From: an uncultured Pseudomonadota bacterium
GTDB lineage: Bacteria; Vulcanimicrobiota; Vulcanimicrobiia; Eremiobacterales; Eremiobacteraceae
NCBI GenBank assembly: GCA_963736005.1
Contig: CAVTNB010000001.1
Span: forward strand, 1,376,001-1,440,000
Length of the DNA stretch: 64,000 nucleotides
Reading direction: 5' to 3'
Below, piece after piece: positions 1-64,000 of the stretch. Within the stretch, counting starts at the first letter, position 1; each line of letters begins with the position of its first letter. Both the position numbers and the translations under genes were made by a program. The notes under the pieces were generated by a model, which saw only the letters and a program-made list of their open reading frames with translations, had not been told where the DNA came from and ran no database searches.

Positions 1-492
1 GGCAAGCAGCGCTATCGCGGTTTCCGGAATCAGCGGCATGAATATGCCGACCGTGTCACCCTGATGAACCCCAAGATCGCTCAACGCCCCGCAGAGCTTG
101 GAAACCTGCACAAGCAGTTGCTCGAACGTCAGCGTGCGGGTGGCGCCGTTTTCAGATTCCGAAATGATCGCGGGCGCATGGGCCCGACCCTCTTCAATGT
201 GGCGATCGATGCAGTTATACGATGCGTTGTATTGTCCACCCACAAACCAGCGCGCGAACGGCGCGCCGCGCGACAGATCCAACACCTGGCGATAAGGGGT
301 CAGCCAGCTCAACTGCAGATGCAAGACGAGCCGATCGTAAAAAGAGGCGATATCAGAGCGCGCGAGCGCCCACAGCTCGTCTAACGTAGCAACGCCAACC
401 TCGCGCATAAACTGCGTGATGTTGGCGTTTTCTTTTGTCTGGGAGGTCGGCTCCCACGTGAATGCGCCGCCGACGTCGTTGCGGGTCGCCAT
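1..492 (-). CDS. Acetate--CoA ligase / acyl-CoA synthetase, N-terminal part (runs off the window)
   Basis: Manual translation from ATG at 492 gives MATRNDVGGAFTWEP...WFVGGQYNASYNCIDRH...GDTVGIFMPLIPETAIALLA, which contains the ACS N-terminal motifs (WF.GG..N...NC.DRH; GD.V.I.MP..PE). Confidence 0.88.
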   Translation of the reverse strand, partial: MATRNDVGGAFTWEPTSQTKENANITQFMREVGVATLDELWALARSDIASFYDRLVLHLQLSWLTPYRQVLDLSRGAPFARWFVGGQYNASYNCIDRHIEEGRAHAPAIISESENGATRTLTFEQLLVQVSKLCGALSDLGVHQGDTVGIFMPLIPETAIALLA

Positions 493-505
493 GCGCCGCG
501 CTTAT

Positions 506-1963
506 CTACTGAGGCGTGGTTCCCTGCGTCTGGGGTGCGGGGCTGCTCGAGCCTGCGCTCGTCGTGTTCCCAGTGCCAGTGGTCGTCGGCGGCACCGTGC
601 TATCGTGCACCGTGGCGGCGGCAATTCGGTCTGCGATATACGACATTGCTCGCTGCAGCTGGGTGTCGGTCTCAGGTCTGCCAAAATCCGCGGGTTTCAC
701 ATCGTCGACTGCAATGTCCGGCGTGATGCCAATTGAATTGATATCGCGGCCGTTTGGCGTGAGATAACGCGCTGTGGTGATCTTAATGGCGCTGCCATCC
801 GGCAGCGGATAGATAGTCTGCACGACCCCTTTGCCAAAGGTTCGCGTTCCGATGAGCACGCCGGCGCCTGAGTCTTGAATCGCGCCCGACGTAATCTCGG
901 AAGCACTGGCTGTATATTCATTGACGAGCACCGCAAGCGGAAGTTGGGGAGCTGCGATGTTCTCCGCATCGTAGGTGGTCAAGGGTTTCGTGCGCGCATC
1001 GATGGAGACGATCGGCCCCTCCGGGATGAAGAGCGAAGACACATCGATGGCTGCGTTGAGGTACCCACCACCGTTGTTGCGCAGATCCAAGATCACGCCT
1101 TTGACGCCTTGTTTGTCGAGCTTCTCAATTGCGCTGGCGAGCTCTTGACCGGTGGTGAGACCGAAGACGAGCACTTGAACGTAGCCGATGTCGTTATCGA
1201 TAACTCGCTCGCGCACGCTGGGCGCATGGATGGTTTCGCGAGTGATCATGAAGATCAGCGGCTTGGCTTCGTCCTTGCGCTGCACGGTCAGCTGCACCGT
1301 CGTGCCTGCTTTGCCGCGAATGAGCGAACTGTCTTGTTCGATGGAGAGGCCTGCGGTCGACTTGGCGTCGACATTGAGGATGACGTCGCCCGCCTGCAAA
1401 CCGGCCTTGTCCGCCGGGCCGCCGTCGATCGTTTGCACGACGAGGAGCGACTTCGAGATTGGATCAACATCGAGCACGATTCCGACACCAGCGAAGTTCC
1501 CGCCATCTAAACCTTCATTGAGGCTGCGAAAATCCTTCGGTGACATGAAGACGGTCCATCGATCGTGGAGCGAGTCCATCATGCCGGCGATAGCGGCGTA
1601 GGCAAGATTGCGGTCGCCCAGGGTCGAGCCGAACTTTTGGTCGGCAAGGGTGAGGGTGTTGTTCAGCACGGCAATGTCTGACTCGTCGCTGCCCGAACCG
1701 TGCACGGCCGGGATTTTATTGGGATCGCCACCGTGGCTCTTGATGTAGTCGCGCAAGCCAGTGATGGCCCCGCTGAGGAGCGTCTGATCGGTAGTCGACT
1801 TGTAAAACTCAGAAATTGCTTGCTCGAAGGAGTAGTCCAGCATGGACCGCCCGACTTCATCGGACGACGCACGCGAAGGACTCGCGAACACACCGAAGGT
1901 CAGGCTGAATGCGAACGCCGCCGCGACGAGCCTTGCGGCGATTCTTGAAAGGGGTTGGGTCAT
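506..1963 (-). CDS. ctpA: S41A carboxyl-terminal processing protease with PDZ domain (paralog 2)
   Basis: Motifs LDLRNNGGG, TASASEI and TFGKG; PDZ domain; signal peptide from MTQPL (ORF extends to 2020). Confidence 0.92.
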   Translation of the reverse strand: MTQPLSRIAARLVAAAFAFSLTFGVFASPSRASSDEVGRSMLDYSFEQAISEFYKSTTDQTLLSGAITGLRDYIKSHGGDPNKIPAVHGSGSDESDIAVLNNTLTLADQKFGSTLGDRNLAYAAIAGMMDSLHDRWTVFMSPKDFRSLNEGLDGGNFAGVGIVLDVDPISKSLLVVQTIDGGPADKAGLQAGDVILNVDAKSTAGLSIEQDSSLIRGKAGTTVQLTVQRKDEAKPLIFMITRETIHAPSVRERVIDNDIGYVQVLVFGLTTGQELASAIEKLDKQGVKGVILDLRNNGGGYLNAAIDVSSLFIPEGPIVSIDARTKPLTTYDAENIAAPQLPLAVLVNEYTASASEITSGAIQDSGAGVLIGTRTFGKGVVQTIYPLPDGSAIKITTARYLTPNGRDINSIGITPDIAVDDVKPADFGRPETDTQLQRAMSYIADRIAAATVHDSTVPPTTTGTGNTTSAGSSSPAPQTQGTTPQ

Positions 1964-1994
1964 GCTGTTCCTCTCTTTATGGGGTGATTCTTCA

Positions 1995-3482
1995 TTAGAC
2001 GCTGGGATTCGTGAGGGCAATCTGGCGCTTCAGGTAGCGCAGGGCGGCTTGGAGCTGGATATCTTTGCCAGTGATGCCGACGTCTCTGTAGTCCATCGGC
2101 ACTACGATGTTAGGCTCGATGCCCTTTTTATTGATGTCGCGACCGTTCGGCGTCACGTACCTTTGGGTCGTGACTTTGATTGCGCTGCCCCCCGGCAAGT
2201 CATAGATCGTCTGCACGACCCCCTTGCCAAAGGTCTTCACGCCCACCAGAATCCCGATCTTTGAATCCTGGATCGCGCCGGCCGTGATCTCCGAAGCGCT
2301 GGCCGAGTATTGATTCACGAGAATGACCAACGGGTGGGGTGGTATAGCATCTTGGTTAGCGTCATCTGTTTCCACGTGCCCATCGCGGTCGATTCGCGAG
2401 ACAATCGGTCCATCGGCGATAAACTTCGATGAGATGTCCACCGCGGCGTCAAGCAGTCCTCCGCCATTGTCGCGCAGATCTAAGACGAAGGCTTTGGCGC
2501 CTTGCTTCAGTAGCCGATCGAGCGCGTCGGTCACTTCTTGCGCGGAGTGTTCCCCGAAATCGTAGAGTTGAATGTATCCAACGTTGCCGTCGATCATGTG
2601 CGACGTCATGGAGGGCACTTCGATCACTTCGCGCTCGATCGCGTAGTCCTGAACGTCATTCTTGCCGCGGAGAATCGTCATGTGCACCGTTGATCCTGCT
2701 TTCCCGCGGATCAGGTTCATCACGAGATCGAGATCGACGCCTTTTGTTGTTTTGCCGTCGACGGATAAGATGACGTCGCCCCGCTTCAACCCTGCGCGAG
2801 CAGCGGGGGTGCCATCAATGGGCTGAATAACGTTGACCTCATGCGTCTTTGGATCTTTGCCGATGTACACGCCAATGCCACCGAAATCGCCCCCCGCAAT
2901 GAATTCTGAGAGCGACGTCTTGTCGCGCGGGCTCAAGAACACAGTGTACGGATCGCGCAGCGAATCGAGCGCGCCTTCGATCGCAATGTAGGTCAAATCT
3001 TGGGAGCCGGCCTGCTTGCCATAGTTATGCAACGCCGTGGAGAGCAGTGTGTTGGCGTCCGCATCAACTTGCGCCCCCGATGCCGAGGCAGTAATTGCGG
3101 GTAGGCTCAAGACTCCATTGATGTGCTTCGTCTTGAGGAACTCGAGCAAACCATTTCGCTCGCCACTTAAGAGCTGCGATTCGTCGATTGGCTTGTAGTA
3201 CACGTCGCGGACCTTATCCAGCGACATGTCGAGCATGTCGAGGTCTTTTTGCTCGTCATTTCCAGCGCCCTCGCTGCCGTCAAAGGCGATGTTGCCCAGA
3301 TCCCACGCCAAAACGGCGCGGCGTTCACCCAGCCGCTCGCGCAGCGGCGCTGCGTGCTGGAGGGCGAGGGTGGCCACGATCAGTGCAGCCGCAAGGGTGA
3401 AAAGGAGGAGAGCTTTACGAACCACGGGCGGGACAGTTCCTTTCAATTTACTACTTTTTTCTTCGGCGGCTGGGGGCATCAT
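1995..3482 (-). CDS. ctpA: S41A carboxyl-terminal processing protease with PDZ domain (paralog 1)
   Basis: Motifs LDLRDNGGG, SASASEI and TFGKG; N-terminal TM anchor. Confidence 0.92.
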   Translation of the reverse strand: MMPPAAEEKSSKLKGTVPPVVRKALLLFTLAAALIVATLALQHAAPLRERLGERRAVLAWDLGNIAFDGSEGAGNDEQKDLDMLDMSLDKVRDVYYKPIDESQLLSGERNGLLEFLKTKHINGVLSLPAITASASGAQVDADANTLLSTALHNYGKQAGSQDLTYIAIEGALDSLRDPYTVFLSPRDKTSLSEFIAGGDFGGIGVYIGKDPKTHEVNVIQPIDGTPAARAGLKRGDVILSVDGKTTKGVDLDLVMNLIRGKAGSTVHMTILRGKNDVQDYAIEREVIEVPSMTSHMIDGNVGYIQLYDFGEHSAQEVTDALDRLLKQGAKAFVLDLRDNGGGLLDAAVDISSKFIADGPIVSRIDRDGHVETDDANQDAIPPHPLVILVNQYSASASEITAGAIQDSKIGILVGVKTFGKGVVQTIYDLPGGSAIKVTTQRYVTPNGRDINKKGIEPNIVVPMDYRDVGITGKDIQLQAALRYLKRQIALTNPSV

Positions 3483-3528
3483 GCCCGCAATCCGCCACCC
3501 CTATCATAACGAATCGGCAGGCCGCTTG

Positions 3529-4815
3529 TTACAAGCGAGTGAGGGGATTCACCGGTACGCCGTTCACCCGAATTTCAAAGTGTAGATGTGGCCCCGTGGC
3601 GTAGCCCGTGGCCCCGACGGCACCTATGACCTGGCCTCGCTGAATATGCTGATTGACCGATACGTACATTGCCGAACAGTGAGCGTAAAGCGTCGATAGT
3701 CCCGATCCGTGGTCTAGAATAATGGCATTGCCGTATCCGCCGTACCAACTCGCATACAGGACAACTCCGTCGGCAGCTGCTTGAATCGGCGTGCCATAAT
3801 CGGCACCGATATCGATGCCCGAATGGAGCGCATAGCGCCCGGTAATTGGATCCACCCGCATGCCGAAGGGCGAGGTAATTGGTCCGCGCACCGGCCACGC
3901 AAAGACGACCGGACCGAATTCCGTACACACAGGCGGGGCCAGACCCGCCGCCATCGCTGCCATCCGGCGTGCTTGGCAGGCTTCGTATCGTGCGCGCAGC
4001 GTGACTGCCTCGTCCTCACGCTGTTTCTCTCGTATCAGGGCCTGTAGGCGCGCCTCCTCAGCGGCGCTCAAACCCTCAAGCTCGTACACCTGTTGGGCAA
4101 TGATCGAGCGCTGAGTTGACGCGATAGCAAGCAAGGAGCGTCGCTGGTCGGCGAGCAGCCCGAGCTCCTGCTTGCGTGCAAGTTCGTCTTCTTGCTCTCG
4201 CACCAATGCGGCTTGCGTGCTCTCCAAACCAAGGACGAGCGTTTCGTAACGCGCTTGCTCGGAGTTCACCGTCGAGATGAGCTGCGAATCGGATCGCAAA
4301 ATGGCGCGGACGAAATCCCAGCGTTCGATAAAGTCCACGAATGAGGTAGCGCTCAAAAGCACGTCGAGGTACGACGAGGCGCTCCCGTATTCGTACACGT
4401 CAACGACACGATGATTGAGCGCATCGCGATGGCGGTCGAGGCTGGCTTGCGCGGCCGCAAGTTGGCGCTTGCGAATAGCCAAGCGCAGCTGCGTCTGTGC
4501 AATGGCGCTGTCAAGCGCATCCAAATCGCCGCGTACCCGACTGATGCTATATTGCACGGATTCAAGTTGTTGCGAGATCGTCTGTTCTTTGAAGCGCGCG
4601 ACGTGGAGTTTGAGGCGGCTCTCGTGCAGCTTGCGCTGCGTTGCCTCGAGCAGCTCTTTCTTTTCGCGAATCTTTTCGCTGATTGGCAGAGGTGTTGCGG
4701 CCAGCGCGACGGGCGCCAGCGCGCTAACAAATGGCTGGGCCAGAAAAAGAACGATCGCGAGAACCACAAAATGTAGTCGCGCGAATTTATTCGCGCGCGC
4801 GCCTCGGATACTCAA
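3529..4815 (-). CDS. Coiled-coil + M23 peptidase (EnvC/CwlO-like murein hydrolase or activator)
   Basis: Signal peptide, long coiled coil, and M23 motifs HSGIDI, YAHC, TGPHLHFE; lies directly downstream of ftsEX. Confidence 0.9.
   Translation of the reverse strand: MSIRGARANKFARLHFVVLAIVLFLAQPFVSALAPVALAATPLPISEKIREKKELLEATQRKLHESRLKLHVARFKEQTISQQLESVQYSISRVRGDLDALDSAIAQTQLRLAIRKRQLAAAQASLDRHRDALNHRVVDVYEYGSASSYLDVLLSATSFVDFIERWDFVRAILRSDSQLISTVNSEQARYETLVLGLESTQAALVREQEDELARKQELGLLADQRRSLLAIASTQRSIIAQQVYELEGLSAAEEARLQALIREKQREDEAVTLRARYEACQARRMAAMAAGLAPPVCTEFGPVVFAWPVRGPITSPFGMRVDPITGRYALHSGIDIGADYGTPIQAAADGVVLYASWYGGYGNAIILDHGSGLSTLYAHCSAMYVSVNQHIQRGQVIGAVGATGYATGPHLHFEIRVNGVPVNPLTRL
4771..4797 (+). 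repeat. REP unit (main family) inside the 5' end of the M23 gene
   Basis: ATGTAGTCGCGCGAATTTATTCGCGCG, read on the minus strand as RANKFARLH. Confidence 0.88.
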
Positions 4816-5699
4816 GCGGTCTTCAGATATCTTCCGATGGAGAGCATACTTGACAGCATCCCAACGAGGACACCGACCAAAACCAGTTCGAGCGCGAGGT
4901 GCGGCAACGGCACGCTTGCGGGATTGAACGGAATAAACGGCAGATTGAGGATGAATTTGGGAGCCAGCGAGCGGTAGCCCGCATCCAGGATCAGCAATCC
5001 GATGGTTGCCCCGAAGAGCCCCGAGAGGATGCCCTCGAACACGAACGGCCAGCGCACAGCCCAGCCGGTTGCGCCGACCAGTTGCATGATGCCAATCTCG
5101 CGCTGCCGCGCGAAAACCGTCAGGCGAATCGTGTTGTACATGATGAGCGCCGTCGCCAAGAGCAGCAGCGCCACGACCCCGAGCCCTGCCGCACTAAAGA
5201 GCGCCTCGGCTCGGAGCAGCTTTTGGGTCACGCCGCTCCCATAGTTGATGTTGGCCACCCCGGGTTTGTGGCTCATTTCCCCGGCAAGTGGGGGAACGTC
5301 CGCCGGCGCGTACGTGTGGACGACAATGGTGTTTGGCAGCGGATTGGTATTGAGAATCCCAAAATTGAATTGACCGCGCAGCGACTGTCGTAGATTGATA
5401 ATGGCTCGCTTCTTGCTCACGTAGCGAACGGTGTCCACGCGCGGGTCTGCTTGCAGCGACCGTAGCAGCGCATCGACGTCCGGACCCTTCGCGTCATCTC
5501 GAAGATAAATCGCGATTGCCACCTGACCGACGATGTTCTTCATCACGATGTCGAAGGACGTCCGAAGAAACAAGAAAACGCCAAGCAGGATGATGGAGAT
5601 AGCGATCGTGCCGATGGCGGTGAGCGCCATCGTGATGTTCCGCGTGAAGTTTTGGGCCACTTCAGCCCAAAAAAAACGAACCTTACCCCAGTCCAACAT
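4812..5699 (-). CDS. ftsX: Cell division permease-like protein FtsX
   Basis: MLDWGKVRFF start; NPLP motif; NTIRLTVFARQREIGIMQLVGAT...PFVFEG; follows ftsE. Confidence 0.93.
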   Translation of the reverse strand: MLDWGKVRFFWAEVAQNFTRNITMALTAIGTIAISIILLGVFLFLRTSFDIVMKNIVGQVAIAIYLRDDAKGPDVDALLRSLQADPRVDTVRYVSKKRAIINLRQSLRGQFNFGILNTNPLPNTIVVHTYAPADVPPLAGEMSHKPGVANINYGSGVTQKLLRAEALFSAAGLGVVALLLLATALIMYNTIRLTVFARQREIGIMQLVGATGWAVRWPFVFEGILSGLFGATIGLLILDAGYRSLAPKFILNLPFIPFNPASVPLPHLALELVLVGVLVGMLSSMLSIGRYLKTA

Positions 5700-6372
5700 G
5701 ATAACGTCCACGCTCTTCATCGCGCGCGATGCGGCCATTGACCAAGCGCACGACCCGGCGCCGCATGCGGTCGACGATGGCTTGATTGTGGGTGGCGACG
5801 ATCGTCGTCGTACCCTTGGCGTTGATGCGTGAGAGAAGCGCCATGATTTCGCTCGAGGTTTCGGGGTCGAGGTTTCCGGTGGGTTCGTCGCACAAAAGGA
5901 TGAGTGGATTGTTGACGAGCGAGCGCGCGATGGCTGCGCGCTGTTGCTCTCCGCCGGACAGCTCTTGGGGAAACATCTTGGCTTTGTGCGCGATGCCGAC
6001 GAGCTCCAGCATGCGAGGGACGCGCCGCAGCACTTCGCGAGAGCTCGCACCCGTCACTTGTAGAGCGTAGGCGACGTTCTCCCACACCGTCTTTTGATAG
6101 AGCAGTTTGAAATCTTGAAAGACGACGCCCACCTTGCGCCGCAAGAACGGTATGTCTGCGGGCCGCAGCGTCGTGAGATTCTGACCATCGACCTCGACCG
6201 TCCCTTCGGTGGGCCGCACGTCACGGATGATGCACGAAAGCAGGCTCGACTTGCCCTGCCCCGTGCTGCCCACCAGGAACATGAACTCGCCGCGGGCGAC
6301 CGTGAGCGAAACCTCGGTCAGCGCGTGAACGCCGTTGGGGTAGACGAGGCTGACGTCTCGAAAAACAATCAT
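5683..6372 (-). CDS. ftsE: Cell division ATP-binding protein FtsE
   Basis: Walker A GSTGQGKS, VFQDFKLL, LSGGEQQR, DEPTGNLD, ATHN. Confidence 0.95.
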   Translation of the reverse strand: MIVFRDVSLVYPNGVHALTEVSLTVARGEFMFLVGSTGQGKSSLLSCIIRDVRPTEGTVEVDGQNLTTLRPADIPFLRRKVGVVFQDFKLLYQKTVWENVAYALQVTGASSREVLRRVPRMLELVGIAHKAKMFPQELSGGEQQRAAIARSLVNNPLILLCDEPTGNLDPETSSEIMALLSRINAKGTTTIVATHNQAIVDRMRRRVVRLVNGRIARDEERGRYHVGLG

Positions 6373-6491
6373 GCCGCGCCTTGTATGCCCACAGCGTGAG
6401 AAATGGCCATCTGAAAGGATTTATTCGCCGCCTGGCGACGCGGCCCTCGCGGAGTGGGGAACCAGCGCTTGGAATGGCAAAAGGGTCGGCT

Positions 6492-7643
6492 ATGGACTTC
6501 GACCTCTCGACCGAACAGCAAGACGTCGCGAACTTATGTCGCGAATTCGCGGAAGGCGAAATCGCGCCGCACGCCCGTGAATGGGATGCAAAAGCGGAAT
6601 TCCCGCTTGCAACGCGTGCGCAAGATGGGCGAACTCGGACTTTTGGGCTTGCCCTTTCCTGAGAAATATGGCGGAGCTGGATCGCCGATACCGTTTCGTA
6701 CGCATTGGCCGTCATGGAAATCGGAAAAGCAGACGCGTCGGTGGGCATCACGATGGCAGCGCATGTGTCGCTTGGATCACAGCCCTTCTTTGCTTTTGGC
6801 ACTGAGGCGCAAAAACAAAAATTTTTGGTACCGCTGGCACGAGGTGAACGCTTGTGGGCATTTGGGCTCACTGAGGCGCAGGCCGGTTCCGATGCGGGTG
6901 CGACGCAGACGACGGCTCAAGCGCACGATGGGCGCTGGACGATCAACGGATCAAAATGTTTCATTACCAATGCAGGCACGCAGATGACCGGAGGCGTGAC
7001 GATCACCGCCGTCACGGGGCGCGGCAACGGCCGCTCGGAAATCAGCAACATCATCGTCCCCCAAGAGACTCCAGGCTACACGCAAGCACCTCCGTATAAG
7101 AAGATGGGTTGGCGCGCATCGGACACGCGCGAACTTCACTTCGACAATGCGCAGGTGCCGCAAGAAAATCTTTTAGGCGAGCGCGGACGGGGTCTCAAAC
7201 AGTTTCTTGAGATTCTCGACGGCGGCCGAATCAGCGTCGGTGCTCTTTCTGTCGGTCTCGCGCAAGCCTGCTATAGCGCTGCTGCGACGTACGCGAAGGA
7301 GCGCCATCAATTCGGCCAGCCTATTGCGCACTTCCAGGCCGTGCAGTTTCAACTCGTCGATATGGCTGTGGAAATTGAGCTCGCGCGCTCTGCCGTGCTC
7401 AAGGCTGCCTGGCTCAAAGACCAAGGACGCGATTTCGCCACCGCGGCGGCGATGGCAAAACTTTTTTCGGGCGAGGTCTCTCGGCGCTGCGCCAATGCCG
7501 CGGTGCAGATTCACGGCGGCTACGGGTTCATGGACGAGTATCCCGTGTCGCGCTACTGGCGCGACTGCAAGATCAACGAGATCGGCGAGGGCACGAACGA
7601 AGTGCAGCGCATGGTGATCGCCCGCCAACTTGGTCTTTCGTGA
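6492..7643 (+). CDS. Acyl-CoA dehydrogenase (two apparent frameshifts near 6610 and 6690)
   Basis: MDFDLSTEQQ start at 6492, KMGELGLLG..FPEKYGG in a second frame, then AFGLTE..AGSD, VQIHGGYG and EIGEGTNEVQR in ORF 6705-7643. Confidence 0.9.
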
Positions 7644-7669
7644 TGTAGTCGCGCGAATTTATTCGCGCG
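7643..7669 (+). repeat. REP unit (main family) overlapping the acyl-CoA dehydrogenase stop
   Basis: TGATGTAGTCGCGCGAATTTATTCGCGCG. Confidence 0.9.
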
Positions 7670-7673
7670 TTCG

Positions 7674-8750
7674 CTAATGCGTCGTGTCGACCGCGATTCC
7701 GAACCCGGAGAGACCCACGCTTGAATCGCCGATCTCCCGATGATTCAGAATCGACGTCACGGGACCGTTGGCAACCTCCGGCCCGGGGATCACATGGATG
7801 ATCGAGCCATCGTAGACGAAGAGCAGATCGCGGATCGAATCGTAGGCCATTCCTGATGGGCCACTCGAAAAGCCGTTGATAACCTGGCCGTGAGCGTTGG
7901 GACCGCTCGCGGTACTGGCGTTGTGGACAACGTCGATTTGTCCGACAATGTTGCCTCCCACCCTGCGGTTCTCGGCCACGAATAATTTGTCGTTCGCGGC
8001 GCTGTACGCGAGGCCTTGGGGGAAGAACAGGGCGCTCACCTCGCGGCTTGCCGGTATGGTGGGGTTCGTCGCGGAGGTGACAGCCGTTTGCGCCGCCGCA
8101 CCGAAATTGTCGAACGAAGCAACGACTTGACCGAGATCGCTGACAAACAGTCGGTCGTTCACCGAGTCATAGATCATCTCAGCTGCACGTGGCGCGACGA
8201 GGCTCGAATCGGTGATGGTCAACGTGATGTTCGCCGCAGGCACCGAACTGCTCGTCATCGAGTGCGCATTCGCGTACACCTGGATCGTTGGACCATTAAC
8301 GTTGGCAACGTACAGCAGGTCGTGGTTGACATCGTACGTGGCCGTCCCTTGACCGTTCATGTAGGGCACGAGGGAATTCGGATTCATGCCGCCCTCCGCC
8401 CCCGGGTTGTTCCAAACCCGTACCGGGGTGGAGAAATTCCCGCCGCCTTGCTGGGAGGGATAGGCGCTGGGATACCACAGCACGTTATAGAGAGGCGAGA
8501 AGACGACATCCGGGTTGCTGATGTCGCTCGTTGGCAAAACCACCGCAGCCGCAATAAAGCCGTTGGCGGTAGAGACGTGCGTGTACACGCGTACCTGCTG
8601 CACGGTTTGAACGTAAAGCGTGTCCGGACCGGTGCCAGTTGGGGTCGGTGTGGGAGATGCGGATGGGCTTGCGGTGTTATGGCAACCATAGCCACCTGAG
8701 GCGACAATGATGCACGCCAGAGTAAAGCAGATTCCCAGTTTGGGATTCAT
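7674..8750 (-). CDS. Secreted/lipoprotein beta-propeller protein
   Basis: Signal peptide with lipobox-like GYGC, S/P/T linker, repeated G.AYD...D.LFV blades; SD GAGGAG at 8764-8769. Confidence 0.7.
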   Translation of the reverse strand: MNPKLGICFTLACIIVASGGYGCHNTASPSASPTPTPTGTGPDTLYVQTVQQVRVYTHVSTANGFIAAAVVLPTSDISNPDVVFSPLYNVLWYPSAYPSQQGGGNFSTPVRVWNNPGAEGGMNPNSLVPYMNGQGTATYDVNHDLLYVANVNGPTIQVYANAHSMTSSSVPAANITLTITDSSLVAPRAAEMIYDSVNDRLFVSDLGQVVASFDNFGAAAQTAVTSATNPTIPASREVSALFFPQGLAYSAANDKLFVAENRRVGGNIVGQIDVVHNASTASGPNAHGQVINGFSSGPSGMAYDSIRDLLFVYDGSIIHVIPGPEVANGPVTSILNHREIGDSSVGLSGFGIAVDTTH

Positions 8751-8811
8751 CAGGGTTTGGGTTCTCCTCGATTAGGGGGAGGGCGCGCTTGCGGAAGCGG
8801 CAGCCGCTACT

Positions 8812-8817
8812 ATTATA
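8812..8817 (-). promoter_or_regulatory. Probable sigma70 -10 box (TATAAT) for the propeller lipoprotein gene
   Basis: Perfect TATAAT on the minus strand in GC-rich DNA, about 60 nt upstream of the start. Confidence 0.45.
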
Positions 8818-8878
8818 AGAGAGAACTAGGCCCGCCTCTTCGCTGGTTTAACCGTGCGCCCTCCCCTCATTGCCAACG

Positions 8879-8914
8879 AAAAAGTCGAAGGCTGCCGGTT
8901 TCCCAGCAGCCTTC
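8879..8914 (-). terminator. Intrinsic terminator after the TonB-dependent receptor
   Basis: Hairpin GAAGGCTGC/GCAGCCTTC followed by GACTTTTT on the minus strand. Confidence 0.65.
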
Positions 8915-8938
8915 TCCCTTCGAGTGTTCAGTTCGAGC

Positions 8939-11900
8939 TTAGAGTTTTGTCGACAAACTGAACACGTAAGTGCGTACCGGAATCGCTCCACCACCGGCCA
9001 AGGCGGCAGAGGCACCCACGTACGGGAAGTAGTCGTCGCCGTAGTAGGCATTCGCTGGGTTCGCCGACTTTGCAGCGAAAGCGCCCATTCCTAGCGGCGA
9101 CAATGCGTAGAACGGATTGTCTCCGTAGGAAATGATGCCTTGGCTGGTCGGTTGTTCCCATGCGTAACCTTGGTTGTGAACTCCCCAGAGAAGGTTTGTT
9201 CCCAAGATTGACGCCTTGAGGTTATGCCCTATGTCATGAGAAATCCCCAGGTTGAGCGCCCACCACGATGGACCTTTGAAGGCGCCAGGGGCATCGAATT
9301 GGGCTCGTGTACGGATCCGGCCCCAGCGCTCCTGCCAATGGGGCTGTGCAAGCAGTTACCGACCCGTGCGGGCAGAAGGCCGGCAGCGGAATGCATCCAG
9401 GCGCGTTTGCGGGGTTCACTCCTGGATTCGCACAGTGAGCGTCTGAGAAGAGCTGCGGATCGCCATACGGGTTGCCGGATTGATAGTTCAACGTTGGTAG
9501 AATATCAAATCCATGCTCCCGAACATCGAGTCCCAGGTTGAGCACGAATCGGACATCGTACGACGGCGAAGCTGGTACGGCCTGATCGTACGATGGCGAG
9601 TAGTACGCGTTTGGATCGAGCATCGCGAAATGTGTGCCATAGTAGGTATTGTAAGCTGAGATCTGGCTATTGATTGTGTCGATGTAAGACGCTCCGCTCG
9701 GACCCTTCCAGAACCGAATCTTGGAGTTAGTGAACGTCGCCGCCACCGTGCCCCCGATCCCGTTCTCGCTCGTCACGGCCTTGGTCAGCAGGAACTCTGC
9801 TCCGGAAACACGCGCGTTCCCGAAGTTGTATCCAGTAACAAAGCTCGGCGATGCTGGGTTCACGGGCAAGTTGAGTATCTGATTTTGCGTGTCTCTGAAA
9901 AACGGCGAGATCTTCATCGACATGCCGCCTGAGAAATCATGCTCAAGTGACAGATCGTAGTTCATGCTGTTTTCAGGCTGCACGTTGTGAACGGCCAAGA
10001 AACCAAGGCCATCGTAGAAGCGATTCAACAGTTGCACCGTGTCACCGGGGCCCCAAAACGGCGCTTCGCGGTACTCCACAAAGGCCGAGTCTGGGGGTTG
10101 GACGTAGCGACCGACCGATATTCGGAGAATATTTGTCGGATCGAACGTGTACGTAGTACCGAAGCGCGGGCTTATCGCCTCATACGAGATAGAGGTCGGC
10201 GGATTGCTCCACCCTGCTGCTCCCGGCGCATCTTTTGCGCTGAGCGGAATACCTCCCGGATCGACGCCGGTACCCGCGACGCTTCCAGGTGTACTGCCAT
10301 TGGTGAGGATCGAGAAGCAGTTGGTCCCCGCGGGATATCCAGGGATGCTCGGATCGCTTGGCGAGTATGCGAAGCCGTGTAGACACTGCCCGTTTTGCTC
10401 CTCAGCCTGGAACGCCAGACCGCCGGCGCCGGTGATCTGCATATCAGGCATGAGCACGAAACGGAACTCATCCCAGCGTGCTCCGAAGTCGAACAACAGC
10501 TTGTCGCTGGGTTTGAACTGGTCGTCGATGACGCCATCGTAGGTCACAGGCGTCGTGCTCGACCAGTAACCGAACGGCGAGCCTACGTAGGTGACCGGGC
10601 TGCCTGCCGTGCAGGCCACCCCGACACCTCCGCAATTGGCGTGCGTTCCCCAGAAGTTGAATGCGGGTTGGTAATTGTAGCGCAGTGTGAGGTCGCGCGT
10701 GTAGTCACTATCGATTTTTAGAAGGTTCTGGGCGTTGAGCTGATTCTGGTAATCGAGCGTAACGCCAGTCGCGTTGTCATGGAGTTGGTAGAACGTAAAG
10801 CCAACCCAGCCGTTGATTGGCTGATCGAGGCTCCAACCCGAGTACAAGTTGTACTCGTAAAGGCGCAAGAACGAAGTAGTCGTGAGCGCTCTCGTATAAG
10901 CCAGTTTTGTTATCGAGTACTGTGTGTTCTGGCTATCTTGGAATGTCGGTGGGATAGCACCGCCCAGGCTGCCCCCCGACGTCGGCCAGGTGAGTGGCGT
11001 AAGCAGCGCGGGGTTATATGGCTGCCCAGCGTTGCCTTTGTAGAACGAACCCGTCGGCCACGTGAGATTCGTGCCGTTGAAACCCGTGTTGCTTGTGAAG
11101 GTCGACACGGTTGGGTCCGAATTAAACGTACCTTCCGGGGCGTACGGAGCCGACATGGTTGAGCCAACAACGTACAGGGCTTGCAAGTCGTCGCTCAGAC
11201 CATTGTGCTGAAGCGTCCAGTGCAGATTTGTCACGGTGTCGCGTTGTGCCGTATACGGAATATCCGAATACGCGGCCAATGACTGCGGCTGCATCAGGGA
11301 GTTGGCTACCGAGCAGTTCAGGAAACCGCCACCTGGTGTTAAGCCTGGAATGGTGGAACCAAAGACATTGTGCGAATTCCAAGCGTTGCAGCCGGGATCG
11401 TTCGCGGGAACGTTGATTGCTGTTCCAGCGAGGTTGCTTCTGTCCCCAAAATTATAGTCGGCGTTGAGCGCCAACGTCGAGACGTAGTAGGTGAACCGAT
11501 TATCCGGCGTTCCGCCGTAGATATCGGCTTGGACTGAGTGGTTGAAGAGCGGAGAGCCAACGATGCCTGTGAAGTCCGCACCGCCCGGATATTTTCCGCG
11601 CGTGATGACTTCATTGACATAGCCGGACATTGCGCGACCCGCATCTGCAGGAGCGCCGCCGGTGTAGACTTCCAAGCTCGAAAGACCATTCGTCAAGCCC
11701 GATGTGGAATTGTAGAAGTCGAATCCGCGGTTAAGCGGAATGCCTTCCAGTTCGAATCCGATTTGGTCGAACGAACCGCCGCGCATGGACAGGGAACCCT
11801 GGCCTGCGTAGCCACCGCCCGATCCAACTTGCCGCACGACACCCGGCATCGAGCCGACGACGCCATTTTGGCTGTACATCGTCTCTGAACCGCCTTGCGA

Positions 11901-12347
11901 GCCTTGCAAGTTTGCTATGGCGCGCGAGTTGACGGCATACAGGTCGCCTGTCACGGTCTTACTCACGACGCTTGCCGTTGCGGTGGTCGTGACGTGACCG
12001 ATGGTCTTGATCGATTGCCGCATGTGGATATCGGCGGAGGTTGTTTGATCAGCTGTTACTGTGATGCCATAGGTGGTTGATGTATCGTAACCATCTTTGC
12101 TCCCAGTCACGCTGTAGGTGTCTGGAGAGAGGTTGAGGATCGAATAGAAACCATTCGATCCGGTCGTTGAACTTTGTGATTGGCTGGGTGACGTCGCCGT
12201 CACCTTAGTATCAGTTAATGGGCTGCCATTTTGATCCGTCACCTTGCCCTGAATGTTGCCAGTCGTGCCGGCCAGTGCCCATGTTCCCTGGACGAGCAAA
12301 ACCGCAACTGTCAGAAGCGCGGTGCGGAGTAGGCCCTTAGTGGTCAT
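8939..12347 (-). CDS. TonB-dependent receptor with N-terminal carboxypeptidase-regulatory-like domain (Oar-like); one frameshift at about 9301
   Basis: SD AAGGAGG; signal peptide ...TWALA|GTTG; G.I.G.VTD..G.P domain; plug RGG...LEGIP. Removing one G in GGG at 9301-9303 joins ORF 9234-12473 to ORF 8939-9205 (ending ...YVFSLSTKL). Confidence 0.85.
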
Positions 12348-12560
12348 CAAGGGTTTCCTCCTTAGGTGAGTGAGAACGCTTAACCGACGAACCAGCCCTG
12401 CGGTCGGCCAAGCCGATGCACGCGCCGTCGTCCCGATTAAGGTGACTTTAAGGTTCGAACGGTGATTTCGCACACCTGCTCGCAGCGCGCCTTGCGGGAC
12501 GAATACGGGCGATGAGCGGACCTAAAGTCCACTGCCACATTGCGTTAGCTGGTGTATTTC

Positions 12561-13445
12561 TCAGTGCCGGGCGGGTTCGCGCCGAATCGATCGCACGAGA
12601 TCGGGAATGTGTGCCGGACTCTCGGCGACCGGTACATTAACTTTTTCGAACGCTTGAACTTTTGCTTGTGCCGTGCCACTGGTGCCGCTCACGATTGCAC
12701 CCGCGTGACCCATGCGCTTGCCTTCCGGCGCAGAACGGCCGCCGATGAATGCCACCGCTGGCTTAGTGAATTCTCGGCGCGCGATCATCGCGGCTGCATC
12801 CTCTTCGTCAGTGCCACCGATCTCGCCGACGATGACGACAGCGTGAGTCTCAGGGTCTTCTTCGAACGCCTGCAAACAATCGGTAAAGACCGTGCCGATG
12901 ATTGGATCGCCGCCGATGCCCACGCACGTACTCTGGCCGATGTTTGCGCGCGTCAGCTGGTCAACGATCTCGTACGTGAGCGTGCCGCTGCGCGACACGA
13001 GCCCGACGTTACCCGCGGAAAACACATGGCCCGGCATGATGCCTACGAGCGACTGGCCGGGGGTGACAAGACCCGGACAATTCGGTCCGATGAGTCGAGC
13101 ATCTGGTGGTATGACGGCAACGGCTTTCAGCATATCGTGTACCGGAATGCCCTCGGTGATGCAAGCGATCAGCTTGATCCCCGCATCGGCTGCCTCCAAA
13201 ATTGCATCCGCGGCGAATGGTGGCGGAACGAAAATGATGCTGACCGTCGCGCCGGTTTGAGCAACAGCTTCGCTCACGGTGTCGAAGACTGCGAAGCCCT
13301 CCACGGTTTGGCCACCTTTGCCGGGCGTGACGCCGCCGGCGATGTTCGTGCCGTAGGCGCGCATGCGGTTGGCGTTGTGCAAACCCTCGCGGCCAGTAAT
13401 GCCTTGAACGAGGACGACACTGGTGCGATCGAGATAGATGGACAA
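12561..13445 (-). CDS. sucD: Succinyl-CoA ligase alpha subunit
   Basis: [34 protein letters not shown]. Confidence 0.97.
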
Positions 13446-13464
13446 GGTCTTCTCCTATCGGCTA

Positions 13465-13553
13465 CGCGCGAATAAATTCGCGCGACTACATCTCGGGCGC
13501 GAATAAATTCGCGCGACTACATCTCGGGCGCGAATAAATTCGCGCGACTACAT
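13465..13553 (-). repeat. Three tandem GTAG-type REP units (31-bp period) between sucC and sucD
   Basis: Unit GCGCGAATAAATTCGCGCGACTACATCTCGG on the plus strand; the ATGTAG of the gene-proximal copy is the last codon plus stop of sucC. Confidence 0.92.
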
Positions 13554-14696
13554 TTTGGCGATGGCGACTGCACGCGCGGCGCCGTCGTTCATTGTTTCGA
13601 CTGCCGCGATGCCGGCGGCTTCCAACACGGCTCGCCCTTCCTTTTCGTTCGTGCCAGTGAGCCGCACGACCAGTCGATCCTTTTTCCACTTGCCACCGTC
13701 CAGGGCGGCAATCAAACCACGTGCCACTTCGTCGCCACGCGTAATGCCGCCGAAAATGTTGATGAACAAAGCCTTCACTCGCGGATCGGAGGTCACGATA
13801 TCCACCGCGTTGCGAACGACATCGGCCTTTGCCCCGCCACCGATGTCGCAGAAGTCGGTCGCTTCCCCACCCGCAGCTCGCACCGCGTCCATCGTGCCCA
13901 TGACGAGTCCGGCGCCATTGCCGATCACGCCAATACTTTCGTTGCCTTTGCCGCTCAGGTACGCGTAGTTGAGATTTGTCTGCCGAGCGCGCTGTTCGAG
14001 CGCGTGGTCTGGCAGGTCGGTTCGCCACGCATCGAGTTCGGGGTGGCGAATCAAACCGTTATCGTCAATGTCGACCTTTGCATCCGAGGCGACTAGCTTC
14101 CCGTCTTTGGTGATGGCGAGCGGATTGATTTCGAGCAACATCGCGCCGACGCCAAAAAACAGCGCGTACAGCTTGCCGAGAATGCTGACGAATTGGTTTG
14201 TGATTACGGCAGGGATGCGGGCTTCTCGAGCAACGCGCCGGCCGATGAACGGCCAATACCCACCCGCTGGATTGATGCAGTACTTCGCAATCGCAGCTGG
14301 ATTCGTCGCGGCGACCTCCTCGATGTCCATGCCTCCCATGGCTGACGCGATGATAATGGGGCGCTTGCTCGCGCGATCGACGGTGATGGACAGATATAGC
14401 TCGCGCTCGATGTCCATGCGCTGCTCGATGAGGATGCGTTTGGCAACCTCGCCCTTGATAGTCATGCCGAGGATGGCTTGAGCTGGTTCGCGGACGTCGT
14501 CCGCGCTCGTGCAAAACTTGATTCCGCCTGCTTTGCCTCGGCCGCCCACGAGTACTTGCGCCTTCACGACCGAGGGCGCCGGGTTCTCACGCATGATCTG
14601 CACGGCTTCCTCTACCGAAGACGCAACGCGACCGCGCGGCACGGGAATGCCCGCTTTGGCAAATAGTTCTTTCCCTTGGTATTCAAGTAGACGCAT
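13548..14696 (-). CDS. sucC: Succinyl-CoA ligase beta subunit
   Basis: MRLLEYQGK, KAQVLVGGRGKAGG, EINPL, NGAGL, NIFGGI. Confidence 0.97.
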   Translation of the reverse strand: MRLLEYQGKELFAKAGIPVPRGRVASSVEEAVQIMRENPAPSVVKAQVLVGGRGKAGGIKFCTSADDVREPAQAILGMTIKGEVAKRILIEQRMDIERELYLSITVDRASKRPIIIASAMGGMDIEEVAATNPAAIAKYCINPAGGYWPFIGRRVAREARIPAVITNQFVSILGKLYALFFGVGAMLLEINPLAITKDGKLVASDAKVDIDDNGLIRHPELDAWRTDLPDHALEQRARQTNLNYAYLSGKGNESIGVIGNGAGLVMGTMDAVRAAGGEATDFCDIGGGAKADVVRNAVDIVTSDPRVKALFINIFGGITRGDEVARGLIAALDGGKWKKDRLVVRLTGTNEKEGRAVLEAAGIAAVETMNDGAARAVAIAKM

Positions 14697-14720
14697 GTCG
14701 TTCTCCGGTTGTGCGTGTGG

Positions 14721-14771
14721 GGGACCTAAAGGTCCGCTGCTACCATGGGCGACTTTACAGTCGCCCGCTAC
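14721..14771 (-). repeat. Two adjacent GTAG REP-like hairpins of different families
   Basis: Minus strand GTAGCGGGCGACTGTAAAGTCGCCCA then GTAGCAGCGGACCTTTAGGTCCC; relatives at 23553-23580, 12516-12540 and 38608-38631. Confidence 0.75.
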
Positions 14772-14787
14772 GTGTTCGTTGTTAGGG

Positions 14788-16017
14788 TCATTCCTTTTCG
14801 GCGGGGTCGCGAGTTGTGCGGGCACCGTTGCCGCTTCTGCGCGGAGCGCGTGGCGGTCGATCGTGGCCGGTCCGCTCATCCAGCCGACCAAGCAGCTCTC
14901 GAGCAATGACGATGCGCTGCACCTCGGATGTCCCTTCGTAGATCTCCGTGATCTTGGCATCGCGATAGTAGCGCTCGGCCGGGAACTCGGTTGTGTACCC
15001 GTAGCCGCCTAGAATCTGGACACACTCGTTTGCATGTTTGCGCGCCGCAGTTGAGGCAAAAAGCTTTGCCTTGGACGACGCATCGATTGAAGGTTTGCCG
15101 CGATCGCGGAGCCACGCCGCGCGATACAGCAAAAGTCGCGCCGCGTCGAGGTCAACGGCCATGTCGGCAATCTTGAACGAGACCGCCTGAAACGCTCCAA
15201 TAGGTCGACCGAATTGAAAGCGCTCGAGTGCATAGCGCTGCGATGTCTCGAGGCAAGCGGCGAGGATTCCCACCGCCTGCGCGGCGATCCCAAGCCGCCC
15301 TGCGCCCAAGTTGGCAAGCGCGATCTTGTAGCCCGCTCCCTCTTCTGCCAGCAGCCGCGCTGACGCGACCCGAGCGTCCGCGAGCACCAGATCGACCGTG
15401 TTCGACGAATGAATGCCCAACTTGTCGGCAGTGCGACCAACACTCAGGCCCACCGTCTTCTTGTCCACAAGAAACGCGGAGAGTCCCTTGGGCCCGTCAG
15501 CTCCCGTCCTGCCAAACACGATCAGCGCGGTAGCGTATCCGCCGTTTGTGACCCATTGCTTGGTACCGTTGAGCACATATTCGTTGCCGCGCTTTTCCGC
15601 TCGCGTCCGCAAACTCGACGCGTCCGAACCAGACTCGGCTTCCGTCAAAGCGAACGCACCTAACCACTTTCCCGCGCACATCGAAGGCAGGTAGGTGCGC
15701 TTGAGGTCAGCCGATGCAAATTCCTCGATGATGCGCGATGCAAGTCCTTGCACCGACACCGTCACGCCGACCCCCGCATCTGCTCGGCTCAACTCTTCGA
15801 TCGCCAGCACCGTGCTGACCGTGTCGAGCGCCGCGCCTCCATACTCGTCGGAAGTAAACATTCCCATGATCCCGAGGTCGCCGAGTTTGCGAAAGACTTC
15901 CAGTGGAAACTCGCGATCGCGATCCCACTTTGCAGCGTGCGGCGCGATTTCTGCCCTGGCGAAAGCAGCGACCATCTCGCGGACGGCCTTTTGATCGTTG
16001 GTGAGTTCAAAATTCAT
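14788..16017 (-). CDS. Acyl-CoA dehydrogenase (short-chain/butyryl-CoA type)
   Basis: MNFELT start overlapping the hbd stop (ATGA); FALTE..SGSD, VQILGGYG, IYEGTSEVQR. Confidence 0.93.
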   Translation of the reverse strand: MNFELTNDQKAVREMVAAFARAEIAPHAAKWDRDREFPLEVFRKLGDLGIMGMFTSDEYGGAALDTVSTVLAIEELSRADAGVGVTVSVQGLASRIIEEFASADLKRTYLPSMCAGKWLGAFALTEAESGSDASSLRTRAEKRGNEYVLNGTKQWVTNGGYATALIVFGRTGADGPKGLSAFLVDKKTVGLSVGRTADKLGIHSSNTVDLVLADARVASARLLAEEGAGYKIALANLGAGRLGIAAQAVGILAACLETSQRYALERFQFGRPIGAFQAVSFKIADMAVDLDAARLLLYRAAWLRDRGKPSIDASSKAKLFASTAARKHANECVQILGGYGYTTEFPAERYYRDAKITEIYEGTSEVQRIVIARELLGRLDERTGHDRPPRAPRRSGNGARTTRDPAEKE

Positions 16018-16856
16018 GAGTAGGTAAAGAACCCGCGCCCGGTCTTCTTGCCAAGGTATCCCGCGGCAACCATCTTGCGAAGCAGCGGGCACGGGCGATA
16101 CTTCGAATCGCCCAACCCGTCGTGCAAGACTTCCATGATGGCCAAGCACGTATCCAAACCGATAAAATCAGCCAACTCGAGAGGCCCCATCGGATGGTTC
16201 ATACCAAGTTTCATCACCGTGTCGATGGCTTCCGCGCTTGCGACGCCTTCCATGTACGCGAAACATGCTTCGTTCAGCATCGGCATGAGAATCCGGTTGC
16301 TCACAAAGCCAGGGTAGTCGTTGACTTCGACCGGTGTTTTATCGAGTTCTTTGACAAAACGCTTAGTGGCTTCGAAAGTGTGATCGGCGGTGGCGAGTCC
16401 GCGAATGACTTCGACCAGCTTCATGATCGGTACCGGGTTCATAAAATGCATGCCGATGACCCGATCGGCCCGCCGGGTCGCGGCCCCGAGAAGTGTAATC
16501 GAGATCGATGAGGTGTTGCTTGCCAGAATGGCGGCAGCCGGGAGCGCGGCATCGAGGTCTGCGAACAAGCGTTGTTTGAGGCCTGTGTCCTCGCTTGCAG
16601 CTTCGATCGCTATGTCGACCTCGATCCCTTTGGAAATTAGGAGCTGCGCACCGATGTGCGCTTCGATCGTGCGAGCTTGTGGCTCGCTGAGGCGTTTTTT
16701 CTCGAGCTGCCTCTCAAGAGTGCGCCCTATGGACTCTCGTCCACGCTCGATCGCTGCGGCGTCAATGTCGTTGAGCAGCACCGTATGGCCAGCCGCCGCG
16801 CAAACGTAAGCGATGCCGCTGCCCATCTGCCCGGCACCAATGACCAAAACGCGCAT
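16014..16856 (-). CDS. hbd: 3-hydroxybutyryl-CoA dehydrogenase
   Basis: GAGQMGSG, SNTSS, GMHFMNP, PGFVSNR, HPMGPLELAD. Confidence 0.93.
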   Translation of the reverse strand: MRVLVIGAGQMGSGIAYVCAAAGHTVLLNDIDAAAIERGRESIGRTLERQLEKKRLSEPQARTIEAHIGAQLLISKGIEVDIAIEAASEDTGLKQRLFADLDAALPAAAILASNTSSISITLLGAATRRADRVIGMHFMNPVPIMKLVEVIRGLATADHTFEATKRFVKELDKTPVEVNDYPGFVSNRILMPMLNEACFAYMEGVASAEAIDTVMKLGMNHPMGPLELADFIGLDTCLAIMEVLHDGLGDSKYRPCPLLRKMVAAGYLGKKTGRGFFTYS

Positions 16857-16898
16857 AAGATATCTTTTGTTCACGCAGGCACCGTGGTGGTCCCGCAC

Positions 16899-16930
16899 AA
16901 AAAAAGGCCGCCCCATTTGGGAGCGGCCTC
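16899..16930 (-). terminator. Intrinsic terminator
   Basis: GGCCGCTCC-CAAAT-GGGGCGGCC followed by T7 on the minus strand. Confidence 0.88.
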
Positions 16931-17069
16931 GTCAGCGGATGCTCGTCGATATTGCTGATTGACGCCTTGCTCGCGGCCATATTGAAAGGTTGCGAGCCGG
17001 TCATCCCGGCGGCGGCGCTCGCCGGATCTCCGCAGAACCGGCCACCTATGCGTCGACGGCAAACCGCCT
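16899..17069 (-). ncRNA. Candidate ~170-nt structured non-coding RNA (family not recognised)
   Basis: Upstream promoter; 5' end 17053-17067 pairs with 16935-16949; internal hairpins; terminator; no credible ORF. Confidence 0.6.
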
Positions 17070-17073
17070 TAGA

Positions 17074-17103
17074 AGAATAGCATCCGGCCGCTTGACCCTT
17101 CAA
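17074..17103 (-). promoter_or_regulatory. Sigma70-type promoter TTGAAG-N18-TATTCT with extended -10 TG
   Basis: Minus strand TTGAAG (17103-17098) and TGCTATTCT (17082-17074). Confidence 0.55.
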
Positions 17104-17198
17104 GGCAACGAGTGTTCGGCCACCCTTATGGTCTCGTCCCTAGCCGTGGAATTTTTGGAATTGACGGCAAGAATGAAGCCTCGGTCTCAGGTCTTGTC

Positions 17199-17816
17199 CT
17201 ACCTGGCGGCCCGAGTTTTAACAGTTACCGCCACGACCATGAGCGCAAAATAGGCAAGGGTGATGATCTCAGCCCGGGCGATAACGCGGCCGTTCCATGC
17301 CCCTTGCCGCTCGTCTCGAGGCAGCGGAGCAGAAAGCGGCACGATCCGCGCGACCGCTTGGCGATAATTCTCAAACTCGCCGCCGAAGGTTTGAGCGAGA
17401 TACGATTCTTCCAGCGGGATGATGGTCGCGTACACGCTCACGATCAAGACAGCTACAACGGCAAACATAACGAGCGACGTTGCGATCGGCACGTTGCCCG
17501 AGAATGCAAGCCAAAAACCAAGAGCGATGATCGCATTGCCAACGTAGAGTGGGTTGCGCACGAACGCGTAGGGTCCGGCAGTCACGAGTTTCGGGGCCGT
17601 GACGACGTCCGAGCGGGTCGTGACTCCCGAATATCCGACCGCCCAGATTCGGATAAGCTCGCCGAGACCAGCAACGGCAATACCCACGACCGCGCTCCGA
17701 AGCGAAGGCGATCCGAACAGCACGAGAATCAGCGCCACGGGAACGAGTAGCAGGCCTCTATTTTTGAAAACCCAGGTTTGCCATTCGCTGGGTGGCAGCG
17801 CGTTAAGCCGCGGCAC
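17199..17816 (-). CDS. Isoprenylcysteine carboxyl methyltransferase (ICMT/Ste14)-family membrane methyltransferase
   Basis: LVTAGPYAFVRNPLYVGN and EESYL motifs; several TM helices. Confidence 0.88.
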   Translation of the reverse strand: MPRLNALPPSEWQTWVFKNRGLLLVPVALILVLFGSPSLRSAVVGIAVAGLGELIRIWAVGYSGVTTRSDVVTAPKLVTAGPYAFVRNPLYVGNAIIALGFWLAFSGNVPIATSLVMFAVVAVLIVSVYATIIPLEESYLAQTFGGEFENYRQAVARIVPLSAPLPRDERQGAWNGRVIARAEIITLAYFALMVVAVTVKTRAAR

Positions 17817-18761
17817 GAGAAAAATACTCGAGCATATCTTCCAATGTGCGTTCGATTGGCGTGACAGCCTTCCAGCCCACTTGTCGCTCTATCAATGAGG
17901 GGTTCCCGCGCAGCACGGGTGTTTCGATAGGCCTCACGAGTTCGGGCTTTCGGCGAATCTCAGCCTTGACGCACGCAATGCGCATCAACTCGCGGACGAT
18001 TTCATCCATGCTCCGGTCTTTGCCGCTGCACACGTTATAGACGCTGCCGGTTTCGCCGGCTTGCACCAGCATGAAATAGGCATCGACAACATCGCGGACA
18101 TCGGAAAAATCGCGGCGCGGCGTGAGATCTCCAACTTCCAGCACGGGTTCTTTGCGCTTGGCCTTGATTGCCGCAATCTGGCGCGCAAATGCGGCGACCG
18201 CAAAAGCCGAACTTTGACCCGGGCCTGTGTGATTGAAAGACCTCGTTGCCACGACGCGACACCAACCGGCGCGCGCATACTGCAGCGCAATCACCTCGGC
18301 CGCCGCCTTCGATGCGGCATACGGGTTGCGTGGGGAGATCGGAGCATCTTCGCGCAACGGCAGTTGGTCGACACTCACCGCGCCGTACGTGTCGGACGAT
18401 CCCACGACGAGCACGGTGGCTTTGGAAGCTTCGGCGCGCACCGCTTCGAGTAAGAACGTCGTCCCCATAACATTTGTTTCAATGGTCGAGAGTGGGTGGT
18501 CCTGACTGGCCGGCACAAAGGATTGCGCTGCCAGATGAAAGACGACCTCCGGTCCGCACGAGCGCACGAACGATCGCAACCCTTTGGCGTCGGCAATGTC
18601 ACACGTGCGCCATTCAATGCGCTGCGCGAGCGTTGCGTCGAGTGTCACGAGCGCGGGCTTCGAGGCGCGAATCAGGCCGGTGACCTGCGCGTTGTCGCGC
18701 AAGAGTCGACGGAGTAGCCACTGTCCGACAAAGCCGTCGGCGCCCGTGACAAACGCACGCA

Positions 18762-18762
<1 letters not shown>
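17803..18762 (-). CDS. GDP-4-keto-6-deoxy-D-mannose reductase (RMD-like) / extended SDR
   Basis: [33 protein letters not shown]; directly after gmd. Confidence 0.8.
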
Positions 18763-19740
<978 letters not shown>

Positions 19741-19798
19741 GCGCGTGCTTTGGTGCTCCGCCAAGCGGCGCCCTCTACGGACGCGATGATTGGGGCGA

Positions 19799-20779
19799 TT
19801 AGACGGTCTGGGGCGGCGCGGCCACTACGTAGCGCTCGTTCGCGAAAACGACAACCGCGATGCCAGCGAGAGCAATCGACCCACCGATGGCAGTGAGTGG
19901 AGCGACGAGCTGATGCAAGACAAGATAGGCAAGTGCCGCAGTGATGATCGGCTGCGAGAGAAAAGAGATTGCCACGACGGCCGCAGGCATGTGACCCAAA
20001 GACTTGGACACGAGGGTGTGTCCGATGACCGTGGCGCTCAGCGCAAGCCCGAGGCTGACGCCGAGATCGTGAGCGCTCATTTTTGCGGAGACCCCAAGCA
20101 CGATGAGAGCGACCCAAACGCATACGGCGCACGCGCTGTACACGATGGTGACGTAGCGCAGCGTATCGACGCGGCGACGAACGTGGCGGCCAAGCAAGAG
20201 ATAACCGGTTTCTGCAAGGGCCGCTGACAAGGCCAGCGCATCCCCGGTTAGTGCGCGGCCGGAAATCCGAAAGTCACCAATCGTGATGATCGACGCCCCG
20301 AACACGGCGATCGCCATGCCTGCTGCCATCGGCCAGGTCGGCCGTTCGCGAAAGAACAGCGCTGCAAAAACCGCGACGAACACCGGATCCATGCTGACGA
20401 GCAGAGCAGCACTCGAGACGCTGGTGAACTGCAGGCTCGCGGCCCACAACGTTATGTCGAGCGCGAACAGGGTGCCCGAAAGAGCGGCGGCAATAACGTC
20501 GGAACGTGCGATCGGCGTGAGCCGCTGCGAGTTGTTCGTGAAGCGCGCAGCATACGTCAGCGGAGCGATGATGACCACCGCGAAAAGCATGCGATAGGCG
20601 ACGATGGCTAGCACCGGCGCGGTGGCCAGTTTGTAAAGAACGCCGGCCATCGAGAGGCCGACGATACCCAGCGCGAGGACGGCGTAACGAAGGTATGCCT
20701 CGCGCAGCGATGCTCGCGAATGAATTCGCGAGACTACCTTGGCATCATCCGTCAAGACTCTCTTGGGGCGGTCGCTCAA
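19799..20779 (-). CDS. DMT/EamA-family transporter
   Basis: About 10 TM helices in two EamA-like halves ([16 protein letters not shown]). Confidence 0.88.
20713..20738 (-). repeat. REP variant inside the 5' end of the DMT gene
   Basis: GGTAGTCTCGCGAATTCATTCGCGAG on the minus strand, encoding VVSRIHSR. Confidence 0.8.
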
Positions 20780-21297
20780 GAGCGGGGCGTCGTGCCCGCG
20801 GCCTTTTCCCGCTCGCGCTTCGCCGCGCGGCTCCGATAGTGTTCTTCAGCGCGGGCATATCGGCGTTCTTCCTCCGCGGTTTGGGGAATGATTTTGGGCA
20901 CCGAGACGGGTTTGCAATTATCATCCAGCGCGACGAAGATCATCGTCGCAGAAGCCACATGCTTGCGCTCGCCAGTCTGCAGTTTCTCGGACTCGATCCG
21001 GACCCCGACTTCCATCGAGCTCCGATGCGCGTAGTGGAGCGAGGCCTTCAAAACGACCATGTCACCCACATGAACGGCGTTTCGAAAATCGAGCTGGTCG
21101 ATGCTTGCGGTCACACAAATTCTGCCTGAGTGCCGAATGGCGGCCGCTGCTGCTGCCTGGTCCGCCAGCTTCATGATCACACCGCCATGGATGTTGCCCA
21201 TCGGGTTCGTATCTGCCACCTCGACCAGGGTAGCGAGCTCCACGGCTGAGGCGGAAACCGTCTTGCCTGGTTGTTCCAGCGGCTGGCGTTCTTGCAT
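20776..21297 (-). CDS. Acyl-CoA thioesterase (hotdog fold, YciA-like)
   Basis: DTNPMGNIHGG, VTASID, RSSMEV, FVALD. Confidence 0.93.
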   Translation of the reverse strand: MQERQPLEQPGKTVSASAVELATLVEVADTNPMGNIHGGVIMKLADQAAAAAAIRHSGRICVTASIDQLDFRNAVHVGDMVVLKASLHYAHRSSMEVGVRIESEKLQTGERKHVASATMIFVALDDNCKPVSVPKIIPQTAEEERRYARAEEHYRSRAAKREREKAAGTTPRS

Positions 21298-21392
21298 GGT
21301 CGGGCCTTCGCGGGGACGAATGCGAAACCCGGTAGGTGCCGAAAAACCTAGATTCGACGCGACTTTTGCACATCACAGTCGCGTTTTTGACC

Positions 21393-21420
21393 GAAACTTT
21401 TCAAGGCCGTTTTGGGTATC
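21393..21420 (+). promoter_or_regulatory. ECF-type promoter (GAAAC-N17-GGTA), probably autoregulatory
   Basis: Resembles the SigW-type TGAAAC-N16-CGTA consensus and lies just upstream of the ECF sigma SD. Confidence 0.5.
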
Positions 21421-21442
21421 TTAACGTGACGGAGGTTGTGCG

Positions 21443-22078
21443 ATTATAGGGCAGGTAACGGACGAGGAACTCGTCGTGCTCGTCCTGAGAGGAGACCAGA
21501 ACGCTTTCGCACCGCTCGTCGAGCGGCACAAACGGGGCATACTGAACTTCGTCTACGCCCTCGTCCGCTCGCCGGAAGAAGCTGACGATATCAGCCAAGA
21601 GACATTCCTGCGAGCGTACGCGCACCTGAAAACGTTCAACCCAAAGCTTGCGAAATTCTCAACCTGGTTATACCAAATCGCGCGCAACACCGCGAGAACC
21701 CATTTGATGAAAGAGCGGCGTCGGCCGCCTACCGAAGATTTATATGAGGACGAAACGCTTGAACAAAAACTACCCGATCAGCGGCCCTCGGCGGCACCCG
21801 AGACGCGCCTGCTGCAAAGCGACGACGAGCGCACACTTCGCGCCGCCTTGCAACGCATCCCCGAAAAGATGAGAGCCGCACTCGTGTTGCGATATTTTCG
21901 TCATTTGGAGTATCAAGAAATTGCCGATGCGATGAGTGTGTCGCTGGGTAACGTCAAGACATTGATCCATCGCGGCAAGGCCGCGCTTGCGCGCGAGGTT
22001 GGATCGCATGGCACGCTTGCACCGGCAAGCGTGCAATCTGTTGCGGAGGTAAGCCACCGTGAAGTGCTCTGCGTGTAG
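21443..22078 (+). CDS. ECF sigma-70 factor (SigW-like); probable non-canonical ATT/ATA start, first GTG at 21476
   Basis: ADDISQETFLRAY, FSTWLYQIARN, LEYQEIA...GNVKTLIHRG; in-frame TDEELV upstream of the GTG; SD GGAGGT at 21431-21436. Confidence 0.9.
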   Translation: MIGQVTDEELVVLVLRGDQNAFAPLVERHKRGILNFVYALVRSPEEADDISQETFLRAYAHLKTFNPKLAKFSTWLYQIARNTARTHLMKERRRPPTEDLYEDETLEQKLPDQRPSAAPETRLLQSDDERTLRAALQRIPEKMRAALVLRYFRHLEYQEIADAMSVSLGNVKTLIHRGKAALAREVGSHGTLAPASVQSVAEVSHREVLCV

Positions 22079-22592
22079 GAACCAGCTAGGTGCATTCCAA
22101 GATGAAGCGCTCCCTGCGAGCGTTGCCATGCAAATTCGAACGCACTTAGACACGTGCCTTGGGTGTCGCACCTTCGCCGAAGAAATGATGGTGGTCGAAC
22201 ACCATTTGTCGCGCCTGCCCGAACTCGAACCCGGGGTTGACTTTACGCGTCTCGTCATGAGCGCAGTTGCGACGATGCCGGCCCCCGCACCGCGGCGCTC
22301 GCGCATCGTGTGGCTCGGCGTCTACGACCTGCTCGCCTGGGCGGCCATGATCGCTCTGGCAGCCACCGGCATCTTGCGCTGGAAAGTCCTTGCCGCTGAT
22401 GGCGGCGTTATGCTCGGCAAGTTGGCAGTTTCAGGCGACGCGCTTTATCGGGTTGCGGATCACTTCCATCTCACCACGATTGCACTCGTGGGAGGTCTGG
22501 TCGAAGGCTGCGCCCTCTTGTTTCTCTTGTATGCAGGGCGGCGATATCTGGCCTCGGTGCAAACGGCCTTCTTCGGAGCGCAAACAACATGA
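22059..22592 (+). CDS. Zinc-finger (zf-HC2/ZAS) anti-sigma factor with TM helices
   Basis: C..C...HLDTCLGC motif; overlaps the sigma gene; C-terminal hydrophobic segments. Confidence 0.85.
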   Translation: MKCSACRNQLGAFQDEALPASVAMQIRTHLDTCLGCRTFAEEMMVVEHHLSRLPELEPGVDFTRLVMSAVATMPAPAPRRSRIVWLGVYDLLAWAAMIALAATGILRWKVLAADGGVMLGKLAVSGDALYRVADHFHLTTIALVGGLVEGCALLFLLYAGRRYLASVQTAFFGAQTT

Positions 22593-23548
22593 AATCGAAC
22601 CGTACATTCATGCGAGGGTGGCCTGGCCTGCTTGCAGCGCTGGTCTTCCTCGCTCTGTGCATCCTTGTCCGAGTTCCAGCATTCGCATCTGACAATTCGG
22701 AAAATGACATGGTGGTCTTCGGTGGACAGTACCAGGTGATCAAAGAGGGCCAAGAAGTCCGTGGAGACCTGGTCGTGATCGGCGGGAGCGTCGATGTCTA
22801 CGGCAAGGTTGATGGAGACGCAGTCGCCATTGGCGGCACAATTCACATCGAACCGCAAGGGCGCGTCGATGGGAGCATCGTCAATGTCGGCGGCGCCATC
22901 CACGACGAGTCAAACAGTTCGCCCGGACATGGCGCGATGGTTCCACCGGCACAAATACCGACACCGCAACCCATGGAGCAACCGCAAGCTCCTGAATCAG
23001 GCTTTGATTGGGGATGGACGTGGTTCTATCTCGTTGACGCCTTGCTCACCATTGTCGCGTTCCTGCTCTTCCCGGTGTTGACCCGAAACGCCCGGGCCAG
23101 CCTCATCGACAATCCCGTCATCGCGGGCGTCTTAGGCTTTTTCTCACCCATCATCTTCGTGCTCGTGATCATCGCGCTTGCCATCACGATCATCGGCATC
23201 CCCTTGATACCGCTGGCGGTCATCGTGACCATCGTTGGCTACTTGGTAGGGAAAGCTGCGATCGCGGAATTCCTGGGCGAACGGATCTTCAGCACCACAA
23301 AAAGAAACGCCACCCCGCTCTTGTCCGTCCTCGTTGGTGCCGCACTAATGTTCTTGCTGTGCGCGCTTACCGACTGGATCGGCGTCGTTTTGTACTTCTG
23401 CCTCGCTGCACTTGCCATCGGCGCCACGCTACCGCTGGTGCGCACGATTGCGCCGCGCCGCATGCAACCAACCATAACGCCACCGGGTCCGCCAACGTTC
23501 TCGCCGCCTGTCGATCCGGCGCATATGAGTCCGCCCGCGCCCCAATAG
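22589..23548 (+). CDS. Membrane protein with bactofilin-like beta-helix N-domain, co-transcribed with the ECF pair
   Basis: Signal peptide; repeats GDLVVIGGSV/GDAVAIGGTI/GSIVNVGGAI; multi-TM C-half with IIGIPL; ATGA overlap. Confidence 0.7.
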   Translation: MKSNRTFMRGWPGLLAALVFLALCILVRVPAFASDNSENDMVVFGGQYQVIKEGQEVRGDLVVIGGSVDVYGKVDGDAVAIGGTIHIEPQGRVDGSIVNVGGAIHDESNSSPGHGAMVPPAQIPTPQPMEQPQAPESGFDWGWTWFYLVDALLTIVAFLLFPVLTRNARASLIDNPVIAGVLGFFSPIIFVLVIIALAITIIGIPLIPLAVIVTIVGYLVGKAAIAEFLGERIFSTTKRNATPLLSVLVGAALMFLLCALTDWIGVVLYFCLAALAIGATLPLVRTIAPRRMQPTITPPGPPTFSPPVDPAHMSPPAPQ

Positions 23549-23552
23549 AAAC

Positions 23553-23610
23553 GTGGGCGACTTGACAGTCGCCCACTACACGACGCGCGAATAAATTCGC
23601 GCGACTACAT
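23553..23610 (-). repeat. Two REP-like hairpins between convergent genes
   Basis: GTGGGCGACTTGACAGTCGCCCACTACA and CGCGCGAATAAATTCGCGCGACTACAT on the plus strand. Confidence 0.85.
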
Positions 23611-25656
23611 TTACGGGCGGATGCCGAGATCCTCGTAAAACGCGTCGGGGTTCACTGGTCGACCCAAGAAGTTTTGCACGAGCACGTCAGGTTCCACGGT
23701 CGCACCAGGCTCGAGAATATCCTTACGGTAGGCCATCCCCACTTCGGGATTTTCGAGGCCTTCTTTCTGGAAACGTGTGAAGATGTCTTGAGCATAGACT
23801 TTCGACCATAGATAGCCGTAGTAGCCCGCATCGTAGCCGCCCATGAGATGCCCAAACCCGGCTTCGGGATGCGTGCCGGGGGTGGATGGGAACGGCGTCA
23901 TCTTTTTCTTGAGATCGAACCAGGTCGTGTCCACGTTAACGTTCGGACCTGAGCTATGAATCGTCATGTCGTACTGCGCGTAAAAAGCTTGCGTTGACCA
24001 CGTATACCCGTCACCTACGTGCTTGAGAGCGACCATCTTTGCGATCAAATCGTCAGGCAGCGGCTGACCGGTCTTGTAATTGCTTGAGACCTGCTTGAGC
24101 ACGGACGGTTGCCACATAAAGTTTTCGAGCATTTGCGATGGGGCTTCGACAAAATCAGGCCGCACCGCCGTGCCGTACAACGTCTCGTAGGGCGCCGTTG
24201 AGAGCGTGCTGTGCATGAGGTGTCCAAATTCGTGGAAGAACGTGATCACGTCTTCGTGACTCAGCAGCGCGGGCTGACCGGGAGCAGCTACCGGCCAGTT
24301 GCCAATGATAGATGATATCGGCTTCTGATAGGATCCATCGGGCAGCACTCGGCCTGGGCGAATCGGAAAGTTGGCGAAATGCTCGAACTTGCCCGGGCGA
24401 GGGAACAAGTCCAAAAAGAACCACCCGATCGGCTTGCCGCTCGCTGTGTCCGTGATGGAGAACTCGCGAACACCCGGAGCCCACGCGTCCGCTGGCACGA
24501 TCTCCGCAAACGTGACACCGAGGAGATTTTGGTAGATGTCGAGCACGCTCGAGACGACGTGGTCGATGGGGAAATACTGGCGCACCATCTGTTGGTCAAC
24601 TTTGTACTGCGATTCGATGAGTTGGTTCTCGTAGTAAAAATAATCCCAACTTGCAAATGGTTTTGGGTCGCCCTGCTTGCGCTTCAGCGCCCCAAGCGTC
24701 GCGATTTCTTGATCGGCTTTGGGGAGGAGCTTGCTGCTCACGGTCGTGAGCAAGCTCTCGACCCGACTGGGTGTCTTTGCCATCTTAGCGTCCAGTTGGT
24801 ATGCCGCCCACGACGAGAAGCCTAACAGATGGGCGAGCTGATCGCGCACGGCGACAGCTTCTTGCAAACGCTTGACGTTGGCGAGGCCGCCCCGATTGGA
24901 GTAGGCGACCGAATAGCGCTTGCGCGCATCGCCGCTGACCTCCGAGATCATGAACGTATCGTAGGTGCTCTCGTTGACCGGCACCACATAACCGGTCGCC
25001 GTCTTGGACAGCGTCGCAAGAAATGACTGGGGCAAGCTCTTTGCCTCTGCCTTGGTTATGGGAATGCTCGTCTTGTCTTCGTTAAGTGCGGACTGAAAAT
25101 CGCGCTCCAGGTCGTTGAGGTGATCGAAGAGCTGCGTTACTTGTTTGCGGCCTGCGTCGGAAAGGCCGGCGCCCGATCGCTTGCCGCCGTCGACGTAATA
25201 TTCGTCGAGCTTTTGGTCGGCTTGCGTTTTTGCATCTCCCAAGGTCGCCACGCGGGCCGCGACTGCATAGATTCGAGGATCCGCAGACAACTGGACTTGA
25301 TAATTGGAGACGCTTTGGTTGCACACGAGTGACGCGTCGCGGACGGCTTTGTCGGGCGCCAATTGAAACGCACCGGCTTGGACGACGGTAGCATCGTTGA
25401 AGTCCGCCTCCGCGGTCTCGATGGCTTGCAGGGTTGCAAAGGTCGCGTTTTGCGGCGGCGCTGCCAAGATTTTTTCGATGACTTGCTTGGCTGAAGCAAT
25501 GGCGCTGTCGCACGTCTGCGAGAGCTGGACGGGCGTGAGGTTAAAATTGAGACCCGTATCCGCGGGCAGCGTCGGCATCGCGGCTTGAGCGGCCGCGGAA
25601 GCAACTGATAACGTCGCGAGGGCCGTGAGAAAAAACGTGAGTAGCGTGGACTTCAT
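23611..25656 (-). CDS. Secreted M3A oligopeptidase (thimet oligopeptidase-like)
   Basis: Signal peptide; LDLFPRPGK, FHEFGHLMH, DFVEAPSQMLENF, GYDAGYYGYLWS. Confidence 0.93.
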   Translation of the reverse strand: MKSTLLTFFLTALATLSVASAAAQAAMPTLPADTGLNFNLTPVQLSQTCDSAIASAKQVIEKILAAPPQNATFATLQAIETAEADFNDATVVQAGAFQLAPDKAVRDASLVCNQSVSNYQVQLSADPRIYAVAARVATLGDAKTQADQKLDEYYVDGGKRSGAGLSDAGRKQVTQLFDHLNDLERDFQSALNEDKTSIPITKAEAKSLPQSFLATLSKTATGYVVPVNESTYDTFMISEVSGDARKRYSVAYSNRGGLANVKRLQEAVAVRDQLAHLLGFSSWAAYQLDAKMAKTPSRVESLLTTVSSKLLPKADQEIATLGALKRKQGDPKPFASWDYFYYENQLIESQYKVDQQMVRQYFPIDHVVSSVLDIYQNLLGVTFAEIVPADAWAPGVREFSITDTASGKPIGWFFLDLFPRPGKFEHFANFPIRPGRVLPDGSYQKPISSIIGNWPVAAPGQPALLSHEDVITFFHEFGHLMHSTLSTAPYETLYGTAVRPDFVEAPSQMLENFMWQPSVLKQVSSNYKTGQPLPDDLIAKMVALKHVGDGYTWSTQAFYAQYDMTIHSSGPNVNVDTTWFDLKKKMTPFPSTPGTHPEAGFGHLMGGYDAGYYGYLWSKVYAQDIFTRFQKEGLENPEVGMAYRKDILEPGATVEPDVLVQNFLGRPVNPDAFYEDLGIRP

Positions 25657-26402
25657 GCGTCTCTCTTTCCTATGTAAAGATGCTTGGGATCCAAAACGTC
25701 ACGCAGGAGCTTGAGCTCGCGCTCCGTCGGGGGTGGCAGAACCTCCAGATTTGGCGCGCAACGCAGCGGCCATCCTGCTTTGCTGCAGGCTTCCTTTGGA
25801 TCCACACCCGGATAAATGCCAACCAATTCTAGCTCTCCGTCGCGCGGCGCCGGTTCGAGTATCCCCATGTCGGTGACGACACGGACTGGCCCCGCGCCGG
25901 GAAGCCCGAGCTCCTTGCGGCTGCCATATTTTCCGTTTTGGCCGGGCGAGGTGATGAAATCGCAAGCCGCCGGAAAGGTTCGAGGCGACAGCGGCGCGAC
26001 CACGATCACCCGTTGGGCGTGAATAGCGATTTCGCACGCTCCGCCGCTGCCGGGGAGCCGAACCTTTGGGTGATCGTAGGGACCGATGACGGTTGAGTTG
26101 ATATTTCCATATCGATCGATTTGCGCGCCGCCCAGAAAGCCCACCCCGATGCGCCCGCCCTGAAGATAAAACTGAAAAATGTCTGCCATCGTTGCAACGG
26201 CAAGCGATCCGGTCACGAGCGCTGGATCGCCGATTGAAACCGGAAGGCGTTCGGGCACCGCGCCGACCGCCCCAGACTCATAAATGAGAACCAGATGCGG
26301 CGCATGCGTCGCGCGGGCCAAGTTGCAGGCGAGATTGGGTAAGCCGATCCCGACAAAAACGACTTCGCCGTCGCGCAATTCGCGAGCGGCGCGAACGGCC
26401 AT
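25653..26402 (-). CDS. CoA-transferase beta subunit (GctB/CatJ type)
   Basis: FVGIGLP, YESG, LGGAQIDRYGNINST, RLPGSGG. Confidence 0.9.
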   Translation of the reverse strand: MAVRAARELRDGEVVFVGIGLPNLACNLARATHAPHLVLIYESGAVGAVPERLPVSIGDPALVTGSLAVATMADIFQFYLQGGRIGVGFLGGAQIDRYGNINSTVIGPYDHPKVRLPGSGGACEIAIHAQRVIVVAPLSPRTFPAACDFITSPGQNGKYGSRKELGLPGAGPVRVVTDMGILEPAPRDGELELVGIYPGVDPKEACSKAGWPLRCAPNLEVLPPPTERELKLLRDVLDPKHLYIGKRDA

Positions 26403-26430
26403 GAGTTCGCTTGGGCTATACGTTTGGGCG

Positions 26431-27348
26431 CTAGAAACCGTAGTTCACTCCCTCAGAAATGAGCGGCTTGGCTGCAAGACTCGCTTGTCGTTGCGCCCCG
26501 AGACGCCGCAGGTAACCCGCGCGATCTTCCACGCCGTACACGAAATCGTCCAACCAGCGCGCCAGCACCGCTTCATCCCGCGAGATATCTTCCCATTCGA
26601 CATAAAACTGGTTGTCGCGGTCGTAGTAGCCTTGCGCATAGGAAGGATGCGCACCCCACGGCTCGCAGACGACCGCGTCCACAACGATATTTGGGATCAC
26701 GGTGCGATTCGGATCCCCTCGGATGACTCGTTCATCGACGAGCTCCTCGACGACGGCAATCACCCGGTTGGCTGCGAATGCAGCTTCCTTTTGCACGCCG
26801 TAGAGACCCCAGATTTGCACGTTGCCGCTTTCGTCCGCTCGCTGCGCGTGGACGATGGTGACGTCCGGATTGAGCGCCGGCACGGTTGCCAGAGCGACGC
26901 CGGTGTAGGGGCAAGTGACCGAGCGAATGAGTGGGTTGACTGCCGGCAAGTCGCTGCCGGTGTAGTCGCGCAGCGGCCAAAATGGCAATTTCGCAGCTCC
27001 CGCGCACAGCCGCGCAACCAAACCAAAGTGCGAGTACTCTTCCAACTCCAGCGGCTGAGGCTGGCTTTTCTCGACCGCGCGGCGCAGGGCATGGAGCGAC
27101 CCGACACCAGGATTACCCGCCCATGAAAAGACGAGCTTGCGGGCGCAACCTGCTGCGATGAGCTGATCGTAGATGAGATCCGGCGTGAGACGGCAGATGG
27201 TCAGGTCGCGCCGTTTCTGGCGGATAATTTCATGCGCCGCGGCGAAACAAATAAGGTGGGTAAAGCCTTCGATGACGAGCGAGTCACCATCGTGCACGAA
27301 GCGTGACACCGCTTCGCGCATCGACATGACCTTGCTCGCGTTGGTCAT
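26431..27348 (-). CDS. CoA-transferase alpha subunit (GctA/CatI type)
   Basis: EGFTHLI...HEIIRQ, FSWAGNPGVGSL, HAQRAD, GAHPSYAQGYYDRD. Confidence 0.9.
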   Translation of the reverse strand: MTNASKVMSMREAVSRFVHDGDSLVIEGFTHLICFAAAHEIIRQKRRDLTICRLTPDLIYDQLIAAGCARKLVFSWAGNPGVGSLHALRRAVEKSQPQPLELEEYSHFGLVARLCAGAAKLPFWPLRDYTGSDLPAVNPLIRSVTCPYTGVALATVPALNPDVTIVHAQRADESGNVQIWGLYGVQKEAAFAANRVIAVVEELVDERVIRGDPNRTVIPNIVVDAVVCEPWGAHPSYAQGYYDRDNQFYVEWEDISRDEAVLARWLDDFVYGVEDRAGYLRRLGAQRQASLAAKPLISEGVNYGF

Positions 27349-27352
27349 CCGC

Positions 27353-27417
27353 TGGGGCGATTTTCCAATCGCCCCCTACAGGTCGATTGGGGCGATTTTC
27401 CAATCGCCCCCTACAGG
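27353..27417 (-). repeat. Two tandem REP units of a second family (35-bp period)
   Basis: TGGGGCGATTTTCCAATCGCCCCCTACAGG twice; a third copy at 30552-30578. Confidence 0.88.
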
Positions 27418-27423
27418 CGAGGG

Positions 27424-28767
27424 TCATGCGGGAACGCGCGCCTGCGAGATCACTTCGTCGAGAATGCGCAATCCAATGGCCACGTCTTCCTCGTCGATGA
27501 CGAGCGGCGGCGCAAGCCGTAACGTGCTTCGACCGCAACCCAGGAGCAACAAACCTTTGGCCAATGCGGCCCGCTCGAGCTGGGGAACAAAACCGTGGTA
27601 GGGTTCCTTGGTCGCGCGGTCGCGGACGAACTTCACACCGATCATCAGACCCGCGCCACGAACGTCACCGATCACGTCATGCTTGCGCTGCAACTCGCGC
27701 GCACCCTGGAGCAAGAGCTTGCCAACGCGTTGTGCGTTCATCACGAGCGAGCCCTCAACCAGATCAAGGGTTGCGAGCGCGGCGGCACAACAGACCGGGT
27801 TGCCGCCAAACGTGCTGCCGTGCGTACCGTGACCCCAGGTCATGACTGACTCTTTGGCGACGATGGCGCCCAGCGGCATGCCAGAGGCGAGGCCTTTTGC
27901 GAGCAGCGTCACGTCTGGGACGACGTCGAAAAGCTCCGAGGCAAACATCCGACCGGTGCGGCCGATCCCCGATTGCACTTCATCGAAGACGAGCACTGCG
28001 CCGTGCTCGTCGCAGAAATCCCGCCAGTACTGGAGAAACTCTCGCGGCGGAACGACGTAGCCGCCCTCGCCAAGAATCGGTTCCATGAACACTGCAGCAA
28101 CTTCATCGGGCGCGACTCGTTCGTGGAAGAGTGCCTCGGCGGCGGTCAGCGCGCACGTGAGTGGATCGGTACAGGTTGCAGGCTTGGCACAAACTCGGCA
28201 CTGATATGGGTCCACAAAGGGAAGATGATACACGCCAGGGAGCAGCGGGCCGAAGTTGCGACGATAACGCACTCTGCTCGCGTCGAGCGAAATCGCTCCC
28301 ATCGTTCTTCCGTGGAACGCTCCGCGAAAGGCGATGATGTTCTGGCGCTTCGTATGGCTGCGAACGAGCTTGATCGCGCCTTCCACCGCTTCGGTACCGG
28401 AATTTGTGAGAAAAACTCGTTTGGGCTCGGGCCCCGGCACCATTTTCGCAAGGCGTTCGCACACCTTGGCAAACGATTCGTAATAGAAGTCGGTCGAGCA
28501 GATGTGTAAGAACTTGGCCGCCGCTTCGTTGATGGCTGCGACCACTTTTGGGTGGCTGTGGCCCGTTGAAGCAACTGCGATACCGGCCATGAAGTCCAGG
28601 TAGCGATTGCCGTCGACGTCCTCGATCATGGGGCCCTGACCGCGCTCGACGACCAGTGGGTACTCTTTAATGTAGGAAGGCGACGCGTAGCGCTCGTCTT
28701 GCTCGATAATGCGTCGGGCTTTTGGGCCCGGTGGTGCGGTAACGATGTGCGGATAGTTCTTTGCCAT
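27424..28767 (-). CDS. Class III PLP aminotransferase (4-aminobutyrate/acetylornithine type)
   Basis: NSGTEAVE, FHGRT, EPILGEGG, DEVQSGIGRTG, AKGLASG. Confidence 0.92.
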   Translation of the reverse strand: MAKNYPHIVTAPPGPKARRIIEQDERYASPSYIKEYPLVVERGQGPMIEDVDGNRYLDFMAGIAVASTGHSHPKVVAAINEAAAKFLHICSTDFYYESFAKVCERLAKMVPGPEPKRVFLTNSGTEAVEGAIKLVRSHTKRQNIIAFRGAFHGRTMGAISLDASRVRYRRNFGPLLPGVYHLPFVDPYQCRVCAKPATCTDPLTCALTAAEALFHERVAPDEVAAVFMEPILGEGGYVVPPREFLQYWRDFCDEHGAVLVFDEVQSGIGRTGRMFASELFDVVPDVTLLAKGLASGMPLGAIVAKESVMTWGHGTHGSTFGGNPVCCAAALATLDLVEGSLVMNAQRVGKLLLQGARELQRKHDVIGDVRGAGLMIGVKFVRDRATKEPYHGFVPQLERAALAKGLLLLGCGRSTLRLAPPLVIDEEDVAIGLRILDEVISQARVPA

Positions 28768-28793
28768 ATGACCCCTATGTCGTCTGCGCGGTA

Positions 28794-28928
28794 ATGTAGC
28801 CTCGCGAATTTATTCGCGAGAACACGCACGTGGCGGTATTTGTTCTTTCTCGCTGCCGAATGGGCTCGCCTTGCGAGCGAACCGAAAGGTTTGCGGTTAC
28901 AGCGTCAACGAAAGTCGACCGCTCCACA
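28794..28928. repeat. Cluster of three REP-like hairpins
   Basis: ATGTAGCCTCGCGAATTTATTCGCGAG (28794-28820, plus); TGTAACCGCAAACCTTTCGGTTCGC and TGTGGAGCGGTCGACTTTCGTTGACGC (minus, 28877-28928). Confidence 0.65.
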
Positions 28929-28945
28929 TATTTATTAGGCGCTTC

Positions 28946-30532
28946 CTACATCATGCGCGTGCGAGATTGCTCGCGCATGAACTGCGCGACGTAGTACGGT
29001 CCGCAGCCGCCCTTTCCGGTGATGCCGGAACCCTTCCATCCGCAGAACGAATTCACGCCGGGCCACGCGCCGGTTGTCGCTCCCGTCCGGCGGTTGACGT
29101 AGAGCACGCCAGCTTCCATTTCATTGAAGAACGTCTCGATCTCATGCTCGTCGCTTGAGAATAAGCCGCCAGTGAGACCAAGCTCGGATCGATTTGATTC
29201 GGCCAGCGATTCGTCAAAAGACTTGGTAACGCCAACCGCCAGAAGCGGCAAGAACAACTCGCGTGCGAAGAGTTCGTGATCGAGCGGTAATTGCGCGATG
29301 GCCGGCGAGACGTAATAGCCGCGATCGAGCGGCGACGCGGTGAGCCGTTCGCCGCCGACCAGGAGCTTGCCGGTCGCCCGAACGGCCGCCACGGCTTCTT
29401 CGTATTTCTTCACCGAATGCTCGCTGATGACGGGGCCAAGGTAGACTTCCCGCTTCGTTGGGTCGCCAATAACAAGAGCCTTAGTCTTTGTGATGAGCAA
29501 CTCGAGGAATTTGGCAGCGACGCGCTCGTCGACGTAGGCGCGGGAGCACGCACTGCATTTTTGACCTTGCAATCCGAAAGCCGAGCGCATGACGCCGTCC
29601 GAAGCCATCTCCAAGTCCGCGTTCGCGCTGACGATCGCCGCGTTTTTGCCTCCGAGTTCGCCCAGACAAGGTTTTGGGTATCGACCGCCCGCGGCGAATT
29701 CGCGCATCAAACGCATGCCGACGTCTTTCGAACCGGTAAAGGCGACCCCGTCCACGCCGGGATGTTGAATGAGTGGTTCGCCGACGCGCTCGCCCGAACC
29801 GAAAAGCAGATTGAAAACGCCTGCCGGTAGGCCGGCCTCGGCATAGACTCGCGCAAGCTTTGCGCCCGTGAGGGGCGCTTGCACCGATGGCTTGTAGACG
29901 ACAGCGTTCCCACCCAGGAGCGCCGCGCTTGACATCCCCGTGGAGAGGGCGAGGGGGAAATTGAACGGCGCGATAACGACAAAAACTCCGTACGGCCGCA
30001 ACACGTCTTGCGTGCGCTCGTTCGGTGAAAGCTGTCCGAGCGGGCGGATGTACCCGTTGGCGGCTTCAACTTGATCAGCGTAGTAGTCAATCAGATCGGC
30101 GGATTCTTCTGCGTCGCCCAGCGACTCCATCCGATTCTTGCCCACTTCGATGCTCATGACGGCGGCGAGTTCGTAACGCCACTTGCGAATAGTCTCCGCA
30201 GCGCGCCGCATGATCTCCAAGCGCTTTTGCCACGGCATCGCTCCCCAAGCATTTTGTGCCCGTTTGGCCGCGCTCACCGCCGTTTCGATCTGCGCGATGC
30301 TCGCCGTCGAGAACTCCCCAACGACGACGTCGCGATCGATCGGCGTGCGCGTCTCCAATACGGACCCTTTGCCCTCCACGAGGTCTCCCGCGATGAAGAG
30401 GTGTTGGCGCTGGCCGAGGCGGCCGCGGACATCCGCGAGCGCGGCGTCGAACGAAGCATGGATCTCGTCCATGTTGCCGCCGACCGCAGAATAGGTGATC
30501 TTCGGCTGTTTTGCTGGCGCTTGGGTGCTCAT
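28946..30532 (-). CDS. Aldehyde dehydrogenase (P5C-dehydrogenase-like clade)
   Basis: PFNFP, FTGS, ELGGKN, GQKCSACSR, ELFLP. Confidence 0.92.
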   Translation of the reverse strand: MSTQAPAKQPKITYSAVGGNMDEIHASFDAALADVRGRLGQRQHLFIAGDLVEGKGSVLETRTPIDRDVVVGEFSTASIAQIETAVSAAKRAQNAWGAMPWQKRLEIMRRAAETIRKWRYELAAVMSIEVGKNRMESLGDAEESADLIDYYADQVEAANGYIRPLGQLSPNERTQDVLRPYGVFVVIAPFNFPLALSTGMSSAALLGGNAVVYKPSVQAPLTGAKLARVYAEAGLPAGVFNLLFGSGERVGEPLIQHPGVDGVAFTGSKDVGMRLMREFAAGGRYPKPCLGELGGKNAAIVSANADLEMASDGVMRSAFGLQGQKCSACSRAYVDERVAAKFLELLITKTKALVIGDPTKREVYLGPVISEHSVKKYEEAVAAVRATGKLLVGGERLTASPLDRGYYVSPAIAQLPLDHELFARELFLPLLAVGVTKSFDESLAESNRSELGLTGGLFSSDEHEIETFFNEMEAGVLYVNRRTGATTGAWPGVNSFCGWKGSGITGKGGCGPYYVAQFMREQSRTRMM

Positions 30533-30551
30533 GAGGTTCCCTTCTGTCTTA

Positions 30552-30578
30552 GGGCGATTTGCCAATCGCCCCCTACAT
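30552..30578 (-). repeat. REP unit (second family)
   Basis: ATGTAGGGGGCGATTGGCAAATCGCCC on the minus strand. Confidence 0.8.
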
Positions 30579-30586
30579 GTGTTGAA

Positions 30587-31975
30587 CTACTCGCGCGTTG
30601 ACGTCTTTGTGGTGACTTCGCGGAAGACATCGGCGAGGCTTGCACGCAGCAGCGTGACGAGTTCGTCGATTTCAGGCTCCGCAATCGTTAAGGGCGGTGC
30701 GATCAGGACCAAGTCTCCATTCTGACCGTCTGCATGCCCGGTGTTCGGCCACAGCACGATCCCATGCCGCAAACCCGCGGCCACTAGACGCTCGGCGACT
30801 TTGAGATCGCGCGAGAACGCTCGTTTGGTTGCGCGATCCGCCACGAGCTCGACGCCGGCAAGCATGCCGATTCCGCGCACATCGCCGACGAGCGGAGCGC
30901 CGTCACCTTCGTGGAGGAGCGACTTCAGGCGCGACTGCAGCACGGCGCCGATGGTTGCCGCCCGCGCCACCAGCCCGTGCTGGCGGATATACCCCAGGTT
31001 TGCGAGTCCCGCAGCAGCTGCAACCGGATGGTGCGAATAGGTTTGCGCGTGCACGAAACCCCCGCGGCGACTCTTCTCCATCACCTCAAAGATGCGCGAG
31101 GTCGTCAGCACCGCCGAGAGAGGCACGTAGCCGCCGTTGAGACCTTTGCCAAGCGTGATGATATCCGGCACGATCACCTTGCCGTCGGCATCTTTGTAAT
31201 GTTCCAGGCCAAAAAACTTTCCCGTACGCCCAACGCCGCACAGCACCTCGTCGGCGATAAAAAGAACGCCGTACCGATCGCAGATCTCGCGGATGCGGCC
31301 ATAGTAACCGGCCGGCGGCACCGAGGCCCCGGTCGAGCTTCCGCCGATCGGCTCAGCGATAAAAGCGGCCACGTTCTCGGGCCCCGCACTCACAATGGCG
31401 TCCTCGAGCGCGTCGCCGGTCATGGCCTTGGAGCGCTCGCCCAGTTCCCCCGCTCGATACGGATACGGCGCCTCGATCATGTGTACTTCTATAAGCCAAG
31501 GCTGATACAGGTCTTGATAGTGTGGACGAGCCGAAGCCGACAGCGCAAGGAGCGTATTGCCGTGATAACCGGGCGTGCGCGCGATGACCATGTGACGACC
31601 GGCCTCGCCGCGCTCGACGTGAAACTGGCGCGCGAGTTTGAGCGCAGCTTCAACTGCTTCCGAACCGCTCGATAGAAAATACGTTCGTTCGATGCCAGGC
31701 GGGGCCAGATCGGTCAGCTCGTTGGCCAAGTCTTCGACCGGTTGGCTCGTGAACATCGTGCCGTTGACATAGCCAAGCGTCGCCGCCTGAGCTCCGATGG
31801 CGTCGGCAATCTCCCTCACGCCGTGACCGACACTTGCCACCATCGCGCCGCCACAGGCATCGAGATAACGCTTGCCTGAGTCATCATACAGATAGATGCC
31901 TTGGCCGCGAACGATTTTGGGCAAGCTGTGGTTCAGCTTGCGATAAAAAACCGAGCTCGCATCCGATTTGGGCAT
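30587..31975 (-). CDS. Class III PLP aminotransferase (omega-amine type)
   Basis: YLDACGGA, SSGSEAVE, YHGNT, DEVLCGVGRTG, GKGLNGGY. Confidence 0.92.
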   Translation of the reverse strand: MPKSDASSVFYRKLNHSLPKIVRGQGIYLYDDSGKRYLDACGGAMVASVGHGVREIADAIGAQAATLGYVNGTMFTSQPVEDLANELTDLAPPGIERTYFLSSGSEAVEAALKLARQFHVERGEAGRHMVIARTPGYHGNTLLALSASARPHYQDLYQPWLIEVHMIEAPYPYRAGELGERSKAMTGDALEDAIVSAGPENVAAFIAEPIGGSSTGASVPPAGYYGRIREICDRYGVLFIADEVLCGVGRTGKFFGLEHYKDADGKVIVPDIITLGKGLNGGYVPLSAVLTTSRIFEVMEKSRRGGFVHAQTYSHHPVAAAAGLANLGYIRQHGLVARAATIGAVLQSRLKSLLHEGDGAPLVGDVRGIGMLAGVELVADRATKRAFSRDLKVAERLVAAGLRHGIVLWPNTGHADGQNGDLVLIAPPLTIAEPEIDELVTLLRASLADVFREVTTKTSTRE

Positions 31976-31995
31976 TGGATCACTTTCGGGACTCG

Positions 31996-32022
31996 ATGTA
32001 GTCGCGCGAATTTATTCGCGCG
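31996..32022 (+). repeat. REP unit (main family)
   Basis: ATGTAGTCGCGCGAATTTATTCGCGCG, identical to the copies at 4771-4797 and 7643-7669. Confidence 0.9.
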
Positions 32023-32028
32023 TTGTCG

Positions 32029-33372
32029 CTACGCAGGCGTTTCGGCGCGCGGGGGGCCGCTTGCCTGCGCTGCAGTGCGCAGTGTGCGCAGCGCCAACGC
32101 CCACACAATAGGTACGAGCAGCGCATTCGCGACGATGGCAATCGACAAGAGTCGCACCGGCGTCGATCCGAAGGCAGCCATGGCGACTGCTTCCAAGACT
32201 GCGCCGGCGAGAAGATACCCAAACACCTCATACCGCGCAACCGCGATCAAGTAGCTGACCGCGATCGCCCACAACGCGAAGAGCGCTTCATTGGCTGCAT
32301 ATAAGCGCAGTATTCCAGCGGCTCCAGCAAACAGCGGCCCGTAGGTCAGGCCGATGAGCCGATTCGGAAAGAGGCAGATGACCAGGAGGGCTCCGCAAAT
32401 CACGGCAACCGCAATCCCAGCCGCGAGCGCGAGCAGACGCGCAACTGATTCTCTGCTGGAGTGTATGGCCGCGGCAGCTTTGGGCATGAGGATGAGGGCA
32501 ACGAGGCCCGTTCCGTATGGAATGGTGCGCGCGACCGTACCCGCCGCCCCGAAGAATCCACTCGCCGTCCCCGTGAAGTGATGCTTTGCGAACAGCATAT
32601 CGACGTAAAACAAGGCACTCGTGGCTGACGTCACCGCCAGCACTTTGAGCGCGGCGCCGCCAAGATGCAAGTGCTCGCCGCGCGTCCATGCTCGCTGTGC
32701 GCCGCCGAACATCATGGTCGCGACAATCACGGCGATCCCGATGGCAGAGCCTGCGGCGACTCCACCCAGCGTCCCAGCGACGCCGAGACCGAGCGCCACA
32801 AGACCCAACGCGACCACAAGTTTCGCGAGACCTTCGCCGACGAGCGATGTCGCGAAAATGCCAAAGCGGTGCGCGCCCTGCGCGGCGCCTCGCACGAATC
32901 CACTAAAAAACCCCAGCACGATAAACAGCGCGAGCAGCAACCACAAGAGCTGCGCAGTTATGTGCAAGTAGCTGCGCAGCGGAATGCTCGCGACGAACAG
33001 GCCTACGGCAAGGATGCATGCGAGACCCAAAACGAGCGCGCCGGTACGGCGCAAGAATGGGGCAATACTCGCATCGTGACCCGCCGACCACATCTTTGCC
33101 GTCTCTTGCATGGCCACCGTGCCCACGGACGCGCCCAGAACGCCGAGCATGGCCGCGATGGTCATGAGGGTGACGAGCGTGCCGTAGGCATCAGGTCCCA
33201 GCTTCCTCGAAAGCACAAAATGGAATGCATACGAGAAGACGTTCGCGACGACCGCCGCACCCATGACCAGGGCAGCATCGCGCGAGAAGCCCCGCAAGTT
33301 AAAGGATCCCCGAAGTGGCGCCTCGAGAGTCTGAGCACTGACCGTAGAGTCTGCAACCTCAAGACTGTCCAA
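32029..33372 (-). CDS. MOP-superfamily flippase (Wzx/polysaccharide biosynthesis-like)
   Basis: About 12 TM helices; SRKLGPDAYG; D.LFAKHHF....G.F. Confidence 0.8.
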   Translation of the reverse strand: MDSLEVADSTVSAQTLEAPLRGSFNLRGFSRDAALVMGAAVVANVFSYAFHFVLSRKLGPDAYGTLVTLMTIAAMLGVLGASVGTVAMQETAKMWSAGHDASIAPFLRRTGALVLGLACILAVGLFVASIPLRSYLHITAQLLWLLLALFIVLGFFSGFVRGAAQGAHRFGIFATSLVGEGLAKLVVALGLVALGLGVAGTLGGVAAGSAIGIAVIVATMMFGGAQRAWTRGEHLHLGGAALKVLAVTSATSALFYVDMLFAKHHFTGTASGFFGAAGTVARTIPYGTGLVALILMPKAAAAIHSSRESVARLLALAAGIAVAVICGALLVICLFPNRLIGLTYGPLFAGAAGILRLYAANEALFALWAIAVSYLIAVARYEVFGYLLAGAVLEAVAMAAFGSTPVRLLSIAIVANALLVPIVWALALRTLRTAAQASGPPRAETPA

Positions 33373-33374
33373 GC

Positions 33375-34607
33375 TTAGCCAACCTCAGTTAGCCAGCGGG
33401 CGATATCGCTCTCAACGAGCCGCATCACTTCCGGCAATGGCTTGCCGCTTTGGTGCGCAAGTGCGCGGCAATCTTCATATTCTGGCCGGGCTCGCGTACC
33501 GGTTGGTGCTTCGGTGATCTTCACGCGCACGGCGCCAAGCGATGTCTCGACCACCGCGCTGCGCCTCGACAGGGTGGTTCGGTTGACGGGCCACGAGCGC
33601 ACGCCGATCGTCGTCGTTTCGGCCAGCAACGCAAGCGCTACTGCGCTTTCGCGCTCGGGCGGCGAGATCGCGCACAGGACGATTCCGGGCCGCCCCTTCT
33701 TCATGCTCGCGGCGCAGGTCCAAACGTCCACTGCGCCGGCTGCAAAAAGTTGCTCGACGGCATGCTCGTACAGCTGCGGGTTCATGTCGTCAATATTGGT
33801 TTCTATTTGAATCATGTCGTCATTGCCGCTTGGCCGAACCGTGGTCTCGACAACCTCGCCCAGCAGCACGCGTAGCACGTTGGGAAATGGGAAATCTGAA
33901 CTTCCACTGCCATAGCCAATGCTCTGAATCGTCATCGGCGGTCTGGGCTCGAACGACGCCACGGATGTAAGGATCGCCGCGCCGGTCGGGGTTACGAATT
34001 CCGCATCGAGATCGATGGTGTACGTCGGGTGACCGCGCAGCATCTCCATGGTCGCAGGTGCGGGTGAAGGGCTTTCGCCGTGCGCGCTTCGAACGCGGCC
34101 CCTTCCGCAGGGCAGCGCAGAGCAGTAAACGGCTTCGACGCCAAGGAGATGCAGTCCAAGCGCCGCGCCGGTGATGTCGACGATCGCGTCGACTTGTCCA
34201 ACTTCATGGAACACGACGTCGTTCGCAGTCGTGCCGTGCACCAGTGCTTCGGCGGAGGCAAGCCGCGTATAGATTTTCGTGGCCATGTGCTCCACGCTTT
34301 GCGGGAAACGGCCGGCACGCAGGATGTCAAGCACGTCGCGGAGCTTGCGATGGGCGATGCCCTCGTGGTGACTGCCGCCCGCGAAAGACGCAGCGGCGCG
34401 CTCGTCCTCAAAGGCCACGTTTGCATCAACGTGCAACGCGGCGAGCCCGCATTTGTTAACTCGCTGGGCGCGAAGTTCCCAGCCTGAGACAGGTAAGCGC
34501 CGCAGCTCCTGCACTAGGCGCTCGAGCGGCAACCCTGCATCGACCAGGCTTCCCAGAATCATGTTGCCGCTGGCTCCGGCAAAGCAATCGAAATATGCGA
34601 TCTTCAT
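33375..34607 (-). CDS. larC: Nickel pincer cofactor biosynthesis protein LarC
   Basis: YFDCFAGASGNM, FHEVG..DAIVD, TPTGAA, ETNIDDM, MKKGRPG, ETTTIGVR, PEYED. Confidence 0.93.
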   Translation of the reverse strand: MKIAYFDCFAGASGNMILGSLVDAGLPLERLVQELRRLPVSGWELRAQRVNKCGLAALHVDANVAFEDERAAASFAGGSHHEGIAHRKLRDVLDILRAGRFPQSVEHMATKIYTRLASAEALVHGTTANDVVFHEVGQVDAIVDITGAALGLHLLGVEAVYCSALPCGRGRVRSAHGESPSPAPATMEMLRGHPTYTIDLDAEFVTPTGAAILTSVASFEPRPPMTIQSIGYGSGSSDFPFPNVLRVLLGEVVETTVRPSGNDDMIQIETNIDDMNPQLYEHAVEQLFAAGAVDVWTCAASMKKGRPGIVLCAISPPERESAVALALLAETTTIGVRSWPVNRTTLSRRSAVVETSLGAVRVKITEAPTGTRARPEYEDCRALAHQSGKPLPEVMRLVESDIARWLTEVG

Positions 34608-34740
34608 ACACGTCGCGCGATGGCCTGGCTCACATTCTCTACGACGCGCAGAGCAACCCGCCGAAAGCTCCTTACGGGGATACCACACGGCCGTGGAGAA
34701 CGGACGTGCCGCCAATTTGTACCCCGCCAATCGAGGTCAC

Positions 34741-35982
34741 ATGTCTCTGGCTGCATCCGAACCTTCATTTGATACTCACGTCTTTCGCTTCGCCGCGCGG
34801 ATGGGCAGACTCAAAGCCAGCGCCATACGCGAAATTCTCAAAGTCACCGCGATGCCGGATGTCATTTCATTCGCGGGCGGCCTGCCAGCCCCGGAACTGT
34901 TTCCCGTCGCCCAGTTCGCGCAAGCGTGCCAGGACGTGCTCTCAACCGACGGACCCGCGGCAATGCAGTACAGCGTCACCGAAGGCTATCCGCCGCTGCG
35001 TCAATGGGTCTGCGAGTACCTTGCGCGCGTCAACCAGATCGAGTGCACCCCGGATCAAGTGCTCATCATCAGCGGATCGCAGCAGGGCCTAGACCTTATC
35101 GGCAAGGTGCTGCTCGATCCCGGCGACAGCGTCATCATAGAGAACCCCGCTTATCTGGGCGCGATTCAGGCCTTCGACGCCTACGAGGCGCAATACGTCA
35201 ACGTTGCAACCGACGACCAAGGCGTGATCACAAATGACCTCGTGCGGGTCCTGCGCGAAGCCAAACGCAAACCCAAGCTGCTGTATCTCGTACCCAACTT
35301 TCAAAATCCCAGCGGCAACACGCTTTCCTTGCAACGGCGCAAAGACGTCGTCTCCATAGCAGCCGAATACGGCATCCCCATTTATGAGGACGATCCGTAC
35401 GGCCGGCTGCGTTATTCGGGCGAACACCTACCGTCGCTCATGGCGATCGCAAAGTCGCGCAACTGCATCTACATGAGCACGGTGAGCAAGACGATCGCGC
35501 CGGGCATGCGGGTTGCGTGGCTTGTGATTCCCGAGCGTGAAGTCTTCGAACGGGTCGTTCCGGCGAAGCAAGCCGCGGATCTCCACACGTCGAGCTTTAC
35601 GCAACGAGCGGTGTACGCGTACGCGAGCAGGACCGAGATCTTCGAGGCGCACATCGCAGAGATGTTACCGGTGTATGCGCGGCGACGCGACCTCATGCTC
35701 CAAGCGCTCGAGCGTTTTATGCCTACCGGAACCTCGTGGACGCATCCTGATGGCGGCCTGTTTCTCTGGGCGCGACTTCCCGAAGAGGTCGATACGGAAG
35801 AGCTTCTTGGACTCGCGTCTCACAGCAAAGTTGCCTTCGTACCGGGCGCCCCGTTCTGGGTCAACCGCGTCGTCAAGAACACGATGCGCTTGAATTTCAG
35901 CAACGCATCTGATGAGATGATCGTGGAGGGCATCAAACGGCTCGGAGATGCGACCAAGGCATACCTGACTGGGGCGCGTTAG
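34741..35982 (+). CDS. Class I PLP aminotransferase (LysN/2-aminoadipate transaminase-like)
   Basis: SAIREILK, ISFAGGLP, GSQQGLDL, PNFQNPSG, EDDPY, SKTIAPGMR. Confidence 0.88.
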   Translation: MSLAASEPSFDTHVFRFAARMGRLKASAIREILKVTAMPDVISFAGGLPAPELFPVAQFAQACQDVLSTDGPAAMQYSVTEGYPPLRQWVCEYLARVNQIECTPDQVLIISGSQQGLDLIGKVLLDPGDSVIIENPAYLGAIQAFDAYEAQYVNVATDDQGVITNDLVRVLREAKRKPKLLYLVPNFQNPSGNTLSLQRRKDVVSIAAEYGIPIYEDDPYGRLRYSGEHLPSLMAIAKSRNCIYMSTVSKTIAPGMRVAWLVIPEREVFERVVPAKQAADLHTSSFTQRAVYAYASRTEIFEAHIAEMLPVYARRRDLMLQALERFMPTGTSWTHPDGGLFLWARLPEEVDTEELLGLASHSKVAFVPGAPFWVNRVVKNTMRLNFSNASDEMIVEGIKRLGDATKAYLTGAR

Positions 35983-35984
35983 CG

Positions 35985-37571
35985 TTGCCGTCTTGCCGAA
36001 CGCGGCGCTTCGCAGCCGCATCGGCGCTTTTGCTTGCAATGGTGTGCGCGAGCAGATATGCGGCGCAAGCAGCCCCAATGCATCCCACGGTGTCGCTGCA
36101 AGCGCAGTATGTCGGCTTTTACGCCGGTCATTTGGTCCTCGACGGCAGGGGTGACGCGACGTTCGACGACGGCCTGTTGCGCGTGCATGCCGACCGCATC
36201 ATCGTCGACTTGCGTTCCAATCGCTACATCGCAGCAGGCTCGGTCACCGTCCAAGGAGTGACGGTTGCGCACGGCGATGCGATGGGCGTCGACCTTAACA
36301 CCCACCGCGGAGTTCTGGTTGATACGGCGAGTCAGCCGTCAAGCGAACTGGTAGACGGCGCCGTGGTCGGGGGTCCCGCACCAATCGGCGCCGGCGATGA
36401 ACCACTGGCGCTTCCAGATGTGGGGTTCGAGCAACCGTACATCCGAGCCACGCGAGCCGTGGCTCATCTCGGTGCGGACGTACGTATGGCAAACGCACAC
36501 ATCATTGTCCCCGGCGGAGAGAGCGTCGGGTTACCTTCCTACGTCTACACCTTTTCGAACGATCCTGGATATTCAACGAGCAACCTCAGCACGAGCGGCG
36601 AAGACGTGCCCATTTATTTTGGCAGCACGGCGAACTCCATTCAAGGTATTCACTTCTCGTACAACTCGGTGACCAAAGTGGCGATCGGCTTGGACAGTCA
36701 CTTTGTCTACGGCGAGAAGGCGTATGTTTTGGTCGCGGCGGCGCCCATCTTTGGACCGACCAAGGCATTCAACTTCACTTGGCAAGAACATATCAACGAT
36801 CGCGCAAGCCAGACTTTTGAGTCGACGACCGTCACCGGCGTAGGCACGAACGACGCGTACGATCTGCGCGATAGCATCCATCGCTCGTATTTGGAGCTCA
36901 CCGCCGATCAAGGGTTGGGCGCGCATCAGGCCACGTTTGCGTGGCAAAGCTTCGATCAGCCTTTCGGAAACTCGGGGAGCAGTCGTCCGTTCTTTCACCT
37001 GCGCAGCGAATTTGGCTACACGCATGTGCCCGATCAATTTTCGTTCGCACCATTCCCGCCCGATGCAATCCTGCCCAGAACGGTTTGGCACAATGCCTTC
37101 GAAGGCTATCTCGGTTCGCAGACGTGGAATCTTGGTCCCAACGTGAGTCTGTTTGGGAGTGCCGATCTACGCGACGAGACGGACTCGTTGCCGCATCGAC
37201 AGGTTTCACAAGTGTATACGCTAACTCTGTACACGCGCTGGAATAACAACGTGTCGACGAATTATTCTGACAGCGTGGCGCCGGTTTTTGATTCGTATCC
37301 TTCAGTCAATACGATTTTCCACAGTCGGGTGAATCTGCAAAGCCTGCTCTTTACGTACGATCACGGCGATCCGTTCAAACTTTCACTCGACATGTCGCGA
37401 GGAACTGTGGCGAGCAACAATCCATCTCCGCCGTTTGCGTATCCGTGGACCCTTTCCGGCGACGTGCGATTTCGGGTGACCTCATCGCTGTCGCTCGACC
37501 TGAGCCGTAGTTATTTCTTTGGATTTGACGGGCAGCGTTTCGGGGTGCTGGGGTTGCAGATTTTGCCATGA
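35985..37571 (+). CDS. LptD/OstA-like outer-membrane protein
   Basis: Signal peptide; OstA-like ADRIIVDL.....AAGSV; C-terminal amphipathic beta-strand pattern. Assignment is tentative. Confidence 0.55.
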   Translation: MPSCRTRRFAAASALLLAMVCASRYAAQAAPMHPTVSLQAQYVGFYAGHLVLDGRGDATFDDGLLRVHADRIIVDLRSNRYIAAGSVTVQGVTVAHGDAMGVDLNTHRGVLVDTASQPSSELVDGAVVGGPAPIGAGDEPLALPDVGFEQPYIRATRAVAHLGADVRMANAHIIVPGGESVGLPSYVYTFSNDPGYSTSNLSTSGEDVPIYFGSTANSIQGIHFSYNSVTKVAIGLDSHFVYGEKAYVLVAAAPIFGPTKAFNFTWQEHINDRASQTFESTTVTGVGTNDAYDLRDSIHRSYLELTADQGLGAHQATFAWQSFDQPFGNSGSSRPFFHLRSEFGYTHVPDQFSFAPFPPDAILPRTVWHNAFEGYLGSQTWNLGPNVSLFGSADLRDETDSLPHRQVSQVYTLTLYTRWNNNVSTNYSDSVAPVFDSYPSVNTIFHSRVNLQSLLFTYDHGDPFKLSLDMSRGTVASNNPSPPFAYPWTLSGDVRFRVTSSLSLDLSRSYFFGFDGQRFGVLGLQILP

Positions 37572-38625
37572 GAGTGCTGGTCACGGGTGGCGGAGGCTAC
37601 ATCGGCGCGGTGCTCTGCGAGCGCTTCTTGGAAGCGGGCCACGAGGTGCGGGTGCTGGATCGTCTGTATTGGGGACGCAAGCCGCTCGAACATCTTAGCG
37701 AACGCATCGAACTGGTGCAAGCTGACGTGCGGTCGTTCGACGCAGACATATTGGACGGCATCGAAGGGGTCGTGCACCTGGCGGGGCTATCGAACGATCC
37801 CACGGCTGAATACAATAAAGAAGCGAACTGGGAAATGAACGCGACCGCGACGGCCAAGCTTGCCGCATCCTGCCGCTCGCTCCAAATCCGGCGCTTCACG
37901 TTCGGCTCATTGCGTCTGTTTATGACGGGCTGGGCGATGGGTTGTTCGACGAGAGCACCCACGTGAAGCCACGCGGTGCGTATTCGCAATCGAAATTTGC
38001 GGCAGAAAACGCACTCCTCGACGCAGCGGATGATTCGTTCGCGCCGGTCATTTTGCGCCAAGGCACGGTGTATGGACATAGTCCGCGCATGCGCCTGGAT
38101 CTCGTGGTCAACACCTTTATCAAAGATGCATTGTTGCGCGGGAAATTATTCTTACACGGCGGCGGATGGATGTGGCGCCCCCTGGTCGACGTTGGAGATG
38201 TCGCCGAGGCACATCTGCGCTGCCTCGAGGCACCTGCGGGTAGCCTGGGCGGCGAGGTTTTCAACGTTGTCCATGAAAATTTTCAAATCCGCCAACTTGC
38301 GATGCTCGTCGCGGGCTCGTTGTCGCTGCGGGGCCGAACCATTGCCCTGGAAGATGCGCCACTGCCATCGATCAATCGTAACTACCGTTGTACCAATCGC
38401 AAGCTCCAGGATCGCATCGACTTCGTGCCACGCGTGACGGTGCTCGAGTCGATTGAAGGCATCTTGCGCCATCTTCCGGTCGACAACCTAACCGAACTTG
38501 CGCACCCACGCTACTACAACATTGCGTGGATGACGCTGCTGGAGGAAGTGCAAAGCTCGCTCTCGGGATTCGACTCGATCTGGTCCGCTCACCATTCCAG
38601 CACGCCTGTAGCAGCGGATCTTTAG
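37568..38625 (+). CDS. NAD-dependent epimerase/dehydratase (frameshift near 37910)
   Basis: GGGGYIG, HLAGLSNDP, YSQSK, RMRLDLVVN across ORFs 37568-37966 and 37942-38625. Confidence 0.88.
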
Positions 38626-38631
38626 GTCCGC
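38608..38631 (+). repeat. REP unit (fourth family) containing the epimerase stop codon
   Basis: GTAGCAGCGGATCTTTAGGTCCGC; relatives at 14721-14743 and 12516-12540. Confidence 0.75.
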
Positions 38632-38708
38632 CCAACCCCGACTGCCCCATTCCGTTGGAATGGGCTCGAGCTTCCGCGCTCAAGGATGAACAAGTCGCGA
38701 GGCTTATA

Positions 38709-40205
38709 CTACCGCAGACCCGGCAGTGCGTAGCAGTACAGGTGGTTGTTCTGGCCACTGTCGGTAAATTCAGAAAAAAGCAAATAGCCGTCAACGATGG
38801 TTGGGCCGCCGTAGATTTCGTTGGGCCCATCGAAGCTCCACAAAATTCTTCCTGTGGCTCCATCGATCGCCGACATGCGGAAACAGTTGATGCCTCGGCT
38901 CGTGGCGCACGCATAGTCCTCGTAGCCCACGAACAGCATGCCCTGCGCCATCGCGGGCGCCGATAACGTGCCAAACCCCTCCGGGTCGAGGGCTGTAATG
39001 ATACGCCACACCTGATGGCCCATCATGTCGAGGGCGATGATTGCTCCCACAGTGTTGCCGTTGTAGGTGGCGGCGTCGTACGGCACGTAAAGATATGTGC
39101 CATCCGTCCCAATTGAGCCGACTATACTTTGCAAGAAGTTGGTATTGCCAAAGCCCGGGTCGTACTTCCACAAGTGAGTTCCTGTTTGCGGGTTGTAGGC
39201 ATACACGACCCCGTCCTTGCCACCGTCGATGACCATGCCGTTGACATACAGAGGCGTAGCACCAAAATCGTCGTCGGAGGCCCCATCTGGTGGCCCTTTT
39301 CCCCACCCACCTGACTTTCAAATTGGCGGGGTTGAGTTTGAGACATCTTCGAGCCATACGGCGAGTGTGGCGACCGTGAGTTTTGGACGCACGAATTTGC
39401 TGTGGCAATATAGAGGTTCCCGGAGGGATCGAGCATGGGTGACGACCACACCGTCGCGCCCTGGCTATTGCTTTGAGCTGGCGTGGTTGTGAACGTCGAC
39501 AGGAAGGAGGGCTGGGTAAGCTCATAGGCAACAAGCTGGTTTTCTGTCAGACACTGGCCCCAAACCTCATTGAGCTGGCTTCGCCCTTCAAATAGCTTTC
39601 CATCGGCAATGAGCGGCGAGTCCTCGATCGAGAGAGCTATCGGGGGCGCGCCCCCAGAAACCGTTGGGTACTCCCACAGAAGGTTGCCGGAAGAGGCATC
39701 CACCGCTATCACGTCCCCTAGATACGTGCCTTCGTAGAGCACCCCATTGTAGTACTCGGGAGTACCCACGAGCCCAGAACCGTTTATAGACCTATCGCTG
39801 TACGTCCAGATAGTGCTGCCCATGGACAGGTCGATTGCCTGCATCGTGCCGGGAATTATCGGCGATGTACACAACCCCGTTGACGACGAGCGATTCTGGA
39901 AACTGCGCCACAACCGGGTGCGACCATTTGAGGGTGAGCTGGGCGACGTTAGCTTCCGTAATTTTGGTTTCGTTAACGTTATCGCCGGTACGCTCGTCGT
40001 CGCGACGGTATTCCGGCCACTCAGACCCTGGAATACTGTATGCCGTATACACTGGGGGGAGCACACTTCCAGCGCCGGTGGGGGTAGATGGGTGCGGTAC
40101 TTGAGTTGTCCCGGGTATGGTCGCTGCGCCCTTGCAGGCCGCCACGCAAAGGATCGAAATTATTACGCCTGTCTGAAACAAGACGGGGTACGAATTTCGC
40201 GGCAT
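38709..40205 (-). CDS. Lipoprotein with PQQ/BamB-like beta-propeller repeats (two or more frameshifts)
   Basis: Lipobox VAAC; W..YR.D..RTG; repeated A.D..TG..LW blades in ORFs 39792-40328, 39122-40066 and 38709-39236. Confidence 0.8.
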
Positions 40206-40347
40206 ACAAAAGCTCCTCGCACATAAAGGCAAGTTTCTGAACGCGCGCATAAGTTCTAGCGCGGGCGAGATTCGCCTTCGAGATGAGACGCAAGCAGGAA
40301 GCCGAATGGCCTGATCAGGTGCTAACAAGTGCTGTGAGAACTATACT

Positions 40348-41352
40348 ATGATGATGACTACGAACGCCACCATGCGTCGGCGAGCTGCGTTGTATGCACT
40401 GGCGCTTTTTGTTGCAGGCTTCTGCGGTTTAAAGCAGGCCATCGCATCCCCGACCACGCTTTTGCAGATGGCGGAGAACAGCGTCCTGAAGCAGACCTGG
40501 TACCTCAAGCTCCAGCACGACTACACACATCCCAAAGCCTCGGCTGTGTTCGACCCAGTAACGGGCGCCATCGGACTAAATGCTGAATGGGAACAAGACC
40601 CGGGAAGCAGTCACTATATCGAGCAGCAGCGATACGGGGCCGATCTCGTGCAAGCCGGCATCGCGCTCGGCGACCAGCACCTCATTAAGACGGGTGAGCT
40701 CGGGCTCGAATTCGCTTTTGACCATATGTTGTCGCCAAGCGGGGTACCAGATTCGGCCGCGCCCGAACATAGTTTCGGACTCTTCGCCGAGTCGGCCGCT
40801 CGCGCGATGCTTCTGTTGCAAGCTAGTGGCCGGGATCCGGATTTTATCCGCGCCTACTTGCCAAAACTTGTTTCAGGCGTACGTTGGTTCATGTCGTCGT
40901 CCGTTGTGCAAACGATACGCAGCGAATGCTCGACTTTTACGCACCGTTGCTGGTATGCAGCCGCTATTTACGCGATGATGAGCGATCTCACCGGGGATGC
41001 GGGGTATGATCCACTCGCTGATGATTTTGCCGAGCAGGGCCTGGCCCAACACCATAATGGCATTAACCCCGAACGAGGAGGGTTCGACGTCAACTACCAG
41101 ATGGTTGGCATCGTTGATGCGGAGCGGTACTATCAAGTTGCGAAAAACGCATCGCTACGCACGCAGACCGAGTCCTTGATTGCCGATTCGCTCGCGACGG
41201 AGGCTCGCTACATCAACTCAGATGGCACAATCAATACAAGCGGCAGCACGCGCATGGGCAGCGAAACGACGCTCATGGGAGTCCCGAAGACGCCTGAAAT
41301 ACGGGCGTTTCTCGAAGGTTTGAGTTATGGTGCGTTGATCACCCGGCATTGA
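40348..41352 (+). CDS. Secreted hypothetical protein, helical (possible alpha/alpha-toroid); may extend to 41400
   Basis: Signal peptide; motifs FTHR and NPERGGFDVNYQ; 15 more sense codons follow the TGA in the same frame. Confidence 0.65.
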   Translation: MMMTTNATMRRRAALYALALFVAGFCGLKQAIASPTTLLQMAENSVLKQTWYLKLQHDYTHPKASAVFDPVTGAIGLNAEWEQDPGSSHYIEQQRYGADLVQAGIALGDQHLIKTGELGLEFAFDHMLSPSGVPDSAAPEHSFGLFAESAARAMLLLQASGRDPDFIRAYLPKLVSGVRWFMSSSVVQTIRSECSTFTHRCWYAAAIYAMMSDLTGDAGYDPLADDFAEQGLAQHHNGINPERGGFDVNYQMVGIVDAERYYQVAKNASLRTQTESLIADSLATEARYINSDGTINTSGSTRMGSETTLMGVPKTPEIRAFLEGLSYGALITRH

Positions 41353-41413
41353 AACTTTAATACATTGGCCCTGAGCATAGCCGCGGAGAACCACCTCTAG
41401 ACCCGTGGTCCGC

Positions 41414-42283
41414 TCAAACCGATGCTCGTTTGCGGAAGAGGTAGTCGGCCAAGGCTTCCTTCCAGGAACGCGGGTGCAGACCGAGACCCTCAAGCTTGTC
41501 ACTCGCGAGTACTGAGTAGGGAGGGCGTGGGGCTTTCCCTCCAACGTCCGCGGCGTGGACAGGTGTGGCTCGCACGGGTGAACCAATAAGCTCAAAGATC
41601 GCGTTCGCAAATTCGCACCACGTGCATTCACCGCCGTTTGCAAGGTGATAGACACCAAACGGTGCGCGCGCCTGCACGATCTTCACCAGCAATGTAGCCG
41701 CATCGCTCGCCGACGTCGGTGCCATAACAATATCATTGACCACACGAGGGGATTCTCCGGCGCGCGCTTTCGCAACCATCGTCTCGACAAAATTGCCGCC
41801 TTTTCCGCTACTGCCTGCGACTCCGAATACTGCTGACATTCTCACAATATAATGATGAGGGTTTGCCATCCGCACCAGCATCTCGCCTGCTTGTTTAGTC
41901 ATGCCGTAGACGTTCAACGGATGAGCCACGTCGCTCTCGACATATGGCTTGCTCTGAGCACCATCAAAAACAAAATCGGTACTTATGTAGACAGCTGCCG
42001 CGTTGCGACGACGTGCTTCAGCGCTGACGCGGTGTGCAGCAATGGCATTGACTGACAATGCACGATCGGGTTTGTCCTCGCACTCATCGGTGCGGTGAAA
42101 TGCCGCCGTGTTCACGACAACGTCGCCCTCCCGTAGAGATGACAAGGCGCGTTCGACACTGGCTTGATCGGTGACTTCGATGTTGGTATGCTCGAGTTCA
42201 AGGGTCTCCATGCCGGCAGACTGTGCGGCGCGCACGACCTCACTGCCGACTTGCCCATTCGAACCGATCACTGCTATGCGCAT
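41414..42283 (-). CDS. rfbD: dTDP-4-dehydrorhamnose reductase
   Basis: GSNGQVG, YISTDFVFDG, YGMTK..GE, GNFVETM, RPPYSVL. Confidence 0.9.
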   Translation of the reverse strand: MRIAVIGSNGQVGSEVVRAAQSAGMETLELEHTNIEVTDQASVERALSSLREGDVVVNTAAFHRTDECEDKPDRALSVNAIAAHRVSAEARRRNAAAVYISTDFVFDGAQSKPYVESDVAHPLNVYGMTKQAGEMLVRMANPHHYIVRMSAVFGVAGSSGKGGNFVETMVAKARAGESPRVVNDIVMAPTSASDAATLLVKIVQARAPFGVYHLANGGECTWCEFANAIFELIGSPVRATPVHAADVGGKAPRPPYSVLASDKLEGLGLHPRSWKEALADYLFRKRASV

Positions 42284-42292
42284 CGTGCTCCT

Positions 42293-42422
42293 CGCGCGAA
42301 TTTATTCGCGCGCCTGTCGCGAATGAATTCGCGACACTACATTACGTTCTCCGAAGTCGCGAATGAATTCGCGACACTACATTACGTTCTCCGAAGTCGC
42401 GAATGAATTCGCGACACTACAT
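42293..42422 (-). repeat. REP array: one palindrome plus three tandem 40-bp units
   Basis: Unit GTCGCGAATGAATTCGCGACACTACATTACGTTCTCCGAA; the ATGTAG of the gene-proximal unit is the Met-stop of pdp. Confidence 0.92.
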
Positions 42423-43715
42423 TGGGTTGACGTGGAGGCGGGCGAGAACCACGGGGCGAGCTTGCGGGGCTAATTTGCCAATGCGCACGGCGGCCCGAAC
42501 CCGTTCGCCCAGTGCTTGCGCCTGGTTGCCAAAGACTCCCATAAGCACCTCTCCCTTTTTCACCGTCTCACCCTCCCGCTTATACAATCTGATGCCCGCG
42601 CGACGATGACTCTTCTCCGCGCTCTGAGCGGCAACGACAGCCTCGCCGATCGCACGGCCATCGACCGAAGTAACGAGGCCGCTCTCGGGGGCCTCGATCG
42701 CGATCTCCGGATCCACCGGGCGCTCGAATGCCAGCAGATTGCCGCCTTGCGCCTGCACCATGGCGGCGAAGCGCTCGTAGGCTGTGCCATCGCGGAGCGC
42801 ATGCCGCAAGACTGCAACGTAACGTGGTTCGAGCTGTGGTTGCTCGGCGTGCCGGATCGCAAGCATCGCCTCCGCAACGGCGAGCGCTGCATCGCACAAG
42901 CGTCCTTCGTCGTGGCCTTGGAGCACTCGCAACGCTTCGTCCAACTCTAATGCGTCGCCCACGGACGACGCAAGCGGCGAATCCATGTCGGTCACGAGCA
43001 CCGTGATCGTCCGACCCAGCCTGGCGCCAACGTGCAAGATCGTGTCAGCAAGCTCGCGCGCGGCCTCCACCGTCTGCATGAAAGCGCAACGGCCCGCTTT
43101 GACGTCGATGACAAGATACGGAGCGCCGCCCGCAATCTTCTTGCTCAAGATACTCGCTGCTATCAACGGAACGCTCGCAACCGTCTGCGTGCGGTGCCGC
43201 AGCGCGTACATCTTCTTGTCCGCGGGTGCAAGGCTTTCGCTTGCGGAGACGATCGCGCAACCGACCTCCGCAACCTGCGCTTTGAAAGCCTCGATGGAAA
43301 GTGAGGTCGTCAATCCTGGAATGCACTCGAGTTTGTCGAGCGTGCCTCCTGTATGCCCAAGCCCTCGCCCCGAAAGTTTTGCGACCTTCACGCCGCACGC
43401 GGCGGCAAGCGGCACGGCGATCAGGCTCACTGCATCACCGACCCCGCCGGTGGAGTGCTTGTCGACGATCGTTCCGATCGCGCCGGCCCAGCTGATGGTG
43501 GTTCCCGAATGCGCCATGGCGTCGGTCAGCCATGCCGTTTCCTCAATCGTCATGCCGGCCGCCATGACTGCGCGCAGCCAAAGGGTGAAGGTTTCGTCAT
43601 CGACGTGGCCGCCAGAATAACCGGTAACGAGCGCGTCGATCTCATCGCGTGAATGTTGCGCACCCGCCCGCTTGCGTTTGGCAAGCCCGCGAACGTCGAT
43701 AGCGTGTTTGGTCAA
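42417..43715 (-). CDS. pdp: Pyrimidine-nucleoside/thymidine phosphorylase
   Basis: DKHSTGGVGD, SGRGLGHTGGTLDKLE, PLIAASILSKK. Confidence 0.92.
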   Translation of the reverse strand: MTKHAIDVRGLAKRKRAGAQHSRDEIDALVTGYSGGHVDDETFTLWLRAVMAAGMTIEETAWLTDAMAHSGTTISWAGAIGTIVDKHSTGGVGDAVSLIAVPLAAACGVKVAKLSGRGLGHTGGTLDKLECIPGLTTSLSIEAFKAQVAEVGCAIVSASESLAPADKKMYALRHRTQTVASVPLIAASILSKKIAGGAPYLVIDVKAGRCAFMQTVEAARELADTILHVGARLGRTITVLVTDMDSPLASSVGDALELDEALRVLQGHDEGRLCDAALAVAEAMLAIRHAEQPQLEPRYVAVLRHALRDGTAYERFAAMVQAQGGNLLAFERPVDPEIAIEAPESGLVTSVDGRAIGEAVVAAQSAEKSHRRAGIRLYKREGETVKKGEVLMGVFGNQAQALGERVRAAVRIGKLAPQARPVVLARLHVNPM

Positions 43716-44543
43716 TCGGGGTTGCTCTCGATGACGCCTTCGACGATCGTCCGCACCGAAGCGAGCGACTGCTCGACCGTGTGCAGCACCTCTTCGTGGC
43801 TGACGTCGGGCGCCTGATGGCGGCGTCGAGGAAACGCATCGTTGGCAATAACGGATAGCCCCAAGACGCGCAGTCCCATCTGTCGAGCAGCCATGACTTC
43901 AGGCACGGTCGACATACCGACGGCATCCGCCCCCAGCGTGTAGAGCATGCGCAGTTCCGCTTCGGTTTCGTAGGATGGCCCGCTCAGCGCCGCATACACG
44001 CCTTGCTGCAGTTTTATGCCGTCGCGGCGAGCAGCCCAAGGGCAAGTTCGAAAGCTCGAGATCGTACGCATCGCGCATCGCGACGAACCGTTGCGCCCCA
44101 ACAGGCAGTTCAAGACTGCGCAGCGGGTTATCCCCCATGAGGTTGAGATGGTCGCGGATGAGCATGAGATCGCCAGCGGCGAAGTCCTGATTAAGACCGC
44201 CTGCCGCATTGGTCACGATAAAAATTGATGCACCAAGTGCGTGTGCAACGTAGGCTGGAAACGCAGCATCGCGCATCGTGAGCCCCTCGTAGTAATGCGC
44301 GCGGCCACGGAAGACTACCACGGCCACGCCGCCTTGCGAATGCCCAAAGACCAGCTGGCCGTGATGGCCGGCAACCGAGCTATGCGGAAAATTGGGAATG
44401 TCCGCATAGTCGAGCGTTTTTTCGACCTTGAGCCAATCGACAGCCTCGCCAAAGCCAGAGCCCAGAACGATAGCAAATTTCGGACGCAGTTTCGTCTGCT
44501 TGGCGAGGAAATTTTTGGTCAGGGCAAGCCCGAGGCTAGACAC
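43712..44543 (-). CDS. punA: Purine-nucleoside phosphorylase, trimeric type (frameshift near 44040)
   Basis: VLGSG, GRAHYYEG, TNAAGG, then GPSYET.AE and AVGMSTVPE in a second frame. Confidence 0.9.
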
Positions 44544-44552
44544 GAGTGCCTT

Positions 44553-46115
44553 CTATGCGGAGGTCGCGCTTGGGTGTGCGCGCGAGGTGATGACCGCCCA
44601 CAATTCGGAGAGTTCTCGAATGCGCAGGGCAGCGCCGACCAGGAGAAACGTCACCGCACCGGCGAGGATCGCAAGCGCGAGGACAGCACAGTGCTGCCAA
44701 AACGGCGCCGACACATGCCAGAGCGCAGTTGCGACGGATGACGAAATCACTGCCATCGCTGCCGACGCAACCGCCGTCGAAGCAAACGAAGTTCCGGCAA
44801 ACTCCCCGTCCGCAACGCCGATTCGCTGAATCAAAAGATACCCGAGCAGGGCTGCCTCGACAAGCGACGCCAAGGAGTTCGACGCCGCCAAGCCATTGAT
44901 GCCAAACTGCCGCACCGTCAGGGCCGAGCACACAACGTTGAGCGCGACGACGCCGCTCGCGACGATGACGGGCGTCTTCGAATCGTGCATGGCAAAGAAA
45001 CATCGCGTCAGGACGATACTGGCGGCAATGCCCAAGAGCCCAATGGCATAGAACTGCATGGCTCCCGCCGTGCGGACGACGTCACCCGACGTAAATTCGC
45101 CACGCTCGAACAGGACGCTGATAATTGGTCGCGCCAGCGCGATGAGCGCGAATGCAGAGGGGATCGTAATGAGCGCGGTGATGCGCAGACCGGAGAACGC
45201 CGTGGACCGCAGCGACTCCCGCTCGCTCTTGGCAAAATGCGCCGAGAGTATGGGAAACATGACGGTTGCAATCGCGACAGCGAAGAGTTGCTGGGGAAAG
45301 CCGACCACTTTAGTTGCGTATTGCATGGCCGCGATATTTCCAGGCAAAAGCGTCGAGGCAAAATACTTGTCGAACAACAAGTTAATTTGACCCGCCGCCG
45401 AGCCCACGATGATCGGCCCGACGATGAAAGCCAAGGTGCGCAAGCCTGGATGGTGCAGGTCCAGGACAAACCGATACTTGCAGCGCTTGAAGTAATTTGG
45501 CAACTGGACGGCGAGCTGCGCAAAGAGGCCAACCGCGGTGCCGAACACCAAGGCGTATATGCCGTAAGCCTGGTAGAGCAGCAGCACTCCCGCGATCGTG
45601 ACAAGGTTCAGCGCAGCGCCTTGCAACGAAGCGGCGCGAAAGCTGCGCTGCGCGTTGAGCAGCGCTTGGACCACGCCAGCAATCGATGTCGCTACGATCG
45701 TTGGCATGAGGATGCGGGTCATGCGCACCGTTACGCCGGTTTCCGGCCCCGGGAAGCCCTTCGCGACGAGGTGGACGAGCCACGGCGCGGCGAGCCACGC
45801 GATCGCGGCGAGCACGGAGAGCACAATGATTAGGCCATTGATGACCGTGCTAGAAAAGCGCCACGCCTCTTCGTCTTTGCCTTCCGCGAAGTAGCCGCTG
45901 AAGATCGGCACGAGCGCGCTGACCAGTGCACCGTTAAACACGCCGAATACGAGGGTGGGCAAGATCGCGGCGACCAAAAACGCGTCGAGCTCCCAGCGCT
46001 CGCCGAAATATTTGGCGTTGACGACTTCCCGCGCAAACCCGAGCACCATGCTCAGGAGCATGGCGAGCATGACCGCAAACGTGGACGAAGTTACACTGCG
46101 CTTCATTGTATGCAA
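44553..46115 (-). CDS. murJ: Lipid II flippase MurJ (MviN)
   Basis: LGFAREV, DAFLVA, SALVP, LFERGEF, D.KTP motifs; about 13-14 TM helices. Confidence 0.93.
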   Translation of the reverse strand: MHTMKRSVTSSTFAVMLAMLLSMVLGFAREVVNAKYFGERWELDAFLVAAILPTLVFGVFNGALVSALVPIFSGYFAEGKDEEAWRFSSTVINGLIIVLSVLAAIAWLAAPWLVHLVAKGFPGPETGVTVRMTRILMPTIVATSIAGVVQALLNAQRSFRAASLQGAALNLVTIAGVLLLYQAYGIYALVFGTAVGLFAQLAVQLPNYFKRCKYRFVLDLHHPGLRTLAFIVGPIIVGSAAGQINLLFDKYFASTLLPGNIAAMQYATKVVGFPQQLFAVAIATVMFPILSAHFAKSERESLRSTAFSGLRITALITIPSAFALIALARPIISVLFERGEFTSGDVVRTAGAMQFYAIGLLGIAASIVLTRCFFAMHDSKTPVIVASGVVALNVVCSALTVRQFGINGLAASNSLASLVEAALLGYLLIQRIGVADGEFAGTSFASTAVASAAMAVISSSVATALWHVSAPFWQHCAVLALAILAGAVTFLLVGAALRIRELSELWAVITSRAHPSATSA

Positions 46116-46222
46116 TGCCTTACGACCCGCCAGAAACAGGTCCCTGGCCCGCCCAAAGTTCAGTGCGTCGATTCACTGGTGACGTGGTTTTATCGCGAGC
46201 GGAAAAGGTCCGCACGTGGGGG

Positions 46223-47062
46223 CTAGACGTCGAACCATACGCGCGAGATTTGGGAGAGTTTCGGTGGGGCCGCACCACGAGAGGCCGCTTTGAGGCTCCT
46301 GGCTACGAACCAAGTTCGGTTGAGAGGCTCAAAAACCGGCACCAGGTTGGCCTTCAGAAACAACTTCGTGAGCGTCACCGGCGTGAAGTACTGCAGATGT
46401 CCCTCAGGCATCACGTAGGGCGTACCTGGGATTTTGCTCACCAGTGACCAGTTTCCAGTCGTCAGGAAGATGATGCCACCGGGTTTGACATAGCTAGCTA
46501 TTGAGCACAGAAACTCTGTGGGTGATGGCACGTGCTCGATCACTTCTGTGGCGGTGATGATGTCAAAGCTTTCTTTCAATCGAGCACCCTCTGACTCCAA
46601 ATCGACCAGCGGAATGCCGCGCTTCTCACATAGTACCTTCGCCGCAGTGGCAGTCTCGGAGCCGGACGCGATAGCACCCTCGTTTCTCAGACGCTGTACG
46701 AGCTCGCCGTTTCCGCAACCTACGTCCAGGCAGTATTTCCCGTTCACACCTCCAGGCAAGGTTAATAGAGTATCAACAACCCCATCCAAAAGCGTGGTTG
46801 ATGCGCCTTCAGCATAATTGGTGGTTCTGTCAAAGCCCTGACCTATGTAGTACTGATCGTCGTAGAGTTTTGCGATATCTTCGTCACGAATGCGTGGGTT
46901 AACGTACACGAGTCCACAGTCTTCGCAGCGAACGATAGAGAAAACGTTCTGAATCAGAACACCGCGCTTTCTGAGGACGAGCCTATTGGAGGCCGATCCG
47001 CAGAGGTCACAGCGGACGTGGGTGAGAGAATCCAACGGTGCCGTAGCGGACAAAATCGCCAC
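46223..47062 (-). CDS. Class I SAM methyltransferase with N-terminal CxxC...CxxC
   Basis: CDLC...CEDCG, LDVGCGNG, EVIEHV, KPGG. Confidence 0.88.
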   Translation of the reverse strand: MAILSATAPLDSLTHVRCDLCGSASNRLVLRKRGVLIQNVFSIVRCEDCGLVYVNPRIRDEDIAKLYDDQYYIGQGFDRTTNYAEGASTTLLDGVVDTLLTLPGGVNGKYCLDVGCGNGELVQRLRNEGAIASGSETATAAKVLCEKRGIPLVDLESEGARLKESFDIITATEVIEHVPSPTEFLCSIASYVKPGGIIFLTTGNWSLVSKIPGTPYVMPEGHLQYFTPVTLTKLFLKANLVPVFEPLNRTWFVARSLKAASRGAAPPKLSQISRVWFDV

Positions 47063-47073
47063 TCTTCTTAGTC

Positions 47074-47250
47074 CTACCGCTTCCGTGGACGCCGCGCGTT
47101 TGTCACTGGCAAAGGAATGAGCGCCGCCAGCAGTAGCAGCGTAAATGCAATTGAGCCGAACACCTCGGCCGCTGGTTCATAGTTGAGGCCGTGTGCAGCG
47201 ACTGCCGCACCCATTGCGATCAGTGCTGCGGCTGGGAGAATGTTTCTCAC
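47074..47250 (-). CDS. Small 58-aa two-TM protein (not in the ORF track)
   Basis: GTG start overlapping the upstream stop (GTGA): MRNILPAAALIAMGAAVAAHGLNYEPAAEVFGSIAFTLLLLAALIPLPVTNARRPRKR. Confidence 0.65.
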   Translation of the reverse strand: MRNILPAAALIAMGAAVAAHGLNYEPAAEVFGSIAFTLLLLAALIPLPVTNARRPRKR

Positions 47251-50135
47251 GCTGATCTACGACTCCAAGCATATAGCGCAATCGCGGCTCCTAGGATGAG
47301 AAGCACGTACTGGCAAGCCACAAGCCAATTAATGATGTAAACTCTTCCCGGACCATCGCATCGCCATGCATTGCGCCAACCAGATGCGCGCGCATGTGGC
47401 AACACTAAATGGAAATGTCCGATTTCCACCGCCATCCACGTGGGATTAAACGCTTCAGACACAACGACGTTCGTTGGGCCTGTGGTTTGCAGGTTCACAA
47501 CCGCCCCAAGCCCCAGAGGCAACGGAGCATGTGCAAGGGCGACGTTGTGGTCGAACTTATTTTGGATTATGTCCTTCGACGGAGAATCGGATTCGATTTG
47601 CACGCTTGCTATGGGTTCGCCGCCGTAGCGCGCCGCAAAGTTTAACCTCAATATTGTCATCTTCCGCGCATCCAGTTCCGTGAGTTCTCTGCCAATGTTT
47701 CCCATGCAGCTTCTTATTAAATCGTTCAGAGAATACTCAGTTTCATCCCCAAGAATCGTGAAACATCGATAGACATCGCGTCGTAGTTCAACGTCAATGA
47801 CCCAGCCTGTCGATTGCCCCTCGCCGCTAAGGGGGCTTACCATCATGTTCGGGTTTGTCATGGGTGATACATTGAGATCAAACCCGCGCAGCCTCGACAG
47901 ATCGCTCTTTGTGTTTGCCGGCTGCAGGCTCTTTATGACGGAGAAGAGCACTTCGTGCACCCTCGGTCGGGCGCGCTGATCTTGAAAGTAGCGGGGCGGA
48001 AGAAATTGTTGCAAGTTTCTTACAAATGACGACGGTTCGGAAAGAACAAAATGGGAGAGTCCGGAGCGCAAGGTGAGGCCCTCAAAACGCACCCACCGGC
48101 TTGCGGGTGATGGTGCAAGAAGCACAAACCGATGTTGACCGTCGTCCGTGCTCAATGCGTAGCGCGTAGGAAATCGTGGCCAAACCGCCACGAAGATGTC
48201 CAAGGTCAGGGAACCCGGTGCGGGGTTCACGACGTCATACGTGACGCTTGTGCTCGTCGTCGCAGTACGACCCACGATCGCAGGAATTGAAAGACCGCCG
48301 AACGCACCCAGGTATCGCATGGATCGGTACGAGATGACGCGCACCCGCTTTGCTTGTTTGTTTGGAACCGTGCTCCATGACTGGCTTAACCCACTTACGG
48401 TTTGCACGTATGGCTCGGGTGGACCAAGATCGTAAAGCTCGAGTGCGCCGAACACGCGAGGAGGTACACCAAAAAGACCCGCAGATTCCCTGGAACTGTT
48501 CGAAAGCCGTGTAAGAGGCTAACGTCATTACGAACGACTACGTAACGGACACCGATTTCATGCAAAATTCCACAATTGGTGTCGAGCGACTATTGATCGC
48601 CTTGATGAGCATCAAGTTTATATCGCGAGCTTCCGGCGTTTGAGTGTACGTAACGGAGCTCCGGGCATAAGAACCTCACGGTGAAACAACGCTACTGGAA
48701 CAAGTCGACGCCGTGGTAACCCCAATCGTAGTCGACTTGATAGAAATCGTCGGCCGGCAGAATGAGGACACCTCCGCTGCTGTCGTCGTTGTTGAGTTGA
48801 CCTTGGAGCGAGACCCAATCCCCGGGAAGGCGAACGTGAACGTTTGGCAAGAAGTTCATCTGCTCGTGAAAGATTGCGCCCGTCACAGTGGCCAGGTTGC
48901 TTAGAAACGCCGAGGAGACAGCCACGATGACAAAGACGCTCCCAGCAATCCGTTCTGTCAGTGTTTGGCCACGCCCGAAAGCGGCTTGAATCCCCATCCC
49001 TAGGGCGATTGCCATACAGAGCGCAGCTATCAGGATGGGTCCATACGGCTCGATAAACAAAAACATGCCTGGCAGATGATAAAACGCGAGGTTCAAGGCC
49101 GCCAGCGGCGGGTGCAAGCCTTTCGCCAGGAACAACATCACAAGCGCAAGGGCGGTCGCAAATCCAGTAACGACCCTGGAAAAACCTCGTGTTAAGAGCA
49201 ACGCAACGCCTAGACCTGCGGCGGGAACAAATCCCGTCGCATATAGCAACCAGTTCTTGTCGAATTCCACCGCCCATGGGTTGTATTGGGATATCGCCAG
49301 AACCATGTCGCGCAAAAGCGTAGTTCGTTCAAGAGGCTAGCGCGCGCGAATGTCCACGCAAGCGATAAGGGATCGGTTTGGTGAGTTATGAGTACACCCA
49401 TGTACGAAACAATATTAGGCACCACCCACCACAGACTCGCAACGGTAATCAGCGCTGCCGTGCCGCCGACCCACCTCCAAAATGCTGGCCCGTCGAGTGC
49501 GAACGTGGACGCAAAACCGGTCCATACGAGAGCTCCTAAAAGCAAAGCGACAAGCAGTGAGGCGTGATCGCCAAAATGACGAGGATGCCAAAGCTCAAGG
49601 TCGTTAACCCGCCGCAATGTAGCGCCGGCTCGCCGCTGAAAGAGCCGCCTGCATTATCCAAAAGAAGACCGATGGAAGTATGGCCGCGCACACATCGCCG
49701 GTCGAAAACATCCCTATCATTGACTGGCGCGCAGGATTGAATGCATAGACCCAAGCGGCAGCAAACGCCGCAGGTGGTGGCGCCCCCAAGACCTCGACAC
49801 ATTTGTAAGCGCCGAGCCACGACGCCAGCACGGGCAGCGTGAACATCAGGGCTTGCCCGTAACTTGGACCGAAGAGGCGCTCGAGGAATGCGAGCAGCGC
49901 ATAATACGGCGTCCAGGAGAAACAGTTGTCAACGGAGCCGATAAATGAGTGAACGTGATTCCAAACCGTTACGCATTTTCGCAGCATGGTGGCAGCATCG
50001 TACGGGGGCGCAAGGTCGATTTGGGCTATCGTCGTCGGCGGCTGTGCCCAATGCAAACCAATGAGCAGCAAGATCGCCATCGACGGCAGAACGTCAACTC
50101 CACACTGCTTGTGAGTTGCGCGGACGCAAGGACAT
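47247..50135 (-). pseudogene. GT-C-like (AftD/DUF3367/YfhO-like) multi-pass membrane protein, copy 1; multiple frameshifts (may be assembly errors)
   Basis: Collinear fragments: AAWVYAFNP TM region, LFIEPY, GVLILP...YDWGY, C-terminal VVSEAFNPTW...H..ASGWRNAW plus TM. Confidence 0.65.
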
Positions 50136-50944
50136 GTTTGTCACTGCTCGTTTTAATTGGGTTCCGGGCAGGCCCCTCTCCTTTTGGCACGTAAGCCCTC
50201 GCGACAATGAACGTGCCTGCGGAAATCGCCGAGCGTTTTATGCGCATCGGGTGACCGACGTACCAAAGCTCGATGATCGCATGCGTCGCCTGGTCGCTGC
50301 GTGTCTCAAGATTGCGCCCCGACGCGTTCTTGACGTCGGCTGCGGGCGTGGCTTCCTTCTAGGGCAGTTAAAGGAACAATTGCCCGGACTTGAATGTTAT
50401 GGCATAGAGTTAACCCCGTCATCGGCAGCGATCGCTGCAGCCGCTGGCATAACCGTTTTTGAACGTGACATCGCAGTTGGAATTCCGCTTCCCGATAAAA
50501 ATTTAGATCTAGTGATCATGGGCGAAATCATTGAACACGTTTTCGACCCGGACGCATGCCTCGATGAGGTACGCCGTGTGCTGCGACCTGGGGGTTGGTT
50601 AATCGTGACGACTCCCAATCTTGCGAGTTGGCTGAACAGGCTCTTGCTACTCGTCGGTATTCAGCCTGTGTTCACAGAAACAAGCACGCGAAAGAAGTAC
50701 GGCCACGCGTTTTCGGCTCTCGGCCAAGGGAAGACTGATACGCAGGGTCACTTGAGGCTCTACACGCTAGGCGCATTGAAGGAGTTGCTCCGACGATCGA
50801 GGCTTTGCGGTGAGGCGCGCAAGTGGTTATAAGTTTTATCTGCTGGCAGAGCATCCCTTAGCGAACATCGTCGAGAGCGCGTTCCGCCTTCGTCCGACTC
50901 TCGCAAGCGCGTTTATCGTCGTGGCTCAAAAGAATACGGATTAG
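50116..50944 (+). CDS. Class I SAM methyltransferase (frameshift near 50800; start uncertain)
   Basis: VLDVGCGRG, EIIEHV, LRPGG..IVTTPNLASW.NR; second frame continues to TAG at 50944. Confidence 0.87.
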
Positions 50945-53225
50945 GTTCGTTTCCGGCGAAGTGCCACGATTCCGAGACCGACGACCCACAACGCTCCAAA
51001 TAGTTCCAATACCGCCTCAGCCGCCGCGGCCTGATCGAGGAGCCAAATCGTCGTGGATGTCGTTCTTTGCGGCAATAACCATCCATTAACGGTCGCATCG
51101 ATTCTCATATGCGGCAAGACGCGTCCATCCATGAGCGCAATCCAATTGCGGTCGTACGCCTCGTTCAGGCGCACGGCGCCAGGTCGACCTGCGGTAACGC
51201 TGACTTCGATGAGCCATGGAAGCCGATCGAGGAATGACACTGCAGTCCCGTTTGCGGCGCGCGGCGTCGAGGGGACACCTGCCGGCGGAAAGCCCTGGGT
51301 TGCGACGGCGCACAAACCGATACAGCGCAAGGCAGTGACTCCAGCAGGGATCACGACCCAATGGTAGCTGCCCGTTGTGTTACTCACCAAACGTCCGTCT
51401 TGACCAACAAGTGCACCACGGACCCACACAAGCGCCTGCGCCCGCGCGTCAATATTCAACATATCTGAGGGTGAGGTCGTGACCGCGCCGCCAAAGGCTT
51501 GCGCGACTTGCGGTATACTCGCGAACGAAAGCCGTGCGTCCACCCAGCCATCTTGCGCGCGGACGAATCTGTTCGATGGCGTAACAGGAATCAAGGTGCG
51601 GTACTCTCCACGCCGCCGGTACTCCGACGCCTCGCACCTGGACGGCGTCCGCGAAGAACACTGCTCCTGCGCCAAGCACGTCGTCCACGCTTCCCAGACG
51701 CGGGATTGGTAACAATGTGACCAACGGTTGCGCATTAAGTCGAGCACCTTGCAGCGGCATCGAGGCGGTGTATGCCGTGCTCACAGCGCGTTGATATTTC
51801 AGCGCTGCACTGTCGCTGGCCAGCCAGGGCCGAGCAAAGATTCGACCGCACCAAGCGCCGCGAGCGATCTGCTATCACCGGTAAGTGCAAAACGCGCAAG
51901 TGAAGCATCAACAGGATAAGTGGGCAGCTCGTATTCAAGGGCGCACTGCCAAGCCGCACGTAAGCATCGGGATCTAGGCCCGAGCCTTGCCCCCGAAAAA
52001 CCAAGGGCTGGAACGCTGGAACAAGCGCGTAACGAGTGGCCTGTGGAAGGGTCACGCGAAGTTCGGGAATCAAGCGAGCGGGAACCCACCATTGCCATGG
52101 CGAGTGCACCAACCAAGTCGCAGCGAGCACGATTCCCGCGATCAGAACCACGCCGCCGAGAACCCAATTGCGGACCGTCGCAAGAGCAACTAAGACAATG
52201 TAACTGATACCAGTGAACCCCAGAACATCGTAGAGTTCTCGATAGAGCATCGTGGCAGGAAAGTGCGCGAAGGTCCACGCTTGTGAGCTTCCAAGGGGCC
52301 CGAGCAAACCCGTTGCAAACACGAGCGAAGTCAAACCAAGCACCGCGGCGAGCTTCGCCCAAGGTTCGCGCCACATCACGGCACAACCCAGAGTGGCAAT
52401 GATGACGATCGCCCACATCGGCCAGAAGACGACGCGTGCGACGCTTTGATCGTAGCCTGCGAAGTAGCCAGTGAGTATTGCTGCGGCGTACGGCGGCACC
52501 GACTGCGCTTTTTCCCAAGCGAGCGTCTGAGGCACGAAGCGGAATGCGGAGTATTCAGCGATCAACGATAGTCCAATGGGGGTGGCAATTGCGATCGCGG
52601 TGGCAAATGGGAGCCACTGCTTTCGCCGCATCGCTAGTGCAAGGTCAATCAGCAGCGCGGGAATAAAAAATTGCAGTTGCGACAAAGTCAGACAAGTCAA
52701 CAGGGCCGCGCTGGCCGGATGAAACTCACGACGCCGTGCCTCAGCTAAGAGGCATATGATCGCGCCGTAGGCGAGCACCATGTACATATGGCCGGCGACT
52801 ATCTCTGTGTACGTAAATGGGTTGAAGGTCGCCACCAATGCCAAGCCTGCGCGCGCAACTGGGCCGGCTCCGAGCGTGCCGGCGAGCCTACTCGCACCAA
52901 GAGCGCACGCGAGCGCGGAGCCGAAAGCGAATGCGAACAATGATAGAGAGGTTCCGATCACTTTTGAAATGAGGTAGAGAGCGGCACCGACAAGATAGTC
53001 GTTGAGGTAGAGATTCGGTGCTCCGATACCTCGCACGTCCCAACCGCTCGTCGAACGGAACATGAAATCGTTCAGCGACTGCGCATTGATTGGCCAGGCC
53101 CAGTCTTGACGAAGCGCGGGAACGCCGTGGCGAGTGACGATAATTGCGACGAGCAGTGCACAGACGTACGGAATGGCAGCGCAGGACGAATGGAGCAGGG
53201 AGATGGTTCGATCTGAGAATCGCAC
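50941..53225 (-). pseudogene. GT-C-like multi-pass membrane protein, copy 2; frameshifted
   Basis: QDWAWP, ATFNPFTY, LYRELYD, C-terminal LNEAYDRNW...HMRIDATVNGW plus TM, across ORFs 51735-53288, 51799-52518 and 50941-51747. Confidence 0.65.
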
Positions 53226-53226
53226 G

Positions 53227-54724
53227 TTATCCGCAACGCCCAGCCTTGACGCTTGGGATAGAGGACGGCACATATCGGTAAGGCCCACTACCTAGTGCAA
53301 GTTGCGGACGGGCAATGACAAGCGACGTGCCTAGAGGATAGGTGCCATTTTCTGCCTCGAACCTGATGTTAATACATGTAGTCGCGGATTGCGCGGGCAA
53401 TGCAAAGGTGAGTCCTAGGTAACCTCGCCCGGGTTGGTATGCCTGCGCACCCTTCCAGCTTCCGTTCACTGCGCTGATGAACACATAAGGCGGCGTGCCT
53501 TGATCCGATGAACCGTCGATATCCGCTGTGAGCGATATGTCTTTCCGGGTTGCACGCGAGCGCGCACGGAGGCGCGGTCGCCGTAACCCGCGGGCTGCCC
53601 ATCACCATTGAGAACAATGGCCGACGCGCCGTCCGGATATACTCCATTTGCCTGATGCATCCGCCCAGCATAGGTCCAATACGGCGCTCGTCGAGCCTCA
53701 CTGTCCGGTATGAGATTGCCTCCGGGCGGCGCACTCAAGCCATCGCTTCCAACCCGATACGCGTGGGGGAAACTCCCCTGTTCCAGTTGGGGCTCAGCGA
53801 ACACGGCACTGGTTCCAATCGGGTACCTTCCGTTTTCCGGGTTGAAGGTGCCACGCAGGAACGTCGTGTGCGAGGTGGCCGGAATCACGAAGGTAGTAAA
53901 AATGCGCCCGCGACGCGTTTGAAAAAAGCTCGTGCCGGCCCAGCGACCGTTGCCAGCTTCTAACGTGACGAAGGGAGGGCTGCCCGCGTAGTCTGCACCA
54001 TCAACGTATGCCGAGAATGTGCAGGTCAAGCCGGGAGTCACTTGAGCGAGGAAGATAGCCGCATTGTTAAAGCCCGAGGGCTTGCCCGTGCCCGCGTACA
54101 CGGACGCCACGTTGCCATGGGGTCCTGCGGCAGTGAGACTTCATGGCTCCAACGAGAGTGCCAATAGTTGCGCGGAGTTCGAAGCTTCGCTGTTGATGAT
54201 CTCGATTGCCGCCAACTGGTCCATCAGTCCCAGACCGGATCGTTACTGTGGACTGTATGGGTTGGGCTTAATCCCCGATTTCACCACTTGCGGCTGGCGA
54301 GAGCGCAGCGCCGCGTCCTATAGGATAGGTGGCGTTTTCCGGGCTGGAAGATCCCTGGATCAGCGTCGTACGTGAGAGAAGACGGGAAGCGTAAATGCCA
54401 AAGATATCCGTCCCTTGCGCGGTTTGAAAGATTTTTTGGTGCCCGCCCAGCTCCCATTGACGGCGGAAAGCAGCACATACGGCGGTCCCTTACTACGTTA
54501 CCCGGGTTATCGACATACAGCAGGAAATCTATACGTCGCACCTGGATGAACGCGTGCCAAGAAGGCGGCGTCAGGCGTGTAAATCCGGATGCGCACCCCC
54601 GGTTCCGGGATAATCCAGTAACGCACTCGCGTTAGAGGACCAAGGCCAGCGCGTATTGCAAAGAAACGAGAAACGTTCCAACACTCTTGCGCATTTTAGA
54701 AGGCTTGCGCTGTCGCGGAAACAT
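53227..54724 (-). pseudogene. Exported protein with two tandem carbohydrate-binding-like beta-sandwich repeats; frameshifted
   Basis: Duplicated motifs PP(F/Y)V...NG.W.G...TF..PA...ENG.YP.GTS.V.A.PQL in ORFs 53466-54110 and 53227-53484; hydrophobic N-terminus near 54640-54690. Confidence 0.55.
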
Positions 54725-54878
54725 TCGTTCATAACTGAGGCGTTTGAGATGGCGCTGTACGACCTGACGACGCTGGCAAGCCAATGCACAAATCACCGCC
54801 GTGCGTGAGAGCAGGGTTTTCATCGGCACTGGGCAATGCTTACTTTGAGTACAAGTTGCGACTGTCCTTCGCAAATTG

Positions 54879-55638
54879 ATGAACACGTTGATCGAACAAA
54901 AATTATCCGTCTATCGTTCCCGCATACAACGAATCGAAGGCGATTCGCCCATAATGTGCGATCGATCATCGACGCGTTTGGTCGCCGTGCGCATCTGCGC
55001 TTGAAATCATCATTGTTGACGATGGGTAAGTAACGACGAGACTTGGCGTGCGGCTGCCAGCATACCGCAGCAGGCCAGAGTGGAGTCCGCGTTATCTCCG
55101 CTATGAGCGAAAACCAAGGCAAAGGGTTTGCGGTGACCTGCGGCGCTTCGTCACGCGACCGGGAGAATTCGTCGCCTTCCTTGATGCTGATCTCGACCTT
55201 CACCCAGATGGGATACTCCGGTTTCTTCGACATCTTTATTTGCACAAAAGGCCGATGCCGTGAGGTCGGCAGCAAGGTGGGCATCCAGCGTCGAGCGTCG
55301 ACTATCCGCGGTGGCGAAGAATTCTTGAGCCGAGGCTACTACGGCCTCGTCCGAGTTTCTCTTTGGACTGCCGCTTCGTTGACACGCAGGACCGGTTTGA
55401 AGCTCTTTCGAGCTCGCCTTCTTTGAGCGCGTCCTTCCCGTGCTTTCTCACCAAGCGTTTTGCCTTTGATATCGAGCTGCTCGCGGTTGCTCACCGCATG
55501 GGCTTTCGCGTTGTTGAAGGCCACCGGTGGAAGCTTCAATTTCAACGGAACATTCCGCGCCTGCGGCGATCCGACGTTTGGTTGGTGCTGGTCAACACAT
55601 TGGCTATATTCTATCGTGTCTACTTGCGGCGGCACTGA
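54879..55638 (+). pseudogene. GT2 polyprenyl-phosphate glycosyltransferase (DPM/DPG synthase-like); heavily frameshifted
   Basis: Fragments IVPAYNE, EIIIVDDG, FLDADLDLHP, RFAFDIELL. Confidence 0.8.
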
Positions 55639-55684
55639 GCAGATCGCCGACGCAAAAAGTTTTCACAGAGGATAGAAAGGCGTA

Positions 55685-56730
55685 ATGGAGATTCCGGCAC
55701 GCGCCGACCGATAACTCGGTGCGTGTACTGCTGCCTTTGCTGCCGGGACTTGGTGGATGCACTGACGGCGGGGCCAATCCTTGATGGCGTGGCCCACGCT
55801 GTGCGGCCGCGTCGATTTCCTTTGCGATGCTCGGACCTGTCGCGCTCAAATACGCTCGCGAAACTTCCAGTTGTCGATCGGGTGACAGTCTTTGACCTGA
55901 ACGCGGGGCCCCTTAGCTGCACTTCATGGCTGCCGTGTCTTTGCCCGCAACCGTTACGACTTGGCAATATTGCCCTTCCCAGCCACTCGCTGGCAATATC
56001 ACGCGCTAACCGCCGCAGTCAGAGCGCGTCGCGTCGCCACCCACGACTACGGCGGAGCAGCGAGAGCGCTGGATATGATGCAGCGAGCCCTGCTCGTACC
56101 GCTCGAGGGGGGCGTCGCGTAGCCGAAAACGCGCGATTGGCAAAGCGCCCGTGGGATTTGCGGGAGAGCTGCCGATACGTCATCCCGCTGGATTGGCGGG
56201 GCAAGGTGCAGCGCGGGTTGCTCGGCGTCCATACGGGAACGATGCGTTTACAAGGGAAATGAAGAAAGGCGATGGCCGATTGAGCAGTTTATCAAGCTGG
56301 TCGAGAAAAGTGTGATTCAGGCCATCAGGTTCGGATTTTCATCGGTCCTTGGGATAGTGAGGATGAAGCGGCGCTTACGGGCTTGAGAAACTCCCAATCA
56401 GTTGAGGTTATTCGTGAAGATCTGCGTCTGCCGCCTATCTCTTGAGCGAATGCGAAGTCTTCGTCGGAAACGATGCCGGCATTGCCCATCTTGCAGCCGC
56501 CCTTGGCGTCAAGACGGTGACGCTCTTCGGGATGCCTAAATCCATTCGCGCACAGCCGCTGGGCAGCAGCGTCGCGGTGCGCCCGTCTATGTCCACCCTG
56601 CCACGATGAGGGCATGAAAACGTTTCCATGCGTGCTGCGCATCGGTTATCGGTGCACCCGCGAGGATCTTAGTCGTGTCAGCTTGGGATGCCGTCGAAAG
56701 AGCTTTCTTAGACGAACCTGCATTATTTAT
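55685..56730 (+). pseudogene. GT9 (heptosyltransferase-like) glycosyltransferase; heavily frameshifted, end approximate
   Basis: FVGNDAGIAHLAAALGVKTVTLFG at about 56460-56531 matches the GT9 signature; N-terminal LPGL(G)DAL...P near 55735-55780. Confidence 0.75.
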
Positions 56731-59700
56731 GCCGCACATGTCCGGTCCGTATCGCCTCTACGGGCGGGAGCGTGAATCGAGCCGCGCGGCTGACCAGCAC
56801 GTGTCCACCGAACAGACGCCACGATGATGAACAGTGACAGCACGATCCAAACGAGCGCACAAAGCTCGGACGTTGTCTCGGGAGCGTAGAAGAGAACCAC
56901 CTCTGCATCGCCAGCCGGCAAGTACCAGCCGTTAAACACGCCGTTGACGACGACGTGCCTCGCGCTTATCGGTAAGCTCCGAAACCGCCACGCGTCGATG
57001 AGCGCTAAGCCTGAGAGCTTTGGCATGGAGGGCAGTCCCGAAAAAAGCCGCCACCCGGGAGCATGGCTCATCGGGAATACCAGCAGCCCACCGGCGCCTC
57101 GAACTTCGCAAACATACTCGCTAGGGGAAAGCTGGGCGAAATGCAGTGTTTCGCCGGCGACCGTCTTCGGCAGAGAAGGCGGGGTAACGAATATTGAAGT
57201 CGCTTTCATCGGTAGAGTTGGCTCGACGGAAATTGTGTGATTGCCAGCTGGAAGATTCAATGATCCGGTACTGCCTGATAGGATATCGCTCATCCGTACT
57301 TGGCGTAGGCTCTTAAGTGGCATTGGGTTTCCGTCGATCACCACCATCTGAGCGTCATGCTCGACGCGCAAGGCGCCGATCGCCGGATGGATGCGCGAGC
57401 ACAAAATCAGAAAGCTCGACTTCCTCGCCTTGCTCACTTGCGGAGCCTCCTTCTTGCAGATCGATCTGAATCTGTGAAGAGGCGGTCAGCCGGTTCCCCT
57501 GTAGAAGCCGAAACGTTTGACCTCTTCCAGATCGATCAGAAAGCGACGCCAGTGACCCGTTCTGCCATTGGCGACGTGTAGCGTATTTAATTGCCAGGCG
57601 GGGGGTAGGGGCAGATCGGGATCCGTCAACTTGGGGCGGCCCGCCGCCACAACAGTGATCGATGAAGCTGGACGATCGAGTGACGTGAACGTGAGGTTCA
57701 TACCTAAACTCGAACCTTCAGGGACGACCATCCAAAAAATGGCTTGCTTTGCACTACCATCGTCGATTGTCGGGATGCCGAATGAGTATTCTTCGTCTCG
57801 TGCTTGGTTTTGTTTGGGAACACGAAGAAAGAATCGTTTGCGCTCCACGATCGGATGGACTGGGAGCGATTTTGCGATGACCTTGATATTGGCGGTGCGG
57901 AGGTCAACGTAATGAAGCACAGCGTTCCACTTGAACTGCCGCTGACATCCATCCGCGCATCAATGAGCCGCGCAGTATGGATCGATCGGACAACATATGT
58001 CCAGCAAGAACCAGCCGCGTCGCTACCAGATCGTATTCGCTCGCCTCTGGCCGCAGGCCACCGTGGTCTGAGATCGATCGGTAGTATTGTTCCCGCGCCG
58101 CATCATCCCATGCGTCATCGAGCGCCAATTGCACGCCTTTGAAGATGTCCGCTGAATCCACCGTCGCAGACGACGGGATGGAGTGAACGAAATTAACACG
58201 TTGGCCGTCGCTTCTTCGCCGCAGCTCCAAGAAGAGCGCCATACGTATAGTTTGTAAAGGCGGTTCGGTACCGTATCGTAATCTCGGCCGCCACGTTAAC
58301 GGTATCTCGGTTGGTCTAAAGAGGACAAATGCACCTCCCGCTGTAATCGAGCGCGCGGCAACATCCTTTGCAGCAGACGTTCAATCCGTCATTGGACGCC
58401 TGCACGCGGGCATGCAACCGGTTTGCGGATGCTCGGCCGGTGCGCCGCTCCGCTTTGCCATACAATGACCGATCTGCGAATAGGAATGAATAGTTCGAGT
58501 CGCCGATTTGTCCCAGGTTAGTGGCTTCGGCACGTAGATGCAGAACGTCAACCCGGGCTCGAGATGTGCGCCCCACAGTGTGAACGGGCAGTATGTGCGT
58601 TGGCAACCGACCATTTCAATCGTTGAGCTTTCACCGGCTTGCCCAATCGTCGCCACAACGGTACGAATCATGGGATTTGCCGCCTTCATGGTTAGCTCAA
58701 TATTCGCATGAAGGGGCGATCCGCTCCAATTGATCGAGTTCGATGTCTGCGAGTTGGCCGGTCACGCCGAGCCACTCGGAATTTTGCGGCACATCATCAT
58801 ACGGGGCAGAGATCGTTCGAGGATCAGCAATTTCCACCGCGACCGGTGGCGTTGGAAGAAACAGATAGCCGGCACCGTCGTCGGCCTTAGCTCGCTGACG
58901 TAAACCATTCGTGATAGCTCGAGAGCTGATGGAAGGCTCTTTGTTCTCCACCAACCCAGGCCGCGACGCGCGCTGGAACCGGTCGTCGAGAATAATGAGG
59001 CTGACGCCGTCGGTAATCGTCGTCGGATCCGAAGCGAGCATCCAACCGCGAGCGCCTCCCGTGGGAGGATCATTCGCTGATAAGCGCAGCGGGTTGACGG
59101 GCCAGGCAAGTTGCCAGCCAGCGCGACGAGGTTTTCAGGGGATCCGATCGCGGTGATTGGTTCAGGAGCGAAGATGCGCGTCGCGCTGCCGGCGGATTCG
59201 AAGACAAAATGACATAGCCGCCAAACTTCGCGACTTCCCGGAGCCACGGACGCCCGCGAAAGAACTCGATGCTACTCCGCATATTGAGTGTCGAATGCGA
59301 AGGGACGGTACAATTCGCCGTTGTGGTCGTCGACGACGATGAGGTAGCGGACTGCCGCTTCCGCAAGAATTGCCGGAAGAATTGGCGACTCATAGCGGTG
59401 AAGCAACGCCAGCCAGGTAGGGAAAAGATCCGAGATGCCCCCGTCTTGCGGCGCGCTCTCGACGAGATAATCCGCAGGCACGATCAGGTGCGCGTTCGTG
59501 GCAACCAATTCCGGACGCAATGTCGGGAAGACCAGGGTCCGAAAGAATCCAGGTTGCTTTGTCGAGGAAGCGCTGCACATGCTACATCTGCCTGTGACAG
59601 GTGGATTGAAGAGAAATTTGAAAAGCGCATGCGGATTATATGCATCTCGCATGAGGATGCCCGTAACCGATGATGCAAAGGCCCGAGAGCGTAGGCGCAG

Positions 59701-60903
59701 CTACGCCTATTCGCTTTCCAAAGAGAAGTCGGGTCGCCGCAGCTACACGCTCAAACCCCAAAGCCAGCAGGAATGCGTATCCGAACGCGATGATCGACAT
59801 GAACTTTGAGATGTCACGAAAGAGCTTCATCCCGGGCAGATGCAAGAAGACGATTCATTGAACGAGCCAAAAGGCGAGTCGCGGCCCCGACGCGATGACA
59901 ATTCCAATCATCGCCGCAACCGCTAGCGGGATGGCCCAACCTTTACGACAACTCGAAAGAAGCGCGGCCCCGACGAGGATTGGCAACACCCAAAATGCGC
60001 GTTCAACCGGCGAGACCCGAAGGGATCTGTTCCTGCATGTGGTGATAAAAAGGATAAAAGAGCGACAGCGCATGTGAGATCGACTCGTAGGATGAGTCGG
60101 AAATGTAGTAGGCAAGCGTGTCGTAGCCGGCTGGAAGATGCGCCGGCGCAATCACCTGAGGCAATAGCCAGTAAGAGTTGAATCCAAAAAGCGAAACGCC
60201 CGTCCAGGCAAGTGTCCGGGGTAACGCCCCTAGTGATGCCCCGCGATGAGCCAACACCTCACGACCAACATAGAACGCGAACCAGATTCCGCACGGCACG
60301 AGTGTCACATACGCGTAGCGCAGATCGTACATGATCTGTAGGGTCAAAAGCGCGCCGAAGAACACGGCATCGAGCGCGAGTCGTCGTCGAAGCAGAGTTG
60401 TCCAGGCCAGCATGGCGAGGGGCATGAGAGCATATGCAACCGACCAGCCGATGTGCCCCCGCTGGACAAGACCAATTGTCCACGTATTGATAACATAAAC
60501 CGCCGACGCGATGCTTGCGGCCCAAGGCGATCTTGTTAAGTGGTACGCGAATGCGTACGGAGCGGCGACAGCACAAACGAAGAACGGCCAATACCACACC
60601 AAACGCTCGATGGTCGCAAAGGTGAGGCCCAATTTTGTCAGCGCCCGATCCAGCTCCGCAATGGGTAGGCGGGCAAAACGTTGCCGACGATAGGCCGAAG
60701 GCAAAACTTCCTTCCCACGCGTTACGCCAGGGGAGGTATGACGCGAGTACGTCGGGTGAGAATCGAAACCCATCGTCGCCGATCAAAAGCCCTGATCCGA
60801 ACCACGCGTGAAAGACGCTCGCGGCGAGGATGACGGGCAGCAGTACTGGCCAATGGCGGCGCAGCGTAAAAAGTACGCCGGGCCAAGAGCCCGAAACTTT
60901 CAC
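56727..60903 (-). pseudogene. Very large (~1400 codons) GT-C-like membrane protein, copy 3; many frameshifts
   Basis: GTG start overlaps the GT2 stop; fragments AVYVINTW...GH...YALMP, NSYWLLP, LFRDISKF, C-terminal LVFPMSHAPGW...HVVVNGVFNGW plus TM. Confidence 0.62.
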
Positions 60904-61735
60904 AGTCGCGATGTTGCACTCCATCTCGCGCAGACAAAGGAAATCAAAAGACCGACACCACCACAGCCGTGTTTGACAGTTTGCATGAGGGCAAAGCCGG
61001 CGGCTAGTATGGGGTGTCGTACGAACAGACGCAAGGTCGCGGTAGGTCGGACAAAGCGGATTCAGTTGCGCAATCGCTTTTGATCCGCTCTTTCGAAGAG
61101 ATCGTCCAAACGTGCGTCCGTAAAAATACGACTTGCGTGCGATCTCGCCAAGCGTTTTAGGCTCGCCCAGGTGCGTCTCGTCCGCCGCGATCCAAACAAT
61201 CTTATACCCGGCTGCCTCAAGCCGGTTGTTCGCATCGTAGTCCTCACCGGCGACAAGCGCTTCGTCGAATCCACCGATCGCCTCAAATGCCTCGCGGCGA
61301 AAAAACCGAGCGCCGGCAACGAGAGGTTCTCCTTGGTACATGCGGCGCTCAAAGTTGCGCACGGACGACCAAAAGCTCACGTTTGGATCAGAGCGGTTCG
61401 GCACGCATACCGCATCTGCGCCATGTTCGCAGGCTGCCTTCGCTTGTGCAACAACGCGTTCGTCGAGCACGAAGTCTGCGTCAACGCGGTAGAGAAACGC
61501 GCCGCTTGCTGCGCGAGAGCCAGCATTACATTGCGCGCTCCGCTCTGGACCAGCCTGGATCGTGACGTCCGCTATACCCTGGGCTAGTTCCCGCGTACCG
61601 TCGTCCGAGTAGTTATCCACAATGACGATTTCAATAGGTCGATATGATTGCGCGCGAAGGCTCGCAACGCGCATTGACGAAATGTGCGCTGTTCTTCGTC
61701 GGAATGATGATACTGACGAGTTGGCTGTCTCGCAT
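60900..61735 (-). CDS. GT2 glycosyltransferase (frameshifted)
   Basis: VSIIIPTKNS, EIVIVDNYSDDGT, GPERSAQ.N.G, VDADF, GGFDE...GEDYD. Confidence 0.85.
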
Positions 61736-61996
61736 GCAACATCGCCATTCTAGCGAGCTTTTGCAGCCCTCCTCTTTTGCGTCGCGGCGGCAGGGCCGCG
61801 TTCCCGAATCCAAGGAATGTGATGACAACCTTGCTGAGGCCGGCGCTATTTCTTACTCGCGATTCTTCGGTCGCTTCGCATGGGATTATCGCGCCTATAC
61901 GTCATTGCGGCTTCGTGGAACATCGGCGCGCGCGATTACACAAGCGTTGTCTGAATCTCAACCGCGGATGGTCGCGGACTGGGCCCACCTTGCGCG

Positions 61997-62671
61997 CTAG
62001 AGGTGTGACCCAGCCGCGATGCGGGGCAGCCCGTAGGCAAGGGCTGCCTCAACCGGGCCAAAAAACCACTCGACCGCCGCAGGCCATGGCAAGCCCAACC
62101 ACGTCCCGTGGATCTTAATCGTGGCGAAACCGTTGTTCCGCAAAGCGAGTTTGAGCAACCTGGTGGTGAAATCGCGTACGTGCGGCGAGCGGTAGCGCGC
62201 GCTCGCGTACGGCGGCAGGTTGAGCATACTCGTCGTCGACCAGGAGGCGACGGAGTTAACATTCGGCATGGTCAAAGAAGGTACCGTCAGCGTGCAAAAC
62301 GCGGTACACTCGCAGAGGAAGAAATCCGTGCGAACGGTGTGCTCGAGCGTTTCGCCCGCAAACACCACATCGAAGCTGGCGTCGTTGAACGGGAGACCAT
62401 CCGCGATGTCAGCGCAGCGCGCATCAATGCCTTTGATGCGTGCTTCGCGTACTGCTTGCGGCGAAATATCGATGCCGTGGAGCTCGAACGGCCGGAACAT
62501 TTCCGTGAGCGATTCGTCGGAACATCCGATGTCCAGTAGCTTGCCGGTTGGTATGCTCGCAAGCAGCTTCACCGCAATTTGCGTTCGACGCCGATTGGCG
62601 CGATGCACGAGCGAATCGCTGTGGTGCTCGTCGTAGAATCGCTGTTGCAAGGCCGACGGGTTGCCTTCCAT
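61997..62671 (-). CDS. Class I SAM methyltransferase (3' end possibly frameshifted)
   Basis: LLDIGC, LPFNDASFDVV.AGETLEH, MPN, HVRDFT. Confidence 0.83.
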   Translation of the reverse strand: MEGNPSALQQRFYDEHHSDSLVHRANRRRTQIAVKLLASIPTGKLLDIGCSDESLTEMFRPFELHGIDISPQAVREARIKGIDARCADIADGLPFNDASFDVVFAGETLEHTVRTDFFLCECTAFCTLTVPSLTMPNVNSVASWSTTSMLNLPPYASARYRSPHVRDFTTRLLKLALRNNGFATIKIHGTWLGLPWPAAVEWFFGPVEAALAYGLPRIAAGSHL

Positions 62672-62682
62672 GCGCACTCTGA

Positions 62683-63525
62683 GTGCGGCAAAAGATTGCA
62701 AACCCTGCTATCAAGTGTGAGAGCGGTGAGGCAAAGAACGTTGGCGAAAAATGGGAGGAGCGACAATTCACGGGAGGGGGTTTTGACTCTCTTGCCAATG
62801 GCCGCAACTGTGCGAAGCATCGTTCGTTCATTGGTCAGAAAATCTATCTCGCGTCCGATCGCGCCAATATCGACAACATCAAACATTTGGGCAAGCGGTT
62901 TGGCACTCCGAAGCGCGTACTCGACCTTGGTTGCGCCGATGGCAAGATCACGTTGGAGATTTGTCGCGCCATTGGAGCCCAGGACATTGTCGGGGTCGAA
63001 CGACATGAAGCAAGCCGTCTTGCCGCGTGCGATCGAGGCGTGCATGCCGTTGCCGCCGATCTCGACCGCAGCCTTCCGTTCGATGATAATTCGTTCGATC
63101 TCGTCCTGTCGAATCAGGTCATCGAGCATCTTTCAGAGACTGACAGGTTCGTCGAGGAGATCTATCGCGTGCTTGTACCAGGCGGTGTCGCCATTGTGTG
63201 GACCGAGAACATGGCGTCTTGGCATAATGTTGTCGCCCTGATTTTGGGCTTTGCTCCATTTTCGGCCGTTAACTACTCGACCCGTATCTATCCTTTGGGA
63301 AATCCACTCTCAATTCATCAGGGTGAAACGCTTGAGCTCCATGATGGCATGGTGCATCGGCGCATTTTCGCCACCACATCCATACGAGCATTGTTTGCCG
63401 GACATGGCTTCGACGTCCTCGGCCTGCTCGGGGCAGGCTACCATCCGCTACCACCCGCTCTCGGTCGCTTCGACGTGCGCCACGCGCACTTCATCACGAT
63501 CGCCGCAAGTAAGCCGCCCGCATGA
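62683..63525 (+). CDS. Class I SAM methyltransferase (true start probably downstream)
   Basis: VLDLGCADG, LPFDDNSFDLV.SNQVIEH, LVPGG, TEN.ASWHN. Confidence 0.87.
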   Translation: MRQKIANPAIKCESGEAKNVGEKWEERQFTGGGFDSLANGRNCAKHRSFIGQKIYLASDRANIDNIKHLGKRFGTPKRVLDLGCADGKITLEICRAIGAQDIVGVERHEASRLAACDRGVHAVAADLDRSLPFDDNSFDLVLSNQVIEHLSETDRFVEEIYRVLVPGGVAIVWTENMASWHNVVALILGFAPFSAVNYSTRIYPLGNPLSIHQGETLELHDGMVHRRIFATTSIRALFAGHGFDVLGLLGAGYHPLPPALGRFDVRHAHFITIAASKPPA

Positions 63526-63540
63526 CAAGTTGGAAGGCAT

Positions 63541-63582
63541 AAAATGGAAGCGGGGGGCCGTTTCGGGCTCCCCCGCTTTTGT
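63541..63582. terminator. Probable bidirectional intrinsic terminator
   Basis: AAGCGGGGGGCC-GTTTCG-GGCTCCCCCGCTTTT between convergent genes. Confidence 0.8.
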
Positions 63583-63598
63583 GCGCGATGATTGAGAA

Positions 63599-64000
63599 CT
63601 AGATGCGGGGCGAAGCGACTGCCTTGCGCTGTATCTGCTGACTGTGTATCTTGCCGTCCGCACCAAAGTGCGGTTCGTACATGTTTGTTTTGACGATCGT
63701 GTGGAGGTGGCCTCGCATGGCGAGGAGCTTCTGCGCTCTGTTGACCATGGGAGCCCGGTTCATTGCCATTGCTCGTGTTATTGCAGTGCGCGCTGGAAGG
63801 TTCACTGGTACCCTCGGAAGCCAGGACGCAGTTGTAGCGCGGCTCACAACGACCATCTTTGCCCTGCTTGACCGAGCGCTGGCGCGTAGATGTGGTAATC
63901 AAATGCTAACGAGTTGTGCCCGCCCTGCACTTCGCGCACGACGAAGCCATTCGGTCCCTTGCTTGCAACAAAGAGTCCCCGCGTGTCACCATCGGGAGTG
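63599..64000 (-). CDS. 3' end of a probable surface/fibre-like protein (partial, one frameshift)
   Basis: Manual translation TPDGDTRGLFVASKGPNGFVVREVQGGHNSLAFDYHIYA, joining ORF 63599-63856; resembles C-terminal domains of tail-fibre-like proteins. Confidence 0.55.

Follow-up and report, generated by a model that had tools for sequence, protein, structure and literature searches.

Comparative sequence analysis lends good support to a real and new family of structured RNAs conserved across Candidatus Eremiobacteraceae, a family within Candidatus Eremiobacterota (WPS-2), an uncultured phylum for whose regulatory RNAs our literature search found no description. The element was originally predicted from a single locus in a 64,000-nucleotide stretch of DNA (hereafter the window, to which all plain coordinates refer), where it spans positions 17103-16899 of the minus strand and comprises a conserved promoter, a core of ~138 nt, and an intrinsic terminator (Table 1). 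All sequences quoted in that prediction lie on the minus strand where it had placed them. Its central proposal, a novel structured RNA equipped with both promoter and terminator, has stood up well: the promoter blocks are conserved across genera, a scanner calls the terminator, and no known RNA family matches the locus.

Table 1. Features of the RNA locus and its neighboring genes, in window coordinates.
Feature	Position	Strand	Description
PEMT/ICMT-like methyltransferase gene	17199-17816	-	Upstream gene of the RNA
Conserved block 5′ of the -35 element	17104-17140	-	GGGAC ... CCGAACAC.CGTTG; from alignments across genera
Promoter (predicted)	17074-17103	-	-35 TTGAAG 17103-17098; 18-nt spacer; extended TG 17082-17081; -10 TATTCT 17079-17074
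Structured core, 138 nt	16933-17070	-	Covariance models R1 (147.1 bits) and R2 (130 bits) at G000:C1:1392933-1393070
P1, 5′ strand	17053-17067	-	GCGG-UUU-GCCGUCGA; pairs with 16949-16935
P2a, 5′ strand	17037-17041	-	CCGGU; partner ACCGG 16997-17001
P2 internal loop, 5′ side	17027-17036	-	Invariant 10 nt, UCUGCGGAGA; 3′ side AUG 17002-17004
P2b hairpin	17005-17026	-	UCCGGCG 17026-17020 / CGCCGGG 17011-17005; loop AGCGCCGC 17012-17019
P3 hairpin	16970-16996	-	CUCGC 16996-16992 / GCGAG 16974-16970; loop of variable length
J3/1, 20 nt	16950-16969	-	CAAGGCGUCAAUCAGCAAUA; GGCGU 16966-16962 is the candidate pseudoknot partner, followed by the AGR(R) block
P1, 3′ strand	16935-16949	-	UCGACG-A-GC-AU-CCGC; from covariation
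Intrinsic terminator	16899-16930	-	Called at 16930-16904: 11-bp stem with 8 G-C pairs, 5-nt loop, then T7
hbd (3-hydroxyacyl-CoA dehydrogenase)	16014-16856	-	PF02737 and PF00725; ATG at 16856, 42 nt after the T-run; first downstream gene
ACAD (acyl-CoA dehydrogenase)	14788-16149		Follows hbd
sucC (succinyl-CoA-synthetase-beta-like, ATP-grasp CoA ligase)	13548-14960		Follows ACAD

Architecture and comparative support

As modeled, the core is a three-way junction built from P1, from P2a and P2b with an asymmetric internal loop between them, and from P3. Folding of the single window sequence does not settle this structure, because its stability is only moderately unusual (minimum free energy of -82.5 kcal/mol, z of -2.65, 1 of 200 shuffles as good) and the minimum-energy fold pairs J1/2 with the P2b loop, leaving P2a and P2b unformed. 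It is the comparative data that, on the evidence of the aligned homologs, decide for the predicted P1, P2, and P3 helices put forward originally, which are the ones that covary.

The larger alignment contains 45 rows, including the divergent g5 and g9 sequences; one row (L147:930-1051) is spurious, leaving 44 genuine ones. In the full set of 45 rows 94.1% of cells are paired, compared with 77.5% in shuffles, compensatory changes on both sides occur at 25 of the 29 pairs, and the covariation score is 0.432 as against 0.151 in shuffles. None of 500 shuffles reaches any observed value, and the core thus offers the covariation-supported structured domain that characterizes riboswitch aptamers in general. 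Moving the partners by 1-3 columns as a control lowers pairing to 28-46%. A smaller set of 63 model-guided matches, 40 of them distinct, gives 95.3% pairing versus 85.8% in shuffles, with both-sided changes at 14 of 29 pairs. Both alignments were fitted to a covariance model and hence lean towards it; in a structure-blind MAFFT alignment of 19 sequences, the pairs of P2a, P2b, and P3 are standard in 15-19 of the 19 rows. Three alignment rows come from unpublished genomes (G013, G008, and G011, with loci L006, L014, and L159), and the public records L033 and L036 hold sequences identical to those of G013 and G008.

Support varies among the helices. The best supported is P1, in which all 12 pairs vary, 11 of them with both-sided changes, and whose sequence is wholly different in g3 (CCCCGUCCG/CGGACGGGG) and g4 (CCCGCCGG/CCGGCGGG) with its pairing preserved. 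Both-sided changes are likewise seen at 4 of 5 pairs in P2a (96.8% of cells paired), 6 of 7 in P2b (99.0%), and 4 of 5 in P3 (91.1%).

The overall pattern of conservation is aptamer-like, combining covarying helices with invariant bases in the internal loop and the junction. Both CTGCGGAGA and CUGCGGAGA occur in 44 of 44 genuine rows of alignment A5 and also in remodeled copies, which for the former are L157-L160. The 10-nt block UCUGCGGAGA, predicted to be unpaired in the covariation-supported structure, is the sole universally invariant element, and the domains that surround it are remodeled between genera. The main clades share an unchanging GCCGC in the P2b loop, for which g5 has a different sequence; P3, nearly invariant where present, is absent or replaced in the g4 clade, which has a longer P2a instead (read by eye); g9 carries an additional hairpin; and G005 no longer has P2b. 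This last copy (L157, G005:C25), located downstream of PEMT, keeps GGUCGA-UUCUGCGGAGA and the terminator before a thiolase gene, but where P2b and the P1 3′ strand would lie it has a stretch containing several AAGG(A/C) motifs. A K-turn reading of the internal loop was dropped because GAUGA, its 3′ side, gives way to AAGU or AUUU in g5.

A pseudoknot between the P2b loop and J3/1, also part of the original prediction, is plausible from sequence and survives in part. The pairing can form in most sequences, and in g5, as judged by eye, a single compensatory change preserves five pairs, with GCGCA/UGCGC in place of GCGCC/GGCGU. Five sequences (L009, L012, L098, L063, and L106) have no J3/1 partner or a poor one, and of the 38 distinct rows tested only 8 give duplex energies that outdo J3/1 shuffles at 0.05 or below. 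A second candidate pairing, of UCU(G) in the internal loop with AGR(R) in J3/1, was considered and is not established, its variation being one-sided only.

Promoter, terminator, and coding potential

The promoter blocks CTTG and TGCTAT(T/C)(C/T)T are kept in homologs of all clades in alignments across genera, and the 18-nt spacer of the window promoter ends in TGC. With 8 of 12 consensus positions, this promoter falls below the threshold of a consensus scanner, which calls no site. The further conserved block 5′ of the -35 element (Table 1) is possibly a regulator site for the promoter of the RNA or operon, or else an UP-like element. Its pattern, GGGAC followed after ~15 nt by (C/T)CGAACA and after another 1-2 nt by CGT(T/A)G, is seen in the window and in L130, L147-L152, L160, and L016-L019.

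Every homolog with 3′ sequence carries a terminator 2-11 nt after P1, with a stability of -14 to -20 kcal/mol and a tail of 6-9 U; in the window the linker between the P1 3′ strand and the terminator measures 4 nt. A strict scan of the 2.84-Mb genome of the organism (G000), which demanded a perfect stem of at least 7 pairs with at least 5 G-C pairs and a run of T6 or more, finds 24 canonical intrinsic terminators, that of the RNA among them, and the organism thus seems sparing in such signals. An ORF stop precedes most of the other 23 by 7-70 nt. For the RNA terminator the nearest upstream ORF stop is 273 nt away, which assigns this terminator to the RNA and not to PEMT.

A protein-coding reading of the locus was rejected. 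The overlapping ORFs of 63 and 87 aa match no Pfam family, and the homologs share no common frame: with frames aligned at the invariant motif, none stays open in more than 23 of the 44, and their lengths modulo 3 split 22/14/8.

Distribution

On the searches described here, the element is restricted to Ca. Eremiobacteraceae, where it occupies the same locus in all 10 genera. Exact-motif matches fall in Candidatus Eremiobacterota (WPS-2, Vulcanimicrobiota), family Eremiobacteraceae. Of 61 related genomes searched by BLAST with a 216-nt stretch, 22 gave a match; the hits L020, L021, L022, and L024, short GC-rich matches with neither PEMT nor hbd nearby, were set aside as spurious. The covariance model R1, built from 8 sequences, matches all 17 loci from the motif scan of the genome collection and 27 of 80 metagenome loci from a looser motif scan. 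In a 151-genome sample of the phylum, R1 returns only family members and one 29.9-bit match (L131, in G124), which was rejected as spurious, lying inside a 433-aa ORF on the opposite strand.

The second model, R2, gives one match each in 27 of 32 family genomes, with the exception of G003, in which an assembly break splits the copy so that L004 (G003:C88) and L023 (G003:C130) both end inside the RNA gene and no second copy is present. Five family genomes have no R2 match. The contig of one, G015, ends inside the PEMT gene; the other four, G009 (g7), G011 and G018 (g9), and G005 (g3), carry divergent or remodeled copies at the same place with UCUGCGGAGA and the terminator kept, and it is on this basis that the element is present in all 10 genera, the statement for g9 resting on G018 as well as G011. 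The RNA is a single-copy element in the genome of the window, as it is in each genome matched by R2. A partial match of 22.3 bits at G020:C22:50424-50452 covers model positions 41-69 only.

Genomic context

In 10 of 10 genera the RNA immediately precedes the first gene of a thiolase/hbd-ACAD-sucC operon and shares its orientation, a position consistent with a leader. The first gene is hbd in g1, g2, g5, g6, g7, g8, and g10, and thiolase in g3, g4, and g9, where the orders are RNA-thiolase-hbd-ACAD-sucC (g3), RNA-thiolase-hbd-ACAD (g9), and RNA-thiolase-ACAD-sucC (g4). On the other side, the PEMT gene is preceded by a GDP-mannose-dehydratase-like gene; in L006 a HEAT-repeat gene stands in place of PEMT, and the link between the RNA and hbd is kept.

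Between T-run and start codon there are ~17-25 nt in g5, ~38-45 nt in g1, g2, and g3, and ~110 nt in g9, where the gap to thiolase is partly AT-rich, so that an independent promoter is possible in that genus. The original prediction had placed a separate promoter-like motif before hbd and had taken it to favor a stand-alone RNA. A consensus scan calls no promoter in window positions 16500-17500 or at three homologous loci, and the gap between terminator and ATG, only ~17-45 nt in most genera, holds no conserved -10/-35-like block; with no such promoter found, the argument falls away. The silence of the scanner before hbd is weak evidence, because the scanner misses the conserved promoter of the RNA as well.

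Several smaller features of this region were observed. The longest hbd ORF (16014-16916) starts at an ATG at 16916 inside the terminator loop, and the real start is placed at 16856 by the conserved N-terminus MRVLVIGAGQMG and by homologs. Immediately after the T-run (16857-16898 on the minus strand of the window, and its counterparts in homologs) most homologs have GGRGG(A)C, in forms such as GGAGG, GGGGG, and GCGGG. The g3 clade has an extra hairpin that ends at the thiolase AUG and shows compensatory changes, as exemplified by GCAUCCUGCG...CGCGGAUGUC versus GCAUCCGGCG...CGCCGAUGUC.

Relation to known RNA families

None of 4227 Rfam models reaches its gathering threshold in the whole window or at six divergent homologous loci, and a permissive search of positions 16700-17350 at E up to 10 yields five matches, all at chance level. 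The best of these, RcsR1 (RF02552), scores 17.3 bits against a gathering threshold of 60 (E of 0.69); its alignment covers the terminator hairpin and U-tail only, leaving the two 5′ hairpins of the model unmatched, and membership in this sRNA family was rejected on the score. An identity with SRP RNA was likewise discarded, as the small SRP RNA of this genome lies elsewhere (72.3 bits, G000:C1:334937-335035, minus strand).

Functional interpretation

The reading to which we lean, while holding it only tentatively, is that of a family-specific terminated leader RNA through which the operon is read, its effector site being the invariant internal loop. The sigma-70-type conserved promoter, with its extended -10, would place the transcription start 2-4 nt 5′ of P1; the initial ~140 nt would fold into the three-way junction, with the intrinsic terminator directly after it; and most transcripts would end at that terminator as an RNA of ~170 nt. 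The thiolase/hbd-ACAD-sucC operon, beginning 17-110 nt further on, would be expressed by read-through only, since it has no recognizable promoter of its own. The folded core, and chiefly its UCUGCGGAGA loop, would serve as the surface on which an effector (a metabolite, a protein, or another RNA) sets the ratio of termination to read-through. We infer both the need for read-through and any regulation from sequence.

In favor of a leader are the covariation, the fixed position at the 5′ end of the operon despite the changing first gene, the short gaps, the aptamer-like conservation, and the rarity of terminators in the genome. Against it stand the strength of the terminator, the remodeling of the periphery between genera, a pattern more usual for sRNAs than for aptamers, and the outcome of a search for an antiterminator. 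The complementarity between terminator arms and core beats dinucleotide shuffles (at 0.05 or below) in only 5 of 44 homologs for the 5′ arm and 3 of 44 for the 3′ arm. J1/2 (GGCGG) and the P2b loop (GCCGCC), tried as an antiterminator, seem by eye to be complementary to the terminator arms, with duplex energies of -13 to -18 kcal/mol, but shuffled cores mostly match these values; the apparent fit of the two segments to the terminator arms is a chance product of GC-rich composition. A classical riboswitch expression platform, in which terminator and antiterminator exclude each other, is thus not demonstrated, because the arm complementarity does not rise above shuffles.

The element shares with attenuating riboswitches and leaders of the purine and SAM-I type a promoter-proximal domain closed by P1, covarying helices, invariant bases in loop and junction, a terminator a few nucleotides after P1, and a co-oriented metabolic operon directly downstream. 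It differs from them in having no Rfam match and no detectable antiterminator, in occurring as one copy per genome, and in the gain and loss of sub-domains between genera.

Nearly as likely as the terminated leader, and not exclusive of it, is a second possible reading, in which the ~170-nt RNA acts in trans as a stand-alone sRNA of the Hfq type, with UCUGCGGAGA as its seed on mRNA targets and its adjacency to the operon reflecting inherited synteny or co-regulation. The RNA has the outward form of an Hfq-dependent sRNA: a predicted promoter of its own that is conserved, a comparable length, and a strong Rho-independent terminator, apparently unconditional, with a tail of U6-9 in every homolog. 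The organism encodes Hfq (PF17209, 98.6 bits, G000:C3:154756-154947). The single copy per genome and the want of an antiterminator above chance fit this reading too, as does the restriction of universal invariance to one short stretch, predicted to be single-stranded, amid variable and remodeled structure. An sRNA would be harder to reconcile with a fixed place at the 5′ end of one operon, always co-oriented and close even when the first gene changes, and with an operon that has no recognized promoter. The proposed seed is also atypical, being purine-rich (GGAG) and set in the internal loop of a covarying three-way junction, where a CU-rich anti-Shine-Dalgarno stretch might be looked for. A scan of the organism's own genome found no conserved target: the exact complement of the 10-nt seed occurs at 7 sites on both strands, the gene's own antisense included, which is about the chance level (~5 expected, by estimate), and the sites inspected lie inside long ORFs.

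A metabolite riboswitch in the strict sense, in which a small pathway molecule such as a CoA thioester, CoA, or NAD(H) would bind in a pocket made by the P1-P2-P3 junction, the internal loop, and the pseudoknot and so set termination, appears unlikely. The covarying helices with their invariant loop and junction bases would suit an aptamer, the terminator follows directly after P1, the candidate pseudoknot is compensatory in g5, and the genes downstream are coherent (thiolase, 3-hydroxyacyl-CoA dehydrogenase, acyl-CoA dehydrogenase, and a succinyl-CoA-synthetase-like ligase). Set against these points, no alternative pairing exceeds chance, some genera do without the P2b apex or P3, five sequences have no pseudoknot partner, each genome has a single copy and a single operon, so that no regulon points to a ligand, and any ligand named is a pure guess. 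The more specific proposal, that the element founds a riboswitch class of its own, with a CoA thioester or other pathway intermediate as ligand, and gates read-through into the operon, is, if anything, more doubtful.

Very unlikely is a CsrA-binding RNA, whether a sponge or a CsrA-controlled leader, in which GCGGAGA of the internal loop and CAGG(G)AA of J3/1 would bind a CsrA dimer. The genome does encode CsrA (PF02599, 88.4 bits), a GGA lies within the invariant loop, and the J3/1 sequence is CAGGAUGG in some of the g5 copies and CAAGGAC in g9, both of which resemble what we take to be the CsrA consensus. Sponges of the CsrB/RsmZ type present many GGA motifs in loops and single strands, far above the 2-3 found here, and the g3 clade, like most of the g4 clade, has no GGA in J3/1.

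The two family assignments floated in the original prediction, a 6S-like RNA by its size and closing stem and a divergent relative of the SAM riboswitch clan by its loop-junction pseudoknot topology, are refuted to the extent that covariance models can judge and need hardly be entertained: the locus matches no 6S (RF00013) or SAM-clan model at E up to 10 (positions 16700-17350), nor does any SAM-clan model reach gathering on the window or at the six homologous loci. The SAM-clan models describe a four-way junction whose conserved bases contact SAM. A genuine and normal 6S RNA lies elsewhere in the genome (RF00013, 83.8 bits, G000:C1:1843467-1843652, plus strand), and 6S RNA is a rod with a central bubble, as opposed to the junction modeled here. 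The genes downstream, encoding 3HCDH, acyl-CoA dehydrogenase, and CoA ligase or thiolase, are unrelated to the sulfur, methionine, or SAM metabolism with which the SAM clan is associated.

Implications

To our knowledge there is no riboswitch for a CoA thioester or a related pathway ligand, and none was found in the literature, subscription journals aside. Should the RNA prove to be a leader, it would be an orphan riboswitch candidate in a pathway without a known riboswitch and would offer a handle on the control of fatty-acid or butyrate-type carbon flow in these bacteria; should it prove to be an sRNA, it would be the first conserved sRNA for Ca. Eremiobacteraceae. In either case, alignments A4 and A5 and models R1 and R2 make it a ready candidate for an Rfam seed.
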